From IMG/VR virus record IMGVR_UViG_3300027969_000041: DNA of 64,000 nt. One strand, written 5' to 3'. A program made the translations under genes and the position numbers. Position 1 is the first letter of the stretch, and every line of letters starts with the position of its first letter. Shown here piece after piece: positions 1 to 64,000 of the stretch. This DNA is from a virus (taxonomy: Duplodnaviria; Caudoviricetes). The notes beneath the pieces are model-generated. The model ran no database searches. It saw nothing but the letters and a program-made list of their open reading frames with translations, and was not told where the DNA came from.

Positions 1-2
1 TA

Positions 3-560
3 AACATCCCCTAAAATTCCAACTCCACCTGTGGCAGTAAATGCACCAGTGGTAGGGGATGTTGACGATGCTGTAGATGATACAAATATTTTGTCAGTTT
101 TTAATTTTCCGGTAGCAGGATTGTATGTTAGACCAAACCCAACACCCGCGCCTGCTTCACTAGAATTGTCACCGCGCAGTTCCTGTGCTCTAATAGTACC
201 AATTTCGTCAACAAACGTAAGGAAAAAAGATGAGTCAATATTAGTAGCTGTTACAATTACTTTGGTAGATGTAAAAGCCGCATCAATAATTCCGTGAATA
301 ATACCGCCTACCCACAAGTCTTTTCCAATGCCAACACCGCCGTCGACAACTAAGGCGCCAGTTTGTGTGTTAAATGCTTGATTTTGTCCTGTGAATCTGG
401 TATTTGGTGTCTGAATAGTTAAAATACCGTTAGGACTACTACTAATAATACTAGTGTTAGTAGAACTAATAATGACACTACCGTCAGGCGCGGAAATAGT
501 ATACGATGCACCAGGTGTCGGATTTGTTGATATTGTGCCTGATACTCTTATTGTAGCCAT
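3..560 (-). CDS. Virion structural/fibre-like protein, partial (runs off the left edge; missing from the ORF track)
   Basis: Read by hand: ATG at 560, open to the window edge (MATIRVSGTISTNPTPGASY...). Ser/Thr/Gly-rich, with TGALVVDGGVGIGKDLWVGG and a truncated second copy TGAFTATGGVGILGDV; the same motif occurs in the fibre gene 43342-44916. ATAAATA at 584-578 lies upstream. Confidence 0.75.
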   Translation of the reverse strand, partial: MATIRVSGTISTNPTPGASYTISAPDGSVIISSTNTSIISSSPNGILTIQTPNTRFTGQNQAFNTQTGALVVDGGVGIGKDLWVGGIIHGIIDAAFTSTKVIVTATNIDSSFFLTFVDEIGTIRAQELRGDNSSEAGAGVGFGLTYNPATGKLKTDKIFVSSTASSTSPTTGAFTATGGVGILGDV

Positions 561-588
561 TTTATATTCCTTTAGAGTATTTATTAGT

Positions 589-1074
589 TTAATGAATTCG
601 TAATTCCACAGCATCTATAAATGCTGGATCTTTGTGCGGCCAATGTAGATGTGCCTGTAATCTAATTACAACTCCAAAATTATTATCTAATGTTTCTATT
701 GATAAATTTTCCATTGCCCATACATCTGTTTTGTTGCCGTACAATTTAGTAGGTGCTAGATCTAATGTTGCACGATTTTCACTTACTTGGTCATTAATAA
801 CTAAACTGATTGTTTCATCAGTAACTCGTCCTCGTCTTTTAACCGACAACCTTAATTCAACTCCTGAAATAGTTTCAGGTAAGTTTTGAAAATTAAAGCC
901 AGTTGCTTTTAAGTAATAAGTCTTTGTTCGTAAATCATGTTTAGGACTTCTTGCGATATGTTCTAAACATCCATTGGTCGATTTTAAAGAATTATCCCAC
1001 TGTACATGCACTGATTCAGCACCTTCTTCGGCATATTGAGTCAATGTGGTTGGATTAGTCCATGGAGTGGTCAT
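589..1074 (-). CDS. Hypothetical late protein (161 aa), probably virion-associated
   Basis: Clean ORF in the late minus-strand operon; TAAATA at 1085-1080 just upstream; no recognised domain. Confidence 0.6.
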   Translation of the reverse strand: MTTPWTNPTTLTQYAEEGAESVHVQWDNSLKSTNGCLEHIARSPKHDLRTKTYYLKATGFNFQNLPETISGVELRLSVKRRGRVTDETISLVINDQVSENRATLDLAPTKLYGNKTDVWAMENLSIETLDNNFGVVIRLQAHLHWPHKDPAFIDAVELRIH

Positions 1075-1109
1075 ACCTATATTTACCTAAATAGATTTTA
1101 TACATATTA

Positions 1110-1142
1110 AATGAAAAAAGAACCCAAGGTTCTTTTTTCATT
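1110..1142. terminator. Bidirectional intrinsic terminator
   Basis: Perfect 15-bp inverted repeat AATGAAAAAAGAACC-CAA-GGTTCTTTTTTCATT with T-tracts on both strands, 33 nt after the stop of 1175-1870. Confidence 0.8.
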
Positions 1143-1174
1143 CTTCCTGTTAGGACCTAAGTCCCTATTCTTAA

Positions 1175-1870
1175 TTATTGGTTATCAATAGTTACTGTAG
1201 TATTGGCTACAGCACTACCAAAAGTCCATCCAGCAGTTGCACCAGATGCAAATTGTGAACCAATAGTTGTTGTGCCGCCATGTACGTTGGCAGCAGGAAC
1301 TAATACAACTTTGCGAGATGTTAGTTTAGCAACAAAATATGTGTTACCGGCACTGTCAGTGGCTTTGATACTCATCTCGCCTGCACTTTTGGCTTCTGTA
1401 GTTACTAGTGTGAAAAAACCAGTACCTTGACTTGTTTGTACTTTATAACGACGCGATCCTTGTTGTTTAACAACGTCGCCTGTAAGAATTTCAGCATCAC
1501 CTGAACCAAGTTGCGTTTCGCACTTAATGCCGTTAACTCTAGTTGAACTTAATGTTGCAGTTGGTGTTACAGTAGTAGAGCCGCCTGCAAGCGAGCCACG
1601 AACTGTTACAGTTGGGGCTGCTGTATAGCCTGAGCCAGCTGATACAACTGAAACACTACCTGTAGTAGTGCTTAATGCAGTAAATGCTAATACTGGTTTT
1701 GCTCCGCCAGTAATTTGTGGTGCAGTAATATCTGCGGCTAAAATTGTGAATGGACCGCCTGCGGCCATTCCAGCTAAACCAGTTACTGCGGCAACTGACG
1801 CTACACCTTCACCGCCTACACCTACTGCGTTAGTATTAGCAAAAAATTTCTTATTTAAAGGACGTCCCAT
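1175..1870 (-). CDS. Virion structural protein (231 aa), possible head decoration/outer protein
   Basis: Directly after the MCP gene. SD AAGGAG at 1884-1879; Gly/Thr/Ala-rich; carries the AGSGYTAAPTVTV motif also repeated in the 4526-aa protein. Confidence 0.6.
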   Translation of the reverse strand: MGRPLNKKFFANTNAVGVGGEGVASVAAVTGLAGMAAGGPFTILAADITAPQITGGAKPVLAFTALSTTTGSVSVVSAGSGYTAAPTVTVRGSLAGGSTTVTPTATLSSTRVNGIKCETQLGSGDAEILTGDVVKQQGSRRYKVQTSQGTGFFTLVTTEAKSAGEMSIKATDSAGNTYFVAKLTSRKVVLVPAANVHGGTTTIGSQFASGATAGWTFGSAVANTTVTIDNQ

Positions 1871-1872
1871 TT

Positions 1873-1975
1873 TATTTTCTCCTTGATGAAAAACAGCGTT
1901 CTAGGCTGTACGCGGTTGGATTTCCGCATAAAACTTACCCTATGTAAGTTATACCATTTATTTATGCGTTCCAAC
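1873..1975 (-). promoter_or_regulatory. Late promoter plus structured 5' leader (three hairpins, alternative long stem)
   Basis: ATAAATA at 1965-1959; stems 1932-1938/1944-1950, 1909-1915/1924-1930 and 1893-1897/1905-1909; SD at 1884-1879. Confidence 0.6.
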
Positions 1976-2000
1976 ATTAACTGTAACTATACTTAATCAA

Positions 2001-2023
2001 CAAAAAACCCGCCGAAGCGGGTT
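2001..2023 (-). terminator. Intrinsic terminator after the major capsid gene
   Basis: Minus strand AACCCGC-TTCG-GCGGGTT followed by a T-tract. Confidence 0.9.
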
Positions 2024-2054
2024 AATTGTTTGCTTTTTTAAGACAAGTAACGGA

Positions 2055-3239
2055 TTACTTGAAGCTTACTTTTGCGCTAGTGATAGCAACTTTACCTAAG
2101 TAGTCAGCTGCATTACCTAGAGAAGAAGCAGTGTTGCTTAACTCTACATAACCGTAACGTGTTAGGAAGCCAACTACTGGCTCAAATGTTGCTGGGTCTA
2201 AAACAACACCAGAAGACATTAGAGGAATGTAAGGGCAATAGAAAGCAGCGGCATCAGCTTCGCTAGAACCTTTGTAACCGATCAATACTTGGTTAGCATC
2301 TTGAGCAGTTGCATCAGTCATGTAAGCGTCAACATAGATACGCATTGCGCCGTTTAGTGTACCAACAAACTTAGTGTTTGTAGGTGCTTCGAATGTACCT
2401 TCTGTAGTACGAGCAAAAGCAGATGTTGTTGCAGACTGAAGGATCGTTAGAGCCTGGTTAGAAACAACAGCCCAGTTACCTGAACCACGACGTGTACGTT
2501 GAGCGATCAAGTTGCTTACGCGATTGATCTGGATGGCTAGAGCGGCATGCTCGTCACCAACGAATGTAGCTGTACCAGAAACTAATGACTGGTCATATGT
2601 TTCTTCAACAGAAGCCAAGCTACGTAAAGAAGCTAGGATCTCTTGATCGATTTCAGCTGTGATTTCTTGTGCTAGAGCAGCCATGATTTCTGCTTCGATG
2701 TCAATGCCTTGTTGGGCTTGTGCATCTTGAGCAGCTTCAAAAGTCCAACGTGCGCTTAGTTTACGAGACTTAGCTTCGACTGGGCTCTTCAAGATTTGAA
2801 TGCTCATACGCTTGCCTGGACGACCTTCAAGGGCAGCAGTTGAAGTTGCTCTTGGAGATGTTGTGCTATCACCGTTACCAGAATAACCAGCAGCGATTTT
2901 GAATGGGCTTAGTGCCTCTTCACCAGCTTGTACTTGGTCGTCAGCGTCAGCATAACGAACACGTAAAGTGTGGATCTGTGCAACTGGGCCTGTCATTGGC
3001 TGAACACCAATGATTTCGTTAGCAATAACTGTAGGCATAACACGACGGATAACTGGTAGAATAACACGGTTAAGTGTAGCTACGTTACCTGCAGATGTTG
3101 CACCAGCTGTTGCGCTCTCAGCCAAGTGGCGACGAGTGTTTTCTAGGCAAACTGCCATAGAAGACTTACGGTTACCGGATAGGCCTTCAAGCAGAGCTTC
3201 TTTGGTCTCTGACCATCTTTCATTTAATAATTGTGACAT
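2055..3239 (-). CDS. gp23: Major capsid protein, T4 gp23 family
   Basis: Motifs VIRRVMPTVIANEIIGVQPMTGP, AKSRKLSARWTFEAAQD, EITAEIDQE, AAFYCPYIPL, TRYG; follows the protease and scaffold genes. Confidence 0.96.
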   Translation of the reverse strand: MSQLLNERWSETKEALLEGLSGNRKSSMAVCLENTRRHLAESATAGATSAGNVATLNRVILPVIRRVMPTVIANEIIGVQPMTGPVAQIHTLRVRYADADDQVQAGEEALSPFKIAAGYSGNGDSTTSPRATSTAALEGRPGKRMSIQILKSPVEAKSRKLSARWTFEAAQDAQAQQGIDIEAEIMAALAQEITAEIDQEILASLRSLASVEETYDQSLVSGTATFVGDEHAALAIQINRVSNLIAQRTRRGSGNWAVVSNQALTILQSATTSAFARTTEGTFEAPTNTKFVGTLNGAMRIYVDAYMTDATAQDANQVLIGYKGSSEADAAAFYCPYIPLMSSGVVLDPATFEPVVGFLTRYGYVELSNTASSLGNAADYLGKVAITSAKVSFK

Positions 3240-3262
3240 TTTAATTGTCTCCTTGAATATAA

Positions 3263-4357
3263 TTATTTAGATAAACCCGCTAACTTGCGGATATCTAAGA
3301 TGTTATCTAAGCCTACCTCAGGCTTGCTTTCACGATTTCCAGTTACGGCTGAACTTTCTGCTAGCATTGCTTTCTTAGGAGCAGGTTTGCGTGATTGTCC
3401 GTCCATTACAGCTGGTAGGTACTTATCGAAAGCTTCATTTAGTTTCTGAGTCTGTACAGACTCAAGAAGTTCTTTCATGATCTCTCTCTTGCTAGCGTCC
3501 AATGGACCTAACAACTCGCCCATAACAACTTTACGTTCCATCAAATCTTTCTGAATACGAATTTCGCGATCTTTGGATTCTACGATAGTAGTTTTTTCTG
3601 TTACTGCTTGTTTTGCTTCGGATAATTCTTGATCTTTCTTAGCGATGATCTTTAACAATTTACTTGTTTCAGATTTCTCATTTAGATAAGAACTAGAATA
3701 TTCTTGTGCAAATGCTTCATAAATTTTACGACCAAAATCATTTGTACGAGCACTGTCAATATCTTCTTTCAATTGCTTGATTTCAGATGTTAACTTTTTA
3801 GTTACTACGTTTTCGACAACTTTAGCACTATGCTTGATGAAGTTTGTTTTAATATCTTCAAATTTGCTCTTTGCTTCACGGACTAACTTAACTTTCGTTT
3901 CAGCTAGGTCACGTTTGTCTACAGCAAACTCACCGATCTCTTTAGCTAGAGCGTGAACTACGAATTGCTCTAACTTGCTGAAATTCTCAGAAACTTTCTT
4001 ACGGTCTCCTTGGAACTCAACTAATTCTTTGCCTAATTGATTAATAACAAATCCTTCTAACTTTTTAGCATCTTCAGCAATACGAGTTTGGTATTGTGCT
4101 TTTGCTTCAGCTAGAGCTTTTTTGTCATTGTGCAATTCAGCCATTTCTACGGCCAATCTATCGCTTAACATCTTGTCGATTGCTTCAACCATAACAGTCT
4201 TATCATGACTGTATTTTTGTGCAAACTCTTCACGAAGTTCTGCGGTGACTTGGTCGCGATTCTCTTGAAGTTTAGCGGCAAGGGCAATTTCGACAACTTG
4301 TTGTGTCTCTACTGTCATTACGCCTGACTCTACTAATTGTTTGAATGCGTCCAACAT
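3263..4357 (-). CDS. gp22: Prohead core scaffolding protein, gp22-like
   Basis: Coiled-coil, E/K-rich 364 aa located between gp21 and gp23 as in T4-like phages. Confidence 0.8.
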   Translation of the reverse strand: MLDAFKQLVESGVMTVETQQVVEIALAAKLQENRDQVTAELREEFAQKYSHDKTVMVEAIDKMLSDRLAVEMAELHNDKKALAEAKAQYQTRIAEDAKKLEGFVINQLGKELVEFQGDRKKVSENFSKLEQFVVHALAKEIGEFAVDKRDLAETKVKLVREAKSKFEDIKTNFIKHSAKVVENVVTKKLTSEIKQLKEDIDSARTNDFGRKIYEAFAQEYSSSYLNEKSETSKLLKIIAKKDQELSEAKQAVTEKTTIVESKDREIRIQKDLMERKVVMGELLGPLDASKREIMKELLESVQTQKLNEAFDKYLPAVMDGQSRKPAPKKAMLAESSAVTGNRESKPEVGLDNILDIRKLAGLSK

Positions 4358-4374
4358 TTATTTCTCCTCGGGCT

Positions 4375-5007
4375 TTATTTTAGACCTTTAATAATATTCA
4401 AAAGAGACTCTTGAATATATTTCTGGGCCTTTGGATCTTCTTTTACTTCTGTTGCTACCTTGAATGCTCTCATCCCGCCTCTAGTGTTCATAATATGCTC
4501 ATAAACAGGAGTAGGATAAGCGCCAGGAGCACTTGGCTGTGCAACTACGTCTACAGTAATAATTTCGAAATCTGATACATGGCCGTTTCCGTCGTTAACG
4601 TTGCCGCTACCACGAGAACTAACACCAAGTTTTACACCGCTTTCGAGCATTGTGCGTACTAAGTTACCCATCGGTGTAGGAAGGATTTTCATCTTTCCAT
4701 AACCGTTAGGACCTTCCATCCACATTTGAGTGATCATATGGGATACACGGTCCAAATTTACTTTAAGATCATCTGGGTGATCAACTTCGCCTAGAACGCT
4801 ATACCCGTTTTGAATTTGATCGTTAAGTGTTTTCACAGCACGTTCAATTTCATCTACAGGGTAGACACGTTGATTAGCATTGCGAATACCACCTTGGATA
4901 GCAATACCTTTTAAGTAAAGGCTCTTGCCATCCTTGTCGTCAGACTCAAGTACTACTCCAGCCTGATCAAAACTTAGGTTTTCACGAAGATAGGAAATCT
5001 GTCTCAT
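4375..5007 (-). CDS. gp21: Prohead maturation protease, T4 gp21 family
   Basis: LYLKGIAIQ, NANQRVYP, LGEVDHP, KLGVSSRGSG and DVVAQPSAP motifs. Confidence 0.95.
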   Translation of the reverse strand: MRQISYLRENLSFDQAGVVLESDDKDGKSLYLKGIAIQGGIRNANQRVYPVDEIERAVKTLNDQIQNGYSVLGEVDHPDDLKVNLDRVSHMITQMWMEGPNGYGKMKILPTPMGNLVRTMLESGVKLGVSSRGSGNVNDGNGHVSDFEIITVDVVAQPSAPGAYPTPVYEHIMNTRGGMRAFKVATEVKEDPKAQKYIQESLLNIIKGLK

Positions 5008-5020
5008 CCAGTTTCTCTAA

Positions 5021-6016
5021 TTAAGCGTTACGATTAGGAGCACCGTTTAGTGGGCTCTTAGCTTGACCAACGCTTGTTTGTCCAGCTTTGTCACCTGTAC
5101 CAGAACCAACTGGTCCAGCTGTCTTGCTGTTTTGTGTAACTTTGCTTAGGTTCTTAACGCCCATCTTTCCGCCAGGAACGTTACCGTTACCAGTTTTCAT
5201 GTCTTGTGCGTTTTTAACAAACCCGCCAACTTTACCGTTGGGGCTTGTTCCGTCCATAGCGCCTTCACCTGTAGCACTTTGATTAATGCCACCTGCGCCT
5301 GCACCTGTTACTGGCTTACCTTTGCCAGAACTTACTGGGCTTTTGCCTTCTACAGGAGCCGGCATGCCTTCACCTGTGTTAGCACCAGCGTATTGACCTT
5401 GTGTCTTTTGGCTGTTCTTTTCCCAGTCGTTTCCAACTTTCTCAGTGTACTCGCGTGTCATACGACGACCTTCGCGCATACCCATCATTTCGTCTTCTGG
5501 TTTGTCGTCACCGCCAAATGCTGGCGTATCGCCCATGTCTTTGTCCATGTCGTCACCGGAAGGTCCCATTCCGCCCTTAGCTTGTTCTAGATCGGCAAAA
5601 GCAGCTTCTAGTTCGGCAATAGCGTTCTTGATGTCAAAGATTGCAGACGCTTCGCTGCCTTCTTCTCCACCCATTTCGGGTTCTGTAGCACCGACGTCAC
5701 CGCCGAAGTCACCTGTTTTTTCCATTCCGCCGGCTTCTGGGTCTTCACCTTCGTCATCGGCTTCCATGCTATATGAATCTTCTAGATCCACGTTTTCATC
5801 AACTGATTCGTCTGCATCTTCTTCAGCTTCGTCAACTGATTCTTCTGCATCTTCATCTTCTGCTTCATCAACAGATTCTTCTTGCTCTTCTTCAGCAATC
5901 AGATTTTCGTATATATCTCTAGATTTCTCAACAACGATTTCATGGAAAAGTTCATTGGCTTTATCCATTTCTTCGTTTACTAAAAGATCTAGGAGTTGTT
6001 CAAATTTTGTAGACAT
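5021..6016 (-). CDS. Acidic prohead core/internal protein (positional analogue of T4 gp67/68)
   Basis: Between portal and protease genes; very acidic N-terminal half with ESVDE repeats, Gly/Lys-rich low-complexity C-terminal half. Confidence 0.6.
   Translation of the reverse strand: MSTKFEQLLDLLVNEEMDKANELFHEIVVEKSRDIYENLIAEEEQEESVDEAEDEDAEESVDEAEEDADESVDENVDLEDSYSMEADDEGEDPEAGGMEKTGDFGGDVGATEPEMGGEEGSEASAIFDIKNAIAELEAAFADLEQAKGGMGPSGDDMDKDMGDTPAFGGDDKPEDEMMGMREGRRMTREYTEKVGNDWEKNSQKTQGQYAGANTGEGMPAPVEGKSPVSSGKGKPVTGAGAGGINQSATGEGAMDGTSPNGKVGGFVKNAQDMKTGNGNVPGGKMGVKNLSKVTQNSKTAGPVGSGTGDKAGQTSVGQAKSPLNGAPNRNA
5796..5884 (-). repeat. Three degenerate intragenic repeats encoding ESVDE units
   Basis: tcRtcaacWgattc at 5796-5809, 5829-5842 and 5865-5878 (33 and 36 nt spacing). 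Confidence 0.7.
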
Positions 6017-6045
6017 TAATAATTCTCCTTAATTGGTAGCGGCAA

Positions 6046-6168
6046 GGCTGTAATGTTATTTACAGCCGTTCTGATATACTTATGTGAAATAGGCCTAAAA
6101 CGAGCCGTTTTAGGCAAATAGACGCAGAGTTTTGCTCTGGATTGACAAATTTTTGTTAAAAATATTTA
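6046..6168 (-). promoter_or_regulatory. Hairpin-rich intergenic region with two TAAATA late-promoter boxes
   Basis: Inverted repeats 6046-6053/6060-6067 (8 bp), 6093-6102/6106-6115 (10 bp), 6125-6129/6135-6139 and 6142-6149/6152-6159; TAAATA at 6062-6057 and 6168-6163. Confidence 0.55.
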
Positions 6169-6200
6169 GTTTCTGTTCTAAAATATTAAACATACAGTTA

Positions 6201-6443
6201 TTATACGGCCGCTTCGGGCGGCGGCATAGCATACATTTTACGAACTAGACCTAATTCTTCTTTCTTTTCTTGCTCACGAGAATCGCCTGCTTTGCGTAGA
6301 TCATTCAACATCCGTAGTGTTAAACGAGTCTTACGAAGATCAGATTTGCGTAAAACGCTGGTATCGTTTTGACTTAGATAGCGATTATCCTCAATGGGAT
6401 CGGCGCTTTTATTATCAAAATAAGTAAATTCTCTTAGTAGCAT
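6201..6443 (-). CDS. Small head-module protein (80 aa)
   Basis: Directly after the portal gene; ATAAATA at 6455-6449 overlaps the portal stop; N-terminus MLLREF. Confidence 0.65.
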   Translation of the reverse strand: MLLREFTYFDNKSADPIEDNRYLSQNDTSVLRKSDLRKTRLTLRMLNDLRKAGDSREQEKKEELGLVRKMYAMPPPEAAV

Positions 6444-6451
6444 GATGTTAT

Positions 6452-8179
6452 TTATGCGGCTGGTGCTACAGGAGCTTCGGCACCAGTTTCGCCGCCAGGC
6501 ATTGGTTCTTCACCTGGTGCAGGTGGAGGAGGAGCTGTAGAACTTAGACCGCTTACATCGCCGGCCATACCGTTTGCTGTGATACCTGCTGTTCGTAGTT
6601 CAGCATTTGCACTTAAACTTGTATCTTCGTCGATGTTTTCTTCTTTCCACTGTGTTTCGTTTTCTGCAATTTCTTCTTGAGTTAGTCCTAAGAAGCGTTT
6701 CATAGCAAATCGTTTGCTTAAGAAAGGAACACCAACCATGGTAGCAAATGTGTTTACACGGGCTGTATCCATTTCAGCTTGACGATAACTGGCAAAGTTT
6801 TGTGGAGGATTAAACTTAACATCAAAAATATTGCTGTCAATATTAATACCTTTGGCATGTAGATACATTTTAAATTCTGTATCAAACGGACCATTCATTA
6901 AACTTTGCAGTCGTTCGCAGTACTTGTTGAATCTAAGTTCTTGAATGTAGGCTGTTCCAACTCTACCATCATTAAAGTTAGATCCACCGTCGTCGGAACC
7001 AGTAGGTAGATAACTGCTAGGAATGCGTAAAGCCCTAAACAGCTTATTAGTAAAATATTTAAGATCATCAATTTCTCCTAGGTTAGTTCCACCTGGTAGG
7101 ATTTCAACTTTACTTCCACGACCTTCAGCTGTCTGCGGAAAGAAATAGTCTTCGTTGATGCTCAGTGGATTGTATCCTGCATCAACTACTGTTTGGCCTC
7201 CACCGGTTGTACTAGGAATACGACGTTGGTTTACTTCGTTTTTAACACGCTCAACAAAGCTCATTGCCAAGTGACTGGGCATGTTACCGACATCAATATA
7301 GAATACTCTGCGCTCAGGTGCTCGTTGTACCCGATAGATAATAATAGCATCTTCTAGCAATTCTTTTTGTTTGAATACTTTAAAAATACTTTCCATTAAG
7401 CTGTTACCAAACGGGAAGTTGTTATCTAAACCCTCGCTCATCGAAATATGAATTACATGTTTTGCATCAATTGCATATTGGTTTTGATTTTCACTAAATC
7501 TACTACCGTTAGTACTTGTTGGAAATGATCCAACCATGCCGCGTGATCCACCTGCGCCACCTTGACCTGTACCGTAGCTACCACCAAACTGGCTACCGCC
7601 ACCCTGCAAGTTACTAGGATTAATAGCAGTAGTTGCTAGTGTTTCTAAATTAGGATTGAAGTCACGAATCATGTATTGTTCGGGCTTCTTGCCCTCTGAT
7701 TCGTTGACAATAATTTTATCTACTTTGGCAGGATCAATGTACATCCATGACTGTGTTTCTGGATCACGAACAAAAAATACATCACCGTATTTGAAAGCAT
7801 TACGCACAATCTTAAAGATGCGTATGTCAAACTTGTTTAGTTTAGTCCACTGTTGTAGATACTTTTTAATGATCTTAATTTCAGTAGCAGTAGCCTGCTC
7901 TTTAAAAAACACACTAAACGGTGTTTGATTTTCATCGTTGGTTTGACTGCAGAATTCTGCAAGGATGTCTAAGGCAGCATTAACTTCACTGTCTGTATCC
8001 ATGGTATCATACTGGCCATAACGTTCAAGACGATTTGGGTGGCCGGCATAAACATCAGGCAAATAGCTTGAGTAGTTTGTGCGGGTAGGGTTACTACCGC
8101 CAGTTTGCATCGCGCCACTAATTGGACTCAATTTACCAGAAGTATTAACAGGAGTAAAGTATTTTTTCCAGGTTGCCAT
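6452..8179 (-). CDS. gp20: Portal vertex protein, T4 gp20 family
   Basis: LLEDAIIIYRVQRAPERRVFYIDVGNMP, EDYFFP, GRGSKVEILPGGTNLGEIDD and LFRALRIPSS motifs. Confidence 0.96.
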   Translation of the reverse strand: MATWKKYFTPVNTSGKLSPISGAMQTGGSNPTRTNYSSYLPDVYAGHPNRLERYGQYDTMDTDSEVNAALDILAEFCSQTNDENQTPFSVFFKEQATATEIKIIKKYLQQWTKLNKFDIRIFKIVRNAFKYGDVFFVRDPETQSWMYIDPAKVDKIIVNESEGKKPEQYMIRDFNPNLETLATTAINPSNLQGGGSQFGGSYGTGQGGAGGSRGMVGSFPTSTNGSRFSENQNQYAIDAKHVIHISMSEGLDNNFPFGNSLMESIFKVFKQKELLEDAIIIYRVQRAPERRVFYIDVGNMPSHLAMSFVERVKNEVNQRRIPSTTGGGQTVVDAGYNPLSINEDYFFPQTAEGRGSKVEILPGGTNLGEIDDLKYFTNKLFRALRIPSSYLPTGSDDGGSNFNDGRVGTAYIQELRFNKYCERLQSLMNGPFDTEFKMYLHAKGINIDSNIFDVKFNPPQNFASYRQAEMDTARVNTFATMVGVPFLSKRFAMKRFLGLTQEEIAENETQWKEENIDEDTSLSANAELRTAGITANGMAGDVSGLSSTAPPPPAPGEEPMPGGETGAEAPVAPAA

Positions 8180-8187
8180 ATATTATT

Positions 8188-16252: not shown

Positions 16253-17262
16253 AGGTTATTATAAATTTCTAACAATGTATTTTTATCAAACTGTTCGCTC
16301 TCAATATTGATAAGTTGCTCAGTAACAATTTGATCAACACTTTCAAACTTAGTATCTGGATTATCGTCTATAGTACCTTCTAAGTTTGTCTTATCTTGGA
16401 TAAGACTAATTTCTCGGATATCATAATCTGCAATAAATGTTTCTTTGATAAAGTTCGCTTCTTCATAGCTAATATCGATATCAAGATGCACCTTTAAATG
16501 CATCTTTGATTTCATAATAGTATCTTTTTTATCAATCAAATCGCTGAGTTTAACAGATCTGTACTTAGGACAGTTAGGCCAATTAATATAATTAGGTTCT
16601 CCGCCCCACTCTAGCGTCATCATGCCGCGATCGTCGTCCCATGTATCTGAGAAGTTGTGAGGAAAAGCATTTCCAATGTACTGTACTTTGCTATTAGTTT
16701 GCCGCTTATGGAAATGTCCGCTGAATACATAGTCTGGACTAGTAAAATCTTCGGCTCTGAGTTCGCCGTGATCGGGCATCTGTACCATTGCATTCATAAA
16801 GAACTTAGGTAATTCAAAATGACCGAATACATATTTGCTTTTAATATTCCGCATACCCTTCCACTCGTCGCCCACCAACCACGGTACAAGGGTAACATCG
16901 CCTAGAGTGGTGACAGAGTCTACGACAGTTACGCCAGGGATATGGCGTCCGAACGCACTGCTATGGATGTCTCGCTTGTCCTTGTAGAACAAATCGTGGT
17001 TGCCTGGAAACCAATAGAACTGCTCAAAGGCAGCTCCTAGTTTTTCCAAACAACGGAGGCTTGAATCTAATGTGAATAAATTTAGACTGTTACGGTTATG
17101 CGACCAATCTCCGAGAAAGATGCAAGTTTCCGCACCTTCTTGTTTAGCTTCTGCAATAAACCAGTCTACAAATTCTTCACAGTCTCGTAAATGTGTTGTT
17201 GAATTGGACTTAAGACCAAAATGTATGTCAGTAAAACACGCTACCTTCTTAAACAAGGGCAT
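16249..17262 (-). CDS. gp47: Recombination nuclease subunit (gp47/SbcD/Mre11)
   Basis: Metallophosphoesterase motifs TDIHFG, FLGDW, GNHD, GHFE and SGHFH. Confidence 0.95.
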   Translation of the reverse strand: MPLFKKVACFTDIHFGLKSNSTTHLRDCEEFVDWFIAEAKQEGAETCIFLGDWSHNRNSLNLFTLDSSLRCLEKLGAAFEQFYWFPGNHDLFYKDKRDIHSSAFGRHIPGVTVVDSVTTLGDVTLVPWLVGDEWKGMRNIKSKYVFGHFELPKFFMNAMVQMPDHGELRAEDFTSPDYVFSGHFHKRQTNSKVQYIGNAFPHNFSDTWDDDRGMMTLEWGGEPNYINWPNCPKYRSVKLSDLIDKKDTIMKSKMHLKVHLDIDISYEEANFIKETFIADYDIREISLIQDKTNLEGTIDDNPDTKFESVDQIVTEQLINIESEQFDKNTLLEIYNNL

Positions 17263-17282
17263 TAATAATTCTCCTAACTAAG

Positions 17283-17311
17283 AGTGTAGCAGGCCTTGAT
17301 TTAAAAGTCAA
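17283..17311 (-). promoter_or_regulatory. Sigma70-type promoter for the gp47 operon
   Basis: TTGACT-17 nt-TACACT with an extended -10 TG. Confidence 0.6.
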
Positions 17312-18222
17312 GGCAGTTTTTCTTCAGTTTCGCCATCTTCTTCGTCGCCGTAATCTTCGCTCTTTGGCATACGCATATTTTTATATAGAATAGCTTGACG
17401 AGCAATCTCTCCTGCATATTCTTGCTGATTCTGTCTAGTTGAACTTGGAGTTAATCCTGCCTCTTCTAGCAAATCGTCTCGAATATTTTGGCTCTTCTTT
17501 TCAATATTTAGAATACGAGTAAATGAGTTTGTTACTGCGGCAGTATAGTAAGCAAATGGGTTTTCTGATTTTGATTCGTCGAATTGTAATCCAATCTGAC
17601 TTAGCTGTAGAATAGCTTGCCCACGCATTTCATCTATATAAGTATAACCTCGCCAATTACTACGCTGTGCGTAACGTTCGCTTAGTTTGATAAACATCTT
17701 ACCTAAGTTTTCTGTAATGCGTCCGTGGTCCTTGCTAAAGTGTCCTGTATCTAACGGACCTTTCCAATGACTCTTACCAACACAGAACAATTCTCCTTCG
17801 TCATTGAACTTCCAATGTTGGAACGGGGGAAAGTTTACTTTATCGTGACTATCTGCTGTAGTTTTGGTTGTCTTCTTACGACCGGGTGCTAGCGGAATAT
17901 GATCAAATGTCATTATACGGATAATAATATCTGTTTTAGCAACAGTAGTGTAATCCGGAGTGCATTCGATTAATTTGATTTTCTTATCGCCGCCGTTTCG
18001 AGCAATAGCAAATGCAATTAATCCTAATCTTTTAGCTCTTGCACGTTTAGCATCTGCTATAGTACGGATGTTAACCTTGTCTAAACTTGGTAAAATAATG
18101 TCGTGTTGGTTATAATCAGGGTTGGTAAAACTTGAATAACTGCATTTACTACGATGTATTTCTGCTAGAAGATCTCGATTGTTTAAGTATTTTACTTTTC
18201 TTATTGTGGGTATAAGGTTCAT
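17308..18222 (-). CDS. gp55: Late-transcription sigma factor, T4 gp55-like
   Basis: KYLNNRDLLAEI N-terminus; RSNWRGYTYIDEMRGQAILQL and FDESKSENPFAYYTAAVTNSFTRILNIEKK; located upstream of gp47/46 as in T4. Confidence 0.85.
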   Translation of the reverse strand: MNLIPTIRKVKYLNNRDLLAEIHRSKCSYSSFTNPDYNQHDIILPSLDKVNIRTIADAKRARAKRLGLIAFAIARNGGDKKIKLIECTPDYTTVAKTDIIIRIMTFDHIPLAPGRKKTTKTTADSHDKVNFPPFQHWKFNDEGELFCVGKSHWKGPLDTGHFSKDHGRITENLGKMFIKLSERYAQRSNWRGYTYIDEMRGQAILQLSQIGLQFDESKSENPFAYYTAAVTNSFTRILNIEKKSQNIRDDLLEEAGLTPSSTRQNQQEYAGEIARQAILYKNMRMPKSEDYGDEEDGETEEKLP

Positions 18223-18247
18223 CTTTTTATTATTATTCCTTGTGTTT

Positions 18248-18316
18248 AGTATAGCACAGAAATGGCTAGTGTCAACCGTTTAGATATTAAAGTAGCAGAT
18301 TATTTATTGGTAAATA
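18248..18316. promoter_or_regulatory. Divergent control region: sigma70-type promoter and ATAAATA toward gp55, TAAATA toward the baseplate operon
   Basis: Minus: TTGACA(18275-18270)-16 nt-TATACT(18253-18248) and ATAAATA at 18307-18301. Plus: TAAATA at 18311-18316. Confidence 0.6.
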
Positions 18317-18334
18317 GCATATCAAGGAACAAAC

Positions 18335-19162
18335 ATGGCAGACTCCCCGATAAATTTAGATAAGACAGCCGCCGCAAGTGCAGTAAAGATGTCTAAGACA
18401 CAGATACTTGGTGATACCTCACCGGCATCTGGTAAATCTAGTTCAGGTTTTAACGCTACTACAATATTAGGAGTTGTTGCCGGTGCTCGGTTGTTGTCTT
18501 CAATATTCAAAAAAGATAAACCGGCAGCTGCCGAAGTTAATATTACGAACGGTGAAGGCATGGATGATAGCCGTGTTAAGATTCGTGTTCCTCCTAAATA
18601 TCTAGTAGATCTAACATCTGGAAGTCCGGGAAGAAACGAATTGAAAAAACTGGGAGGTATAATATTTCCCTACACTCCGAGCATAAGCTATGAACATAAA
18701 GCTGACTATTCAAATGTCCCTGTAATGCACAGTAACTTTGCATTAAACTTTTATCAGCGTAGCTATGTTACCAACATTAGTATATCAGGGAAATTTACTG
18801 TACAAAATGATTATGATGCAAGCGTGTATCTGTCCACAGTTCATCTATTAAGATCATTAACTAAGATGTTGTCCAGCGGTGAACCAAATAGCGGAAGTCC
18901 ACCGCCAGTATGTAGATTAGATGCTTACGGGGATTTCATGTTAAAAAATGTCCCCGTTGCTATTTCTAATTTTAAATTTGAGTTACCCGACGGAGTTGAT
19001 TATTTTACAATTAACGAGGGCCCTTTTAAACAAACTTCTGTTCCTACAGTTTCAACAATTTCATTAACTCTAATACCAATGTACAGCAGAGCAGAAATGC
19101 AGAATTTTACAGTATCTGATTGGTTATCAGATGCTGGTGTTAGAAAATCAGGAATCTTATAA
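18335..19162 (+). CDS. Baseplate tail-tube initiator/cap, gp48/gp54-like
   Basis: First gene of the baseplate operon; GIIFPYTPSI and PPPVCRLDAYG tube-fold-like segments. Confidence 0.6.
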   Translation: MADSPINLDKTAAASAVKMSKTQILGDTSPASGKSSSGFNATTILGVVAGARLLSSIFKKDKPAAAEVNITNGEGMDDSRVKIRVPPKYLVDLTSGSPGRNELKKLGGIIFPYTPSISYEHKADYSNVPVMHSNFALNFYQRSYVTNISISGKFTVQNDYDASVYLSTVHLLRSLTKMLSSGEPNSGSPPPVCRLDAYGDFMLKNVPVAISNFKFELPDGVDYFTINEGPFKQTSVPTVSTISLTLIPMYSRAEMQNFTVSDWLSDAGVRKSGIL

Positions 19163-19464
19163 TGGCCACAACCTATAATCAAACTAGCCCTTATTATTCT
19201 ACAAGTAACAGCAATGGTTATCTTGATATAATCTCTTTTAGAGATATTGCAGCGCAAACAGATGATGTACTATTTGAAGTTACTAGTAATTATCATAACA
19301 GACCAGATTTACTTGCCTATGATTTATATGGGGATGTAAACTTATGGTGGGTATTTTCGGTACGTAACAAGAGTATAATCAAAGACCCTACATTTGATCT
19401 AGTAGCAGGAGTTAAAATTTATCTTCCTACAATTGAAACTATTAAATCTTCGATAGGGTTATAA
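19162..19464 (+). CDS. gp53: Baseplate wedge protein gp53-like (LysM-like)
   Basis: YHNRPDLLAYDLYGDVNLWWVF motif. Confidence 0.8.
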   Translation: MATTYNQTSPYYSTSNSNGYLDIISFRDIAAQTDDVLFEVTSNYHNRPDLLAYDLYGDVNLWWVFSVRNKSIIKDPTFDLVAGVKIYLPTIETIKSSIGL

Positions 19465-19465
19465 T

Positions 19466-21796
19466 ATGTCTCTTACGCTCGATACAGTGGTTATTACTCC
19501 AAAAGAAAATATTCTAAACAACTATAGATCGTACACCTATAATTTTACAATAGCCGCTGTACATGCTTCTGATGTTGCAAACAAAGAATACACTGGCAGT
19601 TCGTCTGATGTTGTTATTGCCAGGTCTGGCGGCAAAGGAACATCGGGAATATCGTCTCAGTCTACAGGCGATATAGCTAAAGCAAGCAGCGATTATGCAA
19701 AAGAATCGACTAGCTTATCTGCCACAAGTGAATCTGTGGCAGTTAAAAAATCAGCATTGAATACTGCTCTTGCAGCCGACGGATTTAATAAAAACAGTCC
19801 CGGTAGATTTGATTTCTTTATTGATAATGTTGAAATATCGACCGACATGGCATTTTCTTCAAAAGGAAGTGTAACACTGCCCGCCACGTTAAAGTTTGAA
19901 ATTGTTGAGCCATATAGTATTAATGGTTTCTTAGAAGCAATGCACGTTGCGGCACTAACAACAGGATTCCCTTCATACGCAGAAGCAACTTTTATTTTCA
20001 AAATGCAGTTTATTGGGTATCCTGACAGGGGAGCCCTTCCTGAACCTAAAGTAATTCCTAAATCTACTAGAAATTTTATGTTCAAAATGTCTGAAATCCA
20101 AATAGATCTTACGGAAAAAGGGACAAGGTATAGATGTGCTGGCAACCCTCTTCCTGGTATGGCGTTAGGTCAGCCAGATGTATTACCAGAACCTGTAAGT
20201 TTACAAGGGCAAACTGTACAAGAAGCGTTAGAAAACTTTTTTAAGAATGTAAATGAACAAAAAATTGCCGCCGACAAAACCGGCAAAGCAGGTGCTGACG
20301 CAGGAAATCATGATATCTATGAAATTAAATTTCCCGATATTGTTAAAGGTAAAGAAACTGGTTCAACAAACAAAATCTCACAATCTAAAATTGCAACTCC
20401 TCTTAGAGAAAACCAACTTTATGCGTTTTTAGATCCCGCCACATCTACAAAATCAAATGCAATGCAAACAGGAAATAGTGCAGCATCATCAATACCTGCT
20501 GACTATGTACTAAAAGATACGCAGATACAATTTGCAGACGGGCGACGGATTAGCGAAGCTATTTCCGCTGTGGTTAGAGATAGTAATTATACTAGAGATA
20601 TATTGAGAGATGTCCCGGGTCACACTGACGATGCTGGTCTCATTAATTACTTTACGATTATAACAGAAACTTATCCTCTTAAAAAATTTGATGCAGTATC
20701 TCGGAGACCTTATAAGAAATATGTTTTTAAGGTTGTACCATATAAAGTTCATCGTACTTCAATTCCGGGATATGAAGCAATTCCGTACAAAGCTGAAACA
20801 CTAAATCAAATAATCTGGAGAAAATATAACTATCTATATACCGGAGATAATATAGATGTACTTAGTTTTAAGTTAAATTTTAATTTTGCATTTCAGTCCG
20901 AAATACCTCGGGGTAATGCTAATAATGATACCCCAGGTGCTACTAGAGGAGCAGCGCCTGATTCGACAGTTGATGTTAAACGTAAAGGTGTTAATGTAGA
21001 AAATCTTAAAACAGATCAAAATTCAGGAGGAACAGTTGCAACAACACCTACTGCTTACAGCATGAGTCGAGTAACTGACGGAACAGCCGGTCAAGTATCA
21101 GACGATCCTTATTGGACACTTGCTAGAAATATGCATGATTCAATTGTTAACTCTACCGGAGGATCTCTACTTATAGGCGAATTAGAAATTTTAGGAGATC
21201 CGTTTTTTCTTGTTACAGGTGCATTTAGTAATAGTATTCCTTTAGAAGAAAGTCCCGGTATTACTATTAATGGAGAGGCTTCCTACATTACCGGCCTTAT
21301 AGTAATTGGTCTTGAATTTAGAAATCCTCAGGATATTGGGACATTTAATGAAGGAGGATTATTAAAATTTCAAGATACTGAACGTGTTCCTTTCGGCGGC
21401 ATATATAAAGTTTCTTCAGTAACTAGTACTTTCAAAGAAGGACAGTTCAGACAAATACTAAAAATTGAAAGGTTGCCGGGTCAATTGCCGAACAATACTA
21501 AAACTGCTCCTGGAGATATCGCCGATGCTTCAGTTACAGAACCAAATAAAATAGATAAACCAGTCGCAGATAGTACACAGGCAACAGGCAGTGCAGCATT
21601 GGATGGTACACAGTCTGGCTCGGGTTCTGCAACTACAATTCCGCCCGGACAGCCAGAAACAATTGCACCACCTGCTGAAATATCTGCTAAAGATATTGCA
21701 AATGCTGTCAGCTCGGCAGCTAACAAAATAATAAGTCCGTTGAGCTTACTTGTTAATAGCATTACTAGCTCGGTAACGAATAAATTTGGAAAATAA
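19466..21796 (+). CDS. Baseplate hub protein (gp27/gpD-like)
   Basis: Between gp53 and gp5; C-terminal ELEILGDP and GIYKVSSVTSTFKEGQFRQILKIER typical of hub proteins. Confidence 0.6.
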   Translation: MSLTLDTVVITPKENILNNYRSYTYNFTIAAVHASDVANKEYTGSSSDVVIARSGGKGTSGISSQSTGDIAKASSDYAKESTSLSATSESVAVKKSALNTALAADGFNKNSPGRFDFFIDNVEISTDMAFSSKGSVTLPATLKFEIVEPYSINGFLEAMHVAALTTGFPSYAEATFIFKMQFIGYPDRGALPEPKVIPKSTRNFMFKMSEIQIDLTEKGTRYRCAGNPLPGMALGQPDVLPEPVSLQGQTVQEALENFFKNVNEQKIAADKTGKAGADAGNHDIYEIKFPDIVKGKETGSTNKISQSKIATPLRENQLYAFLDPATSTKSNAMQTGNSAASSIPADYVLKDTQIQFADGRRISEAISAVVRDSNYTRDILRDVPGHTDDAGLINYFTIITETYPLKKFDAVSRRPYKKYVFKVVPYKVHRTSIPGYEAIPYKAETLNQIIWRKYNYLYTGDNIDVLSFKLNFNFAFQSEIPRGNANNDTPGATRGAAPDSTVDVKRKGVNVENLKTDQNSGGTVATTPTAYSMSRVTDGTAGQVSDDPYWTLARNMHDSIVNSTGGSLLIGELEILGDPFFLVTGAFSNSIPLEESPGITINGEASYITGLIVIGLEFRNPQDIGTFNEGGLLKFQDTERVPFGGIYKVSSVTSTFKEGQFRQILKIERLPGQLPNNTKTAPGDIADASVTEPNKIDKPVADSTQATGSAALDGTQSGSGSATTIPPGQPETIAPPAEISAKDIANAVSSAANKIISPLSLLVNSITSSVTNKFGK

Positions 21797-21798
21797 TA

Positions 21799-23358
21799 AT
21801 GGGAAGTTTTGATCAAAGACGAACAGGGACCTTACCATCTCCAGGGCCATTCCTTGCGGAAATTACTAGTCTACTAGATCCTACATATATGGGAGGAGTT
21901 GAAGTTGTACTTAAAAAAGGACTAACCGGGTCTATTACAAAGCAAAGCAATACTTATATTGTAAAATACATGACCCCGTTTTACGGTGCTACTTCTATTA
22001 GATATGAAGGTAATAACAGCGGAGACTTTAATGATGTACAAAAGTCATACGGAATGTGGATGGTTCCGCCAGATGTCGGTACAACTGTACTCGTTATTTT
22101 CATTGACGGGGATCCAAATCAAGGATATTGGATAGGATGTGTTCCCGACGAGTTTCAAAATCATATGGTCCCGGGCATTGCTGCAACAGAAAATGTAATG
22201 GCAACTCCTGGCCAAAGAATAAAATATGAAACTTCCTCGCTGCCTACAGCAGAATTTCATAAAAGTAGTCAAAAACTCAGTAATCCTAATGTTAACAAGT
22301 TTCCAAAACCTATACATCCCTTCGCTGATAGATTATTAGCGCAAGGGCTATTACGAGATAATGTTAGAGGCATCACGTCTAGTTCCGCTAGACGTGAGCA
22401 CCCTTCTCACGTATTCGGCATTAGCACTCCTGGACCACTAGATCTTAACGGTAAAAAAGGAAAAGTAGGCTATGAGGGAAATACACAAGCACCAATAAGT
22501 CGTCTAGGTGGCAGTACATTTGTCATGGATGACGGAGATTCTAAGGGATTAAACGAGCTTGTAAGAATTAGAACACGCACAGGTCATCAAATTCTAATGC
22601 ACAACAGTAGCGACTTGATCTATATTGCTAATAGTAAAGGAACCGCATGGATTGAATTGACCAGCAATGGAAAAATTGATATCTACGCCGAAGACTCAGT
22701 TAGTATTCATACTGAAGCAGATTTTAATTTCCGTGCTGATAGAGATATTAATATTGAAGCAGGCAGAAATATTAATATGAATTCTGTTAGTAACTTAAAC
22801 ATAAATGCTAGAAAAGATTTTAATTTAATAGTTAATAAAGAAGGCAAGATTTTAATCAACGGAACATTTGAACAGACAGTCAAACAGAATCTAAAAGTTT
22901 CAGTTACGGGAGGAATTTATCAATCTTCCAAAGGAAATCTAAACTTAACCTCTGACAGTTCAGTAAATGTGACATCCGCCGCTAACATGAACTTAAAATC
23001 ATCCGGAACAATGAATCAAACATCCGGTGGAAACTTCAATGTCAACTCCGCCGCACAATATTTAGAAACTGCTAAAGTTATTCAGATGAACGGTGCTCCG
23101 GCTGCATTAGCAATTCCTGCTACGGCTGCAGAAATATCAGCAACACCTACATTACTACCGTTGTTTACTCTACCTAACAGAGATAAAGATGCAGGATGGT
23201 CGGGCCAAAACTTTTATGCTACTGATTCTATCAAGAGTATTATGCAACGTGTGCCTACACACGAACCATGGGCTCAGCATGAAAACTTAAATCCTAAATC
23301 ATTTAGTCCAAAAGGCACTGATACAATTGATGGAACAGCCAACAAAAGAGCAGGTTAA
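21799..23358 (+). CDS. gp5: Baseplate central spike, gp5/VgrG-like
   Basis: OB-fold MVPPDVGTTVLVIF, RIRTRTGHQILM, and repetitive beta-helix C-terminus; no recognisable lysozyme domain. Confidence 0.8.
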   Translation: MGSFDQRRTGTLPSPGPFLAEITSLLDPTYMGGVEVVLKKGLTGSITKQSNTYIVKYMTPFYGATSIRYEGNNSGDFNDVQKSYGMWMVPPDVGTTVLVIFIDGDPNQGYWIGCVPDEFQNHMVPGIAATENVMATPGQRIKYETSSLPTAEFHKSSQKLSNPNVNKFPKPIHPFADRLLAQGLLRDNVRGITSSSARREHPSHVFGISTPGPLDLNGKKGKVGYEGNTQAPISRLGGSTFVMDDGDSKGLNELVRIRTRTGHQILMHNSSDLIYIANSKGTAWIELTSNGKIDIYAEDSVSIHTEADFNFRADRDINIEAGRNINMNSVSNLNINARKDFNLIVNKEGKILINGTFEQTVKQNLKVSVTGGIYQSSKGNLNLTSDSSVNVTSAANMNLKSSGTMNQTSGGNFNVNSAAQYLETAKVIQMNGAPAALAIPATAAEISATPTLLPLFTLPNRDKDAGWSGQNFYATDSIKSIMQRVPTHEPWAQHENLNPKSFSPKGTDTIDGTANKRAG

Positions 23359-23378
23359 AATTTACAATAAATATTAAT

Positions 23379-23816
23379 ATGGCCTATAAGAAACTTGAAA
23401 TTAACAATAATACAGTGGAACAAAACCCACTAACTCAGTCTAGCCAATTTTATAAAGGGTTTAGCTCTGTGAATGAAACTACAGCAGAAACTCAACTCTA
23501 CGATTTTGATTTAATAAAGCAGGACATCATTAATCATTTCAAGACAAAAAAAGGCGAGCGCCTAATGAATCCTACCTTTGGAAGCATTATCTGGGATTTG
23601 CTAATGGAACCGTTAACAAATGAAGTTAGAACTGCTCTCAAGGATGATGTTAATACTATTTGTACGTTCGACCCTAGAGTTACTCCTATACAAATGGATA
23701 TAACAGAGTATGAAAATGGATTTCTTTTAGAACTGACATTGTTAATGAAAAAGACTAACCAATCTACAAATATGCGGTTAGCGTTTGACCAACGTATAGG
23801 CTTACAGGTACAATAA
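23379..23816 (+). CDS. gp25: Baseplate wedge protein gp25
   Basis: KQDIINHFKTKKGERLMNPTFGSIIWDLLMEP and DPRV; ATAAATA at 23367-23373. Confidence 0.9.
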   Translation: MAYKKLEINNNTVEQNPLTQSSQFYKGFSSVNETTAETQLYDFDLIKQDIINHFKTKKGERLMNPTFGSIIWDLLMEPLTNEVRTALKDDVNTICTFDPRVTPIQMDITEYENGFLLELTLLMKKTNQSTNMRLAFDQRIGLQVQ

Positions 23817-23864
23817 AATACCAAGTTTATACACACAATAAATACGGTACAGAACAATAAAATC

Positions 23865-26800
23865 ATGATTCCATCAACAAATAACAAACTGCTGGTTTCT
23901 GAAGATTGGAAAAAAATCTATCAGAGCTACCGCAACGCAGATTTTCAAAGTTACGATTTTGAAACTCTCCGTCGCACAATGATTCAGTATCTTCAAGAAA
24001 ATTTTCCTGAAGATTTCAACGATTTTATTGACAGTAGTGAATATATTGCTCTTATTGATCTTATTGCTTTTTTAGGTCAGAATTTAAGTTTCCGCATTGA
24101 CTTAAATGCTCGTGAAAATTTCTTAGAAACAGCACAGCGCCGCGATAGTATTCTACGTTTAGCACAGTTAGTAAGTTATGTTCCTAAGCGTAATACTCCT
24201 GCAAACGGATTCTTAAAAGTAACAGCAGTTTCTACAACCGACAATGTTATTGACGGTAACGGAATCAATCTAGCAAATACAACAGTTGGCTGGAATGATC
24301 CTACTAACTCTAATTGGTATTCTCAATTCCTTGCTATCATGAATTCTTCAATGGCAGGTAGTTTTTCTTTTGGCAAGCCTTACGATAGACAAACGATCAA
24401 TGGCATCTTAACAGAACAGTACAGGATTAACAGTGCTAACACTGATGTCCCAGTTTATGGATTTACTAAAAATATCGGTGGCACATCGATGGCATTTGAA
24501 ATTGTTTCTTCCGGGTTCTCCGGTAAAACATCAATTTACGAAGAAGCACCGCGTCCAGCTAATCCGCTTGGCCTAATATATAAAAATGATAATCAAGGAA
24601 ACGGTAGTAACAACACAGGATTCTTTGCACACTTCCGTCAGGGTAGTTTAAGTGTTGCAAATTTTGCAGTCGATAATCCAGTGCCTAATGAAATTGTAGG
24701 AGTTAACACTACAAATATTAATAACACCGATGTATGGTTATGGCAACTAGATTCTAATAATTCTTATTCAACTTTATGGACAAAAGTTTCCGATGTTATA
24801 GGCAACAATGTTATCTATAATAGTTTAAGTAATGATGTAAGAAATATTTACAGCGTAACTTCCCGTGATCAAGATCAAGTTGACTTAAATTTTGCAGACG
24901 GTAGCTTTGGTAATTTACCCAAAGGCAATTTTAGATTGTTCTATCGTCAAAGCAATGGATTAACATATTCTATCAAACCAGAACAGATGAGCGGGATTGT
25001 TATTGATGTTCCTTATTACAATAAAAATAATCAACAACATACATTAACATTAACTTTAACTTTAGAATATACTGTAAACAATAGTTCTGGTACAGAGTCT
25101 AATGCTAGTATTCAGAGCAAAGCGCCCCAGGCATACTATGTGCAAAATAGAATGGTCACTGCTGAGGACTATAACATTGCCCCGTTGACGCTGGGCAATG
25201 ATATTCTTAAAGTTAAAAGTGTTAATAGAGTTTCTAGCGGATTAAGCAAGTATTTTGATCTAAGTGATGTTAGCGGCAAGTATAGTAAAACTAATATTTT
25301 TGCTACCGATGGTATTGTTTACAAAGATACTAAAGAAAATATTTTTGAATTTGAATTTACAACTAGAAACGAAGTTTTTGCAGTAATTAAGCAACAGTTA
25401 GCTACAGTAATTTCATCTACCTCAATGAGATCTTTTTACTTTGATCAATATAGTAGACCGTTGCTGTTAGAATCAACATGGTTAGTTCCTGTTCCTAAAC
25501 AACCCAGAGGATATTTTAATAAAGATAACGGCCCAGTTCCAGTTGGCACATTTAATTCTGATAATTTTAAATATATCGAAGCTGGCGCACTAATTAAATT
25601 TGTTCCCCCTTCTGGAAAATTCTTTACAGCAAATGGAAACCTTACTAGTGCAGAATCTACAACCACTCGAAAATATATTTGGTCTAAAGTTGTCCAAGTA
25701 GTTGGCACAGGTGCAGGTACATTAGATGATGGCACCGGTCCAGTAATTTTAAGCGATGTAATTCCAGCTAATTCAATTCCGGTGGAAGTAATCCCTAAAT
25801 TTGTTAATGTATTTTCTTATGCATTTGAAACAGAATTAGTTAATTTATGTTTAGGCCAAAGAAACTTTGGTCTTAGTTTTGACAATGAATCTAGATCATG
25901 GAACATTATTTCTGATACAAACCTTGATATATTATCTTCTTTTAGTCTAGCATCTCAGGGAGATAAAACTAATAATAGTAAAGACGCAAGCTGGATGATT
26001 GCATTTATTTGGAATAGCAAGAAATACACTGTAAGATATAGAAACACCGATTTTATATTTGAAAGTGAAAAAGAAACTGCGTTCTTTGTTGATGCTGATT
26101 CAATTAATTATGATTTTACTACTGACACAATTGTCAAAGACCAAGTTAATGTATTGTCTATCAATCAATCAAACACATCAACTTATGTTTCTTTGGGCAA
26201 AGATTACACATGGCAAATTGATAACGCAGTAATAGAACCAGATGGCTATATTGAACCTAAAAAAGTTAAGGTAAGTTTTTATGACTATAATAATTTAGGT
26301 CAGATTACTGATCCTGATACATTTAATAATATTGTTCAACCACTTACTACATCTACAAACGGATATAGAGATAAGTTTGTTTATTTTAAAAGGCTATCAG
26401 ACGGTTTGAGATATGTTTTAGTTGACGGAATTGAAGCTTACCCAACACCAGATGCTGTAGGTAATAATCCGGACCCTAGTGTATTATATTATTTCTATGA
26501 TCAAAACTACAATGTAGTAAACACTTATTCTACTACAACTAATGCATGGGTATATCAACCTGAATATTTTGCATACCCGGGGCGCAGTGGATTAAAATTC
26601 CACTATGTTCATAATAGCAGCGAAGATCGTAGGATTGATCCTAGTAAGAGTAATTTAATTGATGTTTACTTATTAACATCGGCATACGATGCAGAATATA
26701 GAAACTGGTTAACAACTGGCATTGGGTACGAACCCCTTGCTCCGACAAGTCAAAGCCTAGAAGAAAATTTCTCATCATCGTTGGAAACAATTAAAACTGT

Positions 26801-27224
26801 CAGTGATGAAATTATTTTTCAACCTGTAAAATATAAAGTATTGTTTAGTAGCAACGCAGATATTAATCTGCAAGCAACATTCAAGGCTGCAAAAAATTCT
26901 ACAAGACCTGTTAGCGACAATGAATTAAAAACAAGAATCCTATCTGCAATCAACGATTTCTTTAGCTTATCAAATTGGGATTTTGGTCAAACATTTTACT
27001 TTAGCGAATTATCGACCTATGTAATGAATCTATTAACACCAGATATCACAAACTTTGTAATAGTACCTAAATCAAACAACAATTTTGGAAGTTTATATGA
27101 GGTTGCTTGTGCAAGTAACGAAATTTTCATTAGCGGTGCAACTGTATTTGATATAGAAATCATCGATGCAATTACATCATCACAATTAAAAACAACATCT
27201 ATCGTAACTGGTACCGGAAGTTAA
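23865..27224 (+). CDS. gp6: Baseplate wedge protein gp6
   Basis: DFQSYDFETLR, ENFLETAQRRDSILRLA and QNRMVTAEDY motifs; ATAAATA at 23838-23844. Confidence 0.9.
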   Translation: MIPSTNNKLLVSEDWKKIYQSYRNADFQSYDFETLRRTMIQYLQENFPEDFNDFIDSSEYIALIDLIAFLGQNLSFRIDLNARENFLETAQRRDSILRLAQLVSYVPKRNTPANGFLKVTAVSTTDNVIDGNGINLANTTVGWNDPTNSNWYSQFLAIMNSSMAGSFSFGKPYDRQTINGILTEQYRINSANTDVPVYGFTKNIGGTSMAFEIVSSGFSGKTSIYEEAPRPANPLGLIYKNDNQGNGSNNTGFFAHFRQGSLSVANFAVDNPVPNEIVGVNTTNINNTDVWLWQLDSNNSYSTLWTKVSDVIGNNVIYNSLSNDVRNIYSVTSRDQDQVDLNFADGSFGNLPKGNFRLFYRQSNGLTYSIKPEQMSGIVIDVPYYNKNNQQHTLTLTLTLEYTVNNSSGTESNASIQSKAPQAYYVQNRMVTAEDYNIAPLTLGNDILKVKSVNRVSSGLSKYFDLSDVSGKYSKTNIFATDGIVYKDTKENIFEFEFTTRNEVFAVIKQQLATVISSTSMRSFYFDQYSRPLLLESTWLVPVPKQPRGYFNKDNGPVPVGTFNSDNFKYIEAGALIKFVPPSGKFFTANGNLTSAESTTTRKYIWSKVVQVVGTGAGTLDDGTGPVILSDVIPANSIPVEVIPKFVNVFSYAFETELVNLCLGQRNFGLSFDNESRSWNIISDTNLDILSSFSLASQGDKTNNSKDASWMIAFIWNSKKYTVRYRNTDFIFESEKETAFFVDADSINYDFTTDTIVKDQVNVLSINQSNTSTYVSLGKDYTWQIDNAVIEPDGYIEPKKVKVSFYDYNNLGQITDPDTFNNIVQPLTTSTNGYRDKFVYFKRLSDGLRYVLVDGIEAYPTPDAVGNNPDPSVLYYFYDQNYNVVNTYSTTTNAWVYQPEYFAYPGRSGLKFHYVHNSSEDRRIDPSKSNLIDVYLLTSAYDAEYRNWLTTGIGYEPLAPTSQSLEENFSSSLETIKTVSDEIIFQPVKYKVLFSSNADINLQATFKAAKNSTRPVSDNELKTRILSAINDFFSLSNWDFGQTFYFSELSTYVMNLLTPDITNFVIVPKSNNNFGSLYEVACASNEIFISGATVFDIEIIDAITSSQLKTTSIVTGTGS

Positions 27225-27225
27225 C

Positions 27226-30200
27226 ATGGCAAAACAAGTTATTAAATCGATCAATCTACTACCTGAGATTTTTAGAACAGGTAAGAATTCAAAATTTTTA
27301 GCAAGTACAATTGATCAATTAATCCAACCTCCGGATCTAGAACGAATTGATGGATATGTTGGATCTAAATTAACACCAACATATGTATCTACGACTGACA
27401 ATTATATTCCTGAGTCTCTATCGTTACGCAGAAATTATCAATTAGAACCTGCGTTGGTTATTAAAGATAATGCTTCTAATGTAACAGATGTTATCGGGAT
27501 TGATGACCTTGCCAACGAGATTTCTACCAAAGGCGGCAAAAGTGATAACTTTGATAGGTTGTTTAGATCCGAAGTATACTCTTATGATCCGCATATTGAT
27601 TGGGACAAGTTAGTTAACTACCAAGAATATTATTGGATGGTTACTGGACCCGAGACTATTGTTATTACAGGCGAGCAACGCAATACCACTAGCACTTATA
27701 CTGTGATAGACAATGGTACCGGATCTTCGTTTATTTTTAGTCCTGACGGGCTAACTGAAGATCCTGTAATTGAATTGTACAGAGGTAATACTTACCATTT
27801 TGAAGTTAAATCTTCATTTAAGTTTTTTGTTAAAACATCTCCCACCACAGGCAACGGTGATCAATATAACTATGGCATTACTAATAATGGAACATCTTCC
27901 GGTACCGTAACAATTGTTGTTGGTCAAAACACCCCTGACACATTATATTACACTAATGATAGTCAACAATTTATGCAAGGACAGTTTTCAATTAAATCTT
28001 TAGATCAAGATACTTCTATTGATATTGACTTAGCAATCGTAGGTAAGAAATTTTACACATCCGGACTAGGAGTTGAGCTAACTAACGGAATGAAAATAAG
28101 GTTTGGCGGAACTATTACTCCTGAATCTTATAGAGAAAAAGAATATTTTGTAGAGGGCGTTGGCAAAGCAATCCAATTAATTGATTATTCATTATTAACT
28201 GCTTCACAAAGTATTAAAAATGTTTATAATGATAACTTTGATACTACTGCGTTCGATGACTACCCGTTTGACAATTATAAAAGTTTACCCCTTGTACCAG
28301 AATATATCACTATCAATCGTGCCAGCCAGGATTTAAATCCTTGGTCTAAATATAATCGTTGGGTACACAGCAGTGCTATTAAAGCAAGTGCAGAAGCCAA
28401 TAATCAAATCCCTGTATATCCTGCTAACCAGCGAGCAAAACGACCTATCATTGAATTTGTACCAAATTTAAAATTGTTTAATTTTGGTTCAACTGGAATT
28501 GATGATGTTGATTATATTGATACAGTTACAACTGATGCATTTAGTAAAGTAGAAGGTTCTGCCGGTTATTATGTTGACGGAATTTTATTAGAGCAAGGTA
28601 ATACAGTTATTTTTAGTGCAGACACTGATTCAATTGTTCGTAATAAAGTTTTTCGAGTTAACTATGTTAAATTAAAAGGTAGTACTTATTTAGAACTACA
28701 AACAGTTTCGTCACCCGAAGCCGAAGCTAGTGTTAGTGTAAATTTTGGAAAAAAATATGCAGGTACTAACTGGTGGTTTGATGGATCTAATTGGAATTTT
28801 TCTCAACAGCACGATTCATTAAATCAAGCACCTTTGTTTGATCTGTTTGATAAATTGGGAAATCGATACAGCGACACTGTACATTACCTAAGTAGTTTTA
28901 GCGGTAATAAAATATTTGGTTATGAAATAGGTACAGGATCGAATGATACTGTTTTAGGGTTTCCATTAAAATATAAAAATAGTTCTGGAGTAGGTAGCTA
29001 CTTGTTTAAGAATTATTTCATGACTGATACTATTTCCATATCAGAAAGCAATCAAGTTGTTACTAAAATTTCTACTGCCGATACTTACCTTAAGTTTATA
29101 AACGACGAGACTTATACAAATGTATGGGCATTAACAGCTGATTATCAGATACCTATTTTACAATTTCAAACAATTGAAAATCAATCTACTTCTACAATTG
29201 CAATAACAGCAGTTGATAATCCTGCTATTGTAGATTTGCAATTAGATGTATTTGTCAATAGCGTTAAAATAGATGCATACACAACTGCAATAACCGGACC
29301 TAATTATTTTGTTAAGTTTACAAATGTTTTAACTCCTGGGGACAACGTCTTATTCAAAATATACACAGATGTTCCGGTCAATAATAACGGCTATTATGAA
29401 TTACCGTTGAGTTTGACTAATAATCCGTTAAACGGTCCAATTACTTCGTTAACACTAAGTGAATTAAGCGACCATTTGCATACTGCAATTCATAAATCTC
29501 CCGACTTTGTTGGAAATTTTCCAGGAGTAAGTAATTTAAGAGATATTTCTAATATTGTAGCGTATGGAGACAGATTAATTTCTAATGCTAGCCCACTGGC
29601 ATTTGCTAGTTTCTTTATTGGAAAGAAAAATCACAGTGTTATCGATGCTACTGCTAAGGCCGCCGACCAATATAATCAATTTAAGATTTCTCTTCTAAAA
29701 CAATTAGTTAAACTTGAAGATCAAACAGACCCGGTTGCCGCGCTTGACATTGCCTTAAAAGAAATTAATCTTGATAAAGATCTTTTATCTCCGTACTATC
29801 TCTCAGATATGATAGCCTACGGCACAGATAAAACTGTTAGAACATGGACGGTAACAGATGTACGAAATACAGTCTATCCTATTACATCTGATTTTAGACT
29901 CGATAAATTAAGTTTACGGTCTGTCTTAGTTTATCTAAATGGTGTACAACTTATTAATAGTGTTGATTACGAATTTGTAACTGACGATTCTACTATTCAA
30001 ATGTTAACACCACTTGTAGTTGGTGATACAATTACTATTAATGATTATTATAGTACAGCAGGTTCTTTTGTACCATCAACTCCTACGAAGTTGGGATTAT
30101 TTCCTAAATTTACTCCTAGAATATTTGAAGACACATCATACATTAGTGCTCCTGTAAATGTTATACAAGGACATGACGGTAGTATTATGTTGGCCTACAA

Positions 30201-33200
30201 CGATTTTAGAGATAACGTTATTCTTGAATTTGAAAAGCGTATCTATAACAACATTAAAACTTTGTACAGAGAAGATTTAATAGATATAAATTCTGTTCTA
30301 CCAGGTGCATTTAGATCAACCGACTACTCTGTTAATGAAATAAATGAAATACTTCAAAGCGACTTTATTAAGTGGGCAGGTTTTTACGGCATCGATTATT
30401 CTACAAATAATATCACCTTACCAGACGAGTCCCGTACATGGAATTTTCAAGGTGGGTACAGTGATGTAGTCGAAAAATCTGTTTCTGGATTCTGGAGAGC
30501 TGTGTTAAAATACTTCTATGACACTGACCGTCCGGACATATGTCCTTGGGAAATGTTAGGATTTAGTGAAAAGCCAACCTGGTGGGAAAGAGAATATGGT
30601 CCTGCTCCGTATACCTCTGGCAACGAAATGCTATGGGACGATTTAAAAACAGGTACAATCCGTCAAGGAACTCGAGCAGGAATACATTCAGTATATGCTC
30701 GACCTGGACTATATTCTATTTTACCAGTTGACAACTTTGGTAATCTAGTTGATACATCATCTTTGCTTTCTACAATTACAGAATACAATAAACGTCAAGA
30801 TTGGAAATTTGGCGACCAAGGACCTGCTGAAACTTCTTGGAGAAGAAGCAGTTACTGGCCATTTGCGGTTCAACGGTTATTAGCATTAACCAAGCCTGCT
30901 GTATATGCATCATTGATGTATGATACAAGTCGAGTAACAAAGAATCTTGCAGGACAGTGGACTTATGGTACCGATGGTGAATTTTTAAACATTAAAAATA
31001 TTTTTATTCATGATGATAATAAAACTTTAACCAGCGGCTATAGTGTATTTGTTTCTGAAACAGGACAGCAACGTTCTAAAGATTATATTAATGAATTAAA
31101 AACTGATTTAAGTAATATTGATTTTAATTTATTTTACAAAGTTGGTGGGTTTGTTAGCAAAGATAAATTGCAGATTCTTATTGATGCATACGACCCTACA
31201 ACTACCGGACCTGGCGCATTACTTCCACAAGAAGATTATAACTTAATCTTGAATACCAGTAACCCGGTTAAGTCTATTGGAATTTCTGGTATTATTATTC
31301 AGACTACTGACGATAAATTTACTGTACAAGGGTATGATACTGAGAATCCGTATTTTACAATTTATGAACCTACTAGAAATTCCTCTACACCTACTATTAC
31401 TGTAGGTGGAGTATCTGAATCCTATGTAACATGGACTGCAGGGACCACTAGCGGAAATACTGGATTGTCTGATGCAGATACTACAACAGCAGTAGCAGCA
31501 TCGTCTGGTAAATTCTATCAAGCCGGGCAGTTAGTTGCGTACGGTAATGATTTTTACAGAGTTAAAATTAGTCACCAAAGTGGCTCTACATTTAATACTG
31601 CATATTTTCAAGCCATAACAACTGTACCTTTAACTGGCGGAGCAACAGTACAAACTGAAAATGGTTTTAATTTTACACCTAAACTTGTTCCTTATAAAAC
31701 AGAATTTAACACTATTCAAGAAATCTACGATTTAATTATAGGTTATGGCAAGTGGTTAACAACTCAGGGATTTATATTTGACGAGTATAATGCTGATTTT
31801 AATTCTACCATTGATTGGTATTTTTCCGGGAAAGAGTTCTTATACTGGACTACTCAGAAATGGTCAGATCGTAGTATTATTACCCTAAGTCCGTTTGCAG
31901 GTAAAATCAAATATCAGCTAGCTGGAACAGTGGTAGATAATGTTTTTGATAGTTTCTATCAATACAGTTTATTAAATGCGTCTGGGTTATCTTTCCCACA
32001 AGGAAACATTTCTGTTAATCGAGATGACGGCGTCTGCTCAATCGAAACTGTTAATTCAACAGATGGAATTTATTTTGCAGTAATACACTCTGTACAAAAA
32101 GAACATGCAATGGTCTTTAACAGTACTACAATTTTCAATGATACTATCTATGATATTGAAACAGGGTATCGTCAGCGTAGAATAAAATTATCAGGATTCC
32201 GTACAGCAAATTGGAATGGAGATTATTTCAGTCCCGGTTTTATATACGACACTGCTCAGATTGCAGATTGGCAACAATATAAAGATTACAAATCTGGCGA
32301 CCTAGTTAGATTTGCAAGTTTTTATTATTCTGCAAATAACAATGTTTCGGGTACCACCTCATTCGATTTTACTCAATGGACTAAGTTGGGTGAAAAACCA
32401 GTTGCTGGTCTATTACCTAATTTTGATTATAAGATTAATCAGTTTGAAGATTTCTATAGTTTAGATATTGATAATTTTGATTCTGCACAGCAGAAGATGG
32501 CACAACACCTAACTGGTTATACGCCCCGTGTTTACTTAAACAATATATTCACAAATCCTATTTCACAATATAAATTCTATCAAGGATTTATCAAAGAAAA
32601 AGGTACCCGTAATGCTATCAACAAATTATCCAAAGCAACAGTACAAAATTTCCAAGGCGAAATTGATTTCAAAGAAGAATGGGCGTTCCGCATAGGCCAT
32701 TACGGTGCATTTGAGACATATAACGAAATTGAAATTCCGTTAAATGAAGGCGGGTTTATAGAAAATCCTCAGGTAGTTAACTTTGTTAATTCAGTACCTA
32801 CATCACCTAACGATTTAATTTATTATAGTGCTAGTGCTGATAGAGTAATCACTCCTGTAGATTACACAGCAAAGGATACCTTTCCAATTGACACAGATGA
32901 TGATTTTGAATATCAGTTATCTACTGCGGGATATGTTAGACTTGACGATGTAACAGCTACATCCTATGATGATGCAACACTTCTTGAAATTACCAACAAT
33001 GGCAGCATACAAGAAGGCGATGTTATTTGGATAGGATTTAAGAAGAATGGAGATTGGGGAGTATCTCGATATACCAGATCCGACGCAGGAGTTGTGGGTG
33101 TAACACTAGATACTAATACATCAGAGCTTACCTTTATAACTGATAATCTTCACATGTTATCAGAAGGTGACATAGTTTCAGTTTCGCAATTTGGCAACAC

Positions 33201-36200
33201 AGTTAACGGAATTTATACTGTTAAATCTGTGGTTGGAACTAACACTTTTATAGTAGATACTACCTTAACATTCATTGACAGCACTTTACTATCTGCAAAA
33301 GGTGCTTTATATTCTTTTGTATCTGCAAGATTTGACACATTTGATAATTTACCGTTAGACAATGATTTATTATCTTTACCTGATGGTACAAAATTCTGGG
33401 TAGATCGTGAAGAACTTGTTGCCGGAGAAAAAACTAATAAATGGAAAGTTTATCAAAAGGTAAACAACTTTACTGCAATCTCTAATACTGGTGCATATAG
33501 TAATGAACAAATTGGATACAGTATCAATAAGAAAAATGGCAACGATATGTTTGTCGTGGGATCTCCGGCATTTAACACTGGTACAGGTGTTTCGAGAATC
33601 TCTGGAAAAGTTGCACTATACGAAAAGATAGGAGATACCCACGCCGAAAGAGCTGAGTTTTTCTTAAATGATTTACCTGTTACATACTATAATGTTTCAT
33701 CGGCACCAGTTTCAGAATTTGGCCGCTGTGTTGTCTATGACGACATTGAAACTACTAATTGGCATCAATATTGGAAACCTTCTGTAACATATACTGCTGG
33801 CATTATTGTTCGATATGGTCGTTATTCTTACAGATGTATAACATCTCATACGTCAACGATTGATATAGATTTAACAAAATGGTATAAACTTAATTTTGGA
33901 TTAATATTCTCTGGAGCACCTGGAGTTAGTTATGCTGGCACATCTACATATACAACCTATGTTCAACAAGGGTTAGTAAAAATTAGTAGTATTAATTCTT
34001 CTTTGTTAGAAGAAGTTACAGAAAAGGTATTGTCTAATCCGGTAACAGCAGCCAGTTATCAACGATTTGGTTCTTCTATATTTGTACAACGTAGTACAGG
34101 TACTAAGGCAATGATAATTAGTGCTCCTGGTACAGCAAGTACAGGAACTGGCGCAGTGTATGCTTATAGTATTACTGCAAATACAAGTACAGTGGGCGTA
34201 ACATACAGCAAGGTATTAACTCCGCCAGTGACATTAAATGTAGGTAGTCAGTGGGGTCATGCTATCAGCGGATCAGATGATGCAAGTATTATTGCAGTTG
34301 GTGCGCCTGGGTACTCAACTAGTACAGGTGTTGTTGCTATATTCACAGGTACATCAGTATCCACACATTATCAAGCTATCACTTCACCGTTTGGTAAGTT
34401 AGCAAGATTTGGAGAAACAGTGTTTGTTTCTGCCGATGGTACAGAATTGTTTGTATCTGCTCCTAATGTTAGAAACAGTGACCGATCTTTCGGAGCAGTT
34501 GTTGTCTATTCAAGAACAACTGGAACATTTAATACATCAACATATCAAATTATAGCTAACCCTGCAAAAGGTGCAGGCATGCACTTTGGTAAAGCAATTG
34601 ATATTACCGCTGACGGCGGAATATTAGTAGTGTCTGCATTAGGAAACAGTAAAAATGTACATACTACCTTTGATACCAGCACAACATTTGATGCTGGCTC
34701 AACAAGCTTCTTTGGAAACTTTAAAGACTCTGGTACTGTATATGTATTTGAGCGTGAACGAAAGTCTAGTAGATATGTACTAGCAGACGATCTAGAATCT
34801 ACAGTAACCGTTGCCGGCTCGTGGTACGGCAATAGTGTAGCAGTTGATGACACTGCTATTTTGGTAGGTGCTCCTGCTATTACTGGTTTAACAACTTCGA
34901 CAATGTATCAGTTTAATAAAATTGATAGTACTATTACAGGATTTGAAGTAGTTAGTGAAAAAGACGATCCAATAATGATCGATGCTATACAAAAAGTAAC
35001 ACTAATTAATGCGTTTACCGAAGAAGTTGTAGATTATCTTGATGTAGTTGATCCTCTAAAAGGAAAAATTGTAGGTATTGCAGATCAAGAATTAAAATAT
35101 AAATCTGCGTTTGACCCAGCAGTTTATTCTGTAGGTACAACATCTACTGTTACTGATCCGGAGTCTTGTTGGGTAGATAATCATGTAGGTGAATTGTGGT
35201 GGGATTTAAGTACCTCAAAATATATGTGGTATGAACAAAGTGATTTAACATATAGAAAAAATAACTGGGGTAAACTATTTCCCGGAGCAACTATAGATGT
35301 TTATGAATGGGTAGTTTCTATCTATCTGCCAAGTGAGTGGAACACAAAATCTAATTCTGCAGCCGGCCTAGCTGAAGGTGTAAGCGGTCAACCTAAATTT
35401 ATTGACGATAGTACTGTATCTGTTAAACAAGTGTACGATCGAATGACTAATTCTTTTAGTAATTATTATTACTATTGGGTTAAAAATAAAATCACAGTAC
35501 CTAATGCTAAGAATAGACGAGTAAGTGCTTATCAAGTTTCTTCGATGATTGCTGATCCTACCGCTTACGGAATTAAATTTGCCGCAATTATTGATAGTGA
35601 TGCAATTGCATTGGCTAATGTAGGACCTTTATTAGTTGACAATAGAATCCATTTAAATGTTTCCTTAGATTCAACAAATAAAAATGAAGCACTAAAGCAT
35701 ACAGAGTGGTTGCTATTACAAGAAGGGTCTGCTACAAGCACTCCAAACACACTACTTGAGAAAAAACTTCTTGATAGTTTATTAGGACATGATAGTTTAG
35801 GTAATCCTGTACCTAATCCGACATTGTCTGCAAGAACAAGATATGGTATAGGAATTCGACCACAACAAACTTTATTCAAAGATAGACTAGAAGCACTACG
35901 CAATCTTGTAGAATTTACAAATTCTGTGTTAATTAAAAATCTAATTACAGACAATTATAGTTTTTCTAATCTAAACAAACAAGATAACATTCCTGACGAA
36001 TATAGTCATCAGTACGATCAAGTTGTTGAAGATAACGAAGGTTTATTAATTATAGATACTAGATTATTTTCTAGACCAGTATTAACATGTACAGTTGCTA
36101 ACGGAAAAATTCGTAGTGTTCAAATTGTAAATCCGGGATTTGGTTATAAGATTTCTCCTACAGTTTCTATTATCAGTGATGTTAAATCTGATGCATTAAT

Positions 36201-39200
36201 TACAACTGAAATTGATGACCTAGGTAGAGTTACTTCGGTAAAAATTGATAATCCGGGTAACGGATTTACATCTGCGCCGACACTGGAAGTTCGCCAGTAC
36301 ACTGTAATTGTTCAGGCTGATACACAATTTAACGGAAAATGGTCTAAGTTTGTTTACAACTTAGATACACACGCATGGACTCGCATTGGTACACAAACTT
36401 ATAATACACCGTTATACTGGAATTATATAGATTGGTCTAGCACTGAGTATAATCCTTACCTAGATTATACAGCAACAGTTGATGATGTTTATGAAGTTAA
36501 TAAATTAGATTTAACAACAGGACAATATGTTAAAGTTAAAAACGGAGGATCTGGATCGTATATTATTCTAGAAAAAGTCTCTGCAGATACAGTAGGAACA
36601 TTTGATGCTGAATATAATATTGTTTACAGCGAAAACGGAACTATCCAAATAGCTAACAGTATCTGGGATACAAAAAATAGTACTCTTGGATTTGATCAAG
36701 TTGGAAGTTTTGATCAAACATTATACGATCAAACACCCGACATTGAATTACAATATATATTGGCAGCGTTAAAGAACGATATATTTGTCAACGAATTAAA
36801 AGTTAATTGGAATTTATTCTTCTTTAAGGCAGTTAAGTATGCACTAACAGAACAAAAATTATTAGACTGGGCTTTCAAAACATCATTTATTAATGTTGTT
36901 AATAATGCAGGTTTATTAGATCAACGACCTGTTTATAAATTATCAAATACTGATTATTATGAACAATATTTAGAAGAAGTAAAACCATACCATACTAACA
37001 TCCGTACATTTACTTCTAAGAACAGTGTCACAGACCCTACACATACTTACACAACTGATTTTGATTTGCCATCTGTTTACAATAAAACAACCGGCTTGTT
37101 TGAATCAATTGAAATTGGCAGTGATAAATTATCACAATATCCTTGGAAGTCGTGGGCAGATAATAATACCTATGAAGTTGGGGCTATTAAAGTAGGTGTT
37201 AAGGGTAGCGGATATACTGTTCCTCCTACAATTGAAATTATAACTGCCCCCGGAGACACTGGATCTGGAGCAACGGCTAGGGCATTTATTAGTTCTGGAC
37301 AGGTTACTGGAATCGAAGTTACAAATCCTGGATCAGGTTATATGAAATCTCCGACAGTCTCTATTGTTGGCGGAGGTGATACTCAATTAACTAAAGCGGT
37401 AGCGTATGCTCAGTTATCTAATGGTAAGATTAGAACAAATCAAATTTCTATGAAATTTGACAGAGTAAGTTCAGTTGATCAAATTGGCTCAAATACAGTA
37501 ACAGATAAATTTATTTGCAACGGAGCAATAAGTGAATTTACATTAAATTGGTTAGCAAAAGCAAGCAAACTTGATATAACTATTACTCTTGATGGTAATA
37601 TTGTTTTAAGTTCTGATTATACCCTTGAATATTTTACAGAAGACTATAATGGTTACAATAAAAAGTTTTCTAAGATTGTTTTCTTAAGTTATGTTCCTGC
37701 AAGTAATCAATTATTAGAAGTTACTTACTTAAAAAATACAGACTTATTCAATGCAACTGAAAGAATATTAAATTATTATACTGCAACTTCTGGAATGCCT
37801 GGGCTTGATCTAGGCCAACTAATGTTAGGTATTGATTATCCTAAGACTAAAATTGAAGGATTGTTGTTTGATAAAACTCAATCATGGGATTTAGTATTTC
37901 CTAACGGTGAAGGAACACCATTTGGGCAAAGTTCCTATGCTGACAGTATTAGTTATTATACTAAGACAACTTCAAGTTTTACATCTACTATTGTTAATGC
38001 AGGAACACAGACTAGTGTTGTATTAAGTACTACAACTGGCATTGCAGTAGGACAATTTGTTAATGTTATTAGTACCACTACAAATGCATTTACATCTTCA
38101 ACTGTTAAAGTTAGTAGTGTTAACAAAGCTACTAGAACAATTGTTCTTAATACAACAACGGTGGCTACACTTAATACTGGATCTATATTTGAGTTCTGGA
38201 CATACGATACAAACTCTAGTTTATTAGATAGTGCAATTGATGGTGGTAATCTATCATATTCAACTGCGTTAGGTATTAATCCTGCCGACATCAACATTGA
38301 CGGAGATAGTTTCTTTTCTGCAAATACAAGTCATGCTCCGGAAGAGTTTGTTCCTGGACAAGCATCTGAAAGTATCGGTATTAATGTCTACACTAAAAAT
38401 CCACAAGGTGCTCCGTTAGTATTTTCAGGATCAATTCCTATTCAATCTAATACAGTAACAACGTTTGCATTAGGTATGCGACCTATTAGCATTAATAATA
38501 TTTCAGTTAGTTTTAATCATCAATTGTTATCATATGCTACTAATTTGCAGTTTTTAACAAATGTTGGTACACCCGAATATCAAATTAATTGGGAAACAAA
38601 TGAAATTATTATTGGTCCACAAGGACCTTCAGGATATGTGGGATATACTATTACTAGTATAGGCGGTGGCCGCCCAGATATCGAAGCCGGTGTGATTGAT
38701 ACTGCGGTCAGCGTTGGTCAACCATATGTTGGGTTTGAAGATATTAATAGCCCTGCTATACAAGTAGTAAGTTTGTCTTCATACGATACTGTTAAGAGTG
38801 TATATGTAACATTAAATGGTATACCAATTGCTCAAGGACCTTCAAATACAACTTATTATGTTCTCACTTATGCTAATGAAAATGATAACAGAGCAGCAGT
38901 TAATGTTAGAAATCTTCCTAGCAATCAAATCAATACAGTTCAAGCATGGTTTTTTGGAACGCAATACGATTATTATAACGAAATTAGAGAACAGATAATT
39001 CCAATTTCGACAACTACCTACGAGTACACGTTACTATACCCTCCGGGCCCAACCGAACCCGCTGCCGCTTCTGCAATTATTGAACATCATTTTGCTACTG
39101 GTTTAACAAAACGGTTAATACCACCTCACATTAATTATTATCAAATAACTACATCAACTGAAACAACTTTTGTTATTGATAATAATGGAGTGTTTAACGC

Positions 39201-40806
39201 CTTAGATGGTACAGTAAGAGTTTACATTAATGGCAGACTGTTAGTAGGCGGTTTTGATTTTACTGTTGTATTAAAAGTTGTTACAATTATTGCCCCATTA
39301 ACTGCCGGTGACTTAGTTGCAATACTCAATACGCCTTTACCTGGTCCTAATTTGGATTATGATTATGACATTGACGGTACTACTCTTTATTTTAACCCAA
39401 ATAGAAGCCCGACAAGTTTCTCAACAACTGCAACTAATGGCTATCTTCGAGTTCTTACTTACAAAGATCACGACGAAATGCTAATGAGAACAGAACGATT
39501 TGATGGTAATCCTAATAGAAGATTTAAGATTTCTCGTCCAATAGAAGATAGCAAATATGTATGGGTTGATATCAACGGAGTACCATTAACTAGCGGTCTT
39601 GATTTTGAAATTCTTGATGATAAGGTAACTATTCAAATTAGTGATGATTATCGTCTTACACCTGGAGACAATATTGTTATTACTAGTATGGTACAACAAC
39701 GTTTTGCTACAACAATTGTTGGATATAGAATCTTCAATGACATGTTTAATAGAACACATTTTAAACGTTTGTCAAAACAAAACACTTCATTCTTAATCCA
39801 GCCATTGAAATTTACAGATACTGAAATTCATGTAAACGATGCAACAGTATTTGCACCGCCGTTAGTTGCCATGAATATTCCCGGAGTTGTAATTATTGAT
39901 GGAGAAAGAATTGAGTTCTTTACTGTCACTGATACTACATTAGGACAACTAAGAAGAAGTACATTAGGGACGGCACCTAGTTTCTATTCAGATGTTGGCA
40001 CAAAAGTAATTGATCAAAGTCCTGCACAGACTATTCCTTTCAGTGAAACTATTAAAAATCAATATCACTATATTTCAACATCGACTAGCACAGTTGTTTT
40101 AAATACGTCTACTAGTTCGTATACATTTATTATTAATACAGCTTCGACCGCAACAATAATTCCTTTAAGTATTAATACATCTACTATAACTAGTAACGGT
40201 ATTACTTTATCTACTGTAACTTCTGTAAATGCTGTTGATCAAATTCAAATATTCTACGGTGGACGACTGTTGAGAAAAGCAGGATATTATAAACACGACA
40301 CTACAATGTCCTATGATAGTCCCGATACTAAAGGTATTGAAATTAACTTTACATCCACTGTAGCAGCGTTACCGTATGCATTTGTACCTGGAACTGCGTA
40401 TGTTGTAACCGCAACAAATCAAGTCTGGGTTTATACTGATTCTCATGAATCAGATGCCGTTAAAGGATATGTTTATAGAGGAATGGATTATGTTCCTCCT
40501 GAATTTACTATTAACACCTCTACACAAGCAGTAACATTAAATATTGAAGGCGGTATAAGCAGCAATGTTAAATTACAAATTGTAAAGAAAGAATTTAATA
40601 AAGCAGAAGTTTGGAACGACGTTGATCCGTCAGACGCTAAAAGAACACTATCTATCATGGATAGTACCTCTACTCAAGCAACATTCCTACAATCTGAACC
40701 TGCAGAATTACCAGATAAGTACTATTTTGGAGGAGACATTACACTAGTTACTAGCGGCGGATCTCCACTAACTGATATTAATAACGAACCATTAGAAGGA
40801 TTTTAA
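27226..40806 (+). CDS. Giant virion structural protein (4526 aa), gp7-position baseplate wedge/adhesin
   Basis: 13.6-kb uninterrupted ORF after gp6. Contains FG-GAP-like repeats, small aromatic carbohydrate-binding-like modules and four GxGY/F...P repeats. Confidence 0.75.
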   Translation: MAKQVIKSINLLPEIFRTGKNSKFLASTIDQLIQPPDLERIDGYVGSKLTPTYVSTTDNYIPESLSLRRNYQLEPALVIKDNASNVTDVIGIDDLANEISTKGGKSDNFDRLFRSEVYSYDPHIDWDKLVNYQEYYWMVTGPETIVITGEQRNTTSTYTVIDNGTGSSFIFSPDGLTEDPVIELYRGNTYHFEVKSSFKFFVKTSPTTGNGDQYNYGITNNGTSSGTVTIVVGQNTPDTLYYTNDSQQFMQGQFSIKSLDQDTSIDIDLAIVGKKFYTSGLGVELTNGMKIRFGGTITPESYREKEYFVEGVGKAIQLIDYSLLTASQSIKNVYNDNFDTTAFDDYPFDNYKSLPLVPEYITINRASQDLNPWSKYNRWVHSSAIKASAEANNQIPVYPANQRAKRPIIEFVPNLKLFNFGSTGIDDVDYIDTVTTDAFSKVEGSAGYYVDGILLEQGNTVIFSADTDSIVRNKVFRVNYVKLKGSTYLELQTVSSPEAEASVSVNFGKKYAGTNWWFDGSNWNFSQQHDSLNQAPLFDLFDKLGNRYSDTVHYLSSFSGNKIFGYEIGTGSNDTVLGFPLKYKNSSGVGSYLFKNYFMTDTISISESNQVVTKISTADTYLKFINDETYTNVWALTADYQIPILQFQTIENQSTSTIAITAVDNPAIVDLQLDVFVNSVKIDAYTTAITGPNYFVKFTNVLTPGDNVLFKIYTDVPVNNNGYYELPLSLTNNPLNGPITSLTLSELSDHLHTAIHKSPDFVGNFPGVSNLRDISNIVAYGDRLISNASPLAFASFFIGKKNHSVIDATAKAADQYNQFKISLLKQLVKLEDQTDPVAALDIALKEINLDKDLLSPYYLSDMIAYGTDKTVRTWTVTDVRNTVYPITSDFRLDKLSLRSVLVYLNGVQLINSVDYEFVTDDSTIQMLTPLVVGDTITINDYYSTAGSFVPSTPTKLGLFPKFTPRIFEDTSYISAPVNVIQGHDGSIMLAYNDFRDNVILEFEKRIYNNIKTLYREDLIDINSVLPGAFRSTDYSVNEINEILQSDFIKWAGFYGIDYSTNNITLPDESRTWNFQGGYSDVVEKSVSGFWRAVLKYFYDTDRPDICPWEMLGFSEKPTWWEREYGPAPYTSGNEMLWDDLKTGTIRQGTRAGIHSVYARPGLYSILPVDNFGNLVDTSSLLSTITEYNKRQDWKFGDQGPAETSWRRSSYWPFAVQRLLALTKPAVYASLMYDTSRVTKNLAGQWTYGTDGEFLNIKNIFIHDDNKTLTSGYSVFVSETGQQRSKDYINELKTDLSNIDFNLFYKVGGFVSKDKLQILIDAYDPTTTGPGALLPQEDYNLILNTSNPVKSIGISGIIIQTTDDKFTVQGYDTENPYFTIYEPTRNSSTPTITVGGVSESYVTWTAGTTSGNTGLSDADTTTAVAASSGKFYQAGQLVAYGNDFYRVKISHQSGSTFNTAYFQAITTVPLTGGATVQTENGFNFTPKLVPYKTEFNTIQEIYDLIIGYGKWLTTQGFIFDEYNADFNSTIDWYFSGKEFLYWTTQKWSDRSIITLSPFAGKIKYQLAGTVVDNVFDSFYQYSLLNASGLSFPQGNISVNRDDGVCSIETVNSTDGIYFAVIHSVQKEHAMVFNSTTIFNDTIYDIETGYRQRRIKLSGFRTANWNGDYFSPGFIYDTAQIADWQQYKDYKSGDLVRFASFYYSANNNVSGTTSFDFTQWTKLGEKPVAGLLPNFDYKINQFEDFYSLDIDNFDSAQQKMAQHLTGYTPRVYLNNIFTNPISQYKFYQGFIKEKGTRNAINKLSKATVQNFQGEIDFKEEWAFRIGHYGAFETYNEIEIPLNEGGFIENPQVVNFVNSVPTSPNDLIYYSASADRVITPVDYTAKDTFPIDTDDDFEYQLSTAGYVRLDDVTATSYDDATLLEITNNGSIQEGDVIWIGFKKNGDWGVSRYTRSDAGVVGVTLDTNTSELTFITDNLHMLSEGDIVSVSQFGNTVNGIYTVKSVVGTNTFIVDTTLTFIDSTLLSAKGALYSFVSARFDTFDNLPLDNDLLSLPDGTKFWVDREELVAGEKTNKWKVYQKVNNFTAISNTGAYSNEQIGYSINKKNGNDMFVVGSPAFNTGTGVSRISGKVALYEKIGDTHAERAEFFLNDLPVTYYNVSSAPVSEFGRCVVYDDIETTNWHQYWKPSVTYTAGIIVRYGRYSYRCITSHTSTIDIDLTKWYKLNFGLIFSGAPGVSYAGTSTYTTYVQQGLVKISSINSSLLEEVTEKVLSNPVTAASYQRFGSSIFVQRSTGTKAMIISAPGTASTGTGAVYAYSITANTSTVGVTYSKVLTPPVTLNVGSQWGHAISGSDDASIIAVGAPGYSTSTGVVAIFTGTSVSTHYQAITSPFGKLARFGETVFVSADGTELFVSAPNVRNSDRSFGAVVVYSRTTGTFNTSTYQIIANPAKGAGMHFGKAIDITADGGILVVSALGNSKNVHTTFDTSTTFDAGSTSFFGNFKDSGTVYVFERERKSSRYVLADDLESTVTVAGSWYGNSVAVDDTAILVGAPAITGLTTSTMYQFNKIDSTITGFEVVSEKDDPIMIDAIQKVTLINAFTEEVVDYLDVVDPLKGKIVGIADQELKYKSAFDPAVYSVGTTSTVTDPESCWVDNHVGELWWDLSTSKYMWYEQSDLTYRKNNWGKLFPGATIDVYEWVVSIYLPSEWNTKSNSAAGLAEGVSGQPKFIDDSTVSVKQVYDRMTNSFSNYYYYWVKNKITVPNAKNRRVSAYQVSSMIADPTAYGIKFAAIIDSDAIALANVGPLLVDNRIHLNVSLDSTNKNEALKHTEWLLLQEGSATSTPNTLLEKKLLDSLLGHDSLGNPVPNPTLSARTRYGIGIRPQQTLFKDRLEALRNLVEFTNSVLIKNLITDNYSFSNLNKQDNIPDEYSHQYDQVVEDNEGLLIIDTRLFSRPVLTCTVANGKIRSVQIVNPGFGYKISPTVSIISDVKSDALITTEIDDLGRVTSVKIDNPGNGFTSAPTLEVRQYTVIVQADTQFNGKWSKFVYNLDTHAWTRIGTQTYNTPLYWNYIDWSSTEYNPYLDYTATVDDVYEVNKLDLTTGQYVKVKNGGSGSYIILEKVSADTVGTFDAEYNIVYSENGTIQIANSIWDTKNSTLGFDQVGSFDQTLYDQTPDIELQYILAALKNDIFVNELKVNWNLFFFKAVKYALTEQKLLDWAFKTSFINVVNNAGLLDQRPVYKLSNTDYYEQYLEEVKPYHTNIRTFTSKNSVTDPTHTYTTDFDLPSVYNKTTGLFESIEIGSDKLSQYPWKSWADNNTYEVGAIKVGVKGSGYTVPPTIEIITAPGDTGSGATARAFISSGQVTGIEVTNPGSGYMKSPTVSIVGGGDTQLTKAVAYAQLSNGKIRTNQISMKFDRVSSVDQIGSNTVTDKFICNGAISEFTLNWLAKASKLDITITLDGNIVLSSDYTLEYFTEDYNGYNKKFSKIVFLSYVPASNQLLEVTYLKNTDLFNATERILNYYTATSGMPGLDLGQLMLGIDYPKTKIEGLLFDKTQSWDLVFPNGEGTPFGQSSYADSISYYTKTTSSFTSTIVNAGTQTSVVLSTTTGIAVGQFVNVISTTTNAFTSSTVKVSSVNKATRTIVLNTTTVATLNTGSIFEFWTYDTNSSLLDSAIDGGNLSYSTALGINPADINIDGDSFFSANTSHAPEEFVPGQASESIGINVYTKNPQGAPLVFSGSIPIQSNTVTTFALGMRPISINNISVSFNHQLLSYATNLQFLTNVGTPEYQINWETNEIIIGPQGPSGYVGYTITSIGGGRPDIEAGVIDTAVSVGQPYVGFEDINSPAIQVVSLSSYDTVKSVYVTLNGIPIAQGPSNTTYYVLTYANENDNRAAVNVRNLPSNQINTVQAWFFGTQYDYYNEIREQIIPISTTTYEYTLLYPPGPTEPAAASAIIEHHFATGLTKRLIPPHINYYQITTSTETTFVIDNNGVFNALDGTVRVYINGRLLVGGFDFTVVLKVVTIIAPLTAGDLVAILNTPLPGPNLDYDYDIDGTTLYFNPNRSPTSFSTTATNGYLRVLTYKDHDEMLMRTERFDGNPNRRFKISRPIEDSKYVWVDINGVPLTSGLDFEILDDKVTIQISDDYRLTPGDNIVITSMVQQRFATTIVGYRIFNDMFNRTHFKRLSKQNTSFLIQPLKFTDTEIHVNDATVFAPPLVAMNIPGVVIIDGERIEFFTVTDTTLGQLRRSTLGTAPSFYSDVGTKVIDQSPAQTIPFSETIKNQYHYISTSTSTVVLNTSTSSYTFIINTASTATIIPLSINTSTITSNGITLSTVTSVNAVDQIQIFYGGRLLRKAGYYKHDTTMSYDSPDTKGIEINFTSTVAALPYAFVPGTAYVVTATNQVWVYTDSHESDAVKGYVYRGMDYVPPEFTINTSTQAVTLNIEGGISSNVKLQIVKKEFNKAEVWNDVDPSDAKRTLSIMDSTSTQATFLQSEPAELPDKYYFGGDITLVTSGGSPLTDINNEPLEGF

Positions 40807-40807
40807 C

Positions 40808-41062
40808 ATGCCAAATATCACACAACTTCCTGTCATTGACACCGCAGGCGATCAAACTTACTTTTTAACAGTTGATAGTAAACTAGCAAGACGCATAAAA
40901 GCTAGTTCACTAATTGATCAACTATCTGCTTCTAGAGCAGTACCAGTCCCTTCAACTTCATTATCTGCCGGAACAGTTGGAGATATCGCATACGATGACA
41001 GATATGTTTATATATGTGTTGCTGAAAATACTTGGCGTAGATTGTCTGCAGGCACATTTTAA
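40808..41062 (+). CDS. Small virion-associated protein (84 aa)
   Basis: Tightly coupled to neighbours; C-terminal GDIAYDDRYVYICVAENTWRR resembles short fibre-associated modules. Confidence 0.55.
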   Translation: MPNITQLPVIDTAGDQTYFLTVDSKLARRIKASSLIDQLSASRAVPVPSTSLSAGTVGDIAYDDRYVYICVAENTWRRLSAGTF

Positions 41063-41067
41063 TACAG

Positions 41068-41075
41068 TATAAATA
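41068..41075 (+). promoter_or_regulatory. T4-consensus late promoter TATAAATA
   Basis: Exact TATAAATA just upstream of ATG 41080. Confidence 0.75.
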
Positions 41076-41079
41076 CCAT

Positions 41080-41745
41080 ATGGAACCGACCGAAACTATG
41101 AAAAGCCAACAACCTCAACAACAAAATACCCCAGAATCAAAGCCTAACGAGCTTGGATCCGTTAGAGTTCAGGGCCATATTAAAATCTTTGATCCCGAAA
41201 CTAAAGAAGTGTTTATTGATAAGCGTAATGCTATCCATTATGAAAACTTCAGTATTGCAATGGCCCGTAGTTTAAGTAACCAAGGTTATGGTACTATCGG
41301 AGAAATGTGCTTTGGTAATGGCGGGACCCGAGTTGACCAAACTGGAATTATCACATATCTTACTCCGAACGTAGTAGGAACAAGTGCTAGTTTATATAAT
41401 CAAACTTATTATAAAACAGTTGATGCTAGACAGTCGAGTGACTTAGATCCTGCTAGAAATTTCATGGAGACTCGACACGTTGCTGGAACTTCTTATTCAG
41501 ATATCTTAGTTAGTTGCTTATTAGATTTTGGTGAGCCCAGCGGCCAAAGTGCATTTGATAATGCTACAAATTCAGACGGTGATTTTGTATTTGATGAATT
41601 GGGTCTTAGATCCTACAGTCCAGACGGAGCAGGTACAGGAGACTTATTAACACATGTTATCTTCCACCCTGTTCAAAAGTCGTTAAACAGAATGATTCAG
41701 ATCGATTATACAGTGAGAGTTCAGAGCCTTACTAGTGGAGTTTAA
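41080..41745 (+). CDS. Baseplate/fibre-attachment structural protein (221 aa)
   Basis: Late promoter upstream; position before the fibre cluster; FDELGL...THVIFHPVQKSLNR. Confidence 0.55.
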   Translation: MEPTETMKSQQPQQQNTPESKPNELGSVRVQGHIKIFDPETKEVFIDKRNAIHYENFSIAMARSLSNQGYGTIGEMCFGNGGTRVDQTGIITYLTPNVVGTSASLYNQTYYKTVDARQSSDLDPARNFMETRHVAGTSYSDILVSCLLDFGEPSGQSAFDNATNSDGDFVFDELGLRSYSPDGAGTGDLLTHVIFHPVQKSLNRMIQIDYTVRVQSLTSGV

Positions 41746-41747
41746 CA

Positions 41748-43337
41748 ATGACATATACACTACGATACTCAGATCTTACTAAAGACAAAACTGTTACAGT
41801 CCCTAATATGCCCCCTGGCATTAATACTGTTGACACAAGTTTGAGTCTAGTTGGGAGAGGTTATCCTAATTATGGTGAAAAGATTGCTGAAAATTTTTTG
41901 CATTTATTAGAAAATTTTTCCGGACCTATCCCTCCCGAGAACCCAATTGAAGGACAACTGTGGTACGATACTAGCGATATATCTAGGAAAGTTCTGCGTG
42001 TTATGGACGGTACTGCTTCGGCTACTCGCTGGCCTAGTGCCGCTGGAATATACCAACAAAATAGCGATCCTAAAGATACTTCGACTGCGGGGTTAAAAGA
42101 CGGAGATATTTGGGTAGACACTGCTGCTGTCCAACTTAGAATTTATAAAAATGGTGCTTGGACCACAGTTGGTCCTACTATTGCTTCTGGTTCTACAAAA
42201 ACAGGAATGGAAGCAACTACCCGTGAAAGCAGTACAGGCACAACTTCAACTGTAATATTAAATTATGTAGACGGGGTAATTGTATCTGTTGTTTCAAATG
42301 ATGAATTTATCCCGCAACCTTCTATCGAAGGTTTCAGTGTAATTCGTCCGGGCCTTAATATTAGACCTACTGAAGTTACTAAAAATTATAGAATTTGGGG
42401 AGATGCTGATAGAGCAGTAAACTTAAAGGTATCTGGCGTAAATTATTCAGGTGCTGAATTTTTAAGAAAAAATGATTATTCAAATCGTGGACAAGTTGTT
42501 AAAGGCCATATAGTATTCACACAAAGTAATGCAGCACTTAGAGATGCTAATTCCGTTAATAACGGTCTTGTTATTGACAGCGGAACAGGTAGTGAGTATG
42601 TTCAGTTTGCTAAAGAAAATGATAATGCAGTATTATACACTAGTGTTCTTGCTGGTAAACTTATTTTTAGAACAAATAATTTAGGAACGTCGTTTGATGC
42701 AATTTCTGTAGGAAGTTCATCAGTTGATATTATTACAACAACCACAGTTAGCAAAGATGTAACTATTGCTGGAACACTTTCAATTAGCAATACATCTACT
42801 ACTTCGATACAAACCGCGGGCGGATTAAGCATTGCTAAAGATATTATTGCAGGTAGTTCTATTTCTGTGTCCAAAGTAATATCTGCTAATACAGTAACGG
42901 TAGGGACTGCATCTGGAAACGGCGTTGCAATTGCAGTCAACAATGCTGGTACATACGATATTGGAACAGCAAGTAATAAATTTAGAAGTATATATGCATC
43001 AAATGTTTATTCTACTGTTGCAATCTATACTACAGCAGTTAATGCAGTTTCAGTAAGTGCATCATCTATATCTGCTACTACTGCTACTGTAAATAATTCA
43101 TTTGTTAATATTACTGGAGAAGTAAAATCTTTTGCAGGATCATCAATTCCATCTGGCTGGCTTACTTGTAATGGTGCAACTTTTTCAACATCTACTTATG
43201 CAGGGTTGTTTAGTGTAATAGGTTACACATATGGTGGTTCTGGAAGTAGTCCTAAAGTTCCAAATATGTCTACTTCGACATATATTACAACAGGAACAAG
43301 TACAGGAACATACCTAACATATATCATAAAGACATAA
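41748..43337 (+). CDS. Tail fibre paralog 1 with C-terminal tail-collar domain
   Basis: Shared N-terminal domain (TSLSLVGRGYPNYGEKIAENFLHLLENF...PIEGQLWYD); C-terminal GEVKSFAGSSIPSGWLTCNGATFS...LFSVIG collar motif. Confidence 0.75.
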   Translation: MTYTLRYSDLTKDKTVTVPNMPPGINTVDTSLSLVGRGYPNYGEKIAENFLHLLENFSGPIPPENPIEGQLWYDTSDISRKVLRVMDGTASATRWPSAAGIYQQNSDPKDTSTAGLKDGDIWVDTAAVQLRIYKNGAWTTVGPTIASGSTKTGMEATTRESSTGTTSTVILNYVDGVIVSVVSNDEFIPQPSIEGFSVIRPGLNIRPTEVTKNYRIWGDADRAVNLKVSGVNYSGAEFLRKNDYSNRGQVVKGHIVFTQSNAALRDANSVNNGLVIDSGTGSEYVQFAKENDNAVLYTSVLAGKLIFRTNNLGTSFDAISVGSSSVDIITTTTVSKDVTIAGTLSISNTSTTSIQTAGGLSIAKDIIAGSSISVSKVISANTVTVGTASGNGVAIAVNNAGTYDIGTASNKFRSIYASNVYSTVAIYTTAVNAVSVSASSISATTATVNNSFVNITGEVKSFAGSSIPSGWLTCNGATFSTSTYAGLFSVIGYTYGGSGSSPKVPNMSTSTYITTGTSTGTYLTYIIKT

Positions 43338-43341
43338 CAAA

Positions 43342-44916
43342 ATGGCATATACAATTTATAACACCGATGGAACAACTCTGCTATTATTAGCAGACAATAC
43401 TGTAGATCAATCTGCTACTAGTTTAAATCTTGTTGGCAAGAATGTTAATGGGTATGGTCAGTATGTGAACAACAACTTTATAAAGTTGTTAGGTAGTTCT
43501 GCAAGTGCAGCAGGTAGTCCTCCTAGAAGTCCATTAACGGGTCAATTATGGTTTGACACTACTGCTCGTAGGTTAAAAGTATATGATGGATCTTTTAAGC
43601 CAGTAACTGGTGCAAGTGTTTCGGGAAGTGCTCCTGCAAATCCTGTGTCCGGCGACCTATGGTTTGACTCAATTAACTATCAATTAAACGCATACAACGG
43701 AGCAGTTTGGACTATTGTTGGACCTCCATTCCAGGCCCGTGTTGGAGAAAACGGATGGATTGTTCCTCCCGGTTCTTTCCTTGACACTTATCAAAATAGA
43801 CAATTAGTTACTTTGATGAAGAACTACGGTAGGACACTGGGAATCATTTCTACTGCTTCTTTTACAACAACTGAGTTTACAACATCTACTACATTGTTGT
43901 CGACTAGTACAACTGATATAGTTAACGGATTAACAATATTTGGGTCTATACAAGCAACTGGCAATATGAAAGTGTATAATACACTTACTACTAAATTACT
44001 TCTTTCTACAAATATAATAAATTCTGGAACACTTACTACCATAGATCTTGATACAAGAACAATGTTAGCTAGCTCTACCGCAACATTTACAAAGACTACT
44101 AATAGTACTAGCACTACAACCGGGGCATTAATAATTTCTGGCGGTGTTGGTATTGGTAAAGATTTATATGTTGGTGGTAAGATTGTTGCACAAGAATTAG
44201 ACATTCAATATACAACAGTAACCACAACTTTAATAATTACAGATGATGTAATTTCTACATACAATACAACTCCTGCATATTCAACAAATACCGGAGCATT
44301 GGTAATTGGTGGAGGTATAGGTGTAAATGGTGGTGTATTTGTTGGTGCCGCATTAACTGCAACAACAGTGGTTGCAACTCATTCAACAACTACTAATGCA
44401 GTAATATCTAAACTAACAGCAACAAATGTACTAGTTACAACTATTACTGCTACTAATTCATTGGTTACAAATTTCACTGCTACTAATTCAACTCTTACTA
44501 ATGTTGTAATAGGTGCCGCACTGAATATGGGGACCAATAAAATTACCAATATGGCTGACCCTGTTGCTGATACAGATGCAGTAACCAGACAATTCTTATA
44601 TGGTAGAAGCATTGTATTAAGTATGGATGTCTCAGACGGAATAAGCAATGCTAATATTATTACTTACCTTGCTCAGATTGCTCCTGTTGCTGAATATAAA
44701 AATGGTACAAATGCTAGAATTTTGTGCTCAACAATTACCCTTAGTTCTGGTACAGTATCTGTAAGTACAACAAACGGTACATTCTTGATAACAACTTCAA
44801 CTTCCGGAACAGCATTAACTGGTGCAACTGCTAGTGCAACTGCACCTACTGTGAGTGTTTCAAGAGTTGTAAAGACATTTACAATATCCAGCGGAGCATG
44901 GACTTTTGTATCGTAA
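43342..44916 (+). CDS. Tail fibre paralog 2 (Thr-rich)
   Basis: Same N-terminal domain (TSLNLVGKNVNGYG...GQLWFD); two TGALxxxGG repeats; NKITNMADPVADTDAV motif. Confidence 0.7.
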   Translation: MAYTIYNTDGTTLLLLADNTVDQSATSLNLVGKNVNGYGQYVNNNFIKLLGSSASAAGSPPRSPLTGQLWFDTTARRLKVYDGSFKPVTGASVSGSAPANPVSGDLWFDSINYQLNAYNGAVWTIVGPPFQARVGENGWIVPPGSFLDTYQNRQLVTLMKNYGRTLGIISTASFTTTEFTTSTTLLSTSTTDIVNGLTIFGSIQATGNMKVYNTLTTKLLLSTNIINSGTLTTIDLDTRTMLASSTATFTKTTNSTSTTTGALIISGGVGIGKDLYVGGKIVAQELDIQYTTVTTTLIITDDVISTYNTTPAYSTNTGALVIGGGIGVNGGVFVGAALTATTVVATHSTTTNAVISKLTATNVLVTTITATNSLVTNFTATNSTLTNVVIGAALNMGTNKITNMADPVADTDAVTRQFLYGRSIVLSMDVSDGISNANIITYLAQIAPVAEYKNGTNARILCSTITLSSGTVSVSTTNGTFLITTSTSGTALTGATASATAPTVSVSRVVKTFTISSGAWTFVS

Positions 44917-44930
44917 ACTAGGAATAAAAA

Positions 44931-45959
44931 ATGGCTTCATATGATTTGAATAAAAAAGACGGAACAGTATTAACAACATTGTCAGATGGGGCAATAGACA
45001 CTACCCATGCAAGTCTAACGTTTGTTGGAAAGAATGTCGTTAATTATGGTCCTATACAAAACGAAAACTTTTTATACCTATTAGAAAATTTTGCAAATGG
45101 TGCTGCACCTTCGCTACCGGTAGCTGGACAATTATGGTATGATAGTGGTCCTGGCACATTAAAAATTTATGATGCTACTCGATGGAATCAATTACCTAAA
45201 GTTGTATATAACACGACAGCAACTAACCAAGCAAACGGTGACCTATGGTTCAATACAACCACTGGGCAACTATTTGTAAAAGCAGGATCTTCATATACAT
45301 TAATTGGTCCCAAAACTTCGGCAACCACAGCAGGATCATTAGAAGCTTCTGTTAATATTAATAATGTTCCTTTTACTGGAACAGCTAGTATTACAGTTTC
45401 TTCAACTACAACCAATGTGTTATCTACTGGATCATATATTACTGGTAGTAACTTTAATGGATCTGCCGCTACTACTTGGTCAGTATACACAGGTCAAGCA
45501 GGCGCCGCAACCGGCAATGCAGTCGTTGCTAGAGATGTTTCAGGAGATATTTGGTATGCTGTTGGGCACGGAATTGCATCATCTGCTCGTTATGCTGACC
45601 TTGCAGAAAAATATTTGGCTGATAAAGAATATGAAGTTGGAACAGTTATGTCAGTTAATGATTCTGGCGAGTCTGAAATTAGAGCTTCAAACATTGGAGA
45701 GCGGGCAATAGGCGTAGTTTCTGCAAACCCAGCTTATCTAATGAATACTGATTTAGAAGGTGGTACAGCAGTTGCATTAAAAGGTCGTGTGCCTGTTAAA
45801 GTATTTGGTCCTGTTAAAAAAGGAGATCGATTAGAAGCATTTAGCGATGGGTTAGCTACAAAGGCTGCAGATAACTCTACTAATGTGTTTGCTGTTGCAT
45901 TAGAAAGTAATATTGATACTAATCTAAAAATTAATTTAATCGAATCTGTTATACTGTAA
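44931..45959 (+). CDS. Tail fibre paralog 3
   Basis: Same N-terminal domain; C-terminal ARYADLAEKY...YEVGTV...VALKGRVPVKV domain. Confidence 0.7.
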   Translation: MASYDLNKKDGTVLTTLSDGAIDTTHASLTFVGKNVVNYGPIQNENFLYLLENFANGAAPSLPVAGQLWYDSGPGTLKIYDATRWNQLPKVVYNTTATNQANGDLWFNTTTGQLFVKAGSSYTLIGPKTSATTAGSLEASVNINNVPFTGTASITVSSTTTNVLSTGSYITGSNFNGSAATTWSVYTGQAGAATGNAVVARDVSGDIWYAVGHGIASSARYADLAEKYLADKEYEVGTVMSVNDSGESEIRASNIGERAIGVVSANPAYLMNTDLEGGTAVALKGRVPVKVFGPVKKGDRLEAFSDGLATKAADNSTNVFAVALESNIDTNLKINLIESVIL

Positions 45960-45971
45960 ATTGGAATAATT

Positions 45972-47219
45972 ATGCCTTATATCTTAAACAAAACAAATGG
46001 AAATGTACTTGCAACAGTTAATGATGCTGCGGTAGATCTTACTACAAATTTAACATTTGTGGGTAGAAATTATTCCGGGTACGGAGAAATTGTCAACGAA
46101 AATTTTCTAAAACTTCTAGAAAATTTTTCAAGCATTACAGATAATGCTCCTAGTAAACCTATTCAAGGACAACTTTGGTTTGATAGTACCGCACAACAAT
46201 TAAATATTTCTTATGATGGTAAATCTTGGAAAGGAATTGCTAACTTAAGAGCTCAATCAAACACACCTTCGGCTAACGCTTCTGCAAACGGGGACATCTG
46301 GTGGGATACATCTAATTCTCAACTAAAAGTATTTGACGGCACTGCCTATCAATTAATCGGTCCTCCGACATCTTCTTCTGCCAAAGCATTTTGGTCAGCT
46401 GTTGATGAACCTAAAACTACAACTCTTACCATTCCGATCCTTAAAGCAAAGATTGGCTCAGTACCAGTTGCTGTTATTTCTAATTACGGTGATACTGCTT
46501 TTACACCATTGGAGTCGTCCGATCTTTATAATACCTTTGGTACAATTAAAAAAGGTATAACATTACCCGGTGCTGATGCTGTAACAGGATCATCTACTTC
46601 TTCTGGTTATTACTTTTGGGGAACAGCAGCTGAGTCGTTAGTAACTTCTACAGCAAATAATTCTAATCGAGCAACTACTGCAACTAATGTTGTTACTACT
46701 TCTACTTTAATTAGTGGACAGACTAGATTTAATGTGCCGTTCCTCGGTACTGCAACTAACGAAAGTTCGGTAATGACTACCAATGCTTTCTACTTTACTC
46801 CTGCTACCAATGTACTAACTGTGACTGCTTCACAAGCTCGTTATGCTGATTTGGCGGAGCGTTATGAAGCTGATGCAGTATATGAGCCGGGCACTGTTGT
46901 AGTAATTGGCGGCGATAAAGAAGTTACTGTGACTGACAAATATGCAGATACAAGGGTAGCGGGCATAGTGTCTAAAAACCCTGCCTATATGATGAATTCC
47001 GAGGCTGGATCAGACGAAACTCACCCCTTTATTGCTTTAAAAGGCCGTGTTCCGTGCAAAGTTGTTGGGTCTATAAACAAGGGTGATCTGTTAGTAACAA
47101 GTACCTTTCCGGGGTATGCCGCAAGTTGGGCATCTCATGCTGAAGAAGGTTCTGTAATAGGAAAAGCCCTAGGAACTCAATCCGAGGGCTTTGGTGTTAT
47201 TGAAGTATTGGTAGTCTAA
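45972..47219 (+). CDS. Tail fibre paralog 4
   Basis: Same N-terminal domain; C-terminal ARYADLAERY...YEPGTV...IALKGRVPCKV domain. Confidence 0.7.
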   Translation: MPYILNKTNGNVLATVNDAAVDLTTNLTFVGRNYSGYGEIVNENFLKLLENFSSITDNAPSKPIQGQLWFDSTAQQLNISYDGKSWKGIANLRAQSNTPSANASANGDIWWDTSNSQLKVFDGTAYQLIGPPTSSSAKAFWSAVDEPKTTTLTIPILKAKIGSVPVAVISNYGDTAFTPLESSDLYNTFGTIKKGITLPGADAVTGSSTSSGYYFWGTAAESLVTSTANNSNRATTATNVVTTSTLISGQTRFNVPFLGTATNESSVMTTNAFYFTPATNVLTVTASQARYADLAERYEADAVYEPGTVVVIGGDKEVTVTDKYADTRVAGIVSKNPAYMMNSEAGSDETHPFIALKGRVPCKVVGSINKGDLLVTSTFPGYAASWASHAEEGSVIGKALGTQSEGFGVIEVLVV

Positions 47220-48100
47220 ACAGCCATTGGAGCCTTAATGGCTTCGTGACTTTGATAATCTACTAGATTAATATCAGACATATCAAACTCAGTAATAACC
47301 TCTATTTCTTTATTCAACTCTAAAGTTGGTAAAGGTAGGGGTTTTCTTTTGAGTTGTTCTTTTACTTGGTCGATGTGATTATTATAGATATGTGCATCGC
47401 CTATGGTAATAATTAAATCACCTACTTCTAAATTGCACACTTGTGCGAGCATGTGCGTGAATAATGCGTATGAAGCAATGTTAAATGGCACTCCGAGAAA
47501 CATATCTGCTGAACGTTGATACATCTGGCAACTTAGTTTACCGTTGTTAACATAGAACTGCGACATCATATGGCATGGGGGCAATGCCATTAAGTCAAGT
47601 TCGCCCGGGTTCCATGCTGTAATGATATGCCTCCGGCTGTAAGGATCATCTTTAATTCCGTTAATCAATTCAATTAATTGATCATGATTTTGTAAGATGA
47701 CTTTATTAACACGGACCAAAGGCTTACGCCACCTACGCCATTGTACTCCGTATACTCTTCCAAGGTCGCTAGGATGTCTCTGTAATCGCTTCTCTACCCA
47801 ATAAGGTGCTTGAGCATTATCTGTCCATATAGTTTTTTTATCAGTGTATCTTTCTCCGTGGAGGATTTCACGCAACCGACCTTCATCACCACTACCTTCG
47901 ATAAACCAAATTAGCTCACTTACAACAGCTTTCCATGCCAGCTTTTTTGTAGTAATAGCAGGGAAGCCTTCGGTAAGATCAAATCTCATCTGTAATCCAA
48001 AAATACTTTTTGTACCAGTACCAGTCCGATCAGGACGGTCATCGCCGTTTTCTAAAATATTTTTTAATGCGTCTAGATAAACTTTTTCTGGATGTGTCAT
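47216..48100 (-). CDS. thyA: Thymidylate synthase
   Basis: DRTGTGT, LGRVYGVQWR, MALPPCH, YQRSADMFLGVPFN and GDAHIY motifs; no intron. Confidence 0.97.
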   Translation of the reverse strand: MTHPEKVYLDALKNILENGDDRPDRTGTGTKSIFGLQMRFDLTEGFPAITTKKLAWKAVVSELIWFIEGSGDEGRLREILHGERYTDKKTIWTDNAQAPYWVEKRLQRHPSDLGRVYGVQWRRWRKPLVRVNKVILQNHDQLIELINGIKDDPYSRRHIITAWNPGELDLMALPPCHMMSQFYVNNGKLSCQMYQRSADMFLGVPFNIASYALFTHMLAQVCNLEVGDLIITIGDAHIYNNHIDQVKEQLKRKPLPLPTLELNKEIEVITEFDMSDINLVDYQSHEAIKAPMAV

Positions 48101-48573
48101 AGGTTGTACTCTTTTATAGTATATTTTATTGGTTCATTAAATGTAACATGTTCTTTAACTTTTGTAAAGTATTTTTGAACATAAGTCAAATTAAAATATT
48201 TGTCGCATTGGTATTCTGCATCAATTTCTGTTACATAGAATCTATCAATAATGTCAAGATACTGTTCATAAATGGCACCTCCGCCTATGATGAATATGTC
48301 TTTGTCGGGATATTCTACAGAACAATAATCTAATGCACTTCCGCAATCGTCGAAGGTGTGATCGCCTAATACTTGCTTTCGGCTTATTACTACATTGATA
48401 CGATTAGGTAAAGGCTTGCCTATACTTTTGTAAGTAGTGGATCCCATAATAACAACCTGTCCAGTTGTCATTCTTTTAAACCATTGCATGTCGTCCTTAA
48501 GGTGCGGCCAGGGCATTTGCCCTTCAAATCCAATACCTTGGTTCTTATCTACTGCTACTAAACAGCTAATCAT
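48097..48573 (-). CDS. folA: Dihydrofolate reductase
   Basis: IGFEGQMPW, DMQWFKRMT, VIMGSTTY, PLPNRINVV and FIIGGGAIY motifs. Confidence 0.95.
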   Translation of the reverse strand: MISCLVAVDKNQGIGFEGQMPWPHLKDDMQWFKRMTTGQVVIMGSTTYKSIGKPLPNRINVVISRKQVLGDHTFDDCGSALDYCSVEYPDKDIFIIGGGAIYEQYLDIIDRFYVTEIDAEYQCDKYFNLTYVQKYFTKVKEHVTFNEPIKYTIKEYNL

Positions 48574-49211
48574 TTACCTGACCATACATCTCTTTTTGAA
48601 TAAGGATTGCCCTTTTCAAATACAGCAATACTATCGTAAAAACTAATTCCAAAAGTACTATCTAACAATGGATTTCTTTCTAACTCGCCCTTAGTATGTT
48701 GTAGATTAAGTTGATCTATGTAAGTCTTACTCTTATTAAGAAATGTATGTGGATTAGTTAATCCACCTTGCCATTCCGGCCAATATGCAGTATGCAGGTC
48801 TTCAACCATGTAAACTGCATTCTTATCCATTTTAGGATAAAGGAATTCAAAAGTAGCATTAACATGATGTTGTTGGTGGCTACCATCGTCTAACACAATA
48901 TCTGGTACACCAAACTCGTCTATAATAGATTGTAGGAATTGAGGATCTGATTGATCACCAATACGAACAGACACATTATTTTGTTCGTGTTGCTTACAAG
49001 TTGGATCAATGTCGATGCCTATAATCTTTGTCATAGGTCCAAAGTACTTACTCCACATTTTTGAAGAGCCTCCCCACGCAACACCAATTTCTAAAAATGT
49101 TAAACTACGATTTCTATGTTGAGCAAAGTGTCTCTCGTAGATTGGAAAGTAGTGCGCCCATTTGTAAATAGGCGGATCAGATTGAGCAAGGAACGTTTCC
49201 CATAAACTCAT
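48570..49211 (-). CDS. Class I SAM-dependent methyltransferase (sugar O-methyltransferase-like)
   Basis: FLEIGVAWGGS, IIGIDID, GDQSD, DIVLDDGSH and YMVEDL motifs. Confidence 0.85.
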   Translation of the reverse strand: MSLWETFLAQSDPPIYKWAHYFPIYERHFAQHRNRSLTFLEIGVAWGGSSKMWSKYFGPMTKIIGIDIDPTCKQHEQNNVSVRIGDQSDPQFLQSIIDEFGVPDIVLDDGSHQQHHVNATFEFLYPKMDKNAVYMVEDLHTAYWPEWQGGLTNPHTFLNKSKTYIDQLNLQHTKGELERNPLLDSTFGISFYDSIAVFEKGNPYSKRDVWSGK

Positions 49212-49792
49212 TAGTCGGCTTCTACAGAAACTTTCTTTTTGCTCTTTGGAGGATCAATAGCATCTGCTTGTTTACGCAAAACTTGAGCCTGTTTGAACAA
49301 TGCATCTGCTTTACTACGCAGTTCTGCTGGAGTCATGTCCTCTGTAGATTCTACTGCCACCACCTCTGTAGATTCTTTCTTTGCAACCTTAGTTTTAGGA
49401 TTAGGTTTTGAACCATCAGTAATAGCTAGCTCGTCGACAGTTATACCTTTTTGTTCTGCAATCAATTGATTAAGTTCATCTAAAGGTACACTTGATTGAT
49501 TAGTTGGTGTTACTATCACTCCATTTGTGGGAACTTTCTTAAGATGACCACGAGTATGCAACCATTCTAACATATTGCTTCCGTCGGGGAATCGACGAAC
49601 TGCAAGTATATCTGCTAGTTCATTTGCCTGTTGAGCATTTTCATCTTGCAATAAACTCATTAATGCATCATGATAAGTATCACCTAGGTTGCTTGTACCA
49701 ATAACCAATGCGCTTAATGCATCACCTGGTATAGTACGATAAGCAATGGCAATCTTTGCTCCGTTGTTTTTCATTTTTCCCACATGTTTCAT
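49211..49792 (-). CDS. Hypothetical protein (193 aa)
   Basis: ORF with SD; TAATG overlap with the next gene. Confidence 0.6.
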   Translation of the reverse strand: MKHVGKMKNNGAKIAIAYRTIPGDALSALVIGTSNLGDTYHDALMSLLQDENAQQANELADILAVRRFPDGSNMLEWLHTRGHLKKVPTNGVIVTPTNQSSVPLDELNQLIAEQKGITVDELAITDGSKPNPKTKVAKKESTEVVAVESTEDMTPAELRSKADALFKQAQVLRKQADAIDPPKSKKKVSVEAD

Positions 49793-49804
49793 GTGATTCT
49801 CCTT

Positions 49805-50080
49805 TTAGGCCTGTGTTACAGGTTGTTCTGGTGTAGCGGCAGGTGTCGGCGTTACTGCAACTAAAAATGCACTAAGTCGATCATACACACTGCCTACTGC
49901 TGAAATCTCACCAGCGCCAAACGCACCGCGCTTAACTGCTACATCGATAATAGCTTTTAAATTTTGAAGATCAGCAATGCTCAACTCTGGCTGAGCGGCC
50001 GGCGCTTGAGGAGCCTCGCCTCCTACACCTTCTGTTCCTGCTACTTGTGCTTGTTCTTGATTTTCCATGTTAAAATTCAT
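49805..50080 (-). CDS. Hypothetical protein (91 aa)
   Basis: Low-complexity ends around a helical core (LSIADLQNLKAIIDVAVKRGAF). Confidence 0.6.
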   Translation of the reverse strand: MNFNMENQEQAQVAGTEGVGGEAPQAPAAQPELSIADLQNLKAIIDVAVKRGAFGAGEISAVGSVYDRLSAFLVAVTPTPAATPEQPVTQA

Positions 50081-50084
50081 CCTT

Positions 50085-50366
50085 TTATTTTTTATGTAAG
50101 TAAGGGCAACCTAAAGATAGCATAGTTAATTCTCTAGGATCTTCTATGCCAATTTCAATAACTTCGATCATCTTTTTATGTTGATCTAATGTTAACCTCT
50201 TTTTAATTGCGTACCTGCTATTTAAGTTGTAGCTAATCCAGTGATCTAAAAGTTTGGCGTCTATTAAACGGTCTACTGATAGTTTACTAAAGTGTTCTGG
50301 AATAAAGGAAAGTTTCCTTAGTCCCAAAACACCTAACGGGTTTATTTCCCCTCTGCTTAATGACAT
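50085..50366 (-). CDS. Hypothetical protein (93 aa)
   Basis: Fills the operon between the VWA gene and 49805-50080. Confidence 0.55.
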   Translation of the reverse strand: MSLSRGEINPLGVLGLRKLSFIPEHFSKLSVDRLIDAKLLDHWISYNLNSRYAIKKRLTLDQHKKMIEVIEIGIEDPRELTMLSLGCPYLHKK

Positions 50367-50377
50367 TAACTACCTAC

Positions 50378-51631
50378 TTATTTATAGTATGCAGTTTGCC
50401 CGAAGGGAGAAATGATACTGTCATTTCCATGAATAATAAACAGGCTTTCACAATAATCTTCATCGCCCCAACTACCGCAAGGATAACCGTCTGTAAACAT
50501 AATAAATCGTTTTGGCTCAATGCCCTCGTCTTTCATAAACTGGTAATTTACATCAAAGTCAGTACCGCCACCACCTTTTGGTTCGTAGCCCATAATCTCG
50601 TCGGCAGTATCGCCTGTGAAACGAGCATAGTTATACACTTGAGTATCAAAACACCACAAGTCTAGTTTGAAGTCCACATACTCATCCATAATGCCCTTGA
50701 CTTCGCTTAGGAAGTCTTTAGCCATTGCGTCACTAATAGAGCCAGACATATCAATAGCTACACTCACATCAATAGTTTCCTCGTTCATCATGCCCGGAAG
50801 CACAGCACCACAATGTTGGCTCTTACGATTAGGGCGTTGGAAACTAAAATTGCTCTTGATAATACTTTGGATGTTCATACGCAACAGTTGGCGCCAGTCC
50901 ATTTTAGGTTCTGTGAAGTCTTGAATAAGACGACGAACACCTGCAGGAACTCTGCCGGCACCTGCTGCCTGAGCAGCCGCTACCATTGCTTCTTTAATTT
51001 CGTCTTTGATTGCTTTCTTTTCTTCTGCAGTCAACCGTGGACGACCTTTGCCTTCTTTGTCCCCACCGTCACCTTCACTATCTCCGTCACCTTCCCCGTC
51101 CAAATGTTCGTCTAACAACTCGCCCAATGAACCGATATCAATTTTATCAGCTTTTTCGTACAAGTCATCGTAGATTTGTTCGTAGCTCAAGCCGCGATAT
51201 TTGTTATCTTGATAGATCTTAATCCAGCTAGGAACTTCGCCGATCTTTTCATCTTTAAGAATTTGATTAACAGCATAGTCAGCGGCAATGTTTGACAATG
51301 TAGGATCTCGATGATCGCGGCGACCAATGTGATCAAATACATTGTGTAATACTTCGTGAGCAAAACCAAACTCTGCTTCTTTAGGTTTGAGTTTATTTAC
51401 AAAGTCGTTATTGTAATAGAAGTTACGACCATCTGTGGCTAGTGTAGCACACCACTCACTGGCATCGATTAGTTTAAGGCGTGTAGCAAGATTGCCAAAG
51501 AATGGATGACGCAACAGCAATCCAATACGAGCTGTAACTAATTTCTCTACAATTTTAGATTTTTCTGCCGCAGTATATTCTTTAGTAGCAACAGGTTTTT
51601 TAATTTTTTCAGTTTTCATTACAGAAGTCAT
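50378..51631 (-). CDS. Putative metallopeptidase-VWA protein (DUF2201-like)
   Basis: ATDGRNFYYN, HEVLH (HExxH), acidic Gly linker, VWA MIDAS motif DMSGS, GGGTDF and FTDG. Confidence 0.85.
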   Translation of the reverse strand: MTSVMKTEKIKKPVATKEYTAAEKSKIVEKLVTARIGLLLRHPFFGNLATRLKLIDASEWCATLATDGRNFYYNNDFVNKLKPKEAEFGFAHEVLHNVFDHIGRRDHRDPTLSNIAADYAVNQILKDEKIGEVPSWIKIYQDNKYRGLSYEQIYDDLYEKADKIDIGSLGELLDEHLDGEGDGDSEGDGGDKEGKGRPRLTAEEKKAIKDEIKEAMVAAAQAAGAGRVPAGVRRLIQDFTEPKMDWRQLLRMNIQSIIKSNFSFQRPNRKSQHCGAVLPGMMNEETIDVSVAIDMSGSISDAMAKDFLSEVKGIMDEYVDFKLDLWCFDTQVYNYARFTGDTADEIMGYEPKGGGGTDFDVNYQFMKDEGIEPKRFIMFTDGYPCGSWGDEDYCESLFIIHGNDSIISPFGQTAYYK

Positions 51632-51659
51632 AACGGTCCTTGTTAGTGTCTAAGTATAT

Positions 51660-51688
51660 ATTATACATTAAATTTATCAAAAGAGCAA
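51660..51688 (-). promoter_or_regulatory. Sigma70-type promoter for the VWA gene
   Basis: TTGCTC-17 nt-TATAAT with an extended -10 TG. Confidence 0.65.
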
Positions 51689-51690
51689 GC

Positions 51691-51710
51691 AAAAAAGGCC
51701 CTTGCGGGCC
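51691..51710 (-). terminator. Intrinsic terminator after the AAA+ gene
   Basis: GGCCC-GCAA-GGGCC followed by TTTTTT on minus. Confidence 0.85.
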
Positions 51711-51714
51711 AATT

Positions 51715-52794
51715 TTACTCCATTGCTTGGATAATGTATTTGCCAAACTTGTCGTGGAAACGATCAAAGTTCTTCAATTTAGAAGCATCAAACGGCAGTT
51801 GATAATTTGTGAGAGCCACTTTGGCGCCCATAACAACCAGCTCTGTGGGGAAATTATCCATCATAAATCCAAAGAAGTTGTCTGCCATAGCATCCCAATC
51901 CTTGGCTTTTTTCTGATCGGCGCTCTGGAGTTCGTAGCACAACGACACTGTCAATGAATACATTGCAGAGATTTCTTTAATGTTGCACTTTTGAACCTTG
52001 CCGGACAAGATGTCCTCGGGCTTAGGCATCTGTTTTGCCACTTTGCGGTGTGCCATAAACTTAACAGCCAACCCTTCACCAATTGCACCCGCCACCAAAT
52101 CAGTCAATGTACCTTCGTCCAAGTCGTCGTCTGTTAACAGTTCGCTAACAAACATCCATGAACGAGGAGTAGCGAACGCCTTTGAGCTAGACTTTGGATC
52201 AAAGTCGTACAAGTCTTGTTTGGCAAAGCCAATATAACCTACAACCTGTTCGTGAACACGGTTGTTAGTAGCCCACTGCAACCAATCTTCGTAGTCGGAT
52301 TTTAGTTCAATGTGAACAAAACGGTTAGCCAACGGAGCAGGCATACGATAAGTTACGCCTTTGTCACCTTCACGGTTACCAGCGGCAACAATGCTAACAC
52401 CGTCCGGCAACTTATATGTACCAACACGACGGTTCAACACCAATTGGAAAGCCGCCGCCTGTGTAGCAGGAGCCGCAGAGTTCAACTCGTCCAAGAACAG
52501 GATAGCAGTAGACTCTGGATCTGTGGGCAATTCTGCAGGAGGAGCCCATGTCATAGTGTTTTCTATGCTATTAAAATATGGAATACCTTTAATGTCAGTA
52601 GGTTCCCAAAGGCTCAAGCGAACATCAATAACTTCGCGGCCTTGCTCGTCGCCAATTTGTTTAACAATATCGGATTTACCAATACCGGGAGGACCCCACA
52701 TGAATACTGGACGCTTAATTTTAACGCACTTGCGAATAGAGCGTTTTGCTTCGTTAGGAGTAACTGTACGATTAGATGAAATTTGTTCTGCCAT
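51715..52794 (-). CDS. MoxR/dynein-related AAA+ ATPase
   Basis: Walker A GPPGIGKS, Walker B LFLDE, sensor AAGN, LANRF and PRSW. Confidence 0.9.
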   Translation of the reverse strand: MAEQISSNRTVTPNEAKRSIRKCVKIKRPVFMWGPPGIGKSDIVKQIGDEQGREVIDVRLSLWEPTDIKGIPYFNSIENTMTWAPPAELPTDPESTAILFLDELNSAAPATQAAAFQLVLNRRVGTYKLPDGVSIVAAGNREGDKGVTYRMPAPLANRFVHIELKSDYEDWLQWATNNRVHEQVVGYIGFAKQDLYDFDPKSSSKAFATPRSWMFVSELLTDDDLDEGTLTDLVAGAIGEGLAVKFMAHRKVAKQMPKPEDILSGKVQKCNIKEISAMYSLTVSLCYELQSADQKKAKDWDAMADNFFGFMMDNFPTELVVMGAKVALTNYQLPFDASKLKNFDRFHDKFGKYIIQAME

Positions 52795-52856
52795 TTTTAA
52801 CTTTCAGTGTATAGTTGAGTTAATTTACTGACTGCCTTATGCTTCAGTATGTATTA

Positions 52857-52885
52857 ATTATACACGGTTTCTGTCTTTGTGTCAA
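52857..52885 (-). promoter_or_regulatory. Perfect-consensus sigma70 promoter for the AAA+ gene
   Basis: TTGACA-17 nt-TATAAT with an extended -10 TG. Confidence 0.85.
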
Positions 52886-53259
52886 GCAGATTTTAAGTTT
52901 TTTGCTTTTGCAGAGGAAAATTTTGCAATGTTGCCGGAAAACAACACTAGCTGTACAGCCATTTTTTCAGAAAATACAAAGATTTCCTTGTTGGACACAT
53001 ACCAAGGGCAATCTATAAAGTTATCCAATTGGATTATTAGCTGATTTGTATATTCTACAGGATGATCAAACCGGACTCTGTGTGCTTTAACTTGGGTAGT
53101 GAGTCTGGCAAATCCTTCGTCAGTTAATCGTAGCCCACCCTTTTCTTTTTTGCGGGGATTCTGCCACCACTGGGCAACGAGCTTTCTAATGGATTTTTCG
53201 TCAGTTGGTAATCCAGAGTGTTCTGCTATGTATTTGGTAAGATCAATCTTTTGATTCAT
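52882..53259 (-). CDS. Hypothetical protein (125 aa)
   Basis: ORF coupled to the upstream gene; GLRLTDEG segment. Confidence 0.6.
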   Translation of the reverse strand: MNQKIDLTKYIAEHSGLPTDEKSIRKLVAQWWQNPRKKEKGGLRLTDEGFARLTTQVKAHRVRFDHPVEYTNQLIIQLDNFIDCPWYVSNKEIFVFSEKMAVQLVLFSGNIAKFSSAKAKNLKSA

Positions 53260-53542
53260 TGGTCAACTTATCCCCAGTTACCAATTTGAAAACAGCAAAT
53301 TCTGTAGTGTTGAATTGCTTATTGAGCTTTTCGGCAAGGTTAATAGCATGTCCAGAATTTGAGAAACTAACTTTTTTGTATTTTGGGCCCAATTGCTGTG
53401 CCACAATGCTACTAGTTTTTAAGTTAATAGGCTTGTCCTGATAGAAAACAGCCCAGATAGCATCAGCTTCTAGAACTTGTTCTGTTTTGTAAGTCTTTTT
53501 GCTAGTAACTTCTAGCAAGACTTTGGGTTTTGGCCTACTCAT
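53243..53542 (-). CDS. Hypothetical protein (99 aa)
   Basis: MSRPKPKVLLE start; TAAATA at 53576-53571 upstream. Confidence 0.6.
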   Translation of the reverse strand: MSRPKPKVLLEVTSKKTYKTEQVLEADAIWAVFYQDKPINLKTSSIVAQQLGPKYKKVSFSNSGHAINLAEKLNKQFNTTEFAVFKLVTGDKLTNESKD

Positions 53543-53586
53543 ATATACGTTTCTCCGAAAAGTGCGTATATATTTAGCAGGTTTTG

Positions 53587-53808
53587 TTAGAATTTTCCCC
53601 CGTTCATCCTAACTTCAATATTGCCTGTAGAGTCTGCAGATACGGATTGATCTATTTCTCCAGACAGTCTAGTCATTACAACAGCTAAACTATTTTGAAG
53701 ATCTGTTGCTTCTTTAATAGTAAGTGTTAGATTCTTTTGATTTGACTTGATTGCAACTCTAGTCTTATCTAAAAAGTCTTCAATCGGTAATGTGTTTAAC
53801 GGTTTCAT
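53587..53808 (-). CDS. Hypothetical protein (73 aa)
   Basis: ATGA overlap with the upstream gene. Confidence 0.55.
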   Translation of the reverse strand: MKPLNTLPIEDFLDKTRVAIKSNQKNLTLTIKEATDLQNSLAVVMTRLSGEIDQSVSADSTGNIEVRMNGGKF

Positions 53809-54281
53809 TCTTTATTTACAGCCGATAAAGCTGATTTCATTTCAGTTTCTGTCTTAAACGGCCCGTGGAAGGGGTATCGTTCTAATGTAATCAACTTAGG
53901 ACAGAAGCTTTTAACCCAGCCCTTTTTAAACTTAATAATATAATGCCCTGCACAGTACTGACTTTTACTTTTAGCACTCTTTGCATATAACGGAAGGCGC
54001 TTTTTTACACTATAAACGGATTCGTAGGGCTTGCTACTGCACGGAAAGTCATAAATGTAATAACCTTCTGTGTTATCCTTTTTAACTTTCTTAATACTTT
54101 CTTCAAAGATAGCAATGCCAAATTGTGCATTAACGTCTGCTAGATTATCAAAGTTAATTTGTCTACCATTCTTAAAGAATACATAACCTTTTTTAGCTTT
54201 GGCTACGCTACCTATCTTTGTTTTTTCGTCTCTAAGTAACCACTCTTTATTAGGGATTACTACTTTAGCTGTTGAGTTCAT
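53805..54281 (-). CDS. Hypothetical protein (158 aa)
   Basis: ATGA overlap with the RNase H gene. Confidence 0.6.
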   Translation of the reverse strand: MNSTAKVVIPNKEWLLRDEKTKIGSVAKAKKGYVFFKNGRQINFDNLADVNAQFGIAIFEESIKKVKKDNTEGYYIYDFPCSSKPYESVYSVKKRLPLYAKSAKSKSQYCAGHYIIKFKKGWVKSFCPKLITLERYPFHGPFKTETEMKSALSAVNKE

Positions 54282-55270
54282 TGTACGTACCTCGCATTTA
54301 ATGGTTCAGCATAGCTTTGTACTTGTTCACTGATCTTATTAAGATCGTACTCGGCACAGAGTTTAAGCAAACGGACTCCTACCTGTGGAATATTCTTATT
54401 AGCAGTTGTTGCAGTATTGATTGTTTCTTGTATCAATGATTTAATGTCATCTGGTTGTGCTGTAAGATCGCATAATAGTTTATTACGAGTATAATCATCC
54501 AAAACACGATGTTCAACACCCTCGTGGTCGGACCACTTTTGGAGCATCATATTGTTCCAATTGTACCCTTTGTTGTTTCTATCGGCAAAAGCATCACGGA
54601 GACCAACTTTATTCTTTGTCCCCTTCTCACGTACTCCCGGATAAGCAGAGAAGATGTTATCGGAGGTGTCGCCACGCATACACTTCTCAAAGAGTAACCA
54701 TTCTGGGTCCGGTGCGGGTTTGACTTGTTTAGTCTTTTTATCAACGACATGCTTGCCCTTTTCATCAAAGTATCCCTCGTGTGTAGTTGTGATTGCCATA
54801 ACTCCGTTATACTGCTTGACATTGGGTGCAATTAATTGTGCAAAATCTCCATCTGTGCTTACAATAACATGTGTATCTTCTGGATGACTTTGAATCCATC
54901 CTGCAATTAGGTCATCTGCTTCAAGGCGAGGATGTTGTAGAACAGTTGTATTTGTTTTCTCTGTAATAAAGCCTTTGAACTCGTCAAACGTTTCCCAGAA
55001 TACCCGATCTTCTTCTGCTTCGCGTGGGCTCTGTGCCGCACGAGCTTCTGTACGTTGTCGTTTGTACGGAGCATATACATCTTTGCGCCAGCTACGCCCC
55101 TCTAAAAAGAAGATTACATGGTCACCTTTGAAGTCGCGCCATGCTTTACGCACACTACCTAATACTGTAGCTAGACTCATACCAATCTTATCTTCCAATG
55201 TACCACGAATGGCGTGACGAGCACGAAAGAAAGTATTTGCTGTATCTACAAGAATATATGTCTTTGACAT
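54278..55270 (-). CDS. rnh: 5'-3' exonuclease, T4 RNase H family
   Basis: ILVDTAN, EADDLIA, STDGDFAQL and GDTSDNI motifs of FEN/5'-nucleases. Confidence 0.9.
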   Translation of the reverse strand: MSKTYILVDTANTFFRARHAIRGTLEDKIGMSLATVLGSVRKAWRDFKGDHVIFFLEGRSWRKDVYAPYKRQRTEARAAQSPREAEEDRVFWETFDEFKGFITEKTNTTVLQHPRLEADDLIAGWIQSHPEDTHVIVSTDGDFAQLIAPNVKQYNGVMAITTTHEGYFDEKGKHVVDKKTKQVKPAPDPEWLLFEKCMRGDTSDNIFSAYPGVREKGTKNKVGLRDAFADRNNKGYNWNNMMLQKWSDHEGVEHRVLDDYTRNKLLCDLTAQPDDIKSLIQETINTATTANKNIPQVGVRLLKLCAEYDLNKISEQVQSYAEPLNARYVQ

Positions 55271-55656
55271 TAAGAAACCTCAGTTCTGCCGTTGCCTAAA
55301 TTGTTTACATTGATAAATCCGCTGCCTCTACGATCCATTTCGATTCCGTCGGCTGCCCCAACGTTGCGACATAGTTCGGAAAACCATTGATCTACAATTG
55401 CCTCATCCGATTCACCATTGTATCCGGATGCTCTTAATTGTAACACAAAGTATTCATTCCAGTCAAGCTCAAAAAATCCGTTGCGGATATTGTCTTTGTT
55501 TACATGAGTATCTAATACAGCTACCCAAGGCTCTTTATTAGCAGTTGCTTGTTCTTTGGGGGAAAGTCTTACAGGTTCTACTTTTTTAACAATTGGTTCT
55601 GGATCTTTAATGCCAAATAGTTTTTTAATAATTTGTTTCATTTTCAAGTACCCCAC
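55270..55656 (-). CDS. Hypothetical protein (128 aa)
   Basis: ORF between queE and rnh; start uncertain. Confidence 0.55.
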   Translation of the reverse strand: MGYLKMKQIIKKLFGIKDPEPIVKKVEPVRLSPKEQATANKEPWVAVLDTHVNKDNIRNGFFELDWNEYFVLQLRASGYNGESDEAIVDQWFSELCRNVGAADGIEMDRRGSGFINVNNLGNGRTEVS

Positions 55657-56501
55657 TCATTCTTAAACAACGGCACCTGCAATCGATCACTGTAGCGGAG
55701 ACCGTGTTTCATGGCCGCTAGTGCTACTGTTTTATTATTTAAAGCGTAAACACTCTCAATACCGCCCACTGGCATCAAATATACAAGACCTGTAAATCCT
55801 TCAGCACGGAATTCTTCTGTGGCCTTTAGTGCATCTTCAATATCTTGTTCTGTTGCTACCACAAATTTCAAATACACATATCCGTAATCTTGATAGTCAA
55901 CAACTACCTTAGGCTTAATTGCATCTTTCCACGGCTCGCCACTTGCCGGAAGTTTAGCACTAACGCTGAATGTAATTTCACGCATAAAATCTTTAGTGTG
56001 ATGGTGTGCCCAGGTATGTAAGTATTGTTTAAACTCTTTTGTTAAACGCATTGTGCCGTTTGTTTCAAAAGTAATTTCTTTTAATCCTTGCATACAAGGT
56101 TGCTCTAGCAAGTTCGGATACGCCTTTTGCCAACCTAGCAACGGCTCGCCACCTGTAATAACTAGATGCTCATCACGCCATGCACCAAAGGGCAATGTTT
56201 CTACAATGCTCTTAGCAAGACCATCTACGTTAATCATAGGACTTAGGTCCTTAAATGCAGGATGCCAGCTTGCATAACTATCACAACCTGTACTAACTAA
56301 CGGCAATGATTTGTATTCTGTAAATTCAACAGCACGTTCTGCAACCTTATCTGCTTCCGTGCTTAGTTCCCCACGGGGCATACCAAATCCTTGACAGGTA
56401 AAGTTACAACCAAATGTACGCAGAAACACAGAAGGGACACCCATAAAACGTCCTTCACCTTGGATGGAATAAAATAATTCTGATACTTTAATTTTGTTCA
56501 T
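55644..56501 (-). CDS. queE: 7-carboxy-7-deazaguanine synthase-like radical SAM enzyme
   Basis: ELFYSIQGEG...PSVFLRTFGCNFTC, GCDS, LVITGGEPL, FETNGT and RLQVPLF. Confidence 0.88.
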   Translation of the reverse strand: MNKIKVSELFYSIQGEGRFMGVPSVFLRTFGCNFTCQGFGMPRGELSTEADKVAERAVEFTEYKSLPLVSTGCDSYASWHPAFKDLSPMINVDGLAKSIVETLPFGAWRDEHLVITGGEPLLGWQKAYPNLLEQPCMQGLKEITFETNGTMRLTKEFKQYLHTWAHHHTKDFMREITFSVSAKLPASGEPWKDAIKPKVVVDYQDYGYVYLKFVVATEQDIEDALKATEEFRAEGFTGLVYLMPVGGIESVYALNNKTVALAAMKHGLRYSDRLQVPLFKNEWGT

Positions 56502-56766
56502 AAATGTTTGACCACTTTTTTAGTTTTTCAATTTTTGCTCTTTTAGCAATTTCTAAATGTTCTAATGATATTACACTCTTTTCTAGCATGATGTCAATCA
56601 TTGCAAGCATATCTCCAAGTTCTTCTTCCAAATGTTCTCTATTTGTTTTTGGCTTACCTGGTTTAAGATTATCAATTCCGAATCTACTAATCTTACTAAC
56701 TGCTTGGATAACTTCTGCACATTCTTCTTGCAGGATATCCATTACTTCTTTTAACTTATTATCCAT
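56488..56766 (-). CDS. mazG: MazG-like nucleotide pyrophosphohydrolase
   Basis: LQEECAEVIQAVSK and LEEELGDMLAMI motifs. Confidence 0.8.
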   Translation of the reverse strand: MDNKLKEVMDILQEECAEVIQAVSKISRFGIDNLKPGKPKTNREHLEEELGDMLAMIDIMLEKSVISLEHLEIAKRAKIEKLKKWSNIYEQN

Positions 56767-57220
56767 TTGTTTTTCTATTTTCTAAATATTTGTCGTTGTG
56801 AATCCATTTGTTGTCGACAAGGAATCCCCATTCACGCCTTTGTGGACCAGGCATGAACATTGTCCAGCAGTCTGTTCCTTCTTTAAGCTCAACACGGTGA
56901 TAGCTATTAGCAGGGCAAATACGGAAGTGCCCAGGACCACGCCAATGCCGTGTTTCACTGATCTTGGCACCTTGTGAATTAAAGTTAGGAGTCCATTCAT
57001 AATAACCGCCTTTTAAAATTAGAGTAGCGTAAGGCCATGGATGATCATGCACATCATCGGGGTCTGACTTAAGAAACTTGTGTAAAAAAACATTAAAGGG
57101 AAACTGCTTTCTGTCTTTAAGAAACAAATAATATCGTTCAAGATAAGGTTCATTATCTTGTCTATCCATTACAATGCGTTTGCGACCAAGCCGGTCAAGT
57201 ATATTTACAAACCATTTCAT
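56759..57220 (-). CDS. Cupin-fold protein
   Basis: LHKF..SD...HDHPW...ILKGGYYE and YHRVEL...WTMF metal-binding cupin pattern. Confidence 0.75.
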   Translation of the reverse strand: MKWFVNILDRLGRKRIVMDRQDNEPYLERYYLFLKDRKQFPFNVFLHKFLKSDPDDVHDHPWPYATLILKGGYYEWTPNFNSQGAKISETRHWRGPGHFRICPANSYHRVELKEGTDCWTMFMPGPQRREWGFLVDNKWIHNDKYLENRKTNG

Positions 57221-58317
57221 TTAATCATCTCCAATAACTTGTTTGCACTAAAGAAGTTTTCAGTTAGATCTCTTGTTTGTTTGCGAACTTGATATTTGAA
57301 CTGATCATAATTATTCATATATTGAATAATTTTATAACACAATGCTTGTCGAGATGACTCGTATGCTTTGTAGTTTTCGGTCCAAATACTAGGATACTTA
57401 AATGTGTCGTAGTACATTTCGCTATAAGATAAACGATCCGGTACCATCGGAATAGCATCTACAATGGCACCTTCGTAACAACTAATACCCAGAGTTTCTT
57501 GTAGATTTGCACTAAACACAATTTTACTTTCGCCTAACAAATTATGATATTCATTTTTTGTTAATTGTTGATCCTGACAAACTACAAATTCATATTGCGG
57601 CAAATGTGTAGCTAGGTCACGGAAAATTTCAACCTGTTTCTCTGGCGCTATGCGATGAGGAAACAGTATAAGATCACGTTTGGGCATATTCTTATACATA
57701 GTCAATGTATTGTCCATATACTCCATAGGCCAACCTGTTCGAACAAATCTTAGATCTTCACCTTTTAAGATTTCATCTAGATGTTCACTAAACCAAGGAT
57801 TTTCTGTAGGATAATCGTTTAACAGATTAGTATAGAACATACTAATATGAAAGTCTGTAGCAAAGTAGTTATAATCAAATGCATGGAAGAAACTCTTCTC
57901 AGCGTTTCTCACCCAAGGCTTATTGCCAACCAACCTACCTAGAAAGTCTTGAGGATCATAACTACCAGCATGCCATAAGCCGTGTGTGGTTACTGGGATG
58001 CCCAGTAACTCACTCATATATTTAAGATTGATGATGCCAGGGTGCCAAGCATCAGTAAATATAAAATGATCACCTGCATGAACGGTTCCGTCGCAAAATA
58101 GCCTACCCATCTGCTCAACCTGCCGAGCCTTGTAGATGTTTGTGCCGCCAAAATTAAGAAAGGCACCAGGAGTAGTAGCACTAGGGATATCTGTAGGGCC
58201 AGAGATAATTTGAACATTGTGTCCTGCTTTCTTAAGTAGATTAGGTACATGAGACTTCCATTGTCCCGTGTACCTAGTTTCTACGCTTTCCAAATCAATT
58301 AGGAAAACGTTTGCCAT
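57217..58317 (-). CDS. GT-B fold glycosyltransferase (GT4-like)
   Basis: Start set at MANVFL (58317). LWHAGSYDP, LFPHRIAPEKQ and ETLGISCYEG..VDAIPMVPDRLSYSE match the GT-B nucleotide-sugar-binding motif. Confidence 0.8.
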   Translation of the reverse strand: MANVFLIDLESVETRYTGQWKSHVPNLLKKAGHNVQIISGPTDIPSATTPGAFLNFGGTNIYKARQVEQMGRLFCDGTVHAGDHFIFTDAWHPGIINLKYMSELLGIPVTTHGLWHAGSYDPQDFLGRLVGNKPWVRNAEKSFFHAFDYNYFATDFHISMFYTNLLNDYPTENPWFSEHLDEILKGEDLRFVRTGWPMEYMDNTLTMYKNMPKRDLILFPHRIAPEKQVEIFRDLATHLPQYEFVVCQDQQLTKNEYHNLLGESKIVFSANLQETLGISCYEGAIVDAIPMVPDRLSYSEMYYDTFKYPSIWTENYKAYESSRQALCYKIIQYMNNYDQFKYQVRKQTRDLTENFFSANKLLEMIK

Positions 58318-58318
58318 T

Positions 58319-58543
58319 TTATTGTTCCTGACGCTGTGCTCGTCCTTCGCGACGGGCTTTTCGTTCAAGATACTCTTGACCACGCTGGAATGCTCGGTAA
58401 GCATCGGACCTATAAAGATCCTTTTCGTTGTATGGAAGAAGATTAAATCGGCAATGATCTAACCATGTGTCGAGGTCGTCAAAAATACGAGTGACCTCTG
58501 GTTTCATCTTAAGAGTTTTTTGAATGTAAGTTGGCTGTGCCAT
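58319..58543 (-). CDS. Hypothetical protein (74 aa)
   Basis: ORF between the T-fold gene and the glycosyltransferase. Confidence 0.55.
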   Translation of the reverse strand: MAQPTYIQKTLKMKPEVTRIFDDLDTWLDHCRFNLLPYNEKDLYRSDAYRAFQRGQEYLERKARREGRAQRQEQ

Positions 58544-58560
58544 TTTACGTTTTCCTATTA

Positions 58561-58944
58561 TTAGGGTTGATTAACAAATGTAAGTGTAGCGCCATTCTCG
58601 CCATCCTCACTTACTTCAATAATGGTCTTACGACCAGGCCACCTTGCAGTGATTGTCGTGTTAAGTTCACGAGCAATCATTTCACAAGATTTGTGGTTGA
58701 GTTCAAGAATGCCATCGCTGTAGCACTTCTCAAGCCAACGCTTAAACTGGATAAATTCAATATCGCGGTCATCTTGGAAGACCTCAATAGAAACTTTAAA
58801 ATGGAAAATATGTCGATGCGGTGTTCCAAGAAAACTAACATCATATTCGTCGCCTGTAGCTAACTTAGGATCAGTTGCCGCGGCAGGGTACATGTGAATA
58901 CCTTCTTTACGGAAGGTTACCCAAATAAATGATAGATTGTTCAT
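58561..58944 (-). CDS. QueD-like T-fold protein (DpdL-like)
   Basis: HMYP...LGTPHRHIFHFKVSIEV...DRDIEFIQFKR, SCEMIA and EVSEDGENG; His-rich T-fold pattern inside a deazaguanine cluster. Confidence 0.7.
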   Translation of the reverse strand: MNNLSFIWVTFRKEGIHMYPAAATDPKLATGDEYDVSFLGTPHRHIFHFKVSIEVFQDDRDIEFIQFKRWLEKCYSDGILELNHKSCEMIARELNTTITARWPGRKTIIEVSEDGENGATLTFVNQP

Positions 58945-59132
58945 TACTCTGCGGTTTTCTTAGTAGTTTTCTTAGCGGATGTTGAAGATGCATTTTCTGT
59001 TTTTTCAGGAGCCGCTTCCTTCATCATGTTCATCATTTCCCAAAGTTTCCAATCTATGCTTTCAAGCAATTTGAATAGTTTTTCTTCAGTTGAATGTTGA
59101 GCAATGGATTTTGTAAGTTTAGCATTAATCAT
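58944..59132 (-). CDS. Hypothetical protein (62 aa)
   Basis: Stop/start overlaps on both sides. Confidence 0.5.
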   Translation of the reverse strand: MINAKLTKSIAQHSTEEKLFKLLESIDWKLWEMMNMMKEAAPEKTENASSTSAKKTTKKTAE

Positions 59133-59641
59133 TTAATTACCTCGTCGTTTTTATATTGGTTCCAGTCTGTAAAGTTTTTACGATCCATTAGTGTGTGCAG
59201 ACTGTGTGACCACACACCGGGATTAGTTGCATTAAAATCTTTGTCGTCAATTTTAATCATTGTATTATAATTCCATAATTTAATATATGGAATAGGAACT
59301 CGAATTTGTGGAATAAAATTATTACTTTCACATAATCCATTTTCGAGAAATTCTTCTGCAAGAGCAATTGGAATATCAAGACTACACAGATATCCTTTTT
59401 CTAAAAAGAATTCAATCATAGATTCCCAACTTTTCCACTCGTTGTAGGTAGTGGGAAGGAAACTGTGATTAGCACCAAAAAAGATATGTTCTGCTCCGTT
59501 TAAGTTGGCAGAAATTTCTTCTATTGTATGTATGCCTGTGACAAATAGTGTCTTTAATCCAAACGCAGGTGTGTGTTCAATTTCAGTTCCTGTAAAGAAT
59601 TGAATATTGTTTGCTTCACCGTTGATATAATCTCGTTTCAT
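59129..59641 (-). CDS. Hypothetical enzyme-like protein (about 170 aa) in the modification cluster
   Basis: Start set at MKRDY (59641); FTGTEIEHTP...HIFFGANHSF segment. Confidence 0.55.
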   Translation of the reverse strand: MKRDYINGEANNIQFFTGTEIEHTPAFGLKTLFVTGIHTIEEISANLNGAEHIFFGANHSFLPTTYNEWKSWESMIEFFLEKGYLCSLDIPIALAEEFLENGLCESNNFIPQIRVPIPYIKLWNYNTMIKIDDKDFNATNPGVWSHSLHTLMDRKNFTDWNQYKNDEVIK

Positions 59642-59680
59642 AATATTAGTATAGCGTAATTTGTGCCAACATGCAACCAA

Positions 59681-60166
59681 TTAATTGCCCGGAAACGGCC
59701 AAGCGTTGCTGGGTTCTGGGCGAGATTTTAATTTAATATCTTCTTCAATGATCAACCCATCCTCGTCACAAAGACTAACTTGAAATGGTGCAATGATATG
59801 TACTGCGGCATCTTCTTCTTGCCAATCATGTTCACCATCGTACAGCCAACCTGCACCACCTTCGTAGTAAAGCTCTTTTAATTCTTGTTGTTCTAGTCCA
59901 CTAATGTCATCGCTAAATTCCCATTCAACACTAATGCTATCATCGAACTCACAGCCCCAACCCGCATCCACTTTAGTGTATGCCACTCGATCGCCGTCAT
60001 AAGGAAGGTTACAATCCATATCTTCTTCAATAAACCCTTGCCCCCAACGATAGGTTTCATCTATGTTAAACCAACTTGTAGTACCGTCTGGATTATCACG
60101 GAACATTTCTACATGGTAGATAACACTTTTCTTTTCAAGAGGTTTGATTAGGTATACTTTACTCAT
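59681..60166 (-). CDS. Acidic hypothetical protein (161 aa)
   Basis: Very Asp/Glu- and Trp-rich ORF with ATGA coupling. Confidence 0.6.
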   Translation of the reverse strand: MSKVYLIKPLEKKSVIYHVEMFRDNPDGTTSWFNIDETYRWGQGFIEEDMDCNLPYDGDRVAYTKVDAGWGCEFDDSISVEWEFSDDISGLEQQELKELYYEGGAGWLYDGEHDWQEEDAAVHIIAPFQVSLCDEDGLIIEEDIKLKSRPEPSNAWPFPGN

Positions 60167-60567
60167 TTTGATTTCTCTGCTAGTTCTTTATAACCCGCCC
60201 AACTAGGATGTATCTTATCTTTTTGCCAACGAGTTGTAACTAAAACAGTATCACCGAATTGTTCTGCGACTCGACGAATGTGCTGTACTGCTTCAAATTT
60301 TTCTTCTCGATTTGGTTCAATCCAAAATACTCTTGGGTTGCCTTTAATTTTAGTACGGATATTCATTAACATTCCGTAGGTATCTGCCTTTGCCCAGTCA
60401 TTGGTTCCTAAACTAATAATAACTGTATTAGCAGTTAGATCATTTTTTCCGTATTGTTTATTCCAGCCAATACTAGTAATGCCACCTTTGGCATAATCAA
60501 TACAATCAGGACGAAACATTTTTGTTCCGACGGCAATACTGTCACCTATAATTAAACAATCAATCAT
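60163..60567 (-). CDS. SGNH/GDSL-like hydrolase
   Basis: IIGDSIAVG, ISLGTND and D.IHP blocks. Confidence 0.8.
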   Translation of the reverse strand: MIDCLIIGDSIAVGTKMFRPDCIDYAKGGITSIGWNKQYGKNDLTANTVIISLGTNDWAKADTYGMLMNIRTKIKGNPRVFWIEPNREEKFEAVQHIRRVAEQFGDTVLVTTRWQKDKIHPSWAGYKELAEKSK

Positions 60568-60986
60568 TCTAAATCCTCATTGCGATTGCTAGGGTACTTA
60601 CTACTGGCCATCCTAATTAGTACTAGGCTAACAGCAAGTATGAAAGTTGCCCCTGCTAATATCAGTATGTTTGTTATATGTTCGTCGCCGATTGCTACTA
60701 GATCTATCATATGTCGAGTTAGTGCGGTAATAGCAATGTAAATTAAAAAACGCACCGGCATATGGTTAGTTTTGAAATATATCCCAACCATTGCACCAAT
60801 TTCCAAGTAGATGAATAGTAATAGTAAATCTTGAATATTGACATGATGTTTTTGAAATAATTCAAAAAATGTATAGCCAGCCGCCCATACTGTGGCAGCA
60901 CCTATACTAAACAGAGCAATTCTATGGAATATACCAACTAGGGTATTTCCGAAATTGTCTAATTTTTGTAGTTGATTATTCAGCAC
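60564..60986 (-). CDS. psiE: Phosphate-starvation-inducible membrane protein PsiE-like
   Basis: Four hydrophobic segments; DLLLLFIYLEIGAMVGIYF...MPVRFLIYIAITALTRH signature. Confidence 0.8.
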   Translation of the reverse strand: MLNNQLQKLDNFGNTLVGIFHRIALFSIGAATVWAAGYTFFELFQKHHVNIQDLLLLFIYLEIGAMVGIYFKTNHMPVRFLIYIAITALTRHMIDLVAIGDEHITNILILAGATFILAVSLVLIRMASSKYPSNRNEDLE

Positions 60987-61000
60987 GATATTCTCCAGGT

Positions 61001-61582
61001 TTACTTTACTGCTATATTAAATGATATAGAAATCCTGTCTTCATCATTTAAGTTTGGTTCTACATAATGTTCTAGCCATGCAGGAAATAGTAATAATTGT
61101 CCCTCTTTAGGAGTAACAGTCCAATTGGCCGAACTAACTGCGTTATAATTATCTACAAATTGATCTTGTAAATGATATTGCAAATTGGATGCAGGATTCT
61201 TAAATAGAATGTTTCCTTTTTTATCTCCAACTGATACATAATAAGCACCTGACATAACACAATCGGTGTGTATGTGAGGTCTATTAAATCCAGACTTGGG
61301 ATTAATGTTTATCCACAAATGATTTATAAATGTTCTGGTAGAAGATTTTAATCCGCATTCAGTTTTAATAGATTCTGCTCGAGAAAGTATTTCGTTGACT
61401 AATTTTTGTATTTCTGGATTAGGCTTAATTAACGCCCCACTTTGCCAACCGTAAAAATTACTACGCACAACTCCTGGAGACGATTTTTTTACATCATATG
61501 CATACTTCTTTAATTCAGCATTGTCTATACTTGTTAGTGTATCTGAAACAACAAATGATGAAAATACATAAGACAAATTCAT
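61001..61582 (-). CDS. 2OG-Fe(II) oxygenase (TIGR02466-like)
   Basis: WININ...PHIH..VMSGAYY, FPAWLEHYV and RISISFN motifs. Confidence 0.85.
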   Translation of the reverse strand: MNLSYVFSSFVVSDTLTSIDNAELKKYAYDVKKSSPGVVRSNFYGWQSGALIKPNPEIQKLVNEILSRAESIKTECGLKSSTRTFINHLWININPKSGFNRPHIHTDCVMSGAYYVSVGDKKGNILFKNPASNLQYHLQDQFVDNYNAVSSANWTVTPKEGQLLLFPAWLEHYVEPNLNDEDRISISFNIAVK

Positions 61583-61583
61583 G

Positions 61584-63218
61584 TTATTCTCCTAATCCAC
61601 CTTCTTCAAGTTCTCGAAGTTTATCATCATCTGGATTTTCTAAATCTACTTCTTCAGAAGTCGTTACTTCTTCAAATGCAAATAAATTTCTAAATTCATT
61701 TTGCTTAGGACCGCCCTGTAGTCGAGCACCTTCTAAACTGCGTAAGAATGGACCTGCTTGATCTATCATAGCAAATGCTTCGTCTTTAGTAGTAGTATTA
61801 AACAAGTCTTCAACTAAACTTGAGAAGTATAATATGTTACGGGGAACCCAGTCGCTATGCTCATCACTCATGTCCGAGCCTTTGACCTTCTTCCACTGTT
61901 TCCATGTCAGCCGATCTTTAACTTTGGCAATTTCGATATCCATTAGTTGTTGAGCACGTTGTACTGCAACAATATGACATTCTACATTATGACCCATCAT
62001 CAATGCATAAGCAAAACTATCCCAACTTGTTTTGTTTGGAATTTTACCTAGCTTGTTTAGTCTAGGAACTTCATGATAGTGTTCTGGATTTAAGTGATCA
62101 AATTTGACACCATTTAATTCTTTATCTGTTTTCCGATTGCCTAGATTATAATAGGCAATGTCTGTCATTGTCAATCTACGGCCGATTGACGATTCGAAGG
62201 GAAACGGAATGTCTGACCCCGATAATGATTTGTTATCTGGTGCTTTGTCCATAATAACACTCCACCTCTTGGGAGTGTGGACTGCGCTGGTGTAGACAAG
62301 TCCGTGCGCTGTTGCGATGAACGGTGAGGCGCAGTCAAAAGATATGGTAATTTCTTCATTGATATGTTTCCTGATTTGTCGTTGAATTAAAGTTAAGTAG
62401 CATGACCAATCCAGCTGAGCAGTTCCCAGAAAGTGGATCCAATTTTTGCCTTTCAGCAAACCATCTTCTCTTAATGTCATTAGACGTTTAAGAGTAATAT
62501 CCATTTTGCACATGTTAGCACCACCAAAGGCCCAACCTTCTGCTTCACGACCCGCATACTTACCTTTAGGGTCGCTAAATTCTTTTACACCTTGATACCA
62601 CTGTTCAGCAGTATCCCAGTCCCCACCTTGTAACACATTGAGCCATTTAGTTTGACCTAACCGATTCATTAGAAAGTAATCATTGTTATAACGAGTCTTA
62701 TCTAAACAATCTTCAAATGTTTTCAATCCTGTCTTAGGACTATGAATATGGTCACATGCCCATGTGGGCACGTCTAGCATCATTGACCAGTCTGCGGTTA
62801 CTTCTAACCACTCGAGAATCTTTTGACGAGTCTTTGTAGCTTCCTTGCCCTCAAAGTCTAACCAATCAAACTTAAGAACACCTTTACCAATCTGGTATCC
62901 ACCCGAGTCACCGAGAATCATAGTGTTATTACGATCTCGTTGTTGAATCATTGATTCTTGTGTTAGACTCTTTTGTAGATCTAACTGTGCATGACCTGCT
63001 GAATACAATCCGTACTTGTAAGTAAAATATCCTTGTTCTGGATTAAGGAAATTCATACCTTCAATACCTCGATCAAATCCTGCAGGGATACGATCCTTAG
63101 ATACAAACTCTTCTAGGCGTTGTTTAGCAACGTAAGTACTGTAGAAACTACTAATAGCTGGCAAATAGACAGCATAGTCTTTCTGTAATGGTGTTAGGTT
63201 AACTTGTTGATGTATCAT
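61584..63218 (-). CDS. dpdA: TGT-family transglycosylase, DpdA-like (7-deazaguanine insertion into DNA)
   Basis: TGT barrel motifs GDSGGYQ, MLDVP, NVLQG, GWAFGG, IHFLG and SFDCASP; clustered with queE and the QueD-like gene. The DNA (rather than tRNA) substrate is inferred from context. Confidence 0.75.
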   Translation of the reverse strand: MIHQQVNLTPLQKDYAVYLPAISSFYSTYVAKQRLEEFVSKDRIPAGFDRGIEGMNFLNPEQGYFTYKYGLYSAGHAQLDLQKSLTQESMIQQRDRNNTMILGDSGGYQIGKGVLKFDWLDFEGKEATKTRQKILEWLEVTADWSMMLDVPTWACDHIHSPKTGLKTFEDCLDKTRYNNDYFLMNRLGQTKWLNVLQGGDWDTAEQWYQGVKEFSDPKGKYAGREAEGWAFGGANMCKMDITLKRLMTLREDGLLKGKNWIHFLGTAQLDWSCYLTLIQRQIRKHINEEITISFDCASPFIATAHGLVYTSAVHTPKRWSVIMDKAPDNKSLSGSDIPFPFESSIGRRLTMTDIAYYNLGNRKTDKELNGVKFDHLNPEHYHEVPRLNKLGKIPNKTSWDSFAYALMMGHNVECHIVAVQRAQQLMDIEIAKVKDRLTWKQWKKVKGSDMSDEHSDWVPRNILYFSSLVEDLFNTTTKDEAFAMIDQAGPFLRSLEGARLQGGPKQNEFRNLFAFEEVTTSEEVDLENPDDDKLRELEEGGLGE

Positions 63219-63949
63219 GCCTGTGCTGGAATAATATATTTGTAAGTAGCAAGACCGCTGTCTAATTCAATTTGCATAGCACCGTCATTGCTAAAACCAA
63301 TTTTAGCATTGTTAGCATCTGCAATCTTCAAGATGCTCAGCACTGGCATAACAGGCCATGTCCATGCTTTAGTAATCTTACCTGTTACACCTGTGGCAAA
63401 TACAAACTCACCACCGTGACTTGCGGCATCGCCAAATGTAAAGATCAATTTGTCGCCATCTGTCTTAGCTAAGAATGTTGTGTGCTCTGTGTTAGCACCT
63501 GCTTGGAATTGGAAACGCTGTACAGAAGCAACTGTAGGCGCAACTTCAACATGCCAATTAACACCACGAAACTTGACAGTCTTCAATTTCTCATTGATGA
63601 TGTCTTGATTCATAAATCGATAGTCATTCTTAAAGTCGCCGTCTTTGTTTTCAAAGTGAAGACCGACTGGAATAGTTTCCCCGTTGCGATCACCTGTAAC
63701 AACTTCAATCTTAGCATCTTCTTGATACTCTTTACCATCAACTAGATATCGTAGTTTTTCAAGTTGTGGCATACCAAATGTACCGATCATATCGGGATGT
63801 GGATTGGTAGTCTCTGCATACATGATAACACTACGGTCATCTGCCATAGAGTCGATCAATGTTTTAGCTTCTGTGCCTGTAATTTTTACAATGTTTAAGA
63901 AGCCTAGTTTGTTGGTGTGAGCAACGATGTCTTGTAGAATGTCTTTCAT
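63215..63949 (-). CDS. gp45: DNA polymerase sliding clamp, gp45-like
   Basis: 244 aa, beta-rich two-domain pattern (FGMPQL, NDYRFM, LATYKYIIPA) typical of divergent gp45. Confidence 0.65.
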   Translation of the reverse strand: MKDILQDIVAHTNKLGFLNIVKITGTEAKTLIDSMADDRSVIMYAETTNPHPDMIGTFGMPQLEKLRYLVDGKEYQEDAKIEVVTGDRNGETIPVGLHFENKDGDFKNDYRFMNQDIINEKLKTVKFRGVNWHVEVAPTVASVQRFQFQAGANTEHTTFLAKTDGDKLIFTFGDAASHGGEFVFATGVTGKITKAWTWPVMPVLSILKIADANNAKIGFSNDGAMQIELDSGLATYKYIIPAQA

Positions 63950-63966
63950 ATTAATTCCTTTGTATA

Positions 63967-63995
63967 AGTTTATTTAGATTTATGAGTAAAGTCAA
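63967..63995 (-). promoter_or_regulatory. Overlapping sigma70-type and late-type promoters for the clamp/dpdA operon
   Basis: TTGACT(63995-63990)-17 nt-TAAACT(63972-63967), with TAAATA at 63976-63971. Confidence 0.55.
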
Positions 63996-64000
63996 ATATA

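What the first reader, a model, noticed from the sequence alone, without database searches (positions are those of the whole stretch)
55644..63218. 7-deazaguanine DNA-modification cluster with glycosyltransferase, cupin and oxygenase: candidate new hypermodified base
A TGT/DpdA-like transglycosylase, QueE and a QueD-like T-fold protein lie in one minus-strand run behind the sliding clamp. The T-fold protein has LGTPHRHIF; as I recall, LxxxHRHxF marks the predicted CDG decarboxylase DpdL, which needs verifying. Established pathway: FolE, QueD and QueE make CDG, and DpdA swaps deazaguanine bases into DNA as anti-restriction marks. No FolE, canonical QueD, QueC, QueF or Gat-QueC is visible in this window. 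Instead, a GT-B glycosyltransferase, a cupin and MazG form a tightly overlapping block between the T-fold gene and queE, and a 2OG-Fe(II) oxygenase directly follows dpdA. Inference: a deazaguanine is inserted, then hydroxylated and/or glycosylated, giving a sugar-bearing 7-deazaguanine not among the derivatives I know (dPreQ0, dPreQ1, dG+, dADG, dCDG, dDG, mdPreQ1, fdPreQ1).
Basis: partly seen in the sequence, partly recalled or inferred. Interest (0 to 1): 0.8.

Follow-up and report, generated by a model that had tools for sequence, protein, structure and literature searches.

The report
Deazaguanine DNA-modification cluster with conserved glycosyltransferase
A freshwater jumbo phage carries the genes that swap guanine in its DNA for 7-deazaguanine, and a sugar-adding enzyme always travels with them, so the final base may carry a sugar, which has not been seen on a purine in DNA.

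Summary
The minus-strand run 55644-63218 encodes:
- a TGT-fold DpdA-like transglycosylase (544 aa);
- a DpdL-type T-fold protein with LGTPHRHIF;
- a GT4/GT-B glycosyltransferase with an intact EX7E motif;
- a cupin, a small MazG and a QueE-like radical-SAM enzyme;
- a 2OG-Fe(II) oxygenase just after dpdA.

The phage belongs to a very abundant freshwater metagenomic clade distantly related to Pseudomonas phage PA5oct.

- **Glycosyltransferase:** it is the real signal. Every isolate phage record with a full-length homolog also has DpdL within about 3 kb, and so do two distant metagenomic family members.
- **Core set:** DpdA, a 170-aa unknown, DpdL, the GT and QueE are present in 42 of 42 related loci.
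- **2OG oxygenase, PsiE and GDSL genes:** present in 0 of 42, so they are a strain-specific insert.
- **Cupin:** a generic phage accessory gene, absent from the PA5oct locus and the compact ACP17 module.
- **FolE and QueD:** encoded elsewhere in relatives; QueF is absent, and a canonical QueC is absent or, in two relatives, represented only by a short QueC-family protein.

Best reading (about 0.5): CDG is decarboxylated to 7-deazaguanine, DpdA inserts it, and the GT adds a sugar without prior hydroxylation. The product is unverified.

The scan had already noted this same stretch in another reading of this genome, not on other DNA.

The parts
63215..63949 (-). Putative sliding clamp (244 aa), immediately upstream of dpdA
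   Evidence: phrog_12062, function unknown. 34% identical to a Phosso protein annotated 'DNA polymerase III sliding clamp beta' and 35% to PA5oct gp170. Fold not tested.
61584..63218 (-). DpdA-like DNA (7-deaza)guanine transglycosylase, 544 aa, divergent clade. The C-terminal disordered tail carries an FxxLF motif shared with the DNA polymerase C-terminus.
   Evidence: TGT fold. D104 in DSGG, H262-L-G and D295 are invariant. hhalign 95.9% to the X1/ACP17/BCSR5 DpdA-like group. The Vibrio phage homolog sits beside queF, queC, Gat and folE. Motif.
61001..61582 (-). 2OG-Fe(II) oxygenase (TIGR02466/PF13759), part of a strain-specific insert, probably not in the pathway
   Evidence: Absent from 42/42 related loci. 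Present on the identical JGI contig L109.
60163..60986 (-). PsiE-family membrane protein (60564-60986) and weak GDSL-like hydrolase (60163-60567): the same strain-specific insert
   Evidence: 0/42 relatives.
59681..60166 (-). Unknown 161-aa protein; variable presence and position
   Evidence: 11/42 relatives, at differing positions. No family hits.
59129..59641 (-). Conserved unknown 170-aa protein (u170), candidate core pathway component
   Evidence: 42/42 relatives. Among isolate phages, found only in PA5oct-likes (42% identity) and ACP17, where it lies between folE and dpdA. No Pfam, PDB or Atlas match.
58944..59132 (-). Small 62-aa ORF
   Evidence: 22/42 relatives; function unknown.
58561..58944 (-). 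DpdL-type T-fold protein (predicted CDG decarboxylase), 127 aa
   Evidence: LGTPHRHIF motif. Homologous to ACP17 and phiST DpdL. Alignment against canonical QueD shows the catalytic Cys replaced by Leu and H17, E88 and E113 kept. Motif definition: PMC10516641.
58319..58543 (-). Small conserved 74-aa ORF between dpdL and the GT
   Evidence: Called as a gene on L109. 54-61% identical in G001 and G003.
57217..58317 (-). GT4-like GT-B glycosyltransferase (366 aa from M30), predicted retaining NDP-sugar transferase
   Evidence: AF2 pLDDT 95.3. Foldseek and VIA-align match BshA, sucrose-phosphate synthase, glycogen synthase, MshA and LmbT, with Z up to 26. 35/60 homologs hit PF00534. E274-x7-E282, R222 and K227 are conserved. 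Homologs are 365-366 aa.
56759..57220 (-). Cupin ('cysteine dioxygenase'-like), accessory
   Evidence: phrog_4786, E 1e-40. HDHPW...YHRV visible in sequence. 37/42 in the clade. Widespread in unrelated phages.
56488..56766 (-). Small MazG-like NTP pyrophosphohydrolase (92 aa)
   Evidence: PF03819, 28.8 bits. phrog_4856. 37/42 relatives. The phiST cluster also carries a MazG next to dpdL.
55644..56501 (-). QueE-like radical-SAM enzyme (CDG synthase)
   Evidence: phrog_2076, E 1e-50. Weak sub-threshold matches to five QueE NCBIfam models. 31% identical to annotated QueE of X1 and Vibrio phage 2.275.O.

Best explanation
This is a DpdL-type 7-deazaguanine DNA-modification module of a freshwater jumbo phage.

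Shown by homology or fold:
- A TGT-fold DpdA-like base-exchange enzyme.
- A QueE-like CDG synthase.
- A DpdL-family T-fold protein.
- A catalytically intact-looking GT4 glycosyltransferase.
- A MazG.
- In relatives, FolE and QueD are encoded elsewhere in the genome.

Inferred pathway:
1. GTP is converted to H2NTP by FolE.
2. H2NTP is converted to CPH4 by QueD.
3. CPH4 is converted to 7-carboxy-7-deazaguanine (CDG) by QueE.
4. CDG is decarboxylated to 7-deazaguanine by DpdL.
5. DpdA exchanges G in phage DNA for that base after replication. It is possibly held on the sliding clamp through an FxxLF tail.
6. The GT4 enzyme transfers a sugar from a host NDP-sugar onto the deazaguanine. This could happen on the free base before insertion or on dDG in DNA. 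No prior hydroxylation is needed, so an N- or C-linked glycoside is implied. The N2-glycosylation of free 7-deazapurines in huimycin biosynthesis is the nearest chemical precedent.

The conserved 170-aa protein is probably a further pathway component. MazG may trim competing nucleotides. The cupin is an optional clade-specific accessory. The 2OG oxygenase, PsiE and GDSL genes are unrelated cargo.
For: - DpdA: TGT fold and conserved catalytic motifs.
- DpdL: homology and signature motif.
- GT: fold plus EX7E, R and K residues.
- All 17 isolate phage records with a full-length GT homolog also carry DpdL.
- The two genes are adjacent or within about 3 kb in PA5oct, ACP17, Phosso, X1 and BCSR5.
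- Two GT family members at 28-31% identity are again directly beside DpdL.
- DpdA, u170, DpdL, GT and QueE are each present in 42/42 clade loci.
- FolE and QueD are present in 5/5 long relatives and QueF is absent.
- No QueC in PA5oct, ACP17, BCSR5, Phosso or phiST.
- PA5oct DNA resists G-site restriction enzymes and is targeted by nucleases specific for hypermodified or modified-G DNA. Its base is chemically unidentified (PMC12191111).
- A GT carrying the Pfam Glyco_transf_4 domain (HuiG) glycosylates a free 7-deazapurine base with UDP-GlcNAc.
Against: - No chemical data exist for any GT-bearing phage.
- DpdL decarboxylase activity has never been demonstrated.
- 7-Deazaguanine has no hydroxyl, and N- or C-glycosylation of it in DNA is unprecedented.
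- Phages with close DpdL homologs (RHph_I1_18, 60% identity) lack the GT, and phiST makes plain dDG without it. The GT is therefore dispensable for the core pathway.
- Structural neighbours of the GT do not reveal its acceptor.
- Two close relatives carry a short QueC-family protein elsewhere, so the base could differ from DG.
- FolE and QueD could not be verified in this genome itself.
Confidence: 0.5

Rival explanations
1. The DNA carries plain 2'-deoxy-7-deazaguanine (dDG), as in Cellulophaga phage phiST. The glycosyltransferase is linked by position only and glycosylates something else, such as another DNA base, a protein, a host envelope component or a small molecule.
For: phiST has DpdL and MazG but no GT homolog, and shows complete G-to-dDG replacement. 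GT4 enzymes have very diverse acceptors. DG offers no hydroxyl acceptor.
Against: GT-DpdL adjacency persists across at least seven lineages down to 28% GT identity, often with overlapping stop and start codons. This is hard to explain without shared chemistry. No full-length GT homolog was found in a phage lacking DpdL.
Confidence: 0.25
2. Inserted deazaguanine is first hydroxylated by the 2OG-Fe(II) oxygenase and/or the cupin, and the GT then O-glycosylates it.
For: Both oxygenase-type genes are in the run. The cupin overlaps the GT stop codon and is kept in 37/42 clade loci. An O-glycoside is chemically the most ordinary GT product.
Against: The 2OG oxygenase is absent from 42/42 related loci. 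The cupin family gave no match in the PA5oct locus, and the compact ACP17 module u170-DpdA-GT-DpdL-QueE has no gene for it. It is common in phages without deazaguanine genes.
Confidence: 0.12
3. DpdL is not a decarboxylase. DpdL and the GT together make a different product, for example a glycosylated CDG derivative or a pterin glycoside. DpdA inserts that product, or it is not destined for DNA at all and the TGT homolog acts on tRNA.
For: DpdL activity is unproven. FolE plus a PTPS-like T-fold protein plus a GT-B glycosyltransferase resembles pteridine-glycoside synthesis; the tetrahydrobiopterin glucosyltransferase 5zer is a structural neighbour at Z 20.9. The pathway resemblance is my own knowledge.
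Against: QueE and DpdA are in the same conserved module. The DpdA gene sits with the clamp and polymerase genes. PA5oct DNA itself is G-modified. DpdL lacks the catalytic Cys of PTPS/QueD.
Confidence: 0.1

Closest known systems
DpdL/DpdA3 system of Cellulophaga phage phiST (dDG; Hutinet et al. 2023, PMC10516641)
   Same: FolE, QueD, QueE, a DpdL with LxxxHRHxF, a MazG next to dpdL, a TGT-superfamily DpdA, and no QueC or QueF.
   Different: phiST has no GT homolog. Its DpdA3 is 259 aa and only marginally related by profile comparison (hhalign 41.8%). DpdL identity is 34%.
Acidovorax phage ACP17 gp122-gp126 and Pseudomonas phage PA5oct gp168-gp162
   Same: The same module of DpdA-like, GT4, DpdL and QueE, plus the 170-aa protein. 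PA5oct DpdA is 43% identical, the GT 42% and DpdL 56%.
   Different: No cupin, MazG or 2OG oxygenase match was found in the PA5oct locus, and the annotated ACP17 module has no such genes. The ACP17 DpdA-like protein is 424 aa and belongs to a different subgroup. Neither phage has a chemically identified base; PA5oct has only restriction and END-nuclease evidence.
T4-type post-replicative DNA glucosylation (alpha/beta-glucosyltransferases on 5-hmC)
   Same: A GT-B enzyme decorates a non-canonical base of a phage genome as an optional add-on to a core modification pathway. T4 alpha-GT is a structural neighbour at Z 18.7.
   Different: The acceptor in T4 is a hydroxymethyl pyrimidine. Here it would be a purine analogue without a hydroxyl. 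The GT here is GT4-like and closer to BshA and sucrose-phosphate synthase than to the T4 enzymes.
Huimycin/dapiramicin biosynthesis (HuiG glycosylation of a free 7-deazapurine base)
   Same: A GT carrying the Pfam Glyco_transf_4 domain (PF13439) uses an NDP-sugar to glycosylate a FolE/QueD/QueE-derived 7-deazapurine.
   Different: That is an actinomycete secondary metabolite made from preQ0, with no DpdA and no DNA target. Sequence relatedness of HuiG to this GT was not tested. The N2 attachment site is from my own recollection.

Membership tests
TGT/DpdA transglycosylase superfamily | TGT-type TIM-barrel fold | tested here: met
   AF2 model pLDDT 80.9. The 50 best PDB matches shown are all Z. 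mobilis TGT entries, E 1.5e-7 to 1e-6, prob 1.00.
TGT/DpdA transglycosylase superfamily | Catalytic Asp in the DSGG(F/Y)Q motif and a second conserved Asp | tested here: met
   D104 (GDSGGYQ) and D295 (SFDCAS) are invariant in 40 diverse homologs and align to the same motifs in the X1/ACP17/BCSR5 proteins. Equivalence to TGT D102/D280 is inferred, not superposed.
TGT/DpdA transglycosylase superfamily | Match to the curated Pfam models TGT (PF01702) or DpdA (PF23859) | tested here: not met
   No hit for the window protein or its relatives. Only BCSR5 gives a 12-13 bit TGT match. The published DpdA3 and DpdA4 were likewise identified by HHpred profile comparison.
TGT/DpdA transglycosylase superfamily | Acts on DNA rather than tRNA | not testable with these tools
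   Indirect only: the gene sits between the clamp/polymerase genes and the deazaguanine genes, and the related phage PA5oct has G-modified DNA.
DpdA3 subfamily | Clear profile similarity to phiST CGPG_00065 | tested here: inconclusive
   hhalign probability 41.8%, E 2.7e-4, over 94 columns. Other subfamilies (bDpdA, DpdA1, DpdA2, DpdA4) were not compared.
DpdL (predicted CDG decarboxylase) | LxxxHRHxF in place of QueD's CxxxHGH | tested here: met
   LGTPHRHIF. L39, H43, R44, H45 and F47 are invariant in 12 family members. Definition from PMC10516641.
DpdL (predicted CDG decarboxylase) | Sequence homology to the named DpdL proteins | tested here: met
   58% identity to ACP17 (E 9e-38) and 34% to phiST (E 7e-8). 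The shared His and two Glu residues (H17, E88, E113) are invariant across DpdL and QueD rows.
DpdL (predicted CDG decarboxylase) | Genome encodes FolE, QueD, QueE and DpdA but not QueC | tested here: inconclusive
   Met in PA5oct, ACP17, Phosso, BCSR5 and relatives G001 and G002. Relatives G003 and G004 have a short QueC-family protein. The window's own genome is not held.
DpdL (predicted CDG decarboxylase) | CDG decarboxylase activity | not testable with these tools
   Also unproven in the literature.
GT-B / GT4 retaining glycosyltransferases | Two-Rossmann-domain GT-B fold | tested here: met
   pLDDT 95.3. VIA-align Z 26.2 to sucrose-phosphate synthase and 25.3 to BshA. Foldseek E 1e-10.
GT-B / GT4 retaining glycosyltransferases | EX7E motif and basic residues for the NDP-sugar | tested here: met
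   E274 (nearly invariant) and E282 (invariant) are eight residues apart. R222 and K227 are nearly invariant in 60 homologs. The role assignment is inferred from family knowledge.
GT-B / GT4 retaining glycosyltransferases | Pfam Glycos_transf_1 match | tested here: inconclusive
   The window protein gives no hit, but 35 of 60 homologs do (best E 5.5e-9). The family profile hits glycosyltransferase 8xsg at E 3e-5.
QueE (CDG synthase) | Match to QueE models and a radical-SAM cluster motif | tested here: inconclusive
   phrog_2076 E 1e-50 over the full length. All NCBIfam QueE models match far below their cut-offs (53 bits against 300), and Pfam Radical_SAM is below cut-off. Only CNFTC is obvious near the N-terminus.
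2OG-Fe(II) oxygenase as a pathway member | Conserved co-occurrence with the cluster | tested here: not met
   The family assignment is solid (PF13759, 88.9 bits), but the gene is in 0/42 related loci.

The most novel reading that the evidence does not exclude
A GT4 enzyme N- or C-glycosylates 7-deazaguanine. A divergent DpdA, possibly tethered to the sliding clamp, places the base in DNA. The result would be the first sugar-bearing purine analogue in any genome. It would be present in a very abundant clade of freshwater jumbo phages and in cultivable phages such as PA5oct and ACP17, and it would explain PA5oct's unidentified G modification.
Probability: 0.42. Interest if true: 0.85.

Novelty: new variant of a known kind. 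Interest (0 to 1): 0.7.

Why it matters
Eight 7-deazaguanine derivatives are known in viral DNA, and none carries a sugar. This work identifies a glycosyltransferase that co-evolves with DpdL and DpdA across unrelated phage lineages. It gives a concrete candidate for the 'unknown enzyme' that blocked reconstitution of the DpdL pathway in E. coli. It also gives a candidate for the chemically unidentified modified G of the therapeutic jumbo phage PA5oct.

The question is directly testable by mass spectrometry on phages already in culture. A glycosylated purine in DNA would widen the known chemistry of genomes. It would bear on restriction, END-nuclease and glycosylase defences, and it would affect how such phage DNA behaves in sequencing. 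The DpdA clade itself escapes the curated TGT and DpdA models, so these systems are under-counted in surveys.

Tried and rejected
- **Own genome:** not held, so folE, queD and queC could not be searched in this genome. Only 10 kb of extra flank was reachable through an identical contig.
- **Curated models on the DpdA-like, GT, DpdL, cupin and u170 proteins:** Pfam and NCBIfam gave no hit for any of them. PHROGs gave none for the DpdA-like protein, the GT or u170.
- **PDB sequence and profile searches:** nothing useful for DpdA, the cupin or u170.
- **The search for related loci:** the PA5oct and Vibrio phage DpdA queries found nothing in IMG/VR.
- **u170 against the Phosso 'glycosylase' in the same position:** no relationship. 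The Atlas gave no usable hit.
- **Complex prediction of GT with DpdL:** no verdict, score 0.00. This is neither support for nor evidence against binding.
- **Structural neighbours of the GT:** they do not separate DNA, small-molecule and glycan acceptors.
- **Sequencing runs:** those holding the locus are kept only as contigs. No read-level signal of modification could be examined.
- **Promoter and terminator scan:** not above chance overall.
- **Literature searches:** no report of a glycosylated deazaguanine in DNA or of the GT-DpdL link.

Full report
**What is there**

Window 51.7-64 kb is one compact minus-strand run of replication and nucleotide-metabolism genes. Curated libraries recognised only part of the flagged stretch:
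- 2OG-Fe(II) oxygenase (61001-61582): PF13759, 88.9 bits, and TIGR02466.
- PsiE (60564-60986).
- A weak GDSL-like protein.
- MazG (56488-56766): PF03819, 28.8 bits.
- A cupin (56759-57220): phrog_4786, E 1e-40.
- A QueE-like radical-SAM enzyme (55644-56501): phrog_2076, E 1e-50.

The three genes that matter most gave no hit in Pfam or NCBIfam. These are the 544-aa putative DpdA, the 127-aa T-fold protein and the 395-aa putative glycosyltransferase. They needed profile and structure methods.

**DpdA**

- The 544-aa protein contains GDSGGYQ.
- Among isolate phages its relatives are the PA5oct group (43% identity), Sinorhizobium phage Phosso and Vibrio phage 2.275.O.
- In the Vibrio phage the homolog sits two genes upstream of queF, a YhhQ-like transporter, queC, a Gat domain and folE.
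- A seven-member family alignment matches the roughly 430-aa proteins of phages X1, ACP17 and BCSR5 with hhalign probability 95.9%. X1's protein is annotated queuine tRNA-ribosyltransferase. The match aligns the DSGGxQ, HxLG and SxD motifs.
- An AF2 model built on 40 diverse homologs has pLDDT 80.9. Its 50 best PDB matches are all tRNA-guanine transglycosylase (E about 1e-7, prob 1.00).
- D104, H262, L264, G265 and D295 are invariant.

The protein is therefore a TGT-superfamily enzyme. The Pfam TGT and DpdA models miss the whole group. Its profile similarity to phiST DpdA3 is marginal (41.8%), so I treat it as a divergent DpdA clade. I did not compare it with bDpdA, DpdA1, DpdA2 or DpdA4.

**DpdL**

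Hutinet et al. 2023 state that QueD's CxxxHGH becomes LxxxHRHxF in DpdL, the proposed but unproven CDG decarboxylase (PMC10516641).
- The window protein reads LGTPHRHIF.
- It is 58% identical to the ACP17 protein that the paper names DpdL, and 34% identical to phiST DpdL.
- An alignment with canonical QueDs shows Cys replaced by Leu, with one His and two Glu kept in all rows.

**Glycosyltransferase**

- Homologs are 365-366 aa and begin at the window protein's M30.
- The exhaustive representative search found 713 clusters at E of 1e-10 or better.
- 35 of 60 chosen homologs hit Pfam Glycos_transf_1.
- The AF2 model (pLDDT 95.3) is a GT-B fold. It is closest to GT4-type retaining enzymes: BshA, sucrose-phosphate synthase, glycogen synthase, MshA, PglA and LmbT, with Z up to 26.
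- E274-x7-E282, R222 and K227 are conserved, so the enzyme looks catalytically competent.
- The structural neighbours include enzymes for small molecules, glycans, a pterin (5zer, Z 20.9) and DNA (T4 alpha-GT, Z 18.7). They do not reveal the acceptor.

**Which genes belong together**

The phage is a member of a very abundant freshwater clade.
- More than 589 IMG/VR stretches encode a relative of its DpdA. The 80 loci kept are all 81% identical or more, on contigs up to 331 kb.
- Runs holding the locus are freshwater and lake metagenomes.

In the 42 related loci that hold both dpdA and queE:

| Gene | Present |
|---|---|
| DpdA, 170-aa unknown (u170), DpdL, GT, QueE | 42/42 each |
| Cupin, MazG | 37/42 each |
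| 2OG oxygenase, PsiE, GDSL | 0/42 each |

The 2OG oxygenase, PsiE and GDSL insert recurs only on a JGI contig that carries the identical DpdA.

The cupin family occurs in 102 phage records. Among the listed and tallied ones, most are mycobacteriophages, Gordonia phages and Burkholderia phages not known for deazaguanine modification. It gave no match in the PA5oct locus, and the compact ACP17 module has no gene for it.

The GT shows the opposite pattern.
- All 17 isolate records with a full-length homolog also have DpdL.
- The two genes are close in five lineages: ACP17 (gp122 u170, gp123 DpdA, gp124 GT, gp125 DpdL, gp126 QueE), PA5oct (gp168 DpdA, gp167 GT, gp166 DpdL), Phosso, X1 and BCSR5.
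- I looked up two GT family members at only 28-31% identity without knowing their context. Both lie directly against DpdL homologs, and one also has a DpdA-like gene nearby.
- Some DpdL phages lack the GT: phiST and its kin, RHph_I1_18 and several others.

This is the distribution expected of an optional tailoring enzyme added to a core pathway.

**Missing upstream genes**

- The window has no FolE or QueD by tblastn, and its genome is not held.
- All four long relatives and PA5oct encode FolE and a canonical QueD.
- In relatives, folE usually lies between the GT and the cupin. In the window these two genes overlap, so folE has moved.
- Unchecked notes from other windows of this genome place queD about 42 kb and folE about 53 kb beyond the window end. 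This fits the relatives' layout.
- QueF is absent from all five genomes searched.
- QueC is absent from PA5oct, ACP17, BCSR5, Phosso and phiST. Two close relatives carry a short QueC-family protein about 90 kb from the cluster (PF06508, 44.7 bits). This is a caveat.

**Mechanism**

Shown:
- the enzyme families and folds;
- the conserved gene set.

Inferred:
- the pathway FolE, QueD, QueE to CDG;
- DpdL decarboxylates CDG to 7-deazaguanine;
- DpdA exchanges the base into DNA;
- the GT adds a sugar.

The conserved GT-bearing modules contain no oxygenase, so the acceptor atom must be on the deazaguanine itself. That implies an N- or C-glycoside. A GT carrying the Pfam Glyco_transf_4 domain glycosylates a free 7-deazapurine base in huimycin biosynthesis, so the chemistry has a precedent at the free-base level.

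Outside support comes from two papers:
- PA5oct DNA resists restriction at G-containing sites, and nucleases specific for hypermodified or modified-G DNA attack the phage. The base has not been identified (PMC12191111).
- ACP17 dpdL plus dpdA, expressed without the GT, produced no dDG in E. coli.

None of this shows a sugar on the base. I put the glycosylated-deazaguanine reading at about 0.5.

**Novelty**

The DpdL-type pathway is known. The following are not described in the papers I could search:
- the conserved GT4 partner;
- the 170-aa partner;
- this DpdA clade;
- the predicted glycosylated product.

I rate the finding a new variant of a known kind, with the product unverified.

Noticed in passing
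window 61584-61700 (DpdA C-terminal tail); L109:7700-7762 (DNA polymerase C-terminus): The DNA polymerase ends in ...TFGSLFSFE*. DpdA has ...EFRNLFAFEE in a low-confidence tail (residues 499-530). PA5oct shows the same pairing (HFDSLFGW* against SFNSLFDVD). A shared FxxLF clamp-binding-like motif would tether DpdA to the clamp encoded just upstream. Another note of this scan had already raised the idea.
   Followed up: partly
L005:12583-12936: A relative whose DpdA is 93% identical to the window's carries a swapped, divergent DpdL allele. It is 36% identical and 117 aa long, and still has LxxxHRHxF. This suggests module exchange within the cluster.
   Followed up: no
L095:1168-1797 and L096 (relatives G004 and G003): A short 210-aa QueC-family PP-loop protein lies about 90 kb from the deazaguanine cluster in two of four long relatives. 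It has SGGLDS and a C-terminal Cys cluster, and scores 44.7 bits on PF06508. No homolog is present in the window's 64 kb.
   Followed up: partly
window 57217-57220 versus L027:14070-16060: In most relatives folE, sometimes with other genes, lies between the GT and the cupin. In the window the GT and cupin overlap by 4 nt, so folE has been lost from this site or moved elsewhere in the genome.
   Followed up: partly
window 62145-62174 (minus strand): A perfect sigma-70 consensus (TTGACA, 18 nt, TATAAT; 12/12) lies inside the dpdA coding sequence, reading in the gene's direction. The overall count of promoter-like sites is not above chance.
   Followed up: no
L110:4669-7903 (Xanthomonas phage PhiXhv-12): A more distant GT of this superfamily (27% identity, partial) sits with a GlmS-like aminotransferase and a BshB/LmbE-like deacetylase, not with deazaguanine genes. 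This is a different phage glycosylation module.
   Followed up: no
L102:6402-7226 (Rhizobium phage RHph_I1_18): In a DpdL phage that lacks the GT, the gene directly after dpdL encodes a macro-domain (Appr-1-p processing) protein.
   Followed up: no
L001:3605-8831 (PA5oct): The PA5oct DNA polymerase gene upstream of the cluster is split by a Hef-like homing endonuclease gene. In the window's clade the polymerase is a single 905-aa gene (L109).
   Followed up: no
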